Assembly (NCBI RefSeq): GCF_035084215.1
Contig: NC_090355.1
Coordinates: 21,824,001-21,888,000 of the forward strand
Direction: 5' to 3'
Length of the DNA: 64,000 bases
From: Heptranchias perlo
Lineage: Eukaryota
A model generated the notes under the pieces. It was not told the origin of the DNA. It did not search any database and was given only the letters and a program-made list of their open reading frames with translations. The first letter of the stretch is position 1. The number at the start of each line of letters is the position of its first letter. Below, one piece after another: positions 1 through 64,000 of the stretch. Made by a program: the position numbers and the translations under genes.

Positions 1-548
1 AGACCTAGACAACATCCAGGCTTGGGCTGATAAGTGGCAAGTAACATCCGTGCCAGACAAGGACCATCTCCAACAAGTGTCTAACCAGATCCCCTTGACA
101 CCATCCAGGACAAAGCAGCCCGCTTGATTGGCATCCCATCCACCACCCTAAACATTCACTCCCTTCACCACCGGCACACAGTGGCTGCAGTGTGTACCAT
201 CCACAGGATGCACTGCAGCAACTCTCCAAGGCTTCTTCGACAGCAGCTCCCAAACCCACGACCTCTACCATCTAGAAGGACAAGGGCAGCAGGCACATGG
301 GAACACCACCATCTGCACGTTCTCCAAGTCATACACCTTCCCGACTTGGAAATATGTCGCCGTTCCTTCATCGTTGCTGGGTCAATCCTGGAACTCCCTA
401 CCAAACAGCACTGTGGGAGAACCTTCACCACGTGGACTGCAGTAGTTCAAGAAGGCAGCTCACCACCACCTTCTCAAGGGCAATTAGGGATGGGCATAAA
501 TACTGGCCTTGCCAGCGATACCCACATCCCATGAACAAATTTTAAAAA
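1..548 (+). mobile_element. 3' fragment of the APE/RT LINE family seen at 23.1-26.4 kb, with an internal deletion
   Basis: Near-identical to 25612-25725 joined to 25980-26420; shares the GGCATAAATACTGGCCTTGCCAGCG...CCCATGAAC tail. Confidence 0.9.
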
Positions 549-1700
549 TCTCCTCAACTATATCTTCCTTCACTGAAACTCTGGCAGCATCTTGCGCCTT
601 GGTAAAGACAGATGCAAAGTACTCATTTAGTACCTCGGCCATGCCCTCTGCCTCCATGAGTAGATCTCCTTTATGGTCCCTAATCAGCCCCACCCCTCCT
701 CTTACTACCCATTTACTTGCCTGTAGAAGACATTTGGATTCCCTTTTATATTGGCTGCCAGTCTATTCTCATACTCTGTCTTTACCCCTCTTATTTATTT
801 CCTCTTTCACTACCCCTCTGAACTTCTATATTATGCCTGATTCTTACTTGTTACCAACCAGACATCTGTCATACACCCCTTTTCATCTTACTCTCTCTCG
901 TCATCTAGGGAGGTCTGGCTTTAGTTGCCCTACCTTTCTGCCTCATGGGGATGTACCTAGAGACTGTACCCAAACCATATCTTCTCTAAAAGCCACTCAT
1001 TGTTCAGTTACAGTTTTGCCTGCCAATCTTTGATTCCAATTTAACCGGGCCGCCAGATCTGTTCTCATTTCACTGAAATTCCTTCAAATGGGTATTTTTC
1101 CTCCGAGTGCTCCTTGTCCTTTTCCATTGCTATTCAAAACCTTATATGATACTATGATCACTGCTCCCTAAATGCTCCCCACCACTTGCACACACTCCAC
1201 TTGGCCCACCTCATTTCCCAGAATAAAGTCCAGCAATGCCTGCTTCCTTGTTGGGCTGGAAACACTGATTTAGAAACTTATCCTGAACACATTTCAAAAA
1301 TTCCTCCCCCTTATATTGTTATCCCAATCTATATTAGGATACTTGAAGTCCCCAGTTATCACTACTCTATAGCTTTTGCACCTCTCTAATTTCCCTGCAA
1401 AATTGCTCCTTTATATCCTTCCCACTAGTTGGTGGCCGATACACTACTGGGTGTATTGTAATGGCACCTCTATTGTTTCTTAACTCTAACCAAAGATTCT
1501 GTCCTTGACCCCGCCAAGACATCCTCTCTCTCCAGCACTGTTATATTCTCCTTAATTCAAGCTCCTCCAGCTGACAACACTTCCTGCATCTGTGGTTGTC
1601 CAGGACACAAAGTGTCCTGGAGTTCCCACATGGCACAGGCCATGCATTCGATGAGAGGGAGCTGCCCTGCCATGCCTTAATTTATTAATTTATTTTTAAG
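549..1700 (-). mobile_element. Degraded CR1 LINE ORF2 fragment
   Basis: ORF 484..693 gives the CR1-typical MAEVLNEYFASVFTKE-like segment; endonuclease-region remnants follow. Confidence 0.8.
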
Positions 1701-3450
1701 TTTTAGTAAACTAAGCCTTAAATACACTGAAAAACTCACCAGCTACCAGCCAATCAGCTCCTTCCCCTGTTTATTTATATCTTGATCTTCAGGATCCAAA
1801 AATAATTATTTCCCTCATAAAAGTAGAAAAAATGAACTCTCCATTCTTTAAGTCTCTGGGATCATTCATCATTTCACAAAGGCTGCCAATGTAGTTCAGT
1901 CATTGGGCACTAAGTTGTACACAAAACTGACCATATTTGATTTACCTTGGAATTTTTGTGTTTCCATCGGGGACTACTTGGCCTCCAACTGATGGCACAG
2001 ATGACATCAGAAACTGATCTTGGAGAATCACAAACAAATTTGCACCTTACTTCAGTGTGGAGTGCAATTGTGGATCAAAATACTGTTCTAACATATTACC
2101 CACTGGTGTTTTCACAGTTCTCCACCCACAAGAATTTTACAGCAATAAAAAAAGGTAAAAATTGGCATTCAACTGAATGGCTCTAATGAGTTTATAAATC
2201 ATAAAACAGTAAAGTTTGATTAGTTTATGATCATCAATAGAACCCTAAAATTTAATTACTGCACTAACTAAACACCAGCAATTTGTTTTAAAACATAAAA
2301 CACATCATGTACCAGCAGTTCAACCTTCTCTACATTTTATTGAAAAAAAGTTAATGGAAACAAGTGTAGAGAGAATAATTGTTACCTGAAAGCAATTACA
2401 ATACAATAATGTAATCTGAGCTCATATTATAGACTGCAAAAAAGTGACATCATCTGAAACCAGAGGTTAGATTACTGCTCCAATCACACCCTGATGCCTG
2501 CAATTTCTTTTGCAGCATATGGAGTTTCATATTCATGGAGAGGTTTCATTCAGCTTTGGGACTAGTTTGTGCCAGCTGCAGATACTGACTCCAAGGGTCA
2601 GTATGTTGCAGTTCACTGATGCTTGATGACATTCACAGTACAGGTTTATTCAAGAAAAAAACCTGCAGATTAGTAAGATTTTATATTTAAGAGATACACA
2701 AAATATTGCTGCTGATGGAGAAAATAGAACCATGGTCTGGCCTGTGGCCAGGGCTTCGAACTGTATGGCGCCAGAAGATCACTACTTCAAGTTTAGAGAG
2801 TATAAAACTCCTTGAAGGATTGCGGTCACAGTATTCTCCCCAGATAGAAGATGGGACCATCTCAAGGTACAAGAACGGTAAGCAAATGAGAAATAATGGA
2901 TTGCGTCAATAGCACAGAAATCACAGCTTTGGAGCAGTGTGGTCTTGAAACATATTGTACTATCATTTCAGACTCAGCAGATCAAGGACAGCTAGTAGAA
3001 ACAAATCCGATCAGTTTTCTGGGCAAAATGTTACTTTTTCTTCTTTTAAAAAAAAGTCTAGGATATCTTATAAAGTGTCCATCTTGCAACATTTCACAGT
3101 ACATTTGGCAGAAGAGAGCAAAAACATAAAAACATATTTCCAAATGTTCTTTAAAGCAAAGCTCAAATTGCCTCCTTTTCCCCCAGAGCAAGTCGCACTT
3201 TAGGTTTATCAATATATGCTTACTAAACACATAGGAATGAGTAAAGGCAACAATTGGCCACCCAATTATAAATTTCTTAATGAAAATAACCAACTTTTTA
3301 CCTTCTGCTAACTTAGAAACCTGCCTAATTCCAAATTGAGTATTGCAAGTGGGTCAGCATTTACTGCATTGGTAGCAGTTTCATTGTTAACACTGCTGTT
3401 GCCACTGCAGTACCAGCACCATTTGGGGGGTGGTGTTTTAAAGAGTACGG

Positions 3451-5040
3451 TACCATAGTGGTTATGCTACTGGACTAGTAATCCAGAGGCCCAACACAGG
3501 ACTACATGCATGCATGCTCTGGACTGAGCTAAGTGATCCCACAATCAACGGATCAAATCAAAGCTCTGCAGTCCTGCCATATCAGTCACGAATAGTGGTG
3601 GACAATTAAACTACTAAAAGGGAGGAGGAGGCCCTGTGAACATCCTCAATGATGGCAGAGTCCAGTATGTGAATGCAAAAGAAAGGCTGAAGCATTTGCA
3701 ACCATCTTCAGTCAGAAGTGCCAAGTGGATGAGCCATCTCTGCCTCCTCCAGGGAGATCCCCATCACAGAAGCCAGTCTTCAATCAATTCGATTCACTCC
3801 ACATGATATCAAGAGACCGCTGAGTGCACTGGATACAGCAAAGGCTATGGGCCCCGACGACATCCTAGCTGAAGTCTTGTGCTCCAGAACTAGCCGCGCC
3901 TCTAGCCAAGCTGTTCCACAGCTACAACACTGGCATCTACCCGACAATGTGGAAAATTACCCAGGTATGTCCTGTCCACAAAATGCTGGACAAATCCAGT
4001 CTGGCCAATTACTGCCCCATCAGTCTAGTCTCAATCAGCAAAATGATGGAAGGCATCAGACAGTGCTACCAAGTGGCACTTGCTCACCAATGCTCAGTTT
4101 GGGTTCTGCCAGGATCATTCAGCTCCAGACCTCATTACAGCCTTGGTCCAAACATGGACAAAAGAGCTGAATTCCAGAGTTAAGGTGTGAGTGACTACCC
4201 TTGACATCAAGGCAGCATTTGACCGATTGTGGCACCAAGGAGCCCAAGTAAAATTTTAGTCAATGTAAATCAGGGGGAAAACTCTCCAGTGGCTGGAGTC
4301 ATACCTAGCACAAAGGAAGATGGTAGTGGTTGTTGGAAGCCAATCATCTCAGCAGGACATCGCAGCAGGAGTTCCTCAGGGCAGTGGCCGAGGCCCAACC
4401 ATCTTCAGCTGCTTCCTCAATGACCTTCCCCCCCCCCATAAAAGGTCAGAAGTGGGGATGTTCACTTATTGCACCGTGTTCAGTTCCATTCACAACCCCT
4501 CAGATAATGCAGTCCATCCCCACATGCAGCAAGACCTGGACAACATCCAGGCTTGGACTGATAAGGGGCAAGTAACATTCGTGCCAGACAATGACCATCT
4601 CCAACAAGAAAGAGTCTAACCACCTCCCCGAGACATTCAATGGCATTACCATCACCGAATCTCCCACCAGCAACATCCTGGGGGTCACCATTGACCAGAA
4701 ACTTAACTGGACCAGCCATATAAACATTGTGGCTACAAGAGCAGGTCAGAGGCTAGGTATTCTGCAGCGAGTGACTCACCTCCTGACTTCCCAAAGCCTT
4801 TCCACCATCTACAAGGCACAAGTCAGGAGTGTGATGGAATACTCTCCACTTGCCTGGATGAGTGCAGCTTCAGCAACACTCAAAGCTAGACACCATCCAA
4901 GACAAAGCAGCTTGTTTGATCCCTACCCAACAGAATTATGGGAACACCTTCACCACATGGACAACAGCAGTTCACGAAAGCAGCCTACCACCACCTTTGA
5001 GGGCAACGAGGGATAGGCAATAAATGCCAGCGACAGCCAT
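3451..5040 (+). mobile_element. Internally deleted copy of the tRNA-headed LINE (short head joined to RT and 3' tail)
   Basis: Head CATAGTGGTTATGCTACTGGACTAGTAATCCAGAGGCC joins sequence matching 24527 onward; RT motifs GVPQGS and YKAQVRSVMEY. Confidence 0.9.
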
Positions 5041-5044
5041 ATTG

Positions 5045-5490
5045 TAAGGATAGAGACACTGGAGAATGTGCAAAAGGATGATGCCAGAACTGAAGTTATA
5101 CCTACCAGGAAAGATTGAGCAGACTGGGGCTCTTTTCTCTGGGGGAAAAAAAAAGTTGGATAGGGTAGATGCATAGAAGATGTTTCCACTTGTGAGGAGT
5201 CTAAAACTAGGGGCCATAAACATAAAAGATAGTCACTAATAAATTCAATAGGGAATTCAGGAGAAAACTTCTTTACCCAGAGAGTGGTTGGAATGTGGAA
5301 CACACTACCACAAGGAGTAGTGGAGGCAAATAGCAGATACTTTCAAGGGGAATGCTAGATAAACGTGAGGGAGAAAGAATAGGAGGATATATTGATGGGG
5401 TTAGATAAAGAAGGGTGGGAGGAGGCTCGTGTGGAGCATAAACCTGTTGGGCCAAATGGCCTGTTTCAGTGCTGTACATTATGTAATGCT
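5045..5490 (+). mobile_element. CR1 LINE 3' end
   Basis: Matches CR1 C-terminal coding and 3' UTR (GGGCCAAATGGCCTGTTTC). Confidence 0.8.
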
Positions 5491-5571
5491 AGGTAATTAA
5501 ATTTTAAAAATTTATAATACAATTGACAAGTGATACCTGCATATGCAAGTGAAGAAATAAATGAAACTCAC

Positions 5572-5600
5572 CACCCAGTCACAAGCTCCAAACCATTAAT
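5572..5600 (-). other. Candidate 29-nt exon of the leftward gene
   Basis: On - strand TTTGTTTCATACATAG|ATTAATGGTTTGGAGCTTGTGACTGGGTG|GTGAGT; frame 0 is open (INGLELVTG). Confidence 0.45.
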
Positions 5601-7839
5601 CTATGTATGAAACAAACCATTTGCAATTTAAAATAGATCTGATCTAGGATCAAAAGTACACCATCTGCTTACTTCATTAAAATTAAAAAATCCATTTGAA
5701 ATTCAAAACCAACTATTTGCACAGGATTTTAACTTGTTGGGTGAAGTTTTCTACTGTGTTTTTAACAACTTCACTATAAATGACGATACATTTCCTGAGG
5801 AAATCTTCCCCCAAGTTCCAGAATTCTTACAGGACTAATAAAAAGTATCTTAGCAGTGGTGAAGGCACACAGTGGTTTATTAACATTACACATGTGGAGA
5901 TGACACTGAAGAAAAAGTTAGGTGGCTTTTGAAGCCAAATATTCAAAACCATGTTCCCCCAAGACATCTACACAAGAAGTTTAGCAAAAATCATTGTCTG
6001 ATTTGTCAAAAAAGCAATTGGAAGATTACTGTGCTAATGAAAAGAACTGTTGAAACTAGTGCATCACCTAATGTATCTTTATCTTCCATGGAAAAGAAGT
6101 TGCTGCATGTAACATTGCTCAGGTTTTTTTTTAAAAACACCTTTATATGGGACAGGTTGATAGAATTGAGAATGCACTCAAAATGCTTAAAAGTATGCCT
6201 CAGAAAAGCTTCCTTGTACTGTATACATGGGAAGATTTACTCCATGCCATCCAAGCATAGGCAAATCTCACATCACAACCACACCAAAAGATTCAGATGG
6301 GTGTCCAGGAAAGAATATAACTTGTATATATGTAAACACCTGAGTCATCACTAAGAAAAATTTATCATAATCTAATGCCACAATCATACAAAAAGTTACT
6401 TCCAAGAAACTTCAAATTAATGCTGTCTATCAACTCAAGAAACACAGGTCATATCAAGCTAGAGACTTTTCATGAAGAGCTACCTTATGATCTGCAAAGT
6501 TACATGCATATTGTAATCTGTACATATGTATGCAGGTGGATGATCCACAAAGGGATAAAATAAATCTTACAAACCTGGAAGTGAGTTACAGAGCAAGGCT
6601 GTAATCAAAGAGGAAACTATGAAAATAAAGTGCAAAACAATTTGTAACCAGATCAGATAAAGAAAGTTGAAATCTCTATCTGGTACTTTTCCTTCTGATT
6701 CATTCCCTGTGTTGACTTCAAATTTCTGCATTTGACAGGCATCAGTCATGACACATCAAGGCGTTCATTATGAGCATACAAGATGTAATAATATCCTTTG
6801 TCCACATCACAAAGCTTGCATCATAGTCAGTGTATGTATAATAAATTGTGGAGTGATCCTACTTAACTTTTTAAGAAGGCTAATCTAAATTGATCTGATC
6901 AGGGATTCAATAAATCCTTGCAGCACCATGCACTGTGGCAACTGTACATTGGAGGATTAAAAAAAATTCTGCACAATTTGAACAGACGATTACATTTTTG
7001 TCGTGCTTTTATTTATTCATTAAAAAGTTGCAATGTGGCTTTAGTGCTACTCACCCATCAGAAAGCAGCTGAGTAATCAATGATGAGGCACATTTCATTC
7101 TCACTACTGGCTCTGCTGCCATACCAAATACAAAGTTAGAAACAAAATAAAGTCAACCAAAATGTAAAAGATAAAGCTGATGATTAGCCCTCTCCTTGTC
7201 AATGTTGTCCCCTTCCCTCCTGAAGGCATAGACTCCTTACTAGGATACAGTTCCTTCAATGCAGAGCACCCCCTGTACCTGGTCCAGATCTCCATTCTTC
7301 ATGTTGAAGCTTCAACAACAAATGTTAGCAGACGACAACCATGAAGAGGCATCACAAATTGGGCCCAATCCTATCAAGACATCCCAACCAACAGTCTTGC
7401 AATAATCTGGGTTGGGAATCAGCTGCAACTACTTGGAACATCCCTACTACTGGCCTCAGGCCTAACCCTCAGTCTGTATGGCTCAGCTAATTATGTTAGC
7501 TCACTGAACCAACTGGGGAAATCAGTAGCAACGACAGATTTGAAGACAGGTACTTGGGAAAAAAAATTCATAAGTGAATTTTGTGTAAAAATAAAGACCA
7601 TGTAATAGTCTTGTAATGTACCTCCAGGAGCTGCAAAGTGAAGAAATTGAAACTGGATCTGTTGAATGGCTTAACCATTAGCAATGAGCAGGGCCCTCTC
7701 CCAAATACAATGAGACACAAAAATGTGTACCCACAAAAACACAATATCCCCAAATGTTTCAACAAACAAGGCTGCCATCCTCAGCAAAATTCAACCTCAT
7801 CAATAGGAGTCTACATTTCCTTATCTTTAAAATTGAATT

Positions 7840-8180
7840 AAGAAAAGAACTTGCATTTTATCGTACTTTTCGCTACCACAAGACATCCCCAAAGTGCTTC
7901 ACGGCCAAAGTAGTACTTTGGAACTGTTGTAATGTAGGGAAGCAAATTTTGCACACAGCGAGAGCTCCCCTGCTCTTCAAAAAGTGACAAGGGACCTCCT
8001 ACATCCACTTGAGGATGGACAGAGCCTCGATTTAATGTCTCATCTGAAAGATTGCACCTCCGATAGTGCAGCAATCCCCCAGTACTGCAATGAAGTATCA
8101 GCCTGTATTGTGTGCTCAAAATGTCTAGGAGTGGGGCTTGAACCCACAACCTTCTGACTCAGCGGCAAGGCTAGCACCTA
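7840..8180 (-). mobile_element. tRNA-derived Deu-domain SINE (SacSINE1/AmnSINE1-like)
   Basis: Reverse complement matches the copies at 18.8 and 30.0 kb; B-box GGGTTCAAGCCC; L2-like tail. Confidence 0.75.
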
Positions 8181-10659
8181 AAGGGACTAATCTTAACCTA
8201 ACTAGTCTGTGATCAACTGCACGTTTTACACCCCGTACCCAATTGTAGTTAATGGAAAGTAAAATCAGGCAAGGAGTAAAACAGGTGGCCAATCCAATCA
8301 GTTTCCTGCCAAACAGGTTAAGTTAAAATATTTGCCAGAGTTATTTTTAAATCCCCATTGTATGCCCACTTATTGAAATTAATGCAATTTCTGTGCATAG
8401 CAGAAACTGAGTAGCACTGCCTTAAATAATTTTTTTAGCCAATTATCTAGGATTGTGTTAATCAACTGAATACAATCTATAAATTCTAATCAGCCATGAG
8501 CCATCTCGACTGGCTTTTGTACAGTACCATGCATATGTTGATGCAGTGCTTCAATTACCATTCCACTTTAGATAGCATGCATTATAATTGAAGAATTTGT
8601 TCGATGTTATTTTTAAGTCTTTGTACATTTAGCACTTGAATTAACAAACAGAAAAACTATATCCACACGAGGTGGGGTCTTTCAACATAGTTTCCACTGA
8701 ACAGTGAATTGGTAACTAGGGGTTCTGACTCAGGACCGTAAGAACAAAGTGGGAAGTTTACAAGAAACATTTTCATACAAAGGGTTACAAGAATATGGAA
8801 TGTTTACACATGGCTATTGAGACAATCATTTAAAAAGGAACTGGATAAATATTTGGAAAATATAAAAAAGGATCAGAATAGATAATTCCAGTTGAAGAGT
8901 TCGCACGGGCACAGGAGCCGCCTTCTGTGCTGTCATTTGTTGGCTTCTAAAATGATGCATTATAGCACAGGATATTAAATTTTCATTCAGCCTTTAGAAT
9001 GTATCATTTTTGATCAGTTTAATTTTGGGTGGATTAAACCTACGTTCCAATAACTGATAACTACAATAAATCAGTTGTTACAAATCCCATTATTCCTGAT
9101 TTCCTAAGGAATGCATAATTGTGTGCAAAAATCATCTTTGAAAGGATCCAGCAGAAAATAATGGAAACAAACTCAGGTCCTAGGCTTAATACTCCCATGT
9201 AAAAATTAAAACAAAAGCATTATTCGTCATCCAACACCCAGATACACAGGAGAAGTTATTTTTAATATTAAGAAAGTCAATATCTTGCGCTCTACACTTA
9301 TTTGCTCCCCTTCCCAGTTGAGATATGTAGAACTCAGCAGGAAAAGAACGAAACCATTCCTGAGTGCACACGCACACCTCATCTCGAAGTACATCATTTA
9401 AAAGCAAAACAAAAGCAAGTGTTGCTCTGGCTTACTGCTGACTCAGCGGGGCCTATCACCTCAAGATGAGCTGGATTGAGATGCAGTAATGAGCCTATTT
9501 CATTAATTAATGTCCCACAAAGCTACCTGTAAAACAAGGTCGGGCTGCACATTGGTGTACTGGTAACTACCATACATTCACACTGAAAACAGTGGTCTTG
9601 CAGGGTAGCAGAAGCAGTACTTAAAAAAAAAGATTGAAATTAAGTGTTAATTCAGAGTGTTAGCAATAACAATATTATGAATTCTCCCACTAACACCAAT
9701 TAAGGAATATATAGTGTTCCATTACCACTTCAGGAGATTATTTAAACAGGCACTTTATACAACCACAAATCATTTGATAAGTTTGCCCAATGCACAGCAA
9801 CTGTTCATATATACCAAGCAGCTCTCTATATAATGATTGCATCTTAGAACAAAGATCCCACTTAGATGGGGATTCTAGCTTGGCTGTGAAGCAGAAGAGC
9901 ATTATGCCATCTGCTACACTAACTAAAATTAGGACAGCACGGAGCATATCACTTCGGTTAAGATCAAAACAACCTGAACTAAACCAAATGTTATACCTGG
10001 GTTGACCCAAGTCACACTGTTGTTAATAATTGCAATTATAAAACTAGTTAATTCTATGGACATAATAGTTACTAGGCATTCTAATGACATAGTAACAGAG
10101 TCTCGCTCCTGAGCTGTTAATTAGCTAATACTTGCATCAGATGCACTTCAACATGTTAACCATCAGTATCTACAACCGAGAGGAACCACACCTGACCCAA
10201 GATCACACGATACGCAGCAGACACAAATTAAATCATTCACTGCACATCAGTCAAAGCTTCACACTAATTAAACACAGAAGGTGGTGCAGTTGAGAAAAAG
10301 AGGATGACATGTATTTACCTCTCATGAGGTCACTCACTCATTTAGTTCTTCATGACATTCATGGCAAGGATAATATTGTACAAACAGAACAACCTGATGT
10401 ACAATAATTCTAGATGTTTATTATACCATTGCCATATCACAACATTTTGTTACTCATGTTTTGATATGAAGATTACACAAGATATCAAGCAGGCTACACA
10501 AGGCACATAAGTTTTTTTTAAAAAGTAAATCAGATCCAAGTATAGAATGAGATGATAAAATAATTCACAGGACAAAGCAACTCTTCTGTGTCTGAGTGTA
10601 GTAAGGAATGGTGCAGGACTCTTGTCCATGGGGTGAATAGCCAGTGTTGAACAGTGGGA

Positions 10660-11370
10660 TAACGAGGTATTCTGGTTTTGCTTGCCAGAAATTCCACCCC
10701 TCAGTTCCACCAACCCCACCTCCCTCCCTTCCCAGCTGCCCACTCAGGCTAAATCAGAGTGCACAACCTTCATTTTCTGCTTAACCCTGAGTGGAGCTTC
10801 AAATACGACATCCATCCAAGATTGCTTTTCCACCTCGACATGCATCTCATCCTCACTGAAACCCTCATATGCTTTTGTCTCCAGACTACTTCTCAAAACA
10901 CCCTTCATGTTGGCCTCCCCAGCTCCAAGCCACACAAACTTATTCACAACTCCACCCACCCGCACTCTATCCCATACTAAATCCCGTTCACCGATCAACC
11001 CTGTCCTCGCCACCTCCGACTGACTGCCCATACTTCAGTATATTGATTTCAAAATCCTTGTTCTGATTTGCAAACCCCTCCATGCCTTATGCCATCATAT
11101 CTCTGCAACCTCCTCCAACCCAATGTCACAGCTCACAATCTCCATTCTTTTGACTCTGATGTCATATGCGCTCCCTCCCCGATTCCACTATCCACGGCAG
11201 AGGCTCCAACCATATGCATATATATTCTGGAAGTATCTTCCTAAAGCCATGCACCTTCCCATATCTCTTACCCGTCTTCAAACTTGGATCTTCAACCATA
11301 CCATCATCACCTCTAACCTTGTGTCCCATCTTTCCTATTCCCTTGTGAAGCACCATGTTGTGCTATATTG
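10660..11370 (+). mobile_element. Degraded L2-like LINE 3' region
   Basis: C-rich sequence resembling the L2 ORF2 C-terminus and tail. Confidence 0.6.
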
Positions 11371-12419
11371 AAGACAAAAGTTGTTTTGATGACAAGTGAT
11401 CCTCCTCCCCACAAGATAAAATACGGAATAAAATACCCTAAATAGATCAACGGCACAAGGTCTGTCGAAGGAGCAGGTTTCATGAGCTGATAAGAAAATA
11501 ACACAGCCTTACACGGCAAAGGGACGATAGGCCAAATGGTGGACTCCTGAGCTGTACCTACTATATAACAAATGTATTTAATAGTAGTCATAATGGTCTG
11601 TAGCAAGGATGCAATATATTTACATAGGTACAGTATTGCCATAGCAAAGCATAACTGACAAGTCTACATCCAATATATTATTCACTTGAGAGCACTGCAG
11701 TAGATTAAGAATGCAACCATGGTTGACTTAGTTATTTCCTCTGCAGAAAAAAAACCTGCTTCTGTATGTTTTAAATTATAAAAACTCAATTTGCTGAAAT
11801 CTTTCCTGTATTCTGGAATTTAAAGCAAGCATTTAATGCAAACAACTACTTCATAAAAACATGGCAAAATTTTTGGGCAAGAACAGGCTTAATAACTAAA
11901 TGTCACACCATTACAGTGCAATATATTTTATACTAATTAATTTTGGTAATGCCAGCAGTCTTTGACATGGGGGGAAGGGGGGGGGGCGGAGAAAGAGAAA
12001 GAACTTTCACATGCAAAAAATGTAACTGATTTAATAGCAAAACAAATAAGATTACAAAGAATTCCAATTTCAAAACTTGACATTTTACACTACACAAGCT
12101 AATTTTTTTTAATTTAGTATTAAAAAAAGGTAGCAAAGCTATGTTTGGCTCCAATAGAATTTTTTGATCATCACGGCCCAGCAAGACACAAGTTCACACC
12201 TTTGCATTCTCCAAGTACCCAGGTCAGTGGTGGATGATATGAGGGGTTGGGGAAAAGAAGGAATGAAAAGATGATATATTTGAACATTTAAAGAACATGA
12301 CAGCAAATCTACACCAAACGCAGAGAGAGAAGATAGGCAGTACAGTATTTTTTTTGAAGCAAGAGGAAATGTTTAACAAAAAAAAAGAAAAATTTAACGA
12401 GGAAGGGTAAATCTTTGCT

Positions 12420-12820
12420 CTCGGTCTAACACCACCTCGATTTTAAAATTCTCCTCCTTGCTTCCACATTTCCCCATGGCCTCGCCCCTCCTTACCTCTA
12501 ACTTCCTCCAGCCCGACGCAATCTCTGCGCTCCTCCAATTCTGGCCACTCGTGCATCCCCAATTTTCATCCCTCCACTGTTGGCGGCCAAGCTTTCAGTT
12601 GTCTAGGTCTGAAGCTCTGGAATTCCCTCCCTAAACCTCACTACCTCTCCCTCCTTTAAAGATGCTCCTTAAAATCTACCTCTTTAACCAAGCTTTTGGT
12701 CACTTGTTCTAATATTTCCTTTTGTGCTTCGTTGTCAAATTTTGTTTGACAACACTCCTGTTAAGTGCTTTTGGACAATTTACTAATTAAAAAAGGTGCT
12801 ATATAAATGCAAGTTGTTGC
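12420..12820 (+). mobile_element. L2-like LINE 3' end
   Basis: CTCTGGAATTCCCTCCCTAAACCTC motif and tail AGGTGCTATATAAATGCAAGTTGTTG. Confidence 0.75.
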
Positions 12821-13849
12821 ACATTAAAGAAGAAATAACCATAATTACAATAAAAAGTTGGAATAGATTCTCCTAAACCAATCCTGTCCCTATAAAGACA
12901 AAATTTTATTAAAACTCCCACCTCTCCAACATTACTTCCTGCAAAAAAAAACTTGGCTACAAACACTGCCAGATGAATACTTCCAGTTAACTGCCACTGC
13001 TCTTGTAAGCAAATACAAAGCTGTAACTGGTGATTTCTCCCTATATGCCTTAAATTTAATGTTGCATATAATTATACAACATAGAAAAATAAAAACTTGT
13101 CATAACATTCAGATAAAAGTTCCATACTTCATGGTCTACATGCTTTTCAGATATTTGATCCCACATTCTTCCAGGCCTCTCTTCTTCCCGTGTTTATTCA
13201 AAAACAAACATTTTTAACCATATATGAAGCCGTAATGAAACAGGAAGAGCTTTCCACTGAGAAAAATAAATCAACTGTTTGTTATTTTTACACTTAAAAC
13301 CAAAGAACAGCAGCTGTTTCAGGTAAAATATAAGCAAGTTAATGTAAGCATTACCTGAAAAAAAATTTGGATGTTCGAATTTTCAGTTACTATGGGGAAC
13401 AAGGCAGACAAAAAAAACCTGATTTTTTTTAAGCGTTTTTAAAATTGAGTCATCTCACAATCCTTCAACTCTTCAGATATAGGACTGAATCCCAGTGAAT
13501 AAATTTGCATGTCACCCAATTCACTGGATTAAATTTAAACACGTTTAAATAACTTGGTGTATCACCCAACGACAAAGAGTTCAGAAATTTTAAGTTATTT
13601 TGTTTAGCATCTGCTCTTGTTGATTTAGCAGTGATTTCAATTCGACTACTTGTTTAAAAAACTGTACGATAGCTAAAATTAATCTTTTGTGTTCTTTCGG
13701 CCTAACATCTTAATAAAATGCCAACGGTGATTTTCCTGGAAAAAATCTTCGATGGGAAAACAGCAAATTGGATTTTAAAATGAAAACTGATGAATAATTT
13801 TAAGAAATGATTTCTGAATTAGATTTTTCCATTGAGTAAATTGCATTTT

Positions 13850-14609
13850 TGAGAATCCCTATGTGGTCAGTTTTCAGTAAAATATTAAGATGCCTACGTG
13901 GCAAAGAAGCAGAATGCAAAATGGTTAGAAAGGGTTAATTAGTTAGTAACTGAGATTGGTACAGGTGGCCTGGCCTCCTGCTGGGCCATATGTTTGCGTA
14001 GTCAGCAGGTTTGCATTGTCTTATCAATGAAGAGTCTTTGATGTGATTCAAGGACTGGTCTGAATGTCTCCATGTTTATGGCAGATCAATATAGGTAACG
14101 AGCTTAGCCAAAGTTGTAAACAATTTTACAACACCAAGTTATAGTCCAGCAATTTTATTTTAAATTCACAAGCTTTCGGAGACTTCCTCCTTCCTCAGGT
14201 AAATGCCAAAGTTGAAAGACATTCCAAGTTGGGAGATAAGGAACAGAAAAGAACATTCCAGGTTGGAAGGTGAGGAAGTATCCCCTTTGATGTCTAACAG
14301 CAGCATGATCAGCACATGGACGATCTATGATTGGCCGGCAATAATGTAACTTCGCATGGCAACCTATGCCCGGCTTATGATTGGTGTTGACCCTCGTTAA
14401 GTATGTTCCAACCCCTATTGATCTGTATAAAAACATGTGGATTTCTGTATGTTTCTTGTTCTTGCTCTGCCAGCATAGAGGGACTCTATCAGGAGTCCAA
14501 ATCAATGCTGCAGACTAAGAACCCTGCTATTAAAGTTGTGTTGAACTTTAAAATGTATTCGAATCAGTTTTTACTGAACCAGACTGAGGGGAAAGAATCC
14601 GGATCGTCA
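13850..14609 (+). mobile_element. Solo LTR copy 1 (TG...CA, 4-bp TSD TTTT), containing an 88-bp nested insertion
   Basis: Ends TGAGAATCC...GGATCGTCA form an imperfect inverted repeat; TATAAAA at about 14426 and ATTAAA at about 14529; highly similar to 15405-16077. Confidence 0.85.
14117..14204 (-). mobile_element. Penelope-like 3'-terminal fragment with minimal hammerhead motif; 10-bp TSD GCCAAAGTTG
   Basis: Absent from the sister LTR; flanked by GCCAAAGTTG at 14107-14116 and 14205-14214; homologous to 29082-29167. Confidence 0.8.
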
Positions 14610-15404
14610 TTTTAAAACAAACATTCTCTTTATAAAAAGAAAACTTCTAGTTATGGAAAACCATGATTGAAGCCATGCTTGGTGCTCCTGATGCAAATAA
14701 AATTAAGTCAGTCAATAGGAGTATTTCTGAAAGGTTATCCGAAAGCTTTCGGACCATGTCAAACTACTAACTCAACTGGCATGGGAATTATGGCATTCAG
14801 CATTCTCGGTGGGGTCCACAAAGCATACTGGAGTTTGGCCAATACTGGTTTGTATTCATCTATAGCAATTTAACTAATTTAGTTAGTAAATTAGCTATGC
14901 AACTTAAATCCTGTCTGTTGATACTGAAAATATTTTTCTTCTATACAAAAAAACTGAAACTAAGCATGCTGGTTAAGTCTCTTTTTAGGGTACTAAACGA
15001 TGGCATGATAGCAAATAATGACTTGTGTTATTTTCACAATCTCTAGCAGTGTTGATTTTGCTGCACTGCGACATTTATACAGGTCCTTTAACAATCTCAC
15101 CTGACAAAGCAAAGTCTCCACTCAATAATGTCACAAAACAAAGGCCGACCAATATAGAACATAACCTAAACGCTCATCACCATGGTAACCATCTATTATT
15201 CCATACATAAAACAAACACATTTTACAAGCCGTTTTTCCACTCCCTTCACAAATACAAACACAGACATAGTGCACTACTGGACACAGAAGTGAGTGTCAT
15301 CTTCAGGTAAGACTAAACCAGTACAGATATTTATGAAACAAATCCAGCAATATACCACGACCAGTGCAACAGGTTTTATTTATCACTCTTTGAGGAGCTG
15401 CCAC

Positions 15405-16077
15405 TGAGAATCCCTACATGGTCAGTTTTCGGTAAAATATTAAAATGCCTACGTGGCAAAGAAGCAGAATGCAAAATGGTTAGAAAGGGTTAATTAGTTA
15501 GTAACTGAGATTGATACAAGTGGCCTGGCCCTCCTGCTGGGCCATATGTTTGCTTAGTCAGCAGGCCTGCATTGTCTTATCAATGATAGGTCTTTGATGT
15601 GAGTCAAGGACTGGTCTGGATGTCTCCATGTTCATGGCAGATCAATATAGGTAACGAGCTTAGCCAAAGTTGAAAGACATTCCAGGTTGGGAGATAAGGA
15701 ACAGAAGGAACAGGGAAGAACATTCCAAGTTGGAAAGTGAGGAAGTTATCCCCTTTGATGTCTAACAGCAGCATGATCAGCACATGGACGATTTATGATT
15801 GGCCGGAAATAATGTAACCTCGCATGGCAACCTATGCCCGGCTTATGATTGGTGTTGACCCTCGTTAAGTATGTTCCAACCCTATTGATTTGTATAAAAA
15901 CGTGTGGATTTCTGTATGTTTCTTGTTCTTACTCTGCCAGCATAGAGGGACTCTATCAGGAGTCCAAATCAATGCTGCAGACTAAGAACCCTGCTATTAA
16001 AGATGTGTTGAACTTTAAAATGTATTCGACTTCAGTTATTACTGAACCAGACTGAGGGGAAAGAATCCGGATCGTCA
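15405..16077 (+). mobile_element. Solo LTR copy 2 (TG...CA, 4-bp TSD CCAC)
   Basis: CCAC at 15401-15404 and 16078-16081; same termini, TATA and poly(A) signal as copy 1. Confidence 0.88.
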
Positions 16078-18774
16078 CCACCATTACAAATACTTCAAGT
16101 TTTCAAAATTCCGACATTACAACATTTCATCACTTTTCTGGCTCCCCATTCTTTCCCCTTACAAAAACACAAAGCTGAAATTTAGTAGCAGTGCAAAGTT
16201 TAGAAGTCTTGAAACCTTCATGAAAACAACTGATTCATTAGTGGACACACAATCAGTCTTACATGTGCAAATATAGGTTGCATTTCATTGCAAAGTATTC
16301 ATTATTATTCACAAGTGACTGCAGCTATAAAGCAATTTATCAAACATGATGTGCTTTGGAATGTTTGATAAGCATAATAAGGTTCTATATAAATAGAAGA
16401 TTTCTTTCTGAAAATTGCTTGAAATTTGAACCTACGATACTGCGACAGCCAGACCTCACAAAACAAAAAAAATCAGTAGTGGCTGTATCCTGTCCTCCAG
16501 ACTAGCAGCTGCATGATAAATTTCTTCTTAGAAATTAAAGAATGTGAAGTGAATTTGGGCAGTCCCAAACCAATTCCTAATGGGTGCAGTCCCACAGTAC
16601 AAAACTGCTTCTAACCAGCATAAATTTGGCAATATTTCAGAGTGGCTACAAGGATGACTGGTGTAGGAAATGGAAAAATGTCACTGGTGCAATAGTAATA
16701 ATCTAAAATTGGGGGATGAGTCATACTGTTGGGAGTGGAATAAAGGGAAATTATCTCTGCATTTGGGTCAGGTACAACCTGGTAAGATAGTGTCCAAAAA
16801 GGAACTTGTTCCAGTTCCCCATTGTTCGCAACCTTGACAGGCACAAAATTAAGATAATTTCACACTCCACATCAAGACGTGCAAAATTAGTTACTTGGAT
16901 GTGTTTTAGCCAATTGTCTAATTACATGTGCACTTAGGTTACACCATGGGATACCAGCATATGACCACTTGACGCCTTTGCCATAAACTTTTGCTATTTT
17001 AGCAAAAGCATTAACCCATTTATTATGAAAAGGTTAACACCTTTGGTAAAGTAGCAGAGAAATTTCAGTCTAATGTGTTACGTGTTCATATAGTAGAATC
17101 AAGAAATGTAATTTCAACGCCAGTTCCAGAGAAATTTTAATCTCAGCAATCCTTCAAGGTAAACATTACCGAGATTGGTGCTTTGTATTCCGAATTCACC
17201 ACAACCCAAAAATACTAGTGTTTGGATTTCCAAATCATATTTTGGATTTGTCAGATCAATATCAAACTAAAAGTCCTGACAATTCCTTATCTTGTTTCCA
17301 AAATGTTCCATTGATTTCATATCGTAGCATAATCCTTGCTAATTTTAGTGGGTTTTTTTTTAAAATTGATTTCGGAGGAAGAGGTTGAAGGTAAAAGCAG
17401 AGTTCAGCACATGCATCCACCGAGCTCAAATGGAAGACGCAGCAAGGTGCAACCAGCAGTGTAATGCATGTCCGGCTATACAGATAGCAGTCAGTCAGAG
17501 GATGGTATCGATCACAAAAACAACCAAAGAATTTACTTCATTGATGAACAGCAATAAAATCTTTAGGTAGGAAAAGCTTGGTTGACCTAAACTGTTGGTG
17601 TAATTAAGCTATTGCAGCTTTAAGAATTCAGCAATATACCTTAAGCACAAGAAAAATTTCAGTCAAATAATTCTACTTCTATGGAAATATTGTTCAGATG
17701 CAGTATATTTTACTCAGTTCAGAAAGGGTAGGAAGAGTTCGACACTGTTACAAACCAGCATTCCACGTAACCAAGTGGTAACACATGGTTTGCAGTGTTA
17801 AGACAGTATTATCAATGGTTTGAAATGACAAATCTTCAGAATGACATTTTCTTTCCTGCTGGATGACAAGCTTGTAATTGAATAATCTAATTTGACGGGC
17901 AGTGACCTTGTATCATGTGACTGGATACACAATACTAGGCTTTAATTTTCCCAACCATACAGGGTATCACAAATATAGATTTTACTTGTTTAATTGTCAA
18001 ATGGTGGCTGACAATTAAGAGACAGATTGTTTAATGCCATATCAGATTGGTTTGCTGATTTAAATTGCTGAAGGTTCTATTGATATAATAGCAAACTTTC
18101 GTTTAACTAGAATGAGCTACAGTTGGATCTACTGTGTTTGTCAGGAAACATACATTAAACAAATCTTAGACAATAAAAAATTTTCCTCATGAGAACATGA
18201 GCTTAATCTGTATATACTCATTGTAAATGTTGCTTTTAAGTTTATGAACTGCAATTTAATTATATGTTTGTCTGATTATCTGACTTCAGACAAAGTGAGT
18301 GATTAAAATTAGTAAATTAAAATGCACAGCCATTCTTGAAACTTGTGGTTACATATTAAACACTTTTAACTCACTGTTCAAAAGGACATGATCAGTCAAT
18401 ACCAAGAGTGATTTTGAACATCTGACTTTTTTTGATCAATTGTGCACAGAACAGATTTGGGGAAAAAAAGTTATATTTAAGGGTTGTGTTTTAAAGAAAG
18501 ATGCATTCACACACGTTGAAAAAGGGTACTGGGAAAGGTGGTTAAAAAGGCCAATTTTCCCCAAAGACTGAAAGAATAATTTGTTAGGTTGTCTCAGTAA
18601 TTGATAAAACATCACGCCCATTCTGTTGGAGTGCCTTGCATAAGTCTTGCTCAGGTGGTGAACTCATGAAAAAAAACAAATTGACTTCCCATGCATCGGT
18701 CAGGTTTTTTTTTAAAAAAGAGAAAGCTGCAATGGCAGGCATTTTCCAGACTGAAAAGGAAGATAATTAGGAAT

Positions 18775-19270
18775 CAATCTCACCTCTGAGTCAGTAGGTT
18801 GTGGGGTCAAGTCCCACTCCAGAGACTTGAGCACAAAATCTAGGCTAACACTCCAATGCAGTATTGAGGGAGTGCGGCACTGTCAGAGGTGCTGACTTTT
18901 GGATGAGACGGTAAACCGAAGCCCCATCTGCCCTCTCAGAAGGACGTAAAAGATTCCGTGGCACTATTTCAAGGAAGAGCAGGGGAGTTCTCCCCAGCGT
19001 CCAGGCCAATATTTATCCCTCAATCAACACTATTAGAATCATAGAAAAGGTTACAGCATGAAAAAGGAGGCCATATGGCCCTTAGAGTCCATGCCATTAA
19101 AACAGATTTTCTGGTCAATATCTCATCCCTGTTTATGTGTATTTACTATGCGCAAATTGGATGCAGTGTTTCCTACAGTGACAACACTTCAAAAGTACTT
19201 CATTGGTTGTAGAGCACTTTGAGACAGCTTGAGGTAGTGAAAGGCACTAGAGAAACACAAGTTCTTTCTT
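18775..19270 (+). mobile_element. Deu-domain SINE (SacSINE1/AmnSINE1-like) with a short nested CR1-tail insertion at about 19033-19095
   Basis: tRNA-like head, central GGATGAGACG..AAACCGA...GAAGAGCAGGGGAGTTCTCCCC domain, L2-like tail. Confidence 0.8.
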
Positions 19271-21740
19271 AGTTTCATCTTTTTCCTTTTGTGCCTCTTG
19301 CTTTTCAAAAGAAAAGCTTAGTCAAATCATGTAGCAGGAAACTACATTTAACAAGTTATCAGATTACTGCAGATAAATGTAATAGTGAACTCTCCAATCA
19401 CTCAAATCTACAAAATGATAATCCAGAAAAGTATAACCGCCCTAAACCCGCAATTAAAAATTAGCCAGGTTTCTTGCCCCGAATGTCACACAGCTAATGT
19501 TGGAATTGTTTGGGTGAGGACTGGAACAGACTCTGCTGTAATATGGTCCACAGTTTGATTATTTGAAGACAGACACTCACTTGTCATATGAATAACGGGT
19601 ACTTTGGTGTAGCACCAGACAATGGCTGCTGCTTATCGAGTGGCACGAAAGCCAATTGTAGCATTTTGCCAATGTCCCAAAATCACCTAAGTCAGCACAG
19701 ACCAGGAAACTTATTGGTCTGCATGACTCAAGGAGGAGGAGCCAGGCAATTACTTTCATTTTTAGTGTCACTTGCTTCTCAGAGAAAAGCTTAATCAAAT
19801 AGTTTACTCTTTCATGAACCCCAAAATGACATAAAAATGAAGCACATGCACTCTGCTTGGATGAGGTGGGGGAAAAGGAGGCTAATTTGTTATAAAAAAA
19901 ATACTTCTTGAAATAGCAGTAAAAACTCAGTAGCTGATCATTCTTCCCAACTACCTGCAGTTTAAAGAAATTCTAGAATTACTACAATTGCATTTCATGT
20001 GTTTTATACTAGCAGATTTTATCAACATTGCATAAGGATTTCTCCCCCTCCTTGCCATGACCTCTCAGGCATATCCTAAACTCTGGCAAAGTATATAGAT
20101 AGACAACTGCAGCACTGGCTTTTTGCCAACACTACAGTCTGTCAGGCCAAAGACTGAACCTCTTCCTGTTTGGCACCTTAGTATTTTGTCTGATCCAAGA
20201 TGGGTATCCCCAGATGGCAAGTAGCCAAAGTGCAAGTGTTAGTCAGTTAATTAGTTAGTTAGTCAGTCTGTAGCATGACATGTTAAGTTTGCCACCATGC
20301 TATATAGACAGCATTTGAGCTCAAATAATAATCTTATCCATGAGGAATATCTGTGCCTGCCAGTCACCACACACCAAGGTCCTGATCACAGCCCAATTGT
20401 CAATGGGAAGCCAGTAAAAGGATGCCAGGTGCTTCCACCAGGAAAAGAGATCAGGAGCAAAGAATAAAATTTACTTCCTTTTCAGGGAGCACGTAACTAC
20501 AGTAGTTGCGACAATTACCCAACTAGTCAGAAAAATTTGATTCTGAATTTTAAAATGTACACATTGCTGAAAACCATAGAACAGCACCAGACTTTTAGAA
20601 AGACTGGTTTCCTTGATTGCAAGATCAAAGTTCAGGAGTGAATATTTGAAGTTTTGCTTTTATTATTCATGGGAGACACACAGTTTCAAGTTTGAATTCC
20701 TGTGGAATCCTACCCGAGTTAAATGAACATTAACCACTTCTGAAAACGTGCAAGTTTCGTTCAACCTAAACAAGTAAACAAAGATAGCTGCTAAAAAACA
20801 CAACAATGAAAGCTACGAATGCTGATCAGAATATCTAGCCAGCCTGATCTATTTTAAATTTAGTAGATCGGAGATAATACTTAAAAATCTGTTCCAGTTA
20901 TAGTCATGTAGACAAACTCCAAAGCACCGGACAGCAACAATGTTCAAGGCTATTCAACCTTACAAGCAATAATGAAGTTAGGAAGAACAGATCATCCTTG
21001 GGGAAAAAAAAACAGTAAGCTTGATCAAAGTTAAGTTGTTAAAATTATGTACCTAGCATTTGTCTTCAAATAAGTGCAACATGTTGGTCCCAAGACAGCA
21101 CACCACAATAGCAAACTGCAGGACTGAGCCTGCAGTTTTTCATACAGCACGTTACCAATCTAAGCAACACAATTGTGGAGAAAGACAGAGCAAAAATAGG
21201 TAATGGAACGTGCTGGGGAGGCAAACGTTACATGGGGCTAGTGTCAGACTTGACACACCGAACAGCCTGTTTCAAAATTGTATTGGTAAAGGACAGACGG
21301 GTCTTCGCTGAACACGTTACCCACACCTTCAACCAGGGATGGCTCATTACCAAAACGTAAAAAAAAACGAGAAAGGGAAGCCTTTTTTAAAAAAAGGTAC
21401 AAGTTTCATCATCAACAAACCTTGAAAGACTGATGTGTGTACGCATAACTATTTCTTTCTCCAGTGTATTCAAAAAAAACTTACCAACTTTTGCATGAGA
21501 CCAAAACACTCACTTAACCATATTTTACACTTTACAGTGCCTACATCACAGCAACGGTTACATTGCTGGATCCATTGTTTTTAGAAGGAATCACCAGGAA
21601 ACAGTAAGCAACTGTTTATACTTCTTTTAAAAAATGCTCTGAACACATTGTTTTTTTCCCTGAATGATTTCAGCAGCCACATCATGTAGGCCTAACAGGA
21701 GACAAAATTCACATTTCCTTGAGCCTTGTTCCTGCGATAC

Positions 21741-22310
21741 ACAAAAATCTAAACTGCATCGAAACAACCTTAAAACAAGTCGGTCTCATTCTATTCATTA
21801 ACCTTGCTGAAATGGTACATACAAAATATTTAATTCTAATACCCTAATTGTAGTTGAAGCTGTTGCACAAAGAAATTTAACTCATCTTCACAAACACTAG
21901 CCTGGGGCCCACATGCAGGTAAAATTCCCACGAGACAACGGGCAGTTGAGAGATTGAAAGATGTGCCTCTTGCCTAAATGGTACAGGAATTAAGCAACAA
22001 AGATTTTTTGCAGTTTGGCTAATTTATTTACATAGAAAAATTAACACTTATTTAAAATTTTAAAGCTTTGGCTATCAACATTGATTTGCAGAATTCGACA
22101 GCACTTCGAAAAACAAAATAAAAAACTAGCCAAATAACATGGGCCCCAGGCTAGTGTTCGTGAAGGTGAATTAAATTTCTTTGTGCAACAGCGCCAACTA
22201 CAATTAGGTATTTTATATATACCATTTCAGTAAAGTTAAATTGAAGGTTAATGAGTAGAATGAGACCTACTTGTTTTAAGGTTGTGTTTTGATGCAGTTT
22301 GGGTTTTTTT
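21741..22310. repeat. Degenerate foldback (about 170-bp inverted arms, 21741-21914 and 22138-22310)
   Basis: For example TGTTGCACAAAGAAATTTAA and AACACTAGCCTGGGGCCC on the left are reverse complements of the right arm. Confidence 0.85.
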
Positions 22311-22719
22311 GGCTAATTATTAGCATTGCTTGGCTAATAGTTTCAAATCTATCACAGATGGACCAGAGGTAATCTTGTTGGTTCCACTGGAAAATTACTC
22401 ATTATGGAACTTGAGTGTTAAATCAGCAATGAGATGTCTGCATTGATAAGGGTTCCCATGCGTCAGCACGACTGACAAGACAACTTTGCTTCTCTGATTT
22501 AACAGTGTGATACAAGCTCAGTTATGCACACTTCAGTAACTGACACCATCTTTGTCATATGGTGCTCAGTCCTCAACTTCTAAGCTTGTACAGTAATGCA
22601 ATTTAGTGCTTGCTACAGCATTAGCATTTACTGTTGCTAAAATTACATTTTATAGAAATTTCTTTTTCACTGTGTTCATATCTGATTTTATAAATAAATT
22701 ATTTTCCTTTTATCCCCAC

Positions 22720-23070
22720 TTTCTCTCGAAGGTGAAGACTCTTGCTTGTGGTGAAGTACTATGGATCCCAACTGCCGTGCAATGCCTCATGCCAATATCT
22801 GAGCCGAGACAGTAAACGGCTGCAGGGCTTTTCAACTGTGGACTATATTTCACCCAGTCCTGTCTTCATCCAACATGAACATATTGGCAGGGGCTGTTCA
22901 ATAGTATTCAGGAGCAGGAATCCCAGCAGATATTTCCCCTCATTAATTGAAGGGCATCAAGACCTTCTGTCACATCTAGTATCAGCTAACTCAGTCCAAA
23001 GCAGGAGTAGAATCTGTGACCTTATATGTGGCGTAGTTCTACACAAGACAGCTTTGTCCACTGAGTAATC
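22720..23070 (-). mobile_element. Ancient tRNA-derived SINE; related degenerate copies at about 7230-7520, 40200-40370 and 55330-55750
   Basis: Shared TGAGTTAGCTGA, GAGGGGAAA..TC and CTCCACAGTTGAA.AGC blocks between copies. Confidence 0.55.
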
Positions 23071-23143
23071 GGGAAAGAGACCAATGTTATATTACTGTCA
23101 CTTCAGTAAAATTGAAGGTTAATGAGTGGAATGAGACCTACTT

Positions 23144-26100
23144 GTAGCATAGTGGTTATGTTACTGGACTGGTAATCCAGAGGCCTGGACTAATAATCCG
23201 GAGTCATGAGTTCAAATCCCGCCACGGCAGCTGGCAAATTTAAATTCAATTAATTAAAAAATTCAATTAATTAAATAAAAATCTGGAATTAAAATACTAG
23301 TATCAGTAACGGTGGCCATGAAACTACCGGATTGTCGTAAAAACCCATCTGGTTCACTAATGTCCTTTAGGGAAGGAAACCTGCCATCCTTATCCGGTCT
23401 GGCCTATATTTGACTCCAGACTCACAGCAATGTGGTTGACTCTTAATTGCCCTCTGAAATGGCCTAGTAAGCCACTCAGTTGTAAAATCTCGCTAAAAAA
23501 AAAGTCAAGAATAAAACCGGACTGACCACCCGGCATCAGACCACTAGGCACCAGACACGACAAAGGCAAACCAAGCCCAGTCGACCCTGCAAAGTCCTCC
23601 TCACGAACATCTGGGGACTTGTGCCAAAATTGGGAGAGCTGTCCCACAGACTAGTCAAGCAACAGCCTGACATAGCCATACTCACAGAATCATACCTTTC
23701 AGCCAACATCCCAGACTCTTCCAACACCATTCTTGGATATGTCCTGTCCCACCGGCAGGACAGACCCACCAGAGGTGGCGGTACAGTGGTATACAGTCAG
23801 GAGGGAGTGGCCCTGGGAGTCCTCAACATTGACTCTGGACCCCATGAAATCTCATGACATCAGGTCAAACATGGGCAAGGAAACCTCCTGCTGATTACCA
23901 CCTACCGCCTTCCCTCAGCTGATGAATCAGTCCTCCTCCATGTTGAACACCGCTTGGAGGAAGCACTGAGGGTAGCAAGGGCACAGAATGTACTCTGGGT
24001 GGGGGACTTCAATGTCCATCACCAAGAGTGGCTCGGTAGCACCACTACTGACCGAGTCCTGAAGGACATAGCTGCCAGACTGGGCCTGCGGCAGGTGGTA
24101 AGCGAACCAACACGAGGGAAAAACTTACTTGACCTCATCCTCACCAATCTACCTATCGCAAATGCATCTGTCCATGACAGTATCGGTAGGAGTGACCACC
24201 GCACAGTACTCATGGAGATGAAATCCCGTCTTCGCACAGAGGACACCATCCAACGTGTTGTGTGGCACTACCACCGTGCTAAATGGGATAGATTCAGAAC
24301 CGATCTAGCAGCTCAAAACTGAGCATCCATGAGGTGCTGTGGGCAATCAGCAGCAGAATTGTATTCCAGCACAATCTGTAACCTCATGGTCCGGCATATT
24401 CCTCACTCTACCATTACCAACAAGCCAGGGGATCAACCCTGGTTCAATGAGGAGTGTAGAAGAGCATGCCAAGAGCAGCACCAAGCGTATCTACAAATGA
24501 GGTGCCAACCTGGTGAAGTTACAACTCAGGACTACATGCATGCTAAACAGCAGAAGCAACTTGCTATAGACAGAGCTAAGCGATTCCACAACCAACGGAT
24601 CAGATCAAAGCTCTGCAGTCCTGCCACATCCAGTCGTGAATGGTGATGGACAATAAAACAACTAACAGGAGGAGGAGGCTCTGTCAACATCCCCATCCTC
24701 AATGATGGAGGAGTTCAGCACGTGAGTGCAAAAGACAAGGCTGAAGCATTTGCAACCATCTTCAGCCGGAAGTGCCGAGTGGATGATCCATCTCGGCCTC
24801 CTACCCATATCCCCAGCATCACAGAAGACAGTCTTCAGCCAATTTGATTCACTCCACTCGATATCAAGAAACAGCTGAGTGCACTGGATACAGCAAAGGC
24901 TATGGGCCCCGACAACATCCCAGCTGTAGTGCTGAAGACTTGTGCTCCAGAACTAGCTGCGCCTCCAGCCAAGCTGTTCCAGTACATCTACAACACTGGC
25001 AGCTACCCGACAATGTGGAAAATTGTCCAGGTATGTCTTTTCCACAAAAAGCAGGACAAATCCAATCCGGCCAATTACCGCCCCATCAGTCTACTCTCAA
25101 TCATCAGCAAAGTGACGAAGGTGTCGTCGACAGTGCTATCAAGCGGAACTTACTCACCAATAACCTGCTCACCAATGCTCAGTTCGGGTTCCGCCAGATC
25201 TGATTACAGCCTTGGTCCAAACATGGACAAAAGAGCTGAATTCCAGAGGCGAGGTGAAGTGAGAGTGACTGCCCTTGACATCAAGGCAGCATTTGACCGA
25301 GTGTGGCACCAATAAGCCCTAGTAAAATTGAAGTCAATGGGAATCAGGGGGAAAACTCTCCAGTGGCTGGAGTCATACCTGGCACAAAGGAAGATGGTAG
25401 TGGTTGTTGGAGGCCAATCATCTCAGCCCCAGGGCATTGCTGCAGGAGTTCCTCAGGGCAGTGTCCTCGGCCCAACCACCTTCAGCTGCTTCATCAATGA
25501 CCTTCCCTCCATCATAAGGTCAGAAATGGGGGTGTTCGCTGATGATTGCACAGTGTTCAGTTCCATTCGCAACCCCTCCGATAATGAAGCAGTCCGAGCC
25601 CGCATGCAGCAAGACCTGGACAACATCCAGGCTTGGGCTCATAAGTGGCAAGTAACATTTGCGCCAGATAAGTGCCAGGCAATGACCATCTCTAACAACA
25701 GAGAGTCTAACCACCTCCCCTTGACATTCAACGGCATTACCATCGCCAAATCCCCCACCATCAACATCCTGGGGGTCACCAATGACCAGAAACTTAACTG
25801 GACCAACCACAAACACTGTGGCTGCAAGAGCAGGTCAGAGGCTGGGTATTCTGCGGCGGGTGACTCACCCCCTGACTCCCCATAGCCTTTCCACCACCGA
25901 CAAGGCACAAGTCAGGAGTGTGATGGAATACTCTCCACTTGCCTGGATGAGTGCAGCTCCAACAACACTCAAGAAGCTCGACACCATCCAGGACAAAGCA
26001 GCCCGCTTGATTGGCACCTCTTCCACCACCCTAAACATTCACTCCCTTCACCACCGGCACACAGTAGCTGCAGTGTGCACCATCCACAGGATGCACTGCA

Positions 26101-26428
26101 GCAACTCACCAAGGCTTCTTCGACAGCACCTCCCAAACCCGTGACCTCGACCACCTAGAAGGACAAGTGCAGCAGGCACATGGGAACAACACCACCTGCA
26201 CGTTCCCCTCCAAGTCACACACCAGCCCGACTTGGAAATATATCGCCGTTCCTTCATCGTCGCTGGGTCAAAATCCTGGAACTCCCTTCCTAACAGCACT
26301 GTGGGAAAACCTTCACCACACGGACTGCAGTGCTTCAAGGCGGCAGCTCACCACCACCTTCTCAAGGGCAATTAGAGATGGGCAATAAATACCGGGCTCG
26401 CCCAGATCCCATGAACGAATAAAAAAAA
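23144..26428 (+). mobile_element. Near full-length non-LTR retrotransposon (CR1/L2 group): tRNA-like head, single APE-endonuclease + RT frame disrupted by stops and frameshifts, A-rich tail
   Basis: ORF pieces: NIWGL..PDIAILTESYL, GDFNVH, LDLILTN, SDH (APE); NYRPISLLS, DIKAAFD, GVPQGSVLGP, FADD (RT); ends GAATAAAAAAAA. Confidence 0.93.
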
Positions 26429-26569
26429 GTTACAATTCTTCAACTCCCAAGGTGTCTGATGCTAAGATTCTACTCGATTCTATTAATTATAGACCATGAA
26501 AAGTGAAAGATTTCAGATCATATTTACACTGTACAGCACGAATAAATAATAGCTGTTTTAAGATTAACC

Positions 26570-27455
26570 AAACTGAGTGTTCCCAGCATTTATTTTTGTT
26601 TCAGATTTCCAGTGTCTGATGTACTTTGAGATGACACACATCTCAAAGTACATCAGACACTGAAACAACATCCACACCAGTGCTCCTGGTAGGTCTTTCA
26701 TTTTTCTCAACCAAGGATTCCCCTCTACTGTTGGTGACAGGGCCCTCGACCACGTCCGTCCCATTTCCCACACTTCTGACCATCCCCACGATAAAGTCAC
26801 ACTTGTCCTCACCTTCCACGTTCAACAGATCATCCTCCGCCATCTCCAGCGCGATGCCACGACCAAACACATCTTCCCCATCCTGCCCCTTTCAGCATTC
26901 CTAAGGGTCTGGTGCTTCCGCGACACTTTGGTCCACTCTTCCATGACACCCAAACTCGCTCCCCTTGCCACAGCACCTTCCTGTGCAAGCGATGCTACAC
27001 CTGCCCTTTCACCTCCTCCTTTCCCACTGTCCAGGGCCCCAAACATTCCTTCCAGGTGAAACCGCAATTTACTTTTACTTCTTTCAATTTAGTAAACTGT
27101 CGTCACTGCTCACGATGCGGTCTCCTGCATTTGGTCTCCCCAATGTAGAGAACGGGAGACAGCTTTGCCGAACACCTCTGTTCATTCGCGTCGCTTTCCA
27201 TTTTAATTCTCTGTCCCACTCAGTCCTTGGCCTCCTATACTATTCCAATGAAGCTCAAGGAACAGCACCTCATCTTTCAATTTGGCACTTTACAACCTTC
27301 TGGACTAATTGATTTCAATAACTTCAGATCATAACCACTACTCCCATTTTTTTTTTCCAGGCAGCAGGTGCTGGTGCCATTTACAGCTCCTCTGGACCAG
27401 TCTTTTGTTTCTTTACTTGTCCAATTACCACCCCCTTTTGCCTTGCACCATTACG
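26570..27455 (+). mobile_element. Degraded Penelope-like element, GIY-YIG endonuclease region
   Basis: ORF 26912..27148 CKRCYTCP...FTFTSFNLVNCRHCSRCGLL followed by FAEHL, VAFHFN and EQHLIF..GTLQPSGL-like segments typical of the Penelope C-terminus. Confidence 0.8.
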
Positions 27456-28019
27456 GTCTTATCAGCAGAAGTGCGATTCATAATGTACAGTATGCTCCTT
27501 CATTGCATCATTTCACTCAGAATAATTGTCGACATCAAAGTTAAACTAAACATAAAAGCACTTATTTTCCACAAGCTCAACTCTGATCTGTTGATGGCAC
27601 TGCAGATCAAAAGGCATTATTCTATGCCATGGCTATAGAAGTTTACTTGAAATTACTCTTAAATGCACAAAGTTACCATCTTCAAATGGCTTTTTGTGCA
27701 CTTTGTTGACAATAAAATGCAGAATGCATGCACACTAAAATTATCCTCATCATATTAGAAATGATATGTACAGAATACACTGGTGCACCCAATTCTTCAG
27801 AAAACAAGTTCCTATTCTTTATTGGGAGAAAAGAGAGGCAGGGGAAGAGTTAATTTAAAAATTCTATTCTTTATCCTGTAGAACAAGTTGTGTATGGAAA
27901 CAAATGCGAATGTGATCAAATGAACGAGGATTTTAAACAGCAAAAAAGAGGCAGTTCAGTACTGGATGGGCTAAAATTGATAAAGTAGCTTTCTAGTACC
28001 TCCTTTAAGTAAAACCAGC

Positions 28020-28770
28020 CTAAGTCACCAGGTCCAGATAGGATGCATCCTAGGTTGCTGAGGAAAGGGTGGAAACTGCAGAGATACTGGCCATAATCTT
28101 CCAATCATCCTTAGAAACATGGGGTGGTGCCTGAGGACTGGAGAATTGCAAATTTTACACCTTGGTTCAAAAAAAGTGGGTGCAAGGATAAATCCAGCAA
28201 TTACAGGCAAGTCAGGTTAACCTCAGTGGTGGGGAAACTTTTAGAAACGATAATCCGGGACAGTAACTTGGACAAGTGCGGATTAATTAAGGAAAACCAG
28301 CACAGATTTGTGTTTAACTAACTCGATTGAGTTTTCTGATGAGGTAATATAGAGAGTTGATGAGACGTATATGGACTTCCAAGAGGCGTTTGATAAAGTG
28401 CCACATAATAGGCTTGTCATCAAAGTTGAAGCCCATGGAATAAAAGGGGCTGTGGCAGCATGGATACAAAATTGGCTAAGTGACAAGGAACAGAGAGCAG
28501 TGGTGAACAGTTGTTTTTTGGACTGGAGAAAGGTCGACAGTGGATCGGAACTCGGGCTATGATCTGGAATGCACTGCCTGAAAGGGTGGTGGAAGCAGAT
28601 TCAATAATAACTTGGATATATACTTGAAGAGGAAAAATTTGCAGAGCTGTGGGGAAAGAGCAGGGGAGTGGGACTAATTGGATAGCCCTTCCAATGTGTT
28701 GACACATGTTGTAAACTTCTATGACACAGGCACGGTGGATCTAATGGCCGCCTTCTGTAAGATTCTTTGA
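28020..28770 (+). mobile_element. CR1 LINE RT fragment with deletions plus 3' end
   Basis: VPEDWRIAN, NYRQVRLTSVVGK and MDFQEAFDKVPH motifs. Confidence 0.88.
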
Positions 28771-29081
28771 TCTTATGTACAAGAATATGGCCATTGCTGA
28801 ACTTACACTTCAATTACTTCAGGAAGAGTATCCAGAGTCTAACAAGATTGGTGAAGAACTGCCAGCTGGGTACATGTTGTTTTAAAAAGTGAAAATATTA
28901 ATAAGTTCTCTGGAAACTAGAAAATGAGAAAAGGCATCAATTCTCAGCAATCATGCAAGCATCAGCTTCTCCTGGTGGTCCACTCTTCGACGTTTACTTC
29001 CATGGACGTCTCAAAGGAAAGCTTACATCAATTTCATCCGATGTCAGGGGTTTGCATCTGATCTCTGACAACATACATTTG

Positions 29082-29262
29082 TAAGGAATCTTACAACACC
29101 AGGTTATAGTCCAACAATTTTATTTTAAAATCACAAGCTTTCGGAGATTATCCCCTTCGTCAGGTGAAGGGGATAATCTCCGAAAGCTTGTGATTTTAAA
29201 ATAAAATTGTTGGACTATAACCTGTTGTAAGATTCCTTACATTTGTCCACCCCAGTATCTCC
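29082..29262. mobile_element. Penelope-type inverted terminal fragment pair forming a hairpin; 14-bp TSD ACAACATACATTTG
   Basis: Arms 29081-29158 and 29166-29240 are reverse complements apart from one 3-nt gap; TSD at 29068-29081 and 29263-29276. Confidence 0.85.
29131..29167 (-). ncRNA. Minimal hammerhead ribozyme-like motif (Penelope type)
   Basis: TCAC-CTGACGA-A-GGGGA-TAA-TCTCC-GAAA-GCTT-GTGA: CUGANGA and GAAA core boxes, stems I and II, palindromic AAGCTT in place of stem III. Confidence 0.6.
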
Positions 29263-29336
29263 ACAACATACATTTGATCACACATCCATTTCTCCCAGCA
29301 GCAATGGGAGGGTGAGGCAAAAAAAAATATTTATGA

Positions 29337-30025
29337 TGGGCCGGATTTTGCAGTGAAAATAACAGTAAGGCTAACATTATTTATGTGGAAATCAGACAAC
29401 AACTGTGCAGTTAAACACAAAATCCAGAAGCTGCTGTCAGAGATGCACCATTCCTCCATAAGCTGCGCGAAAAAGGTATCGCGTCGTCTGGCTCCCCATT
29501 CAAATGTATCGAATAAAGTGGGATTCCTGTACTGATGAAACTTGCCACAAAAGTACCCTTTCAACAGCCTGGTTACTTACTGCCAAACAACCTCTCTGGC
29601 ACTGAATTAACTGCCACAAGTGTGGTGTCTCATTCCTTCAGCTTTGAATTATAGTTGGAGTTTTTTTTAAATTTAAATAAACATTTTTTTTAAATGCTTT
29701 CTTTGTCTCTTATCTTTCTCTCCCTCTCTATTTTGCTTTCTGTACCTGATTTGACATTGAATTCACTATTCTAACTTACACTTCCAAGTTCAGACTGCAG
29801 TGCTCATTAATGATTCTTTGATCTGATTGGTTACGGAGATATGCAGTTGCTTGCCCTGTTCACACAGATCCTGGATGCCTTGTGGAGGGCACCACATTGT
29901 TTGGATGTTTAGCTGACAGCAACACACCATACAAAAACCCATAGGAAGGCTATGGGCAAGGGCAAATGCAAGTCTAACAAACGGCTGGTGCAGTTCATTC
30001 ACCACTCACAGCAAAATCTGGCCCA
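29337..30025. mobile_element. Non-autonomous DNA transposon (MITE) with about 20-bp terminal inverted repeats
   Basis: TGGGCCGGATTTTGCAGTGA ... TCACAGCAAAATCTGGCCCA; no coding capacity; TSD not evident. Confidence 0.7.
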
Positions 30026-30037
30026 ACGCATCTAGAT

Positions 30038-30470
30038 GTCAGCTGTGGCTCAGTGGCAGCACTCTCATCTCTGAATCAAAAGGTCATGGACACATTCCAG
30101 AGACTTGAGCACGTAATCCAGGCTATTCTCCCCCGCCCCCACCACCTTCCCAACCCCACCGCCACTAGTGCTGCTCTGTCAGAGGTGCCATCTTTCAGAT
30201 GAGTCGTTGAGAGCAAATGGGCCCCTGGTTTAGGTAGGAATAAAAGACACTACTCAAAGAGCAGGTCAATATGCAACAGACAACATCTGAACAACACTAA
30301 CACAATTTAATTTGTCATTTATCTCAATATTGTTTGTGGGACCTTGCTATGCACAGACTGATTGCTCCATTTTCCCACACTTAAAAAAAAGTACTTAATT
30401 AACTATAAAGCGCTTTGGGACATCCTAGGGTCGTAAAAAGCGCTATATAAAAGCTCTTTGGTTTCTTTCT
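30038..30470 (+). mobile_element. Deu-domain SINE (SacSINE1/AmnSINE1-like)
   Basis: A-box TGGCTCAGTGG, Deu-like core, tail AAAGCGCTTTGGGACATCC...GCGCTATATAAA. Confidence 0.78.
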
Positions 30471-30799
30471 ATTATGTTTACTAGCAGTCTGAGGTGACAA
30501 CACACAAACAGACCGCTTTGTGACTACCTGAATCCCCAGGCTTGGGGGCCCCCCCAATTAAAAAGAAAAGCGAGGCGCCACAAACAACCCCAAATTATGA
30601 TCTTGCTCTTCTGTTACACGAGAAAAATCTGCCATGTTAGAGTAATTTCCAACTGTGATTATTACAATTAAGCAGAAATTTGGTTAAGAATCCTTGCCCG
30701 CCCTCCGCTTGGTTGCAGAGGTTGAACTTTGAGATAATTTGTTCCCTGCGCTCCAATGACATTTAGAATACATATTCTGCAACAAAAAAACAAAAAAAA

Positions 30800-31600
30800 T
30801 GCAATTAGACAAGCAAAAGGAAATAAGCGCCGCCTGTACCGCGTTGTGGAAGCAGCCCCTTCCAGAGGTGCTTCGCGCACTAAGGTAGTAAAGAGCCCAA
30901 TGCAGCGCACAAGCACGAACATGTCCACCTGCCGTCAGCCTGTTACGGCTCCCACCCCGTCATACCAACAAACCCCTTCATCCCCTCGCTTACCTTCTCC
31001 CGCTCACTTTCTAATTAAATCCTCGGGCGAGACACGGCCTAAGTCGGAGCAAGGGGGCGGCAGAGCTTCGAAAAGAGGAAGCGCTCGGTCCGGCCGCTGT
31101 TACCCGCCCCCCGCCTCTCCCCTCCTGGGCCCTCACACAGCCCCCTTCGCTCTGACGCAGTAAAACCACTCGGGTCCCTTTTATTTTTATTTCTCCCCCT
31201 CGCTCTTGGACGCCGATTTGCTGAAGTGTCGCCGTTGCTGCTGTTTTATTTGATTCCGATCCTCACCCACATCGACCGCCGCACCTGAGTAACTGCCATC
31301 CGCTCAGGCCGACCCCGCTGCCTTTTACTACGCACGGCTCACACTAGCTTTGAGGTAAAGCGGCAGCCCCGCCTCCTTTTCAACCGTCTTCGACACAACG
31401 ATTGGCCGCAGCCCTCAACGGTTCCGCCCCTCCATCCCGAGATCCCTCTCTCTCATTCGGCCGGCTTCGACGTCAGTCATATGACATCACAGAGGGTGGG
31501 CGGAGAAAATATGGTTCAGGTTTGGTTGACTCTGGTGTTACGGCTGGGGTGCAGGGTGCTTAGAAACCTTCAGCCAATCAGCGCTTGCTCTGCGTCGTTC
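30800..31600 (-). promoter_or_regulatory. CpG-island promoter and first exon of a leftward-transcribed gene (probably SCAI by synteny)
   Basis: CpG-rich; ATTGG at about 31401, CCAAT at about 31574, GC box GGGCGG at about 31498, GACGTCA and TGACATCA motifs; - strand donors AG|GTAAGC at 30993 and GG|GTGAGG at 31266. Confidence 0.75.
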
Positions 31601-34504
31601 ATAAAATGTTAAGATCTGTTTTCATTTATTGTTAATTTTTTTTGGTTGCATAAGGCGTTGCAAAGAGCGATAATATGAAACGAAAGAATTGTTCTTTTTT
31701 CCCACCCGAACACCTTGGAATCGCAGGGTGACAAACCCAGAAAGTAATTGTAACCATTATGGATGAATGAACAACTTCCCCCAGCTTCCCCCCCTCCCCA
31801 CCGCACACACACTCCCAGTCTATGCCAAATCTGAAATTCCCAGTTCTCTCCAACAGTTCATTGGCAGAGTTTTAAAAAAACCTGGCACATATCCAAGTTT
31901 CCATTTTACCAACAAAGAGAGGGAAAGGAAGGGAAAATCCTGGTTACATTCACAACTATTTTTTTCTTTCGATGACTGGATATTCTGCAGCGGTTGCCTA
32001 TCAGCTATTGTTTAACACAATAAACACACACAAAATGGGCAATTATGAAAATGAACATGTGTTATACTATTGACCTGAAAGCTGCTGGACCCAGGAAAAC
32101 ACACCATCATCAGCAGTACAAGATTGCAAAGAACTTGAAATTATATAGCGCCTTCCCTATCCAGCCATTCCAGGAGATCTTCCCCATCAGGGGTATTACT
32201 GAAGAGAGGGAGAACCAACCTGAGAGTCTCCATGTTAGAAATAAAATTAGTATTTTCACTGAAATGCTATTACCATTTAATGTTCTTTTGCACAATTTTC
32301 TCATTCAGTCCTCTGACAGTAGATTGTGTGCCATACAATCTGACACCTACATCTCTTTTCTGTTGCTGGCGTGTGTGGGGATCCAGGACTAACAATTATC
32401 CCACTTGCAGTATTGTTATAAGGGTAGCCATACTCTCATACTATGCTGCCACATTCACATTGAATAGGTGCAACAGTTAAATGCAATTACTATAAATGGC
32501 ACAGTATTGACACAGTATACTCACAAGTTGGTGAATCAATTGAGGAATTAGACTTATCTTTTAAACCCTTGTTGGAAGAATACCACTAGTTTTTTTTTAA
32601 TTTATTAAAAATAAAATGGTACCAATTTCATCTCTCTGTGACAAATGTCAAAGTATGTGTGTTATTTTCTTCTGTAAAATGGGGGAGTATTTTGAACTTT
32701 TCTTCCTCTTCAAAGAACAGCTCACACAGTAAACATTAAGGTTGCCACATTCTTATTTTCTTGTTCTTTAACACTGTTTATATTAAATTTAAAGGAAAAA
32801 ATTGCAATGCGAAAAGGCATTTGTTGAAAACAAACTTTCTGGGGTAATTTCCAATCGAATTCCGTGGGTGATGAATGGGGAAGGAAAGTGATACATCAAC
32901 TGAAACTAGCGGAAGCTGTATGTCTTTAAAATGGCCTTGCAACACCACTAATCTATAGTCATCCACATTTGGAACACCAGTATCTCATCTTCAGCGGTGC
33001 ATCATTTATTCCTTGGGTAATTCATATTTTCTTTTTGATATGTTCTTCAAACAGACAATTTAGCAATGATTCACTGCAGTTGTAGAGCACATATTATTCA
33101 TACTCATCAAATAAAACATAACATTTTGCACAAATTGGCTGCAACTAATGCTTATATCATAAGAAATAACAATGGACTGCACAGCAATGATAGCCCACAG
33201 TAGAAAAATATGATTCCATCTGCATAGGTGTAGAATGGAGATATATATAAAATGCGTGTCTAATGAAAAAGTGAATCATTAGGCTGCATTGAACTCCCAT
33301 TCTGAGTACACAGTTAAATCCTAACTTCAGCTGTCAACTGTCAAAGTCAACTATTCTATATCATTTTCTTTCACCTTTTCAGGTCCTCAAATGTTAAATA
33401 CCATTTTTCAACCCAGAAGGCAGGCAAGCAGACTCTTCCAGGTCAGTTGTAAATATTGCTTTTGAATTGGCTTCCAGCAGGTGTGTAGCAATGGCATATA
33501 ATTGACCCACCTCCAATTTTACTGCCCCTTCAACTGATATCAAGAGCTCACTGCAACATTCCAAGATGAGACAAGCAGAATTTTAAGCTAAATCAACCAA
33601 AAGGAATAAAATACTGAAATAAAAAGAACTTGTTAACCACAAACCCTTGGACATACTCAATGGGTCACGAAGAAAGCTTAATTGTATAAAGCATTTAATT
33701 TACCTACTTTTCCCACTCATTCCTGAAGAAGAAAACTAAAGTTTTGTCCTCTTTCGGTTATGCAAATTTTCAAACCGAATGCAATCAAAATAAAACTAGG
33801 TTCTACATTGTTTCTGGAACAAACAAGATGTTAAAGAGCAAGGGTTGATTGATTGTTTAAAAAAAAGTTTGTTGACTTGAATGCAATTAACACAACTGGC
33901 ACTTTGGAAAGCCAAGTTGTTCCTATATCTGTGTAAAACTTTTGTATGATGTGACTCCCATATAATTGTTATGTCACTGTATTTTAAAATAGTCATAAAT
34001 CAGAATTTTGTATCATTATATATATATTTTTTTAAAAGATTCACATCTTGCCATATGCTTGTATTTTCGATATTTCACAGAATGGTGTGCTGAACTTGAT
34101 TTGCATACGGTCACTAAAATTTTGAATGCCATATTGTGTGTTTGTGAACAAGTTCATTAAGCTTTATGTCGTATCAAAGAGAATTTTTGCTGAAGAAGGG
34201 AGATCAGCTCAATGACCTGTTGAATTCTGAAGACAAAGATATTGCAGGGGGAGTTTGGGGAAACATGTTTTGAAAAAACACCAAAGGTTGTTCTGATGGA
34301 GGAGTGTTAAGCAAATTTGTACTTCAATAGATCTTGTCTGTAATATGAATGAGAATGTTGCTCTGCTCTTCTTAGTATTTATTTCTAAATTGAGGCAAAG
34401 TTTTTAATTTGACACTAGTTAATATCCCACGGTGCAGCACACAGGGAGACAAGAGGGGGCAGTTTTCAGGTCAAGCAAGGTTAGAAGGCAACGAGATACT
34501 TCAA

Positions 34505-34860
34505 CCAAGGTAGGGGTGAGGAGGATGAAACGGAGGGGAGGGCGGAGAGAAAGGAGGGAAGAACGGAGTGGGGAGAAAGGGAAGAAGCAAGGAGAGGTGA
34601 AGAAAGGGGAGGATAGAATGGATGAGAGGTGAACAGGGGGAGGAGAGATGATGGTGAGGAGAGAGGGGAAGAGAAGGGGAGGACTGGCAGGGAGAGAGAG
34701 AGAAAAAGGTAAGGGTGAAGATGGGAACATGTTGAGGCAGAGGGGTAGGGGAAGAGAAAATTGGGGAGGAGAGGAAAATAGAGATGAAGGGTTGGAGAGA
34801 GGAGAGGATGAGAGGGACGGTGAAGAGGATAAGGACGCCAGGGGTAAGGGGCAATTTGCC
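34505..34860 (+). repeat. GA-rich polypurine low-complexity tract
   Basis: About 350 nt almost entirely G and A on the + strand. Confidence 0.9.
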
Positions 34861-37099
34861 TCAGCAGGGATGAGGACTGTGGCTCCAAATTTCGCATTAC
34901 TTGGAGGGCCTGTAAGTAGATTTTGCCTCAGGAGGTTTGTGGTAACCTACTTGAGACTCAGTGTAGGGAGATTTCCCATCCAATTTCTGTCTGGGATGCC
35001 AAGGGGATAATTTAGATCCTCGGGGGGGGGGGGGAAATCGTTCGATTTTTAGTTTTCACAGGGTGAGTGCATGGCTAGCTGAAGATTTCTGCCTCATTGG
35101 TTGTGGAAGGTGGGGGGGGGGGGGGGGGGCGGGGGAGAAAAAGAGAGAAGGGGGGGGACATTTTATGGCCAATATACAGTTCTTTTGTTTCGGTATCAGT
35201 AGAGAAAAACAATTTAGACAACTGTCCAGAGATGTAAATGCCAAAAGTTAAAACAACTTATTTCACAAAGATAACAGAACCTGGAAATTATCAAAGCAAT
35301 TATGTCACTCCACAAATTTGCACTGTTGTAATAGTTTTTATTAGTAATACTTGCCAAAAAAATCCTTTATAATCACATTGTAACTGTACAAGGCAAATTA
35401 TGTCTCAACAGTTACTTTATCAGCCTGTCCAATAGCTCATAACTACTTATTCCTTTTTCCGTGTTTTAAAGCCGTGTAGCTCACTGTCTTCTGTGCAAAA
35501 CAAAAATGTAAGCATGGACTTTCTTCCCAAGTAAATCTTTTGTTTCTGTAAAATTATAAACCAAAATGTAGTTAAATCTAATATTAGTTCCATGACCTTC
35601 TGGTTAAACCCTAACACAATCTCATGAATTAATACTTATTCCCGATTAAGAGATTTTCAAGATGACAGCTAACAAAGTTACAAGTGTTCTGTAAATAGGC
35701 ATAGGAGTCAGAATGGACAAATATGCATTTACAGATGTGGAAAAAGAAATCGGTCTCCCTGGAGATTTTTTAACATGGTGTGTCAGTACCATAATAGAAT
35801 ATAGTATATTCCCTAAATGTTCTATCATTGGTTATTCTGAACACAATTTTAAATATCATACTTGATACGCAAAGCATGCTGCCATTCAGAGGCAGATCAT
35901 TACAGCACGAGCCTTCAGTACAAGTTTGCCCAATTTGGATAACTTAGATCTGTAACAGAAGCAGAGCTCGAATATGCCTCAAACAGGACTTTTAAAAAAA
36001 AATATTGTATCAGTTTTTCAAATGTGGTTTCAGCTTTAAAATTTATTTCTGGTAATTATGGCTGAGAAACTAGGTTCTTTTGTTTTGGCGTCAGTGGAGG
36101 AAAAATATAAACAACTGTCTGGAGAAATTTCCATGGAGGCAACTATACCTAGCCACTTAGTTACCTTTAGTAATATGGTAACTTGTATTCATCAGTTAAT
36201 TGTATCAGAAATTACCTCATGTTTTGAAATGTTAGTGCAATCAACTTTGCAGACTGAAGGAGAATGTATAACTCAATCTCCAATTGCAGAATCAAGGAAT
36301 TTTCACTTCAGTCAAAATTCCAATATGCATTGTTTTACACCTTGACAAAATTATATGTCAGATTACTCATTAGTATATCCTGCCAGTACTTTGCACAATA
36401 TCTTTTTGAAATCCCAGAAAATTGTTTAAGAGCTGGGATTGTACTTCAGGATTACAGTTCCTTGCTTCAACCACCCTATTTCCATGTTGAGGGAATGAAG
36501 GAGGATTCATTGCTAACATAACATTATCAGAAACTCAGATAAAAGATACTGGGAAACACTACAAAAATTTTGGACTATATTTTTCGAACAGTTTCAGTAC
36601 TGTGCAAATCAAGTATTGCATTACTGGTAATTTGCCATGGCTTGTGCTTCTGTGTATCAACTAATTTTATTTGTTTTAGCCGAAATGACTGACAGTATGA
36701 TATTTGCCAACTTTCAGAGTGGACAAGAGAGCCTTGTGAGCAGCCCACATATTCTCTCGGCATAATACCATGGTAAAAGGGTAATTGCTAATGATGTAGC
36801 ACACTATCCCTTTCATGACATGCACAAGGTTGCAAGTTATCGATCAAAAGGAGATGTAGGTCTGCTAATGGAAATAGCCTATTTGTTGTGAACAGGAGTT
36901 AAGAGTTTGAGGAGCAAATCCAAACTAACAAGATTCAATGAAGTATCAACCATGGCTCAATCGAACAATAGAGATGTCTTTTTTGGAAGAAGTGAAAAGT
37001 GGTGTCACACAATAGTTAATATTAAATAACTCTACATACTTTTAAAAGTACTCATTAAAACAGCTACATTTCATTAATTCTTCTGAGATTGAGATCACA

Positions 37100-37600
37100 G
37101 GAATGTTATAAATAGCATACACTTTGAAGAGGTGAAATCCTTATGAGAAAAGGTTGGACATGTTGGGCCTGGATACATTGGAGTTTAGAAGAATGAGATG
37201 ATCTTATTGAAACATAAGATCTTGAGGGGACGAGAAGGGGTAAATGCTGAGGGGGGGGGGGGGGGGGGAAGTTTCCCCTTGTGGGAGAGACTGGAACTTG
37301 GGGCCACAGTTTAAAAATAAGGGGTCTCCCATTTAAGATGGAGATGAGGAGAAATTTTTTCTCTGAGAGTCATGACTCTGTGGAACTCCCTTCCCCAGAC
37401 AGCGGTGGAGGCAGGGTCATTGAATATTTTTAAGGCTGAGTTAGATAGATAGATTCCTGATTAACAAGGCAGTCAAAGGTTATAGTAGGTAGACGGGAAA
37501 GTAGGGTTGAGGTCCCAATCAGATGAGCTATGATCTTATCAAATGGCAGAGCAGGCTCAAGGGGCCAAATGGCCTAATCCTGCTCTTAATTCGTATGTTT
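37100..37600 (+). mobile_element. CR1 LINE 3' end with an internal poly-G run
   Basis: TTGGAGTTTAGAAGAATGAG, CTGTGGAACTCCCTTCCCCAG and GGGCCAAATGGCCTAATCCTGCTC motifs. Confidence 0.85.
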
Positions 37601-37999
37601 GTAATCGCAGCCATTTTCTTGAGTTATTTGTTTTTGGAGTGTGCAAGTAAATCATATTTCTCCAGTCTCCATACCAGATCCCTTTATCCAATTTATAATA
37701 TTTGTTAAATGATAACACTGTAAATCCACATCTTGAATGCTACCCACACAATACAAACAATGGGTACAATGGATTACACAAAACAGCCCTGGCACCCTTA
37801 AAGACCACAATTGATAAGTTACATTGTGAAAAAACTAAGAAATTGGTGGCTTTGGTCTACTTCAGACTATCCAACCTGAATTTAATAATTGTGATCAGTG
37901 GCATCTCCTGTAGTTAAAATGTTTTATAGTATGCCTCTTACACAAAAACATGTTCATCACTTCACAAAAACCACTGAGCAAAAAGGAAAAGAGATTCAT

Positions 38000-38770
38000 G
38001 AAAAGTTGCAGGGGGATTGAAGATGGAAAGCTTGAATGGTTGAGGGATGGACTTCCAGAAGAAAGCAGCACTGTGGCTGATGGATCAGCCACTGATGTGG
38101 GAGCTGAGAGAAGTAAGTAGTAAGGAGTAACCCCCAGTGTCAGGAGGAGTGGGTGGTGTGTGTACATGCGCTATATCTGGAAGATATTACCGAGCTAAGG
38201 TGCGATGAGGCTGTGGAGGGATTTGAAAGTAAAATTAAGGATGAAGATCACGGCATTCTGAAATGAGCTGTAATTTGTGGTGGTGCTGGCTCAGACAGTA
38301 ATGCTATGCGAGAGCAATGTTATATTGGTGAAAGGTGGTGGTCTTGGCAATGGAAAGACAAAGGGGAAGGAAACTCAGCTAATGGTAAGCAATATGACAC
38401 ACCTACAGACTGAACCTGAGGTGCGAACCAAGGGTGTTAGTGGAGTCAAGGCCAGAAATGTAGCTGCTGGCTGGTGCCAAAAAGGATGGTCTTATCAACA
38501 TTAAGCTGGAGGAAATATTAGATTGTCTAAGTATTATTGTCAGCAGTGAAAGTGCAGCAAAAACCTTGGAAAAACAGAAGCATGGGGGTCAATTTTTAAG
38601 TATCCTAAGTGTACATGGGGAAAATCGAATCCTGTTCTGCCAGATTCTATCACTGACATAACATTTGATGGAAAGAGGACGAAGGATAGAGCCATGAATA
38701 CACCACAGTTTACGTTGGCATCAAAAGATAAACGTTTGGAAGAGATACATGGGTTAAAGCTGCAATTGCA
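38000..38770 (-). mobile_element. Highly degraded L2-like LINE
   Basis: Purine-rich + strand with remnants of RT-region sequence. Confidence 0.5.
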
Positions 38771-39799
38771 TACTCCCAGCAGGGAAGCCTGGTCTCCAAG
38801 GGAGTGTGGATCAGACGTAGGGCTTCCATATTGTAGCCCTAATTCTCCAACTCTCTCTCTGCAATCATAGTTCCCTGCTGGGAGCATGGGATTTTAGAGT
38901 TACTTGTAGTGTCTTGATTCCATTCATACCTTTAAAAACTAAGAAATTTAATACTGGAATTCTATCGTCAGTAACTGGCCTCAGATATTTGTAGTAGCAT
39001 GTACACTTTACTATCCATTACTATAAAACTAAAGTCACCTTCTGGTAAATGGAAGTTATATTACTACAATACTTCATGCTTGCGATTAAAACATTTAGGT
39101 TGAACAACAATTTAGATTGTAGACTGCAGCTCCTCAACCCTGTTGAAACTTGAACACAATACAAAATGAGTAATATTCAAAGAGTTTTTAAAAAGTTTGC
39201 TTGTGTGTTCAAGATCAATGATCCACATCTATGTTACAATAGGAATTTCATTTTTATAGTAGAAAATTACAAATAGAAAACAGTCAACCAGCAAACAAAT
39301 GAAACTAAAACTGCAGGTTTCTAAAACAATCATATCCATGTCAAGATGGACTGACATGGTGAACTTGCATTTGATCTTTATTACCCATGGTTTTAGAATA
39401 CTCAAAAGTAGGCTGGACTGCAGAATATATGGTTCAAACCTGAATATAAACATCAGATTCCTTTACTACAGTGAATTTTTTTTTTGCAAATCTTCCCCTA
39501 CCATTGCAATTATCCCCCCTCCAATTGTGAAGAGCTGAGCCTTTCTGGGTTATGGTTCCATGGGCGCAGGATATGGATTCCATGGGTGCAGCAGCCCTTC
39601 AACATCTCACCCATGTGGCCATTCCTCTTGGGCAAGGCAAGACAGGAAGCACCAAGTTATGCTACCATGGGGAGGATCATAGCCAAGACTGATCCTGCTC
39701 TGCTCACAGCATTTCAACTAAATTTGATTGGCATCCACGAACAACATGAACAACCTGTTTTTGGTGGTGCTGGTTGGGAAAAAATTTGGCCTGGACACA

Positions 39800-40020
39800 A
39801 GAACTCCCTGCTCTTCAGAAAGAGCCATGGGCTCTTCCAAGTCCACCAGAACAGGGTCTTAGTTTATTGTCTCATCTGAAAGATGAGACCTCTCACAACA
39901 CAGCCCTCTCTCAGTACTATACCAAAATGCCAGCCAAGATTATGTGCTCAAGTTCTGGACTATGGCTTGAACCCACAATCTTCTGACTGACAAGTGAATG
40001 CCACCACTGAGCCAAGCTTA
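39800..40020 (-). mobile_element. 5' part of a Deu-domain SINE
   Basis: Reverse complement has TGGCTCAGTGG and GGGTTCAAGCC boxes and the TTTCAGATGAGAC core. Confidence 0.65.
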
Positions 40021-40740
40021 CAAGTGCAAGCACTTTTGTTTCCCTAATATACACAGCACATTTGTAAGAATTTTAAAAGCAGAGCAATTCAGCAATTTTG
40101 AAATGCACAGAATTCTTAATTCTATCAAAATACAAAAAAAACCTTACTTTCCAAACAGTATTTCAAAATGGTTGTCCATACTCTAAGAGGAAATCAGGTA
40201 TCAACTGGATTAGGTGTCATATTCCCACAGTTGAATAGCTTGCCAGTACTCACTATCAAGGCTGATAAATGAATAATGGCTACTTGGGGCAAGATACTGG
40301 ATGACATTCAGTGCCTATGGAACCACATCCCAAGATAAAAGAAAGTTATATGTATTCAGAAGGAAAAAAAAAGTAAAAACCTCCTAGATGTGCTTGACCA
40401 ACAAGAGGAAGGTTTCCAACCCGAGACAAATAAGATTGGTTAATCACTCCAACATTTTGATGAGTCAGTTACTAAGCTTCAAAATATTCAGAATACTGAA
40501 AGCAGATACAATTAGAGTCTTAATATAAATGTTCTATAAATAACAGTATTAAATAACATGCACCACTAAATGCACAGTTTGCACATTAATGGTCTAATTA
40601 TGTACAAGACTTCATGTTTCAGTATATAGATAGTTGATTCACTCTTCTGTAATAATGAACCATTCCCCAGCAACTTTAAAATCACATTAACTGATTAAAG
40701 TCAGAAAGGGCAGTAAACATTCAAGTTAATAATAAAGCAG

Positions 40741-40933
40741 TTTATTTCCAATATTTTAACCTATGAGAGTTGTAGTCACCATATTACTATATTAAAATAC
40801 AATGAAATTTGAAAACTGATCAATACAATTATTTTAATGTACAAATTTTAATTACTGGAGCACATAAATCAGCTTCTCAATATCTGCTAGCATTAAAAAC
40901 AAAGAAAAAGGCAGCCCTTTAGACCACTTTATT
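40741..40933 (-). terminator. Candidate poly(A) signals of PPP6C (AATAAA at 40933-40928 and 40746-40741; another at 39382-39377)
   Basis: AATAAA hexamers on the - strand downstream of the stop codon in AT-rich, repeat-free sequence; usage not demonstrable. Confidence 0.4.
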
Positions 40934-41049
40934 CAATTTAGCAATTAAAATATTTGATAGAATGGTTGAAATTCTACATCTTGAATCTTTTACAGTCCAT
41001 TGTGCACATTGTATTTTAAGAAAAAAATTTACCGAGAACAAAAAATATT

Positions 41050-41298
41050 TTAAAGGAAATAGGGTGTTGTTGTTCTTGGTGGAATTACACGCTCTGAATC
41101 TGGAACTGCACGAAATAGCTTTGGCTCCCTTGAGTTTACGTTGTTGAAGACCATGATTGATGCAATATTTCCACAACGATAGCAATAGTTAGGAGCAGAC
41201 CACACAGTCACCAACTTCTCATCAAACATGAATTTATATCCTTCGTGAACTAGCTGATGTGCTCGGCAGATTAGTTTCAGGTTGTTAATGTGGACAAA
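41050..41298 (-). CDS. PPP6C: PPP6C last coding exon 7 ([17 protein letters not shown]...[11 protein letters not shown]...[10 protein letters not shown])
   Basis: RAHQ and SAPNYC motifs, C-terminal YFL, TAA at 41052-41050; the seven exons sum to 918 nt in frame. Confidence 0.97.
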
Positions 41299-42101
41299 CT
41301 ACAAAACAAAAAGAAAGAAGTTTTCAAAAAAAGTTATAATCTAGAAAGGAAATACCCATGGTTGAAATTTATTATATTTAGTTCAAATACCAAAGTTGAA
41401 GAGCAGAAGAGAGGAGCAGACAGCCACTTGGTGTTCCATTACTGAATTAAAAGGAAAGTTTGAAGTAGTGCCCATTGTAGACCAAGAGGTGCGTGCAGTG
41501 TTGTCATCAGACTTATGGTGCATAATGACACCAATACATTTTGAAGGAGGGAAAAAAATCTTGAAAGTCAATAAGCTTTTCCAACAAGTAGCCAATACAT
41601 ATAGATCAGAAAGTCTAATATACGTCCTCTGCTGAGTCAACCTATCTCAGCCAGAATAGCAATGAAGGTTTGTGCAGTTGATTTCAGAGGTCCTCGGTTG
41701 GTGGGGGGGTGAGGGAGAAAAGGGAAAAGGGAAAAAAACTCTCCAGTGGCCTTGAGTCATCCTGAATGGTTATCGTAGTGATACACCTGTAACCATCAGT
41801 ACTTGACCCTTTTGTTGGACAGCTCAATATTTTCTCCAGACAACCTTTGAGAGTCATGTCTCCTAATTTCAAACAAAACCCAGGTTACAAAAACACTTCG
41901 TACAACAGAAAGTATGAAACAATGGTTTTACCTAAATATTCTAACCTTCAGAAGTATTTTGGTGAAGCATAACAGTTAATACTGTTATTTTTTAAAAATT
42001 GGCTTTGTCTCCCACCCATAAAATACAGTAGTGAGACTCAGATTGCATAACTCTTCAAGACATGGAAGCACTTTATTGAGAGTCTGTAGTTTGACACTTA
42101 C

Positions 42102-42311
42102 CTCATTTGTAACCTTTGCCCCAAACAGCCAGCCTGCTCCCCGAGGACTGATGGCCCAGGTATCCACATCCTCAGGATCTGACCATACAAGGTCACAGAA
42201 GGCTCCTTTGTGTGGGATCTCCTGGTTACGTTCAATTGTTCGGATCTGATCTAGAGTCTTGATATCAGGAGAAAGTCCACCATGCACACATAAGATTTGT
42301 TCATCTATCAA
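42102..42311 (-). CDS. PPP6C: PPP6C exon 6 ([70 protein letters not shown])
   Basis: ORF track 41985..42311 contains HGGLSP and WSDP motifs; GTAAGT donor at 42101; 210 nt. Confidence 0.98.
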
Positions 42312-42444
42312 CTGATACAGAAAAACACAAATTAATTGCCTTTGTAATCAAATGCCCTATAAAAATATTATGGCCTCGACAATGCCTGGGGAAGTGGGGG
42401 CAGAAATAATTAATCCTCAAAGTATAGATACTGTATATTTATCT

Positions 42445-43480
42445 CTAAAATCATACAAATTGATAACAAAGAAGCCAGTCGACCCATCATGTCGGTGCTG
42501 GCTCTTCGCTGGAGCAATCCAAAACTAGTCCCACTCTCTCCCCATAGTCCTGTATCTTCCTCTGCATCAAATATTTATCCAATTTTCCCTTCAAACAGTG
42601 CAATAACCTCTGCCTTAAATCACTCACTGATGCAAAGCACTACATTGTGCAACAACCCAGTGTTATTGAAGAAATTTCTCCTAACCTCTCTCCTCACTCA
42701 AAGACAATTGTAAAATTAATGGCCTCTCACTGATTCCATAACTGAAGGAAATAACCTTTTATTCACTATCAAAACCTTTCAGAATTTTAAAAACTTCTGT
42801 TAAATCTCCTTTTAACCTTTTCTGCTCAAGTGCTGAGTCCCAATATCGCAAAAGATGTAATAAATTAGATAGCCTGGTGGTGAAGGATGGAATACCAGAG
42901 CCTGATCTTCAATTGCTTCCAAGCCTTTATTCAGAGCTCCATACAACAACCCCCATCACACACACGAGATCAGCTCTCTTATAAATGGATACAAGAGGGA
43001 GTTCAAAATTGATATGCACCACTTGAATACAATTAGCACTAATTGATATAAATCACGGATACAATTAAGAAAAGGTCTCCTCATGGACACAGTTCCCCAG
43101 CCAGAGCATCATCCTGGTCAATCTACACTGTGCACTCTCTCTGGCTTGAACATCCTTTCGATAACAGGGTTCCCAAAACTGCACTTAGCATTCTATGGTC
43201 TAACCAATCTTTTATACAAATTTATTTCTTCTGTACTTTATGCCCCTATTTATTATCAAGTCCAAAATGCTGCAGGGTTTCTTTTTAAAAGTAGCTTTAT
43301 CTACCTGTACTATCACTTGGAGAATTATGTTTTGGAATTTCTAGCTGTTTATCCACATCCTTCAGTGTCTTTCCATTGAGTATATATTCCCATTCCTCGT
43401 TTTCCCCCCCAAAATGCACTAACTTCACATTAAATTATATCAGCCACCTGTACGCCCATCCCACTTGACAGTACGTGCTC
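42445..43480 (-). mobile_element. Old CR1 LINE 3' region in PPP6C intron 5
   Basis: Degenerate similarity to the other CR1 3' ends in the window. Confidence 0.6.
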
Positions 43481-45589
43481 GAGTTTTTTTTAAAAAATAA
43501 AACTGTTCGCTAAATTCCCTACGTGTTGCCAAATTGAGATTGTGCTCCCGATATCCAAGTCCATAATGTATGTATAAAAAAAAACAAGCAACAGATTTAT
43601 CCATTGTACATGTGCATATGCCATGCAAGTGTGAACTGAGATAACATGTCCAATAGTGGTGTCCATTACTCTTTTTATTTTAATTAACTAATCAGAAATG
43701 CATCTGATTTCCCAATTAGCCACATGACTAGTGGCCAATGTATTGGACAAGAGAACTCGGATAAGGATTTTGAAGTTGCTGCACTGGGGGTAGGGGAGCC
43801 ATTTCAGGCTGATGTGAGCAGAAGTGATAGGTGAGTGGGACTTTGTATGGAATAGGATGTGTGCATTAGAATTCGAGGAGTTATGTACAGTGGATCTGCA
43901 GAGGCTGGCCTGGAGAGCATTGGAGAAGTCAAGCCTGGAGTGAGGGCATCAATCAGGTTTTCATTGATTTGGGTGGGGGGGGGGGTGAGCATGGCCACTT
44001 TAAGGCAGGAATGATGTCACCACCTTCGACTTCAGTGAGAAATAGCGCTTTTAAAAAGGGTTCAAATTATCAGCCCATTTTTTAAAAACTTTGTATTGTG
44101 AATTAATTGTTCTGTATAATGTACGATTTCCAAAGCATGGTACTAAGAAATTTGAAAAAAATTTATGCACACAAAAGTATATATTAATACATGTGGAGGG
44201 AGATTACCCTGGCTTCAATGTGTGTTTTACAGCAAAAAAGCTTAAGTACAGTTTTATGCTGATGGAACCAAAATCTGAATTTTCAGTTGCTTTGAACCCT
44301 GGAGGGAGAGGAGAACAAAGCCTTGGAAGCCTCCCTGACCCATCATCCATGTCCACACTTATCTATATTGGTTTGTATATGTTAAGTAAATGCACACATG
44401 AATTACATTTAACTGTATCATGAGTGTATGGAAGGAATTTCTTTTTACCAAAGTTAGTGCATGTGACTAAAACGGTATTACACTGCTACACCTGCTGCTC
44501 ATCAGCAATTTCTATGGGACAACACTGTCCTAGTTTATTAATTGCTCCAGTCTTAGAGATCCTAATTGTTCAACTTTAAGCCATACATCCCAGAATGCAC
44601 CTCCACAGGGCTAACTCCAGCCTAGTGTGCATCCTTGCCATTCCCTCTGCTCCGACATGTGTGGCAGAACTTTCAGCCATCCCATTATGCACTTGGAAAT
44701 TTTCCTCCAAAACTCCTCCACCTTGCTACATCTCTCCCCACGCTAAAAACCTCCTAACAGTCTTAACACACTTTCGGCCACCTCCCTTTACTAACTCCTG
44801 TCCATTCCTCTCCAAGCCCCCAATCCACCTCAACCCGTTTTTGTGAAGTGTCTTGGCACGTTTTGGTACGGTGAAGCCACCATACAAGTGCAAGTAGTAG
44901 TAAAGCATAAGTTAGATGCAGGGTAATCTCCCTCCACATGTCCATGTGTCTCGCATCCAGATTTTGAAATTTTACAATTTCCACTACTGGATCCTACTGG
45001 CTGAAATGGGATGGCACAAGCAGTGGTGTAACTACAACCGGTCAAACCAGGCTAAGACTGACTGTTAAGGGTACTGAGTGATATTGGTTTGGACAGCTAC
45101 GTTCATCCATCTGGGCTGGATCTTAAACAAAAAGCAATGAGAAAAAAACGACAACATAACATGGTGGAAAAAATGGTAATCAATTTGGTTGCATTACAGT
45201 TTTTGACTGAATGAAAGTCTAAGTTCTATTTATTCTTCCATTACATAAAATGATTATTCCTTCATGAAAATTACAGGTAACTTTCTCAAACATTAATTCA
45301 TAATATTCTTGGAACAAAGTATGGAGCAGAACTCTGCATTTCTTTATTTCTAGCCATGACTAAAAGCCTACATTTAGATTCTTGTTCTGTGACAAGATTT
45401 GTCAGGCAGTGCATGGAACAGCACATTAGCCCAGATGGTCTGAAAAGTGACTGCCATAACAATGGACCTTCTTGTGGAATCTCTTGTTTCAGCATGTCAA
45501 ATTTCACTTTGAAGTGCAAATGCTCCTTTTACGACCAAAGAATTAAAAACTACAGTAGACTTGGATTACAGCGATTGATTTTTGCAAGT

Positions 45590-45960
45590 TCACAGAGGAA
45601 CAGGAATAGGCCATTCAGCCCCTCAAGCCTGTTCCACATTCAATGAGATCATAGCTGATCTGTATCATAACTCCATCTACCCACCTTGATTCTGTAATCC
45701 TTAATACACTTGCCGAACAAAAATCTCTCTTTTGAAATTTTAAATTGAACTACCCACAACAGCTTTTTTTGTGTGGGGGGTGGGGGGTGGAATTCCACTA
45801 CCCTTTGTGTCAAGAAGTGTTTTCTGACATAACCCCTGTATGACCTAACTCTAATTTTAAGGTTATGCCCTTTGGTACTGGACTCCCCCACCAGAGGAAA
45901 TAGCATAGATAGAGAGAAACTATCATTTCCTTTGATCATTTTCAACACCTCAGTCAGATC
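45590..45960 (-). mobile_element. CR1 LINE 3' end
   Basis: ORF 45649..45948 FPLVGESSTKGHNLKIR...RKHFLTQRVV. Confidence 0.85.
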
Positions 45961-46487
45961 TTAAACACTGACTGATCACAATACCAGAAGCTATATTGAA
46001 GTAAGCTGTTACACTTAAAATTCCATTGATCTCAAAAGTATCTCAATCCCCTAAATACTGGAGTTACCAGAAAGTACTGCTGAATGCACCAATACACTAT
46101 TGTACATTCAACATCTGCTCATTCACCCTTAAAAATGTACTCATGTTTGAAGTGTTCAGTGAGAAGAGCACTTGTTGAATTTACAGCAACCAACTGGAAT
46201 ACTCTAATTATTAAAGGGAATGCTAAGCTTCACTTAGAAGATGTCTTCTTCTGAATACAAACGAGTGGTACTGCACCTCTAAACAGAAGTCAATTGCCTC
46301 AGCACAAGAAATCCCAGCAGCTTAGGTTACTCTTGCCAAACAAAGTTCCATTCTGTTTCACTACTGTGGAGCCCCCTAGTGTTAACAATTCTTTTGTACA
46401 AGGGGTGCTAATCTCCTTACTTTCAATTTTGATAGAATACATCCCAAGTACTTCACACAATTTCTCAACATAAACATATCTACTTAC

Positions 46488-46567
46488 AGCTGCTACTGTG
46501 AGCATGTCGAAGACTTTGGTACAGTACCGCCAAGCATTAGCATTTCCATACTTTGTTTGGCACTCAT
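46488..46567 (-). CDS. PPP6C: PPP6C exon 5 ([27 protein letters not shown])
   Basis: Translation matches PP6C; AG/GTAAGT boundaries; 80 nt. Confidence 0.97.
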
Positions 46568-46725
46568 CTGTTAAAGCAAACCATGTTTAGTTTTTTGAAC
46601 ATTCAAAATACTGGAATTTGACAAAAGCTTGAATCAAGAAATTTTAAAGTTTTCTTTCCCCCCAAAACTTTAAAAAGCCCGCTCAATTTTTTCACTCATG
46701 TTAAAACTATCTATTTACTAATTAC

Positions 46726-46867
46726 CATAGAACCCGTAGACTTGGGTGATCTGTCTGCTTTCGTGATTTCCTCTGAGGAGTGTGATGCGATCAGGCCATT
46801 TCGCCTTCAATGCAAGGAGGTAGGTGAAAGTTTCAAGACTATAATACCCTCTGTCCACAAAGTCACC
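46726..46867 (-). CDS. PPP6C: PPP6C exon 4 ([47 protein letters not shown])
   Basis: GDFVDRG and RGNHE catalytic motifs; AG/GT boundaries; 142 nt. Confidence 0.97.
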
Positions 46868-47360
46868 CTGTTAAAGTGGCAATGATGTTAGTATCACAAG
46901 TGATTTTTAAAAATATGTAGGAAGTAAATAGGAAGCAAAGCTCAGAAAAACATATTTGGACTTGTATAACATGAGAAATATGGGACTAGTCCTGCAATCA
47001 ATAACTTATATATGATCTGGGCAGGCAGCTATTATACTTTGTGTATCTAAATAATTTTGAAACAATACACAAATTTAAACTTGAAATAAACGGTGCAATA
47101 TGCAGTTTGAACATTCATTTTTGATGTTCAGGTTCATATTTAACAGCCCCTCTGTTTCATATTTAATACCAACAAGTCCTCATGTTTTCATAATGTGGTC
47201 TTACAAAAACCTTTGGATCAAATTTAGACACAAATGCAATATCAACCACCAAGATCATAGAGTCATTTAATAAACTTTGCAACTGAACTCTTTTTACAAA
47301 AAAGAGTTTTAAAACTCTTCAAAGAATTTATGGTTCAATATCTTACAAACACATCCTTAC

Positions 47361-47426
47361 CATAAAAATATAATTTGTGTCAGGAACCTGACCTCCAGTT
47401 CTGAACAGCTCACCCAAGTCATAAAA
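47361..47426 (-). CDS. PPP6C: PPP6C exon 3 ([22 protein letters not shown])
   Basis: Translation matches PP6C; AG/GTAAG boundaries; 66 nt. Confidence 0.96.
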
Positions 47427-47514
47427 CTGCAAAACATTAAAAATTTGTCAAGAAGTTGAACATATTGCACATTCTGAACATAAAGTCCATTGCAAAAACA
47501 AAAGGAATTAATAG

Positions 47515-48670
47515 CGGAACATAGGAACAGGAGTTGGCCATTTAGCTGCCATTCATTCAATGAGATCCTGGCTGATCTGTAACCGAACTCCATATAGCCA
47601 CCTTCGCCCCATCTCCCTTAATACCTTTGGTTAACAAAAAAAAAATCTTAATCTCAGATTTAAAATTAACAATTGAGCTAGCATCAACTGCCGATTGCAG
47701 AAGAAAGTTCCAAACTTCTATCATCCTTTGCATGTAGAAGTGTTTCCTAACTGCACTCCTGAAAATCATGGCTCTAATTTTTAGGCTATGTCCCCTAGTC
47801 ATAGACTCCCCAAACAGCAGAAATCATTTCTCTCTATCTACCCGATACGTCCCCCTTAATATCTTGAAAACTTCGATCAGATCACCCCTTAATCTAAATT
47901 CCAGGCAATAACAACCCTAGTTTAACCCTTGGAGTCCAGGTATCATTTGAGTAAATCTACACTGCACTCCCTCCAAGGCCAGTATATCTTTCCTAAGGTG
48001 CGGTGCCCAGAACTGAACACAGTACTCCAGGTGTGGTCTAACCAGGGCTTTGTATTGCTGCAGCATAACTTCTGCCAAATTGTATCGTAGTCCTCTATAC
48101 ATAAAGGCCTGCATTCTTTTCTGTACTTGTCCATGACATTTTAATGATCTATGTACATGGACCCCCAAGTCTCTTTGGACATCCACTGTTTTGAGCTTTT
48201 CACCATTTAGAAAGTACTCTGATCTATCCTTTTAAGGTCCAAAGTGGATGACCTCACACTTGCCTACACTGAAATCCATTTGTCACAGTTTTGCCTATTC
48301 ACTTCATCTATTAAAATCTCTGTATTTTATGCTTCCATCCACACTGCTGCTTGACATCGGCAAACTTGGATATGTGGCTCTCTATCCAGTCATCTAAGTC
48401 GTTAATGAATATAGTGAATAGCTGAGGCCCCAACACAGATCACTGTAGGACACCACTCGTCACATCCTTCCAATTTGAGCACTTGCCCATTATCGCGACT
48501 CTCTGTCTCCTGCTCCTCAGTCAATTTCCGAACCAGGTCAATAATTTGCCCTCAATTCCACAAGCTTCGACTTTAGCTAACAGTCTCTTATGGGGGACTT
48601 CACCGAAAGTACCTTCTGGAAGTCCATATAAATGACATCCATAGACATTTCCCTGACCACTACTTCAGTA
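47515..48670 (-). mobile_element. CR1 LINE RT and 3' end in PPP6C intron 2
   Basis: [22 protein letters not shown] and TRGHSLKI motifs. Confidence 0.9.
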
Positions 48671-48816
48671 AACATTAGTTCTGGATATCCCCATTACTTC
48701 AACACCTATATCCTGCACATCACAACTCATAGAAAGTTATGGCACAGGAGGCCGCCATTCGGCCCATCGTATTTGTGCCGGTCGAAAAGAGCTCGCCAGC
48801 TTAATCCCACTTCCAG

Positions 48817-49000
48817 CTTCAGCCTTATGAATAATATAAAAATGAAATCACAAAACAGTTTGAAAGAAAATCACCTTGATATGCTTATGCAGATCAAATC
48901 TCATCTGTCAAGTGCTACCTGGACAAAATATATAAAACACTGGAAGACAGGGAGAGACAGAAGAGAAAAACATCTGAACCAGAGACAGTCACCCTCTTCT
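48817..49000 (+). mobile_element. hAT transposase C-terminal dimerisation-domain fragment
   Basis: FSLMNNIKMKSQNSLKENHLDMLMQIK within ORF 48632..49081 resembles the hATC consensus FS.MN.IK...RN.L....L..LM.I. Confidence 0.6.
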
Positions 49001-49069
49001 CCATCATCTGGCCTGTCATCTTTAGCCCTGTATGTTGGGGCACTTATAGTGCACATCCATGGACGTTTT

Positions 49070-50820
49070 AAAATGGGTTGAGGGTTTCTGCCTCTACCAC
49101 CCTTTCAGGCAGTGAGTTCCACACCCCCACCACCCACTGGGTGAACAAATTTCTCCTCAGTTCCCATCTAATCCTTCTACCAATTACTTTAAATCTATGC
49201 CCCCTGGTCACTGACCCCTCTGCTAAGGGAAATAGGTCCTCCGTATCCACTCTATCTAGTCCAGTCATAATTTTATATGCCTCAATTAAACATCCCCTCA
49301 GCCTCTTTTGTTCCAAAGAAAACAACCCCATCCTATCCAATCTTTTCTCATAGCTAAAATTCTCCAGCCCTGGCAACATCCTTGTAAATCTCCTCTGTAC
49401 CCTCTCTCGTGCAATCACATCTTTCCTGTAATGTGAACAGAACTGTACACAGTACTCAACCTGTGGCCTAACTAGTGTTTTATACAGTTCTAACCTGCTC
49501 TTATATTCTATGCCTTGACTAATAAAGGAAAGTATCCCGTATGCCTTCTTAACCACCTTATCTACATTTCCTGCTACCTTCAGGGATCTGTTGACATGCA
49601 CGCCAAGGTCCCTCTCTTCCTCGATGCCTCTCAGTATCCTCCCTTTTATATTTGTATTCCCTTGCCTTGTATGCCCTCCCCAAATGCATCACCTCACACT
49701 TCTCCAGATTGAATTCCATTTGCCACTTTTCTGCCCACCTGATCAGTCTAACCTCGATGGTGGACAAATTATTGGAATCAATTCTGAGGGACAGTTTTTG
49801 GATCATCTGCAAACTTCTTGATCATGCCCCCTACATTCAAGTCCAAATCATGAATAAATACCACAAAAAGCAAGGGACCTGGTACTGAGCCCTGTGGAAC
49901 TTGAATAGAAACAGCCTTCCAGTCACAAAAACACCAGTCGACCATTACCCTTTGCTTCCTGCCACTGAGCCAATTTTGGATCCAACTTGCCACTTTCCCT
50001 TGGATCCCATGGGCCTTTACTTTTTTTGACCAGTCTGCCATGAGGGATCTTGTCGAAAGCCTTGTTAAAATCCACAAAGTCTACACTAAACACATTACCC
50101 TCATCTACCTTCCTTGTTACTTCCTCAAAAAAGTCATTCAAGTTAGTCAGACACTACCTTCCCTTAACAAATTCATGCTGACTGTCCTTGATTAACCCGT
50201 GCTTTTCTAAATGATGATTTATACTGTCCCTCAGAATTGATTCCAATAATTTGCCCACCACTGAGATTAGACTGACTGGCCTATAATTACTCTGTCTATC
50301 CTTTTCTCCCTTTCTGAACAACAGTACAACGTTAGCAGTCCTCCAATCCTCCGGCAGCACGCCTGTAGCCAGGGAATATTGGAAAAAGATGGTCAGAGCC
50401 TCCGTTATTTCCTCTCTTGCATCTCTTAACAGCCTGGGATACATTTCATCTGGGCCTGGCGATTGATCTACTTTCAAAGATTCTAAACCCTTTAATACTT
50501 CCTCTCTCACTATGTTAACCCCGTCCAATATTTCACACAACGACAATCTCTGCATCATCCCCCTCTTTTGTGAAGACAGACTCAAAGTAGTCATTAAGAA
50601 CCATACCCACCTCTTCTGCCTCCACATATAGGTTGCCTTTTTGGTTTCTAATAGGCCCTATCCTTTCCTTAGTTATTCTCTTACTCTTTCTGTATTTATA
50701 AAACATCTTTGCATTTTCCTTGATTTTGCTGGCCAATATTTTTTCATACCCTCTCTTTGCTTTCCTAATTTCCTTTTTAATTTCACCCCTGCACTTTCAA
50801 TACTCCTCTGGGCTTTCTGC
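49070..50820 (-). mobile_element. CR1 LINE ORF2 (RT) fragment; its 3' tip lies at about 48725-48816
   Basis: SPGPDEMYPR, PEDWRTANV, NYRPVSL, DFNKAFDKIPH, VPQGSV, KFADD and LYKTLVRP motifs. Confidence 0.92.
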
Positions 50821-51661
50821 ATCCAATCAAATTACGAACTGTGCTAACACAAAGCTAAACAGTTAGTTAGCTTTCTACATGATGCAACCTGTAGAATTTC
50901 TGTAAAACTCATTCTCCAGGGTACCAGTCAGCTTTTAAATGTAGTTATTAGAATTAGATGTGCACAGCAGTAACCCCAATGATTGCAAAGAACATTTGAA
51001 TGTTTACTCCTATCAGAACACGAGTGCAAGTATGACTAGGAACATAACTTCTGTTTTGTGGAATAAGGAGGCAGTCATTGGTTTGTTTGGTGGGTTAGGC
51101 ACTGGACTCTGGCGACCCTGCTGAAATCCAGCTCAGACTGATGGGATGACAAGTGTGGAGCAACAGCATAAAATTCCCCTGAATTCAACAACCCCACTCA
51201 GAGTCCAAAGGATGGCTGTTAAGGAAAAATATCACATTGGTGCATTGGAGAAACTCTTCTAGAATAAAGCAACCAAAATAGAAAATATTCCATTCCTAAG
51301 CACCAATATCCCCACCTTGATAATGCAAAATACCATGCATAAGTTTATAGAAATCACCTTTAGGGACTGCATATTATACAAAAACCAAAATGAACCCAAC
51401 TTAAAAACAGATCTGCACCAACCATAGTCCCCAATGTAACATGAAGAAGCCACTATTTTCAGCTCTAAATTAAACATACGGCTGCAGCCTGGCTCGTATT
51501 GAAGAGGGAAATTCTAAATTAGCATTTAAGAAGTAGATTCAAAGCATAATTAAAAATTGTTAAGCAGCTATACATTTCTGAAGTCAGTTATTGTCAGCCT
51601 GGAGTAGCTGCACTTCGAGGAACAAAAGATTAAACTTCGTATCAACGTAAAATAAACTCAC

Positions 51662-51757
51662 CTGTCCATGTATGTCCCCACAGACAGTCACTGGTGTAGA
51701 TACTGGCTGAACATTAGACTCTTCCAAAAGCAAGTCACATACATAGTCACACAGTCG
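51662..51757 (-). CDS. PPP6C: PPP6C exon 2 ([32 protein letters not shown])
   Basis: PPP-family GDIHG motif; AG acceptor and GTGAG donor; 96 nt. Confidence 0.97.
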
Positions 51758-52809
51758 CTAAAGGATAAAATAAATTACTTCAATCAATAAAGTTAAAACC
51801 ACCAAATTTCTAAAGAAAGTCAAATACACATGCTCCGAAAAATAGCAGGTCAATCAATAACCACTCAATATAGTTATGGGCTCAATGGACAGTGCGAATG
51901 GTTGTCAATTTCTACAGTCTGCCTATTCCGCCAAGGGTCCTGCTTGGAGATAAAATTTACAAAGCTACTACACATTTTCTTCAGAATTACGTAACTGCAA
52001 TTCTTAACTCCTAAGGACAATGGTGTTAATTATCTGTCTAACAAAGTAAGTATTAAAAGAGCATTTCTTGACTTACTAAAACATCTGCAACATGGCTGGT
52101 TAATAAACTGTGGTCTCCCATTGCCCCCCCCCCCCCCCCACCAACAATCTCCTTTACAGGGAATCACCAAATGCCCATTTTGAAAACATGAGGCATCTAC
52201 ATTTTCTTAGTCTTCACTGCAGGAAATCTTCCAGACCCCTACTGGTACTAGAGATGGCAGTGACTGTAACATGGAGCGACTGCTCTAGTCTCAACAGCCG
52301 CACACCCCCCTCTCCGGCCAATCATCACCTCTTGCAGTAGCAGAGCTATCCTGGTGCTCCAATGCGATATTACATCACACCTTCATGACTACTTATTTCA
52401 ACTCCAAGTAAACATTGTAGCGTACAAAAGCACAGAAAGCAATATAAACAAAAATAAAGCAGCTGACTGGAAATAAAGTTTTGTTTTTATAAAAAAACTT
52501 GAATAATCTTCATCTGTTTTAGAGAGCTTTGATAGGAAAGTCATCAAAATGCATCCATTTTGTGCACCAGAACCAACATAAACAAATTGGGAAGCATGAT
52601 TCAATAAGTGCCTTACAACTAATCTTCCTTCATCCACTAAAATAAACCCTTTAGTTTTCTAACATTTATAATCTTAGACAAAGTAGAATGCACAAAAATC
52701 TGACTTGTAAAAAATTTTTTTTAAAACATGAGCAAGGAAAAAAGCTACAAACCCAAGAATGTCCCTGAAACTCGAGTGGATAGCTACCTGGCATAACAGA
52801 CAAGAATTG

Positions 52810-53025
52810 GAGAAGTGCAGACATCTCAGAGGATTGTAGGACTGGAGGAGGTTACAGAGGTAGGGAGGGGCGAGGTCATGGAGGGATTTGAAAACAAGGA
52901 TGAGAATTTTAAAACTGAGGCATTCCCAGCGGGAGCCAATGTTGGTCAGCGAGCAAAGGGGTGATGGGTTAACAGGACTTGGTGCGAGGTAGGTAAACGG
53001 GTAGAGTTTTGGATGAGCTCAAGCT
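52810..53025 (-). mobile_element. L2-like LINE fragment
   Basis: Reverse complement matches the L2-like piece at 12430-12545 (TTTTAAAATTCTC, CTCGCCCCTCC). Confidence 0.7.
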
Positions 53026-54511
53026 GTAAACATAAACCACACAGTAAAGAGAAAAAGTAGTCATTAACTAGCCCAGAGGATTTTTGTCCATTATTGAAAA
53101 TATTTAGTAACATTAGTTTACAAGACAATAAAAAACTCATCTTCTCCATAAATGTAACCAACCATCAGAATTTCTACCACTTGCCTGTATTCTCCTGGGG
53201 TTAAAGCAGAACTATAAGCAATTGAAGAGGCATGATGAATGAGAAAGTAAATATCTAATTGGGGACAGCACCAGTATTTTTGTTCCTATGTAAAAGGAAG
53301 TTACCAGCTAGAGGCAAAATATGTAAAATTGCTTTGCATTACTAAAAGCAGTTGGACAACATGCAAAAATGAATCAATAGCACAATCCATTATCATCATA
53401 TGTGTTATCCTGCATCTGATATATCTCCTTGTGCGCAGTAAGGAAGTGGTCAATACATTTAAGTGGTGTGTTAAATGTTAGCCTGTAGCAAACCTCAAAA
53501 GCTGAAGATGCTGACATTTAAAAAAAAACTGGAAATTTGGCATTGAAAGTATAAAATGTACTAAATTCAAATAAGGTAGTTGAACTGTAAAACACAAATC
53601 CACAACATTCCCCAGCATTTCTCTATTCATTTCCACTCTCATAGCAGTACTTATACCAATTTGTTACAAAATCAATGTTGCGTATAACACATTGCTGCTA
53701 TGCATGCCATACCATATTGATGTCCAGTATAAGGTCAGAGAAAAGCCGATACTAAGAACTAGATTTTAAAGTGCATTGCCAGGAAAAGCAGGTCACACCT
53801 AAACATGCACAACCACGTACGCATAAGAACATTTGTGAAGTGATACTGACTTTGAGAAACTCAGCATCGCTGGCTAGAGCTACAATTAGCACAAGTGAAG
53901 CAATTTAACAAGCCCCTGTCAGAATAGCAAAAAAGGTATAGGGAGCATGTAACTTTTCTATGATTCTCCTAAGCCTGGTAGTGGTCCCACAGCCTTAAAT
54001 TCAAGCTGTTCATTATGCAAAATTTATAATTGTAATTTGCATCATTAAGCAAGTATGATTTCAGTTGGTTTGCACTACTTCTGCCCATAACATTTACAAC
54101 ACGTAGTGATTTTCTCCATTCCAACAAGCGCTCAGTTTCAAACAAAAGCTTCACCGTACAATTTACTAACAGCATAAGCAGCAAACTAAACAGGATAGAT
54201 TTCTAGGTCTTGTGGGGACTGCAGGTTGCTCACTTGCATCATTTTAAGTAAACTGCACAATCCTCTCAATAGAACAGAAATCCAGCGCAGATGGAGAAGG
54301 AAAAGCATTTCTCCAGTGCAGAGTGTTTTTTTTAAATTCCGAACGTACGAAAAAGGACAGATAAAGACCAGCTGATCCATCAAGCCAGTCCCATCCTGGC
54401 ATGGTGTAACTTCTGCACAGTATCCACCAACATCCCTTCTTCCCCACATCATCTCCTGGAGAGACAACACCAGAGAGAAAAAAAAATGCGCCAATTTAGT
54501 TTTTTTTTTAA

Positions 54512-54846
54512 AATTCATTCTCGGGATGTAAGCATCATTGGCAAAGCTGGTATTTATTACCCTATTGACACAACGGAGTGGGTTGCTAGGTCACTACATA
54601 TGGCAGTTAAGTGTCAACCACGTTGATGTGGAACTGAAGTTACATATAGGCCAGGCAGGCTAAGGATAGCATGATTCCCACCCCAAGGGGCATCAGTTGG
54701 ATTATTACAATAAAAAACAGCTTCACAGTCACAGATTTTTTCCCCCCCCCCCCCGAATTCAGAATTCATATTCTCAAACCACCATGTTCTCCGGATTATT
54801 AGTCCAGACATCTGCATTACTAGTCCAGTAATATAACTGACACGCA
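54512..54846 (-). mobile_element. SINE-like derivative composed of the head/5'UTR and the 3' tail of the 23.1-26.4 kb LINE
   Basis: Reverse complement: TTACTGGACTAGTAATGCAG..CTGGACTAATAATCCGGAG head, 5'UTR block ending CTAGCAACCCACTC, then CAATAGGGTAATAAATACCAGC...CATCCCGAGAATGAAT tail. Confidence 0.75.
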
Positions 54847-56089
54847 TGTTGCAGTTATCAATCTAATGGCCACCTCATCCCCCAGAATGTAAGGCACCAA
54901 AAAGAGACAATATTCTTGATGTGGCCTGACCAAGGCCTGATTTGGAGGAATGACAGTATTATTGTAATAACAGTTTTATATTTAATGTTCTTGCAATACA
55001 TCCTAACACCCTATTTGCTTTTACAATTGCCTCGTGGCATTTCTCATGGACCTCCATTGACACTTTTGATGCCCAGGTACTTCTCTTGCTCAGCAGCCTT
55101 GAGCACGCAATCTTGCATGGTACACACTTACTTGAAGTTGCCCCTACGCAAATCATAAAAAACATACCCTCTGTGCCAAGAAATTTAGTCTCAACTCTAC
55201 AGTGATTTTTGGACAGTGCAATGTCAGAACATCAACATTCTGCTCCATTGCATGATACAATATGGGTTAATGGCTGATCCTGAAGTCTCAATCTTGTGTG
55301 CCATAATGCAGGAGTGCGAAAAGCTTCTGAACTGAGTAGGGCCAGTCATCAGTCTGCTCACACACCACCGAGCCACCATTGGTGGAGATCTGGGAGTAGA
55401 CACCCACCCTTTTAGTAAGGATGGTGCAAGCCATTGTTTTAAATTCAACCTTTCTCCACCAATTTTCTCACCTCCCAAAACCATCGACTTCCAAAACGAC
55501 AATCGCATGTGACCCTCGACAGTCAATGTCGGTAGGCCATCGCAGCTGAGTCCACACCCAATATTGGCACACAAGCGTTTGCAGCAGGGGCTGCTGGACA
55601 TGGAATAGGAGTGAGAACGATGACTGATTTTTCCCTCTATTACCCAGGAGTACTGAAGCTAATTGCAGCTGTTCCAATTGAAATTAGCTAACTGTGCACA
55701 AACTAGAAGAATGAACTTGGGATCTTCCTAGTCTACACTCAGCCGCTCACAGAGAGGGGCAGCAGAGGCATTGAGGGAGCCCCAAAAGAAACTTTTATTA
55801 TCCATCCATCACACCATTAGTTTATTGCATTTGTTTACATCACATGTAATTGATATTTCAGCAAAAGAATTTGGTCACACAATTAAATATTGGAATACAA
55901 ACATCAAGACTAGGTTAAATTACTGAACTGGCTTTATGACATCTATAAATTATCCCAATTCAGCTGTCCCATCTAGTGATATAAGCAGAATGGTTGCCTT
56001 GCAGGTCATTCCCACCTATAACCATCGGGATATCCAGCAGTTATTAGGGATTATCAGCATAGGTCTGGAAACATAGGTTCTGCCTCATG

Positions 56090-58095
56090 AACCTGATGAA
56101 TTCTTTGAGGAAGTGACTGGTATGCTGGTATCCTATTTATATGTTATACACCTTAATTTCCTCCTAAAATTTAGATTGTTCTTCAATTAAGTAACAGGGA
56201 GGATGATGAAAGTAGTGCAGATGATGCTGTGTATACAGACTTTCAAAAGGCGTTTGAGAAAGTGCCACATAATAGAGACCTGTTAGCAAAATCGAAGCCC
56301 ATGGGATTAAAGGGACAGTCGTATCATAGATACAAAATTGGCAAAGAGACAGAAAGCGGAGAGTAGTGGTGAACAGTTGGTCATCACACAGGAGAGAAAT
56401 AAACAGTGGTGTCCCCAGGAGTCGGTATTAAGATCACAGCCCTTTTTGATATATATTAATGAGCTGGACTTGGGTATAGGAGGCATAACTTCAAAGTTTG
56501 CAGATAACACAAAAAACTTGGAAATGCAGCTAACAGTGAGAGGGATAGCAGCAGACTTCAAGAGGACATAGACCGGTGAAATGGTGTGTGACTTGGAGGA
56601 GAACGTGCGGGTGGCGTTGTTCCCATGTGCCTGTTGCTCTCGTCCTTCTCGGTGGTAGAGGCCGCAAGTTTGGGAGGTGCTGTCGAAGAAGCCTTGGCGA
56701 GTTGCTGCAGTGCATCCTGTGAATGGTACACACTGCAGCCACTGTGTGCCGGTGGTGAAGGGAGTGAATGTTTAGGGTGGTGGATGGGGTGCCAATCAAG
56801 TGGGCTGTTTTGTCTTGGATGGTGTCGAGCTGCACTCATCCAGGCAAGTGGAGAGCATTCCATCACACTCCCAACTTGTGCCTTGTAGATGGTGGAAAGC
56901 TTTGGAGAGTCAGGAGGTGAGTCACTCGCAGCAGAATACCCAACCTCTGACCTGCTCTTGGAGCCACAGTATTTATATGGATGGTCGAGTTAAGTTTCTG
57001 GTCAATGGTGACCCCCAGGATGTTGACGGGGGATTCGGCGATGGTAATGCCGTTGAATGTCAAGGGGAGGTGGTTAGACACTCTCTTGTTGGAGATGGTC
57101 TTTGTCTGGCGCGAATGTTACTTGCCACTTATGAGCCCAAGCCTGGATGTTGTCCAGGTCTTGCTGTATGCGGGCACGGAGTGCTTCATTATCTGAGGGG
57201 TTGCGAATGGAACTGAACACTGTGCAATCATCAGCGAACATCCCCATTTCTGACCTTATGATGGAGGGAAGGTCATTGATGAAGCAGCTGAAGATGATTG
57301 GGCCTAGGACACTGCCTTGAGGGACTCCTGCAGCAATGCCCTGGGGCTGAGATGATTGGCCTCCAACTACCACTACCATCTTCCTTTGTGCTAGGTATGA
57401 CTCCAGCCACTGGAGAGTTTTCCCCCCCCGATTCCCATTGACTTCAATTTTACTAGGGCTCCTTGGTGCCACAATCGGTCAAATGCTGGCTTGATGTCAA
57501 TCATCTAATCCAGAGAAGTATGAAATGATTAATTTTGGAAGGAAGAATGAGAAGAAGCAATATAAACTAAATGGCACAATTTTAAAGAGGTTGTTGGAAG
57601 AGAGAGACCTGGGAGTTCACATACATATATCTTAGATGGTGGCAGGACGTTGATAGAAAAGCACATGGGATCCTTGGCTTTATAAATAGAGGCATAGGGT
57701 ACAAAAACAAGGAAGTTCTGCTAAACTTTTATAAATCACTGGTTCAGCCTCAGCAAGAGTATTGTGTCCAATTCTGTGTACCACAGTTTAGGAAGGATGT
57801 CAAGGTCTTGGAGAGGGTGCAGAGGAGATTAACTCGAATGGTACCAAGGACGAGGGACTTCAGTTATGTGGATAGACTGGAGAAGCAAAAGAAGGTTATG
57901 GGGAGATTTAATAGAGGTTCAAATTCTGACGGGTTTTGATATAGGAAGAAACTGTTCCCACTAGCAGGAGGGTCAGTAACCAGAGAATACAGATTTAAGA
58001 TAATTGGCAAACGAACCAGGGCAGGGGGAAAGAGATGAGGAGACATTTTTTTTTAAAACGTAGTGAGTTGTGACCTATAACATACTACCTAAAAG
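56090..58095 (+). mobile_element. CR1 LINE RT and 3' region in PPP6C intron 1, interrupted by an antisense LINE fragment
   Basis: DFQKAFEKVPH, PQES, SKFADNTK motifs; resumes after 57500. Confidence 0.88.
56581..57500 (-). mobile_element. Internal RT fragment of the tRNA-headed LINE family nested in CR1
   Basis: ORF 57074..57472 is nearly identical to ORF 25328..25885 (GVPQGSVLGP, FADD). Confidence 0.92.
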
Positions 58096-58104
58096 CAGAT
58101 TACC

Positions 58105-59192
58105 TCAGAATTAGGAGCAGGACCCGGCCCCATGAGCCGGCTCCACCATTCAACAAGATTATGGATGATCTTCTACCTCAATGCCATTTTCCTGCACTAT
58201 CCCATATCACTTGATGCCTTTAATATCTAGAAATCTATCGATCTCGGTTTTGAATATACTCAATGACTGAGCCTCCACAGCCCATGGGGTAGAGAATTCC
58301 AAAGATTCACCACCTTCAGTGAAGAAATTTCTCATCTCAGTCCTAAATAGCCTAGCCCTTATTCTGAGACTGTGACCCCAGGTTTTAGATTCCCCAGCCA
58401 GGGGAAACATCCTCCCTGCATCTACCCTGTCAAGCCCTGTAAGAATTTTGTATGTTTCAATGAGATCACCTCTCATTCTTCTAAACTCTAGAGAATACAG
58501 GCCTAATCTACTCAATCGCTCCTCATATGACAATCCCGCCATCCCAGGAATCAATCTGGTGAACCTTCGTTGCACTCACTCTATGGCAAGTATATCCTTT
58601 CTTAGGTAAGGAGACCAAAATTGAACACAATACTCCAGGTGCGGTCTCACCAAGACCCTATATAATTGCAGTCAAACATCTTTACTCCTGTACTCAATCA
58701 TCTTGTAATAAAGGCTTTCTGCGACTCATGTACAAGGACACCCAGGTCCCTTTGAACATCAACATTTCCCAATCTCTCACCATTTAAAAAAACTCTGTAT
58801 TTCTGTTTTTCCGACCAAAGTGGATAACGTCACATTTTTCCACATTATATTCCATCTGCCATGTTCTTGCCCACTCACTTAGCCTGTCTATATCCCCTTG
58901 AAGCCTCTTTGCATCCTCCTCACAACTCACATTCCCACCCAGTTTTATGTTGCCAGCAAACTTAGAAATATTACATTTGGTCCCCTCATCCAAATCATTG
59001 ATATATAGATTGTGAATACCTGGGGCCCAAGCACCTATTCCTGTGGTACCCCACTAGTCACAGTCTGCCAACCTGAAAAAGACCCATTTATTCCTACCCT
59101 GTTTTCTATCTGTCTGTTAACCAATTCTCAATCCATGCCAGTATATTACACCCAATTCCATGTGCTCTAGCTTTGTTCACCAACCTCCTGTG
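58105..59192 (-). mobile_element. CR1 LINE RT and 3' end
   Basis: ORFs 58207..58575 and 58784..58993 are typical CR1 C-terminal sequence. Confidence 0.92.
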
Positions 59193-59199
59193 AGATTAA

Positions 59200-60800
59200 A
59201 TTGTGACTGTCAAAAAAGAATTTGATATATACTTGAAAAATAAAAATTTGCAGGGCTATCGGGAAAGAACAGCAGAGTGGGACCAAATGGATAGCTCTTT
59301 CAAAGAGCCAGCACAGGCACGATGGGCCAAATGGCCTCCTTCTATCCTATAAGATTCTGTAAAGCACTACATAGTGGGCCCCGGGAAAAATTTTGTTTGT
59401 ATGTTATTATAGGACAAATATGATGCTGGAAAACTTGGATGCAGAGGGCTGTAATTAATGAGAGTGGTCGTGAATTGAACCTTGTCACAGTGGAGTTTGT
59501 TGCTGTTCACCATTTTAGTTAATGATCTGGTAAGGGTATCAAGGGATATGGATCAAAGGCGAGTAAATGGAGTTGACGTATAGATCAGCAACAACGTAAT
59601 AGAATGGAGGAACAGGTTCAAGGAGCCGAATGGCCTACTCCTGTTGCTATGATTTAGATGAAGCCATTAATGGGCTAATGTCTAGTAGATGTCCTACAAT
59701 GTGGTCATGCATTTATGTTGGGAAACTCCAAGCATATTTATACCATGCAGGGGCACTTGCTTAAGGTAATGGGTTAAGAAAGAGATCTGGGTGCAATAGC
59801 TGATCGCTCACTGAAGATGCACAAGCTGTGTGATGTGGCTATAGGGAAGCAAACAGGGTTTTTGGGCAGGATTTGCTGGAACCATCAAGTATAAACCAAA
59901 GAGCACTATACAAGGCATTGGTACGTCTGCTTTTGGGAGTAATGTGTCCAATTTTGGTCTCTGCAAATGATGAAAGGAGGTGCAAAGGAGGACAACAAGA
60001 ATGATACCTAGCTTAAGGGCTCTTAGTTGTGACGAAAGGCTCCAAGAGTTCAGGATATTTAGAGAAATGCAAGATTAAACAGAGAATATGATTGAGGTTT
60101 TTGAAATGAAGGGAGTGGACTCAGTCCACGGATAGATAATTTGAAATGAATAGGGATGAGAGGACTAGAGACCACTAGTGTGGCTAACTGGGAATCCAGA
60201 AGTAGTTAATAACATTTCTGATTAGTACATAAATTTTTTTTTAAAAAGACAGCATCGTTAGGCATTTGATCTCAATACTCATATTCCCACTGTGTAGCAC
60301 ATGTCCTTCTAACTTTTTGTGCGTTTGTTGGCAAAATGGCAAGACAAAAAAGAGTGTGCAAGTGTTTTCTGATCGATCAGTGTTTTATTTTCTTGGTTAC
60401 CGATTGGTGGTAGATATTTGTTAAGTAAATAGACACCTGTGAAGTACATTCACCTTTACTGTATGAGCGTATACAAGATATTTTCCACGAGAATTAGTGC
60501 ATGTGGCTAAAATAGTGTCACTGTAACCACACCTGTGGCTAAATCAACAACTTCCATTGGACCACACTGGGATAGATGCCAGGAAATATTCATTTCACAG
60601 TCTTTACCATCTGGAACAGACTATCAAAACATCCAGTGGGTATTGATTTCCTGAGTAAAGAACTGTAGACACTTGTCAAGTTCCTTTCTAATGAGGGCAT
60701 GTCCAGTTATATAGAAGGCAAGTTGCTAGTTAGCTGTGATTACGAGTTATGGACCTCCGCAGGCAGCTAGAGGGATTCTGAAGGGAATTTCCAATGTTTT
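59200..60800 (+). mobile_element. Cluster of CR1 3' ends and an older degraded CR1 fragment
   Basis: GGGCCAAATGGCCTCCTTCT and GCCGAATGGCCTACTCCTG tails; degenerate RDLG and CVQFW-like segments. Confidence 0.65.
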
Positions 60801-61844
60801 TTCAAAATTGGCCTCAATTTTTTCTCACCTCTTCCAGGAGGTTGCATGGTTAGGGGGTTGAGGGGTGGGGGAGGCTTGATAAAGCCAGCTATTGAAACTT
60901 ACCATACAAAAACCAACGATAGTGTTAATTTTTGTCAGATTACACTCCTGTGAAGCACTTTGCGATGCTTTACTACATTACAAGATGCTATATAAATGCA
61001 AGTAGTTGTTGTTACACTGGTTTTGTGAAACATTTTCCCAAATACTTAAACCATTTAAATCAATAGTTGCAAGTTTTTTTTTAAAAACTGCAGTATTGGC
61101 TCATCATCAGAACATTTTTGAAGAACTCAAACCATTCCACAAGTCAACTTTGAAAGCTTTCCAGCCCTGTTGCAACCAAAACATTAACACGACAGCCTCT
61201 TTTGGATTCAACATATAGTAAAATTATTTCGAATCAATTAAAACAGAAGCTAATAGCTCGAACGTGGATTGGATTTTACTGTCTGGTTAAACATTCTCAA
61301 AGTGACAAGACAAAATCTCGCAACTGAACGAAAAACCTGAGAACGTTTTCCAACCGCATCCCTTCCATCTTTTCTAAGGGATTCACTTCTTCCGGGACCA
61401 GTGGGCACCACAGGACGTTAATTGTATCGCTGATTAAACAAACCAGATGATTTCGTTGTTTGTTATTTGTGCGCATCCCAGTTTGGACTGACCACTTATG
61501 CTAGTCATGTATTAGTGGTGCCCTCCTCCGGGAGGGCTCGGCACTTGTGATGTTTTTGTTCCAGTGGCATTGGGTTAGCCCAGTGCCGCTGTAATGATCG
61601 ACCCAAAATAGTCCTAAGGGGTCCACTTCTCCCACATTATATTTAAATCAAACCCCAGAGTGCACAAGTCCTGCAGAACTTGATATACAAGACCAAAGGC
61701 CCCAAACTACAAAAATACCGCCTAAATTTGTAGTCCTGACAGCTCCCACTGCGCCGCTACAAATTTACGTGCGGACCAAGGAGTGTAATAGATTTAACAA
61801 AACAAGGACAAGAAAGAAAGTTAATAAAAGGAGAAACACGTTAC

Positions 61845-61919
61845 CTTCAAGTCATTTTCCGGGAGGTATTTGCACTGCCGAGCTATCTCCACATACTTAT
61901 CCAGGTCCAGAGGCGCCAT
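61845..61919 (-). CDS. PPP6C: Serine/threonine protein phosphatase 6 catalytic subunit, coding exon 1 ([25 protein letters not shown])
   Basis: Manual translation matches the PP6C N-terminus; ATG at 61919 in context AAAATGGCG; GT donor at 61844-61843; 75 nt. Confidence 0.97.
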
Positions 61920-62199
61920 TTTGGGACACTGACTGAGCGGGCCCCGGGCCAATGACGCGTTTCCGGTATCTAAACCGCCAGCCACAACACACCGGCCGCC
62001 CGTTGATGTCGCCGGTTGAGGCCTTTAACTCGTCACTCGACTATCGTTAATACTTCCCGATCTCTTGTTAATGGCCGGTTTTCCCCTTTTAAGATTAACC
62101 CGGTTACACACGTCACGCGGCTCTCTCATTGGCTCTTTGGACGGGAGTTTAACCCTACACTGGCCAAGCGGCGCCCTCTCCATTGGTCGGCTTCGTAGT

Positions 62200-62297
62200 A
62201 AAGTTGAAAGTTCAAGAGTTACAGGTTGCCTTAGTAACGCTAAGGGAAGGAGTTGAAGGAAGAGAGCTCAAAGCGTTCGTGTCACAGACCCGTTAGT
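62200..62297 (+). other. RABEPK: Putative non-coding exon 1 of RABEPK (5' boundary uncertain)
   Basis: GTAAGT donor at 62298-62303 just downstream of the CpG island and upstream of the first coding exon. Confidence 0.5.
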
Positions 62298-62469
62298 GTA
62301 AGTATAGCGAGTAAACGGTGCGATATCTGTTAGCCACCCGAGGTATTGGAGACAAGTATGAAAAAAGGGACCTGAAAGTTTACATCCGTGTTATATCACC
62401 AAGCAAGCCCTTCAGATTGGATGCTCATCCGCCTGTCATTTGATGTCTCGGGCCCTTTTCGTCTTTGGT

Positions 62470-62795
62470 GTATTTTTATTTTTCCCAGAAGCAAGCAGCA
62501 CACTAACTTACACATTGAACTTCCTGACGTTTGGGGAGAGTCTGCGTCTGTTCGAGTATTACAAGGAGACAATGTTACATTTAAGTCAGAGGGAGTTGTG
62601 GGTGTTAGGGCTGCTGTTAAAGCTTATTCTAAGGGGACTCAACAAGGATCTAACACTTGCCTGCTATTCGGAGGTAAAATCGAGACCATGGGATTAAAGG
62701 GTCAGTGGCAGCGTGGATACGAAATTGGCTAAGAGACAAAAAACAGAGAGTGGTGGTGAGCGGTTATTTTTCAGACGGGAGGGACGTATACAGTC
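62470..62795 (+). mobile_element. CR1 RT fragment in RABEPK intron 1
   Basis: AAAATCGAGACCATGGGATTAAAGGG...GGATACGAAATTGGCTAAGAGAC matches 56288-56375 and 28425-28530; 5' boundary uncertain. Confidence 0.65.
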
Positions 62796-63164
62796 GGTCA
62801 GTATTATGTATTTTGTATTATCTGAGTAAGATTTATATACGTTTGTCTTTGAAACTCAATCCTGAGGATTGGTAGAAAAGCTTGAGTGACTGATAAAGCA
62901 GGGATTCAAAACTACAGACAAAGTTTACAACCTGTAGCTCATGTCTTGATCTCGGCCCTGCGTCAGATTTTTAAAAAAATTATGACTTATTTTACGGGCA
63001 CATTGGGGCTCCAATATGTTTTGCCATGGATTGAATAAGTGTTTATGTTAATACAATTTAATTAGGATTAAATTATGAAGGAGTTAGTTTTTATACAGGA
63101 CAAGTAATATGAAAGTTTAATTACTCAATATCTGCTCGTTTTATTCCAGATTTATCAAGAAATT

Positions 63165-63217
63165 ATGGAATTAATGACTGTCTTGGAGCCAGAGGAAAGT
63201 CCTCAAAAAGCAACATG
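63165..63217 (+). CDS. RABEPK: Rab9 effector protein with kelch motifs, first coding exon (MELMTVLEPEESPQKAT-W); gene continues beyond the window
   Basis: Acceptor TTTTATTCCAG ending at 63149 and GT donor at 63218; peptide resembles the human N-terminus MKQLPVLEPGDKPRKATW (recalled); RABEPK is the known divergent neighbour of PPP6C. Confidence 0.85.
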
Positions 63218-64000
63218 GTAGGATCCATAAGCACGTGTATTATTTAATTTGACTCTATCAATGGGTATTGTAACTATAAAATGGCCTTGTGAAACAGGAA
63301 TAAAATGCCCCCTCCTCATTTATGTTTGTACTGTTTAAACTATACATGAATAACAAGTTTTTGAAAGATAATAGTGACATGGAGGGGGATTAATGATAAT
63401 GTTTAGCACCCGCAGAATGGTATAGTGTCATTTTCTGCCCTGTTGCACATTCTTCCTCCTCTCGGCATCGACACTATGTTGAAATAAAGGTGCATTATAC
63501 AGTCTTCAATTCTAACTCGTTCTTTTCCAGGACCTGAAATCTGTGGAACTCCTTACCTATCTCAGTCTTTCCTTTCTCCCATAGTCTACGGGCTTTCGAA
63601 ACTCAGGCTTAGTGTCGCTAGTTCTTGATTTACCTTATCTTCAATCCAATCTCTTCAACCTTGATAATGTCCTGTGCTAGCATCTTTACCCAAGTTTCTT
63701 GATACTAAATTTCTTGACGTTTTTCACACAAAACTATATATTTTTTAAGAAAGCAAGATTCCAGGTTAATTACATTATCTGATTCAAAAAAAAGGACCTT
63801 TCCTTATAAGGCGATGGTACACTATACAGTACAGTGGAGAAGGAAAGTACACATAGAAATTCACTTATAACATGAAATTTTGTAGCTCAATTATTTTTAG
63901 AAATGGGATTTATAATTCAAAACCTCTTCCATTCTGCCTGACCTATACAGACTTACACTGGTGCATGTATCACATACATATCGTACAAAAGTTGTGCACC

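Follow-up and report, generated by a model that had tools for sequence, protein, structure and literature searches.

An elasmobranch Zenon LINE with an integral tRNA-type head, probable Pol III transcription, and proposed AUG-less translation

The window, i.e., the whole 64,000-nucleotide stretch of Heptranchias perlo DNA that was analyzed, contains at positions 23144-26428 a dead copy, truncated by 7 nt, of a 3.34-kb single-ORF APE-RT LINE. The copy comprises the following features.

23144..23231, + strand: tRNA-derived head, lacking in this copy the 7 nt with which the family begins
23145-23155, + strand: A-box TAGCATAGTGG, in the head
23164-23180, + strand: anticodon arm, in the head
23185-23201, + strand: 21-nt tandem duplicate of the anticodon arm
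23208-23219, + strand: B-box, in the head
23232..23322, + strand: AT-rich spacer, varying in length among subfamilies (80% identity between old and young subfamilies, with 24 gap columns)
23323..23485, + strand: conserved noncoding leader core (92% identity between old and young subfamilies, gap-free; 94% for the APE coding sequence)
23430..23432, + strand: ATG of a 76-codon overlapping upstream frame of the young subfamily, not in the APE frame; no Pfam match
23454..23479, + strand: hairpin with an anticodon-type 7-nt loop (CU-AGC-AA in the family; AGU in this copy)
23483-23485, + strand: in-frame TAA closing the leader core
23486..23592, + strand: AUG-less Arg/Lys-rich N-terminal linker in the APE frame, with net indels that are mostly multiples of 3
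23492..23494, + strand: conserved APE-frame GCT codon whose sequence is complementary to the AGC of the loop; candidate start region
23593..26375, + strand: single APE-RT ORF, broken in this copy
about 23600-24200 and about 25040-25780, + strand: APE and RT, respectively, within the broken ORF
26376..26428, + strand: short 3' UTR: AATAAA at 26384-26389, predicted stem-loop, A-tail at 26421-26428

The A-box, both arms, and the B-box were all found again where the first-pass annotation had placed them, and Pfam detected pieces of APE and RT downstream of the leader, in the order and without the ORF1 that had been described. The 5' end, originally set at 23144, had to be moved: the family starts 7 nt farther upstream, and these nucleotides are missing in the window copy. 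Compared with an intact copy, the ORF has six in-frame stops and a frameshift near position 25811. One TTTT occurs in the copy, at 25038. The 41 nt just 5' of the element (23105-23145) repeat, at 95% identity, a stretch 870 nt away (22234-22274). That stretch belongs to an arm of an inverted repeat with imperfect arms (21740-21911 and 22140-22311, 77%); positions 21775-21805 were also grouped with this repeat. The repeated 41 nt may represent a templated 5' junction or else a MITE-like element.

By its match to published sequences, the family is the elasmobranch Zenon (CR1 group) of Stuart et al. 2026 (PMC13343379), where it is described as ORF1-less, A-tailed, and not deposited in a repeat repository. 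Inspection by eye of the first 400 nt showed that seven of seven shark and ray Zenon rows from that source start with the same head, leader, and linker, and a motif match was obtained in SquAca_Zenon-3; the three hagfish and coelacanth rows have no such start. The leader core is, by eye, near-identical in five published species. The Zenon elements of CarCar, HypSab, RhiTyp, ScyCan, and SquAca share the single APE-RT ORF, the lack of ORF1, the A-tail, and a length of ~3.3 kb, with no structural difference from the family studied here. The text of PMC13343379 mentions neither tRNA nor pol III, polymerase III, a promoter, or a start codon, and tRNA is likewise not mentioned in its supplement. The family has been known since 2026, but that source describes neither its head nor its T-run deficit nor the missing AUG. 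In the open-access literature searched, no paper among the matches listed describes a Pol III-driven coding LINE or this head.

Beyond the elasmobranchs, the closest full-length non-shark proteins were 45 to 49% identical in RT, were encoded mostly on contigs of 3 to 4 kb, and, where named, included those of crustaceans. No tRNA head was found among the metagenomic relatives that have upstream sequence, few of which are close relatives. CR1-like shark fragments matched the family at only ~20 to 41%, and a PDB search returned L1 and R2 RTs only. Shark gene models carry family fragments at 79 to 94% identity; the translated LINE fragments in models P0002, P0012, P0019, P0020, and P0021 are probably annotation errors or cases of exonisation.

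Four further pieces of the family lie in the window.

1..548, + strand: 3' fragment (80-88% identity)
3450..5028, + strand: head joined to mid-ORF by an internal deletion, plus 3' remnants
54520..54837, - strand: old noncoding derivative consisting of head, leader, and 3' tail
56582..57500, - strand: 5'-truncated RT fragment (89% identity)

The head had initially been reported on family members at 3451 and 54.8 kb. It is present on both, but both are deletion derivatives rather than full LINEs. In the copy at 3451, the first ~49 nt of the element are fused to mid-ORF, with about 1.36 kb deleted, and the copy at 54.5 to 54.84 kb is SINE-like and not a LINE because it holds no coding sequence.

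The tRNA-type head is integral to the LINE. A survey of the host genome (3.25 Gb) revealed thousands of copies of the 3.34-kb family; exact matches to the head (3,877) and to the linker (5,776) are motif counts and not copy numbers. The junction between leader and APE was seamless in 40 of 40 scored loci, with no SINE tail between leader and ORF, and 26 of the best 30 head-plus-leader loci ran on into APE, the other 4 jumping to the 3' tail. For an unbiased test of the 5' end, 29 loci were chosen with an APE-only query. The head (its first 15 nt) was reached in 20 of them, 6 were cut within the leader, and 3 were cut within the ORF; none contained an ORF1, and, save for one duplicated locus, no other 5' end was shared among them. 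The ORF is preceded by 352 nt, and the sole frame overlapping it is the one of 76 codons. The family 5' end is sharp and falls at tRNA position 1. Both flanks were located inside another repeat in 11 of 36 full-length copies. Because the flanks rejoined within 27 nt in all 11 of these testable copies, the element from head to A-tail is one insertion.

These results support the first-pass view of the head as an integral part of an autonomous LINE (i.e., a SINE-LINE hybrid); the opposing case, in which full-length copies would have a different 5' end or an ORF1 and the head would be an adjacent independent SINE, did not hold. The vanishingly improbable reading that the head is an independent SINE lying by chance upstream of a 5'-truncated LINE, which could draw on the abundance of a head-leader-tail element in the host genome and on the lack of a target-site duplication framing the window copy, is already refuted by the recurrence of the same seamless junction and the many linker matches, by the absence of an intervening SINE tail, and by the flanks that rejoin around the whole unit. 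The first-pass annotation had also suggested testing what fraction of full-length copies begin with the head inside shared target-site duplications. Such duplications are not a family feature: tight ones were no commoner than in mismatched pairs (35 copies), and long ones with extra bases were seen by eye at loci L090 and L104. In several full-length copies (L282, L283, L293, L297, L299, and L304), the start is immediately preceded by a few extra bases that duplicate a portion of it.

The full-length set was assembled after 25 of 60 fetched stretches that did not give one full-length alignment were dropped, and 3 of 30 old-subfamily loci were likewise removed (L170, L176, and L185; young copy or rearranged). 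Full-length copies are 95 to 99% identical to their majority, and 6 of the 36 keep 965 to 982 open codons. The intact ORF of 973 codons matches PF03372/PF14529 (APE) and PF00078 (RT). The older subfamily, for the most part 75 to 83% identical, is organized in the same way; its heads carry either one arm or two. Contigs of three other organisms cover head, leader, and APE, and none among the pieces listed spans the whole stretch.

Sequence comparison marks the head as tRNA-Gln-like and tRNA-Gln-derived. Single-arm heads of older copies aligned with genomic tRNA-Gln at 44 of 70 to 49 of 69 bases, exceeding all 500 shuffles. In the window copy, the Rfam tRNA model gave a weak match to 23143-23224 (20.3 bits; E value, 0.13; below the gathering threshold), and ARAGORN called no tRNA gene in the head. 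The A-box is kept in 31 and the B-box in 33 of the 36 full-length copies, and both boxes persist in the two subfamilies and in the five published species. The duplicated arm widens the spacing between the boxes in 35 of 36 young copies, which counts against transcription by Pol III. Dozens of tRNA-Gln-type arms occur in tandem at ~3.1-kb spacing elsewhere (G000:C38:2.5-8.9 Mb), in a large tRNA array.

A scan of the sense strand for T4+ terminators, suggested together with the original annotation, came out as predicted. TTTT is absent from 26 of the 36 full-length copies. Three intact copies have no T4 against about 4.4 expected (P = 0.004 to 0.015) and 7 to 9 T3 against about 22 expected; with codon usage fixed, the T3 deficit is still significant (P up to 0.005), and that of T4 alone is not (P = 0.07 to 0.10). 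Pooled coding fragments showed 10 T4 versus 140 expected in the young subfamily (n = 128) and 11 versus 75 in the old one (n = 103), counts that are not independent because the copies descend from few masters. Control LINEs from the same loci (73 fragments of <50% protein identity, mostly CR1-like) had 128 T4 versus 95 expected, and metagenomic LINE relatives had 1,022 versus 813 (n = 76, one of them without any T4, after 4 of 80 loci under 900 nt were left out). Runs of four or more A, C, or G occur at 0.72 to 1.12 of expectation. Phe makes up 2.1% of residues in the family versus a mean of 3.4% in 85 relatives. Among the fragments below 50% identity, a still older relative (4 fragments, 2.7 kb) has 5 TTT runs versus 24 expected. 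The CR1-like LINE fragment family seen at window positions 56200-56500 and at L152-L162, which served as a T-run control, is not T4-poor on its sense strand.

This coding LINE has a tRNA-type promoter, shuns T4 runs, and lacks a normal start codon, and on these grounds it is likely to be a Pol III unit. We consider it probable that the elasmobranch Zenon family is transcribed by Pol III and translated without an AUG. The missing ORF1 is not diagnostic of Pol III because it is common to all Zenon; like the A-tail, it is a general Zenon trait that is also seen in lineages with no reported tRNA head. Pol III-made retroelement RNAs can retrotranspose in cells with ORF2 alone, with no ORF1 needed (PMC2666806).

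An unlikely alternative is that the head is the captured 5' end of a tRNA-SINE that now serves Pol II, or that copies are transcribed by host read-through, with the T deficit left over from an earlier Pol III phase or imposed by some other constraint. LINEs are regarded as Pol II units, including by Kojima 2018 for autonomous LINEs (PMC5786205), and the AATAAA ~40 nt upstream of the A-tail counts against Pol III, but Pol III SINEs with AATAAA are known (PMC8466645). RNA-labelled run contigs (X6, X8, X17, and X19) cover the element. In RNA-labelled contigs, head copies appear with upstream flank attached and with a steep rise toward the 3' end, the pattern that passive poly(A) transcripts are expected to give; the runs may contain DNA, and contigs cannot show start, strand, or polymerase. 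Against Pol II or read-through stand the common 5' end at tRNA position 1, the persistence of both boxes across subfamilies and species, and the specificity of the deficit for T and for the family studied here. A capped RNA, moreover, would still meet 8 to 9 upstream ATGs and no in-frame AUG.

The APE-RT frame opens after the in-frame TAA, which is kept in 32 of 36 young copies. Its first in-frame Met lies at residue 247 to 250, past the endonuclease, in six of six intact copies; on average, the first 260 residues of relatives contain 3.6 further Met. The lack of an in-frame AUG ahead of the endonuclease domain had not been remarked on in the first-pass annotation. The first 300 nt hold eight ATGs, which speaks against simple 5' scanning. 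ATG density 3' of the start is not lower (10 in nt 360-1100 versus 32 in the remaining 2.2 kb), and for this reason only the lack of an in-frame Met stands. The Arg-rich linker has the look of coding sequence, its net indels being divisible by 3 in 33 of 36 young copies and in 22 of 27 old ones, numbers that reflect a few master events. Three codons past the stop, a GCT is retained by 28 of 36 copies of the young subfamily and by 18 of 27 of the old. By eye, this GCT was seen in each of the five published species; in four of them it is in the APE frame, and in SquAca-1 it is 1 nt off. The hairpin whose loop reads CU-AGC-AA ends 12 nt before this codon, and 32 of 36 young copies retain its AGC. 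In a post hoc test, pairing of this anticodon with a codon was equalled in any frame by 1.9% of 5,000 shuffles of the 81-nt region, and the element contains four hairpins of the anticodon type, three of which lie within 25 nt of a complementary codon. By eye, old copies have G-C as the outermost stem pair of the AGC hairpin and the HypSab row has A-U, and in young copies these two bases do not pair. In nested folding, the leader core did no better than shuffles (z = -0.3); the fold of nt 1-365 (z = -3.3) is dominated by pairings of the head and the AT-rich spacer.

A decidedly improbable alternative places the start at the leader ATG (23430) and has ribosomes, on a Pol III or Pol II transcript, shift by -1 into the APE frame in an A-rich stretch. 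This ATG is present in the young family and, by eye, in seven of seven published shark and ray rows, its 76-codon frame is open over the APE start in both subfamilies, and an A-rich stretch follows. Only 10 of 27 old copies have the ATG, however, most others having ACG or ACA, and inspection by eye showed no canonical slippery heptamer, a frame that is 1 nt out of register in the RhiTyp row and stops early in the HypSab row, and linker substitutions that mostly preserve the APE-frame residue. The lack of a Pfam match to the 76-codon frame also speaks against this start.

Our proposal remains Pol III transcription followed by AUG-less initiation. TFIIIC would bind the internal A and B boxes, so that every full-length copy would bring its own promoter, and the loss of T4 would let Pol III traverse the whole element to make one 3.3-kb RNA. 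Ribosomes would enter this uncapped RNA internally through the conserved leader, either on the GCU codon or just past it, possibly aided by the anticodon-mimic hairpin, which is the weakest step of the scheme. The APE-RT protein would then use the 3' stem-loop and A-tail to prime target-primed reverse transcription, and internal deletions would yield SINE-like head-leader-tail passengers. R2 retrotransposons and dicistrovirus intergenic IRESs likewise have uncapped or internally initiated RNA with no conserved AUG. R2 RNA is released by a ribozyme from a Pol I transcript, and the dicistrovirus IRES mimics an anticodon paired to its codon beside the first codon, downstream of a ribosome-binding core of nested pseudoknots. 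The candidate likeness to this IRES comprises the hairpin-codon pairing and the absent AUG; the multi-pseudoknot core is a trait of the viral element. The complete scheme, in which shark and ray Zenon is a Pol III LINE driven by its own tRNA-Gln promoter, its uncapped RNA is translated via the tRNA-mimic hairpin and GCU as a cellular counterpart of the dicistrovirus IRES, and SINEs arise by deletion, is possible, and we put it forward tentatively.

The head-leader-tail elements differ in the lengths of their linker and 3' end, among both old (L127, L129, and L136) and young (L034, L037, L040, and L044) examples; the SINE-like derivatives therefore arose by repeated deletion. Many joints of this type were also seen in RNA and DNA contigs. 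In one copy (L068:437-776, oriented), head and leader are inverted relative to the body, resembling a twin-priming 5' inversion. The lepidopteran Zenon is likewise a ~3.3-kb single-ORF, A-tailed element that spawns short 5'-plus-3' deletion elements such as Persaeus (PMC6740152). Persaeus keeps the Zenon 5' UTR, but, in contrast to the shark head, neither homology to tRNA nor a Pol III promoter is reported for it in that source.

Like tRNA-derived SINEs (SINE2), including the shark DeuSINE SacSINE1, the shark family combines a tRNA head containing A and B boxes with a conserved body and a LINE-type 3' tail. Unlike in SINE2, the shark head precedes a 973-codon ORF, in a coding element of 3.34 kb whose frame is open in 6 of 36 copies. 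The element thus has the boxed tRNA head and the absence of internal T4 that characterize SINE2, and it is short and noncoding only in its deletion derivatives. The idea that the leader is the Deu domain of SacSINE1 (PMC5499810) was rejected by eye against EbuSINE2 Deu and SacSINE1 nt 2-78 (PMC5786205 supplement), neither of which resembles the head or leader studied here. Motif searches of four other supplements and of full text likewise gave no informative match. Bov-tA and WALLSI2 also have a small-RNA head joined to 5' and 3' parts of a LINE (Kojima 2018, PMC5786205). There, the head was added to a noncoding deletion product, whereas in shark Zenon the coding element itself bears it.

The accepted divide assigns Pol II to coding LINEs and Pol III to short noncoding SINEs, and Pol III transcripts are as a rule non-protein-coding (PMC2666806). 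If the proposal is true, sharks and rays have retained a coding Pol III unit of 3.3 kb, contrary to both rules, and this unit would provide a natural model for the translation of uncapped RNA. It would also open a direct route from LINE to SINE, with the family shedding head-leader-tail elements by deletion. In these, the conserved leader would become the SINE body, the origin of which was left open by Kojima 2018, who reported no LINE sequence resembling conserved SINE bodies (PMC5786205). The intact young copies make the proposals on Pol III and on translation testable.
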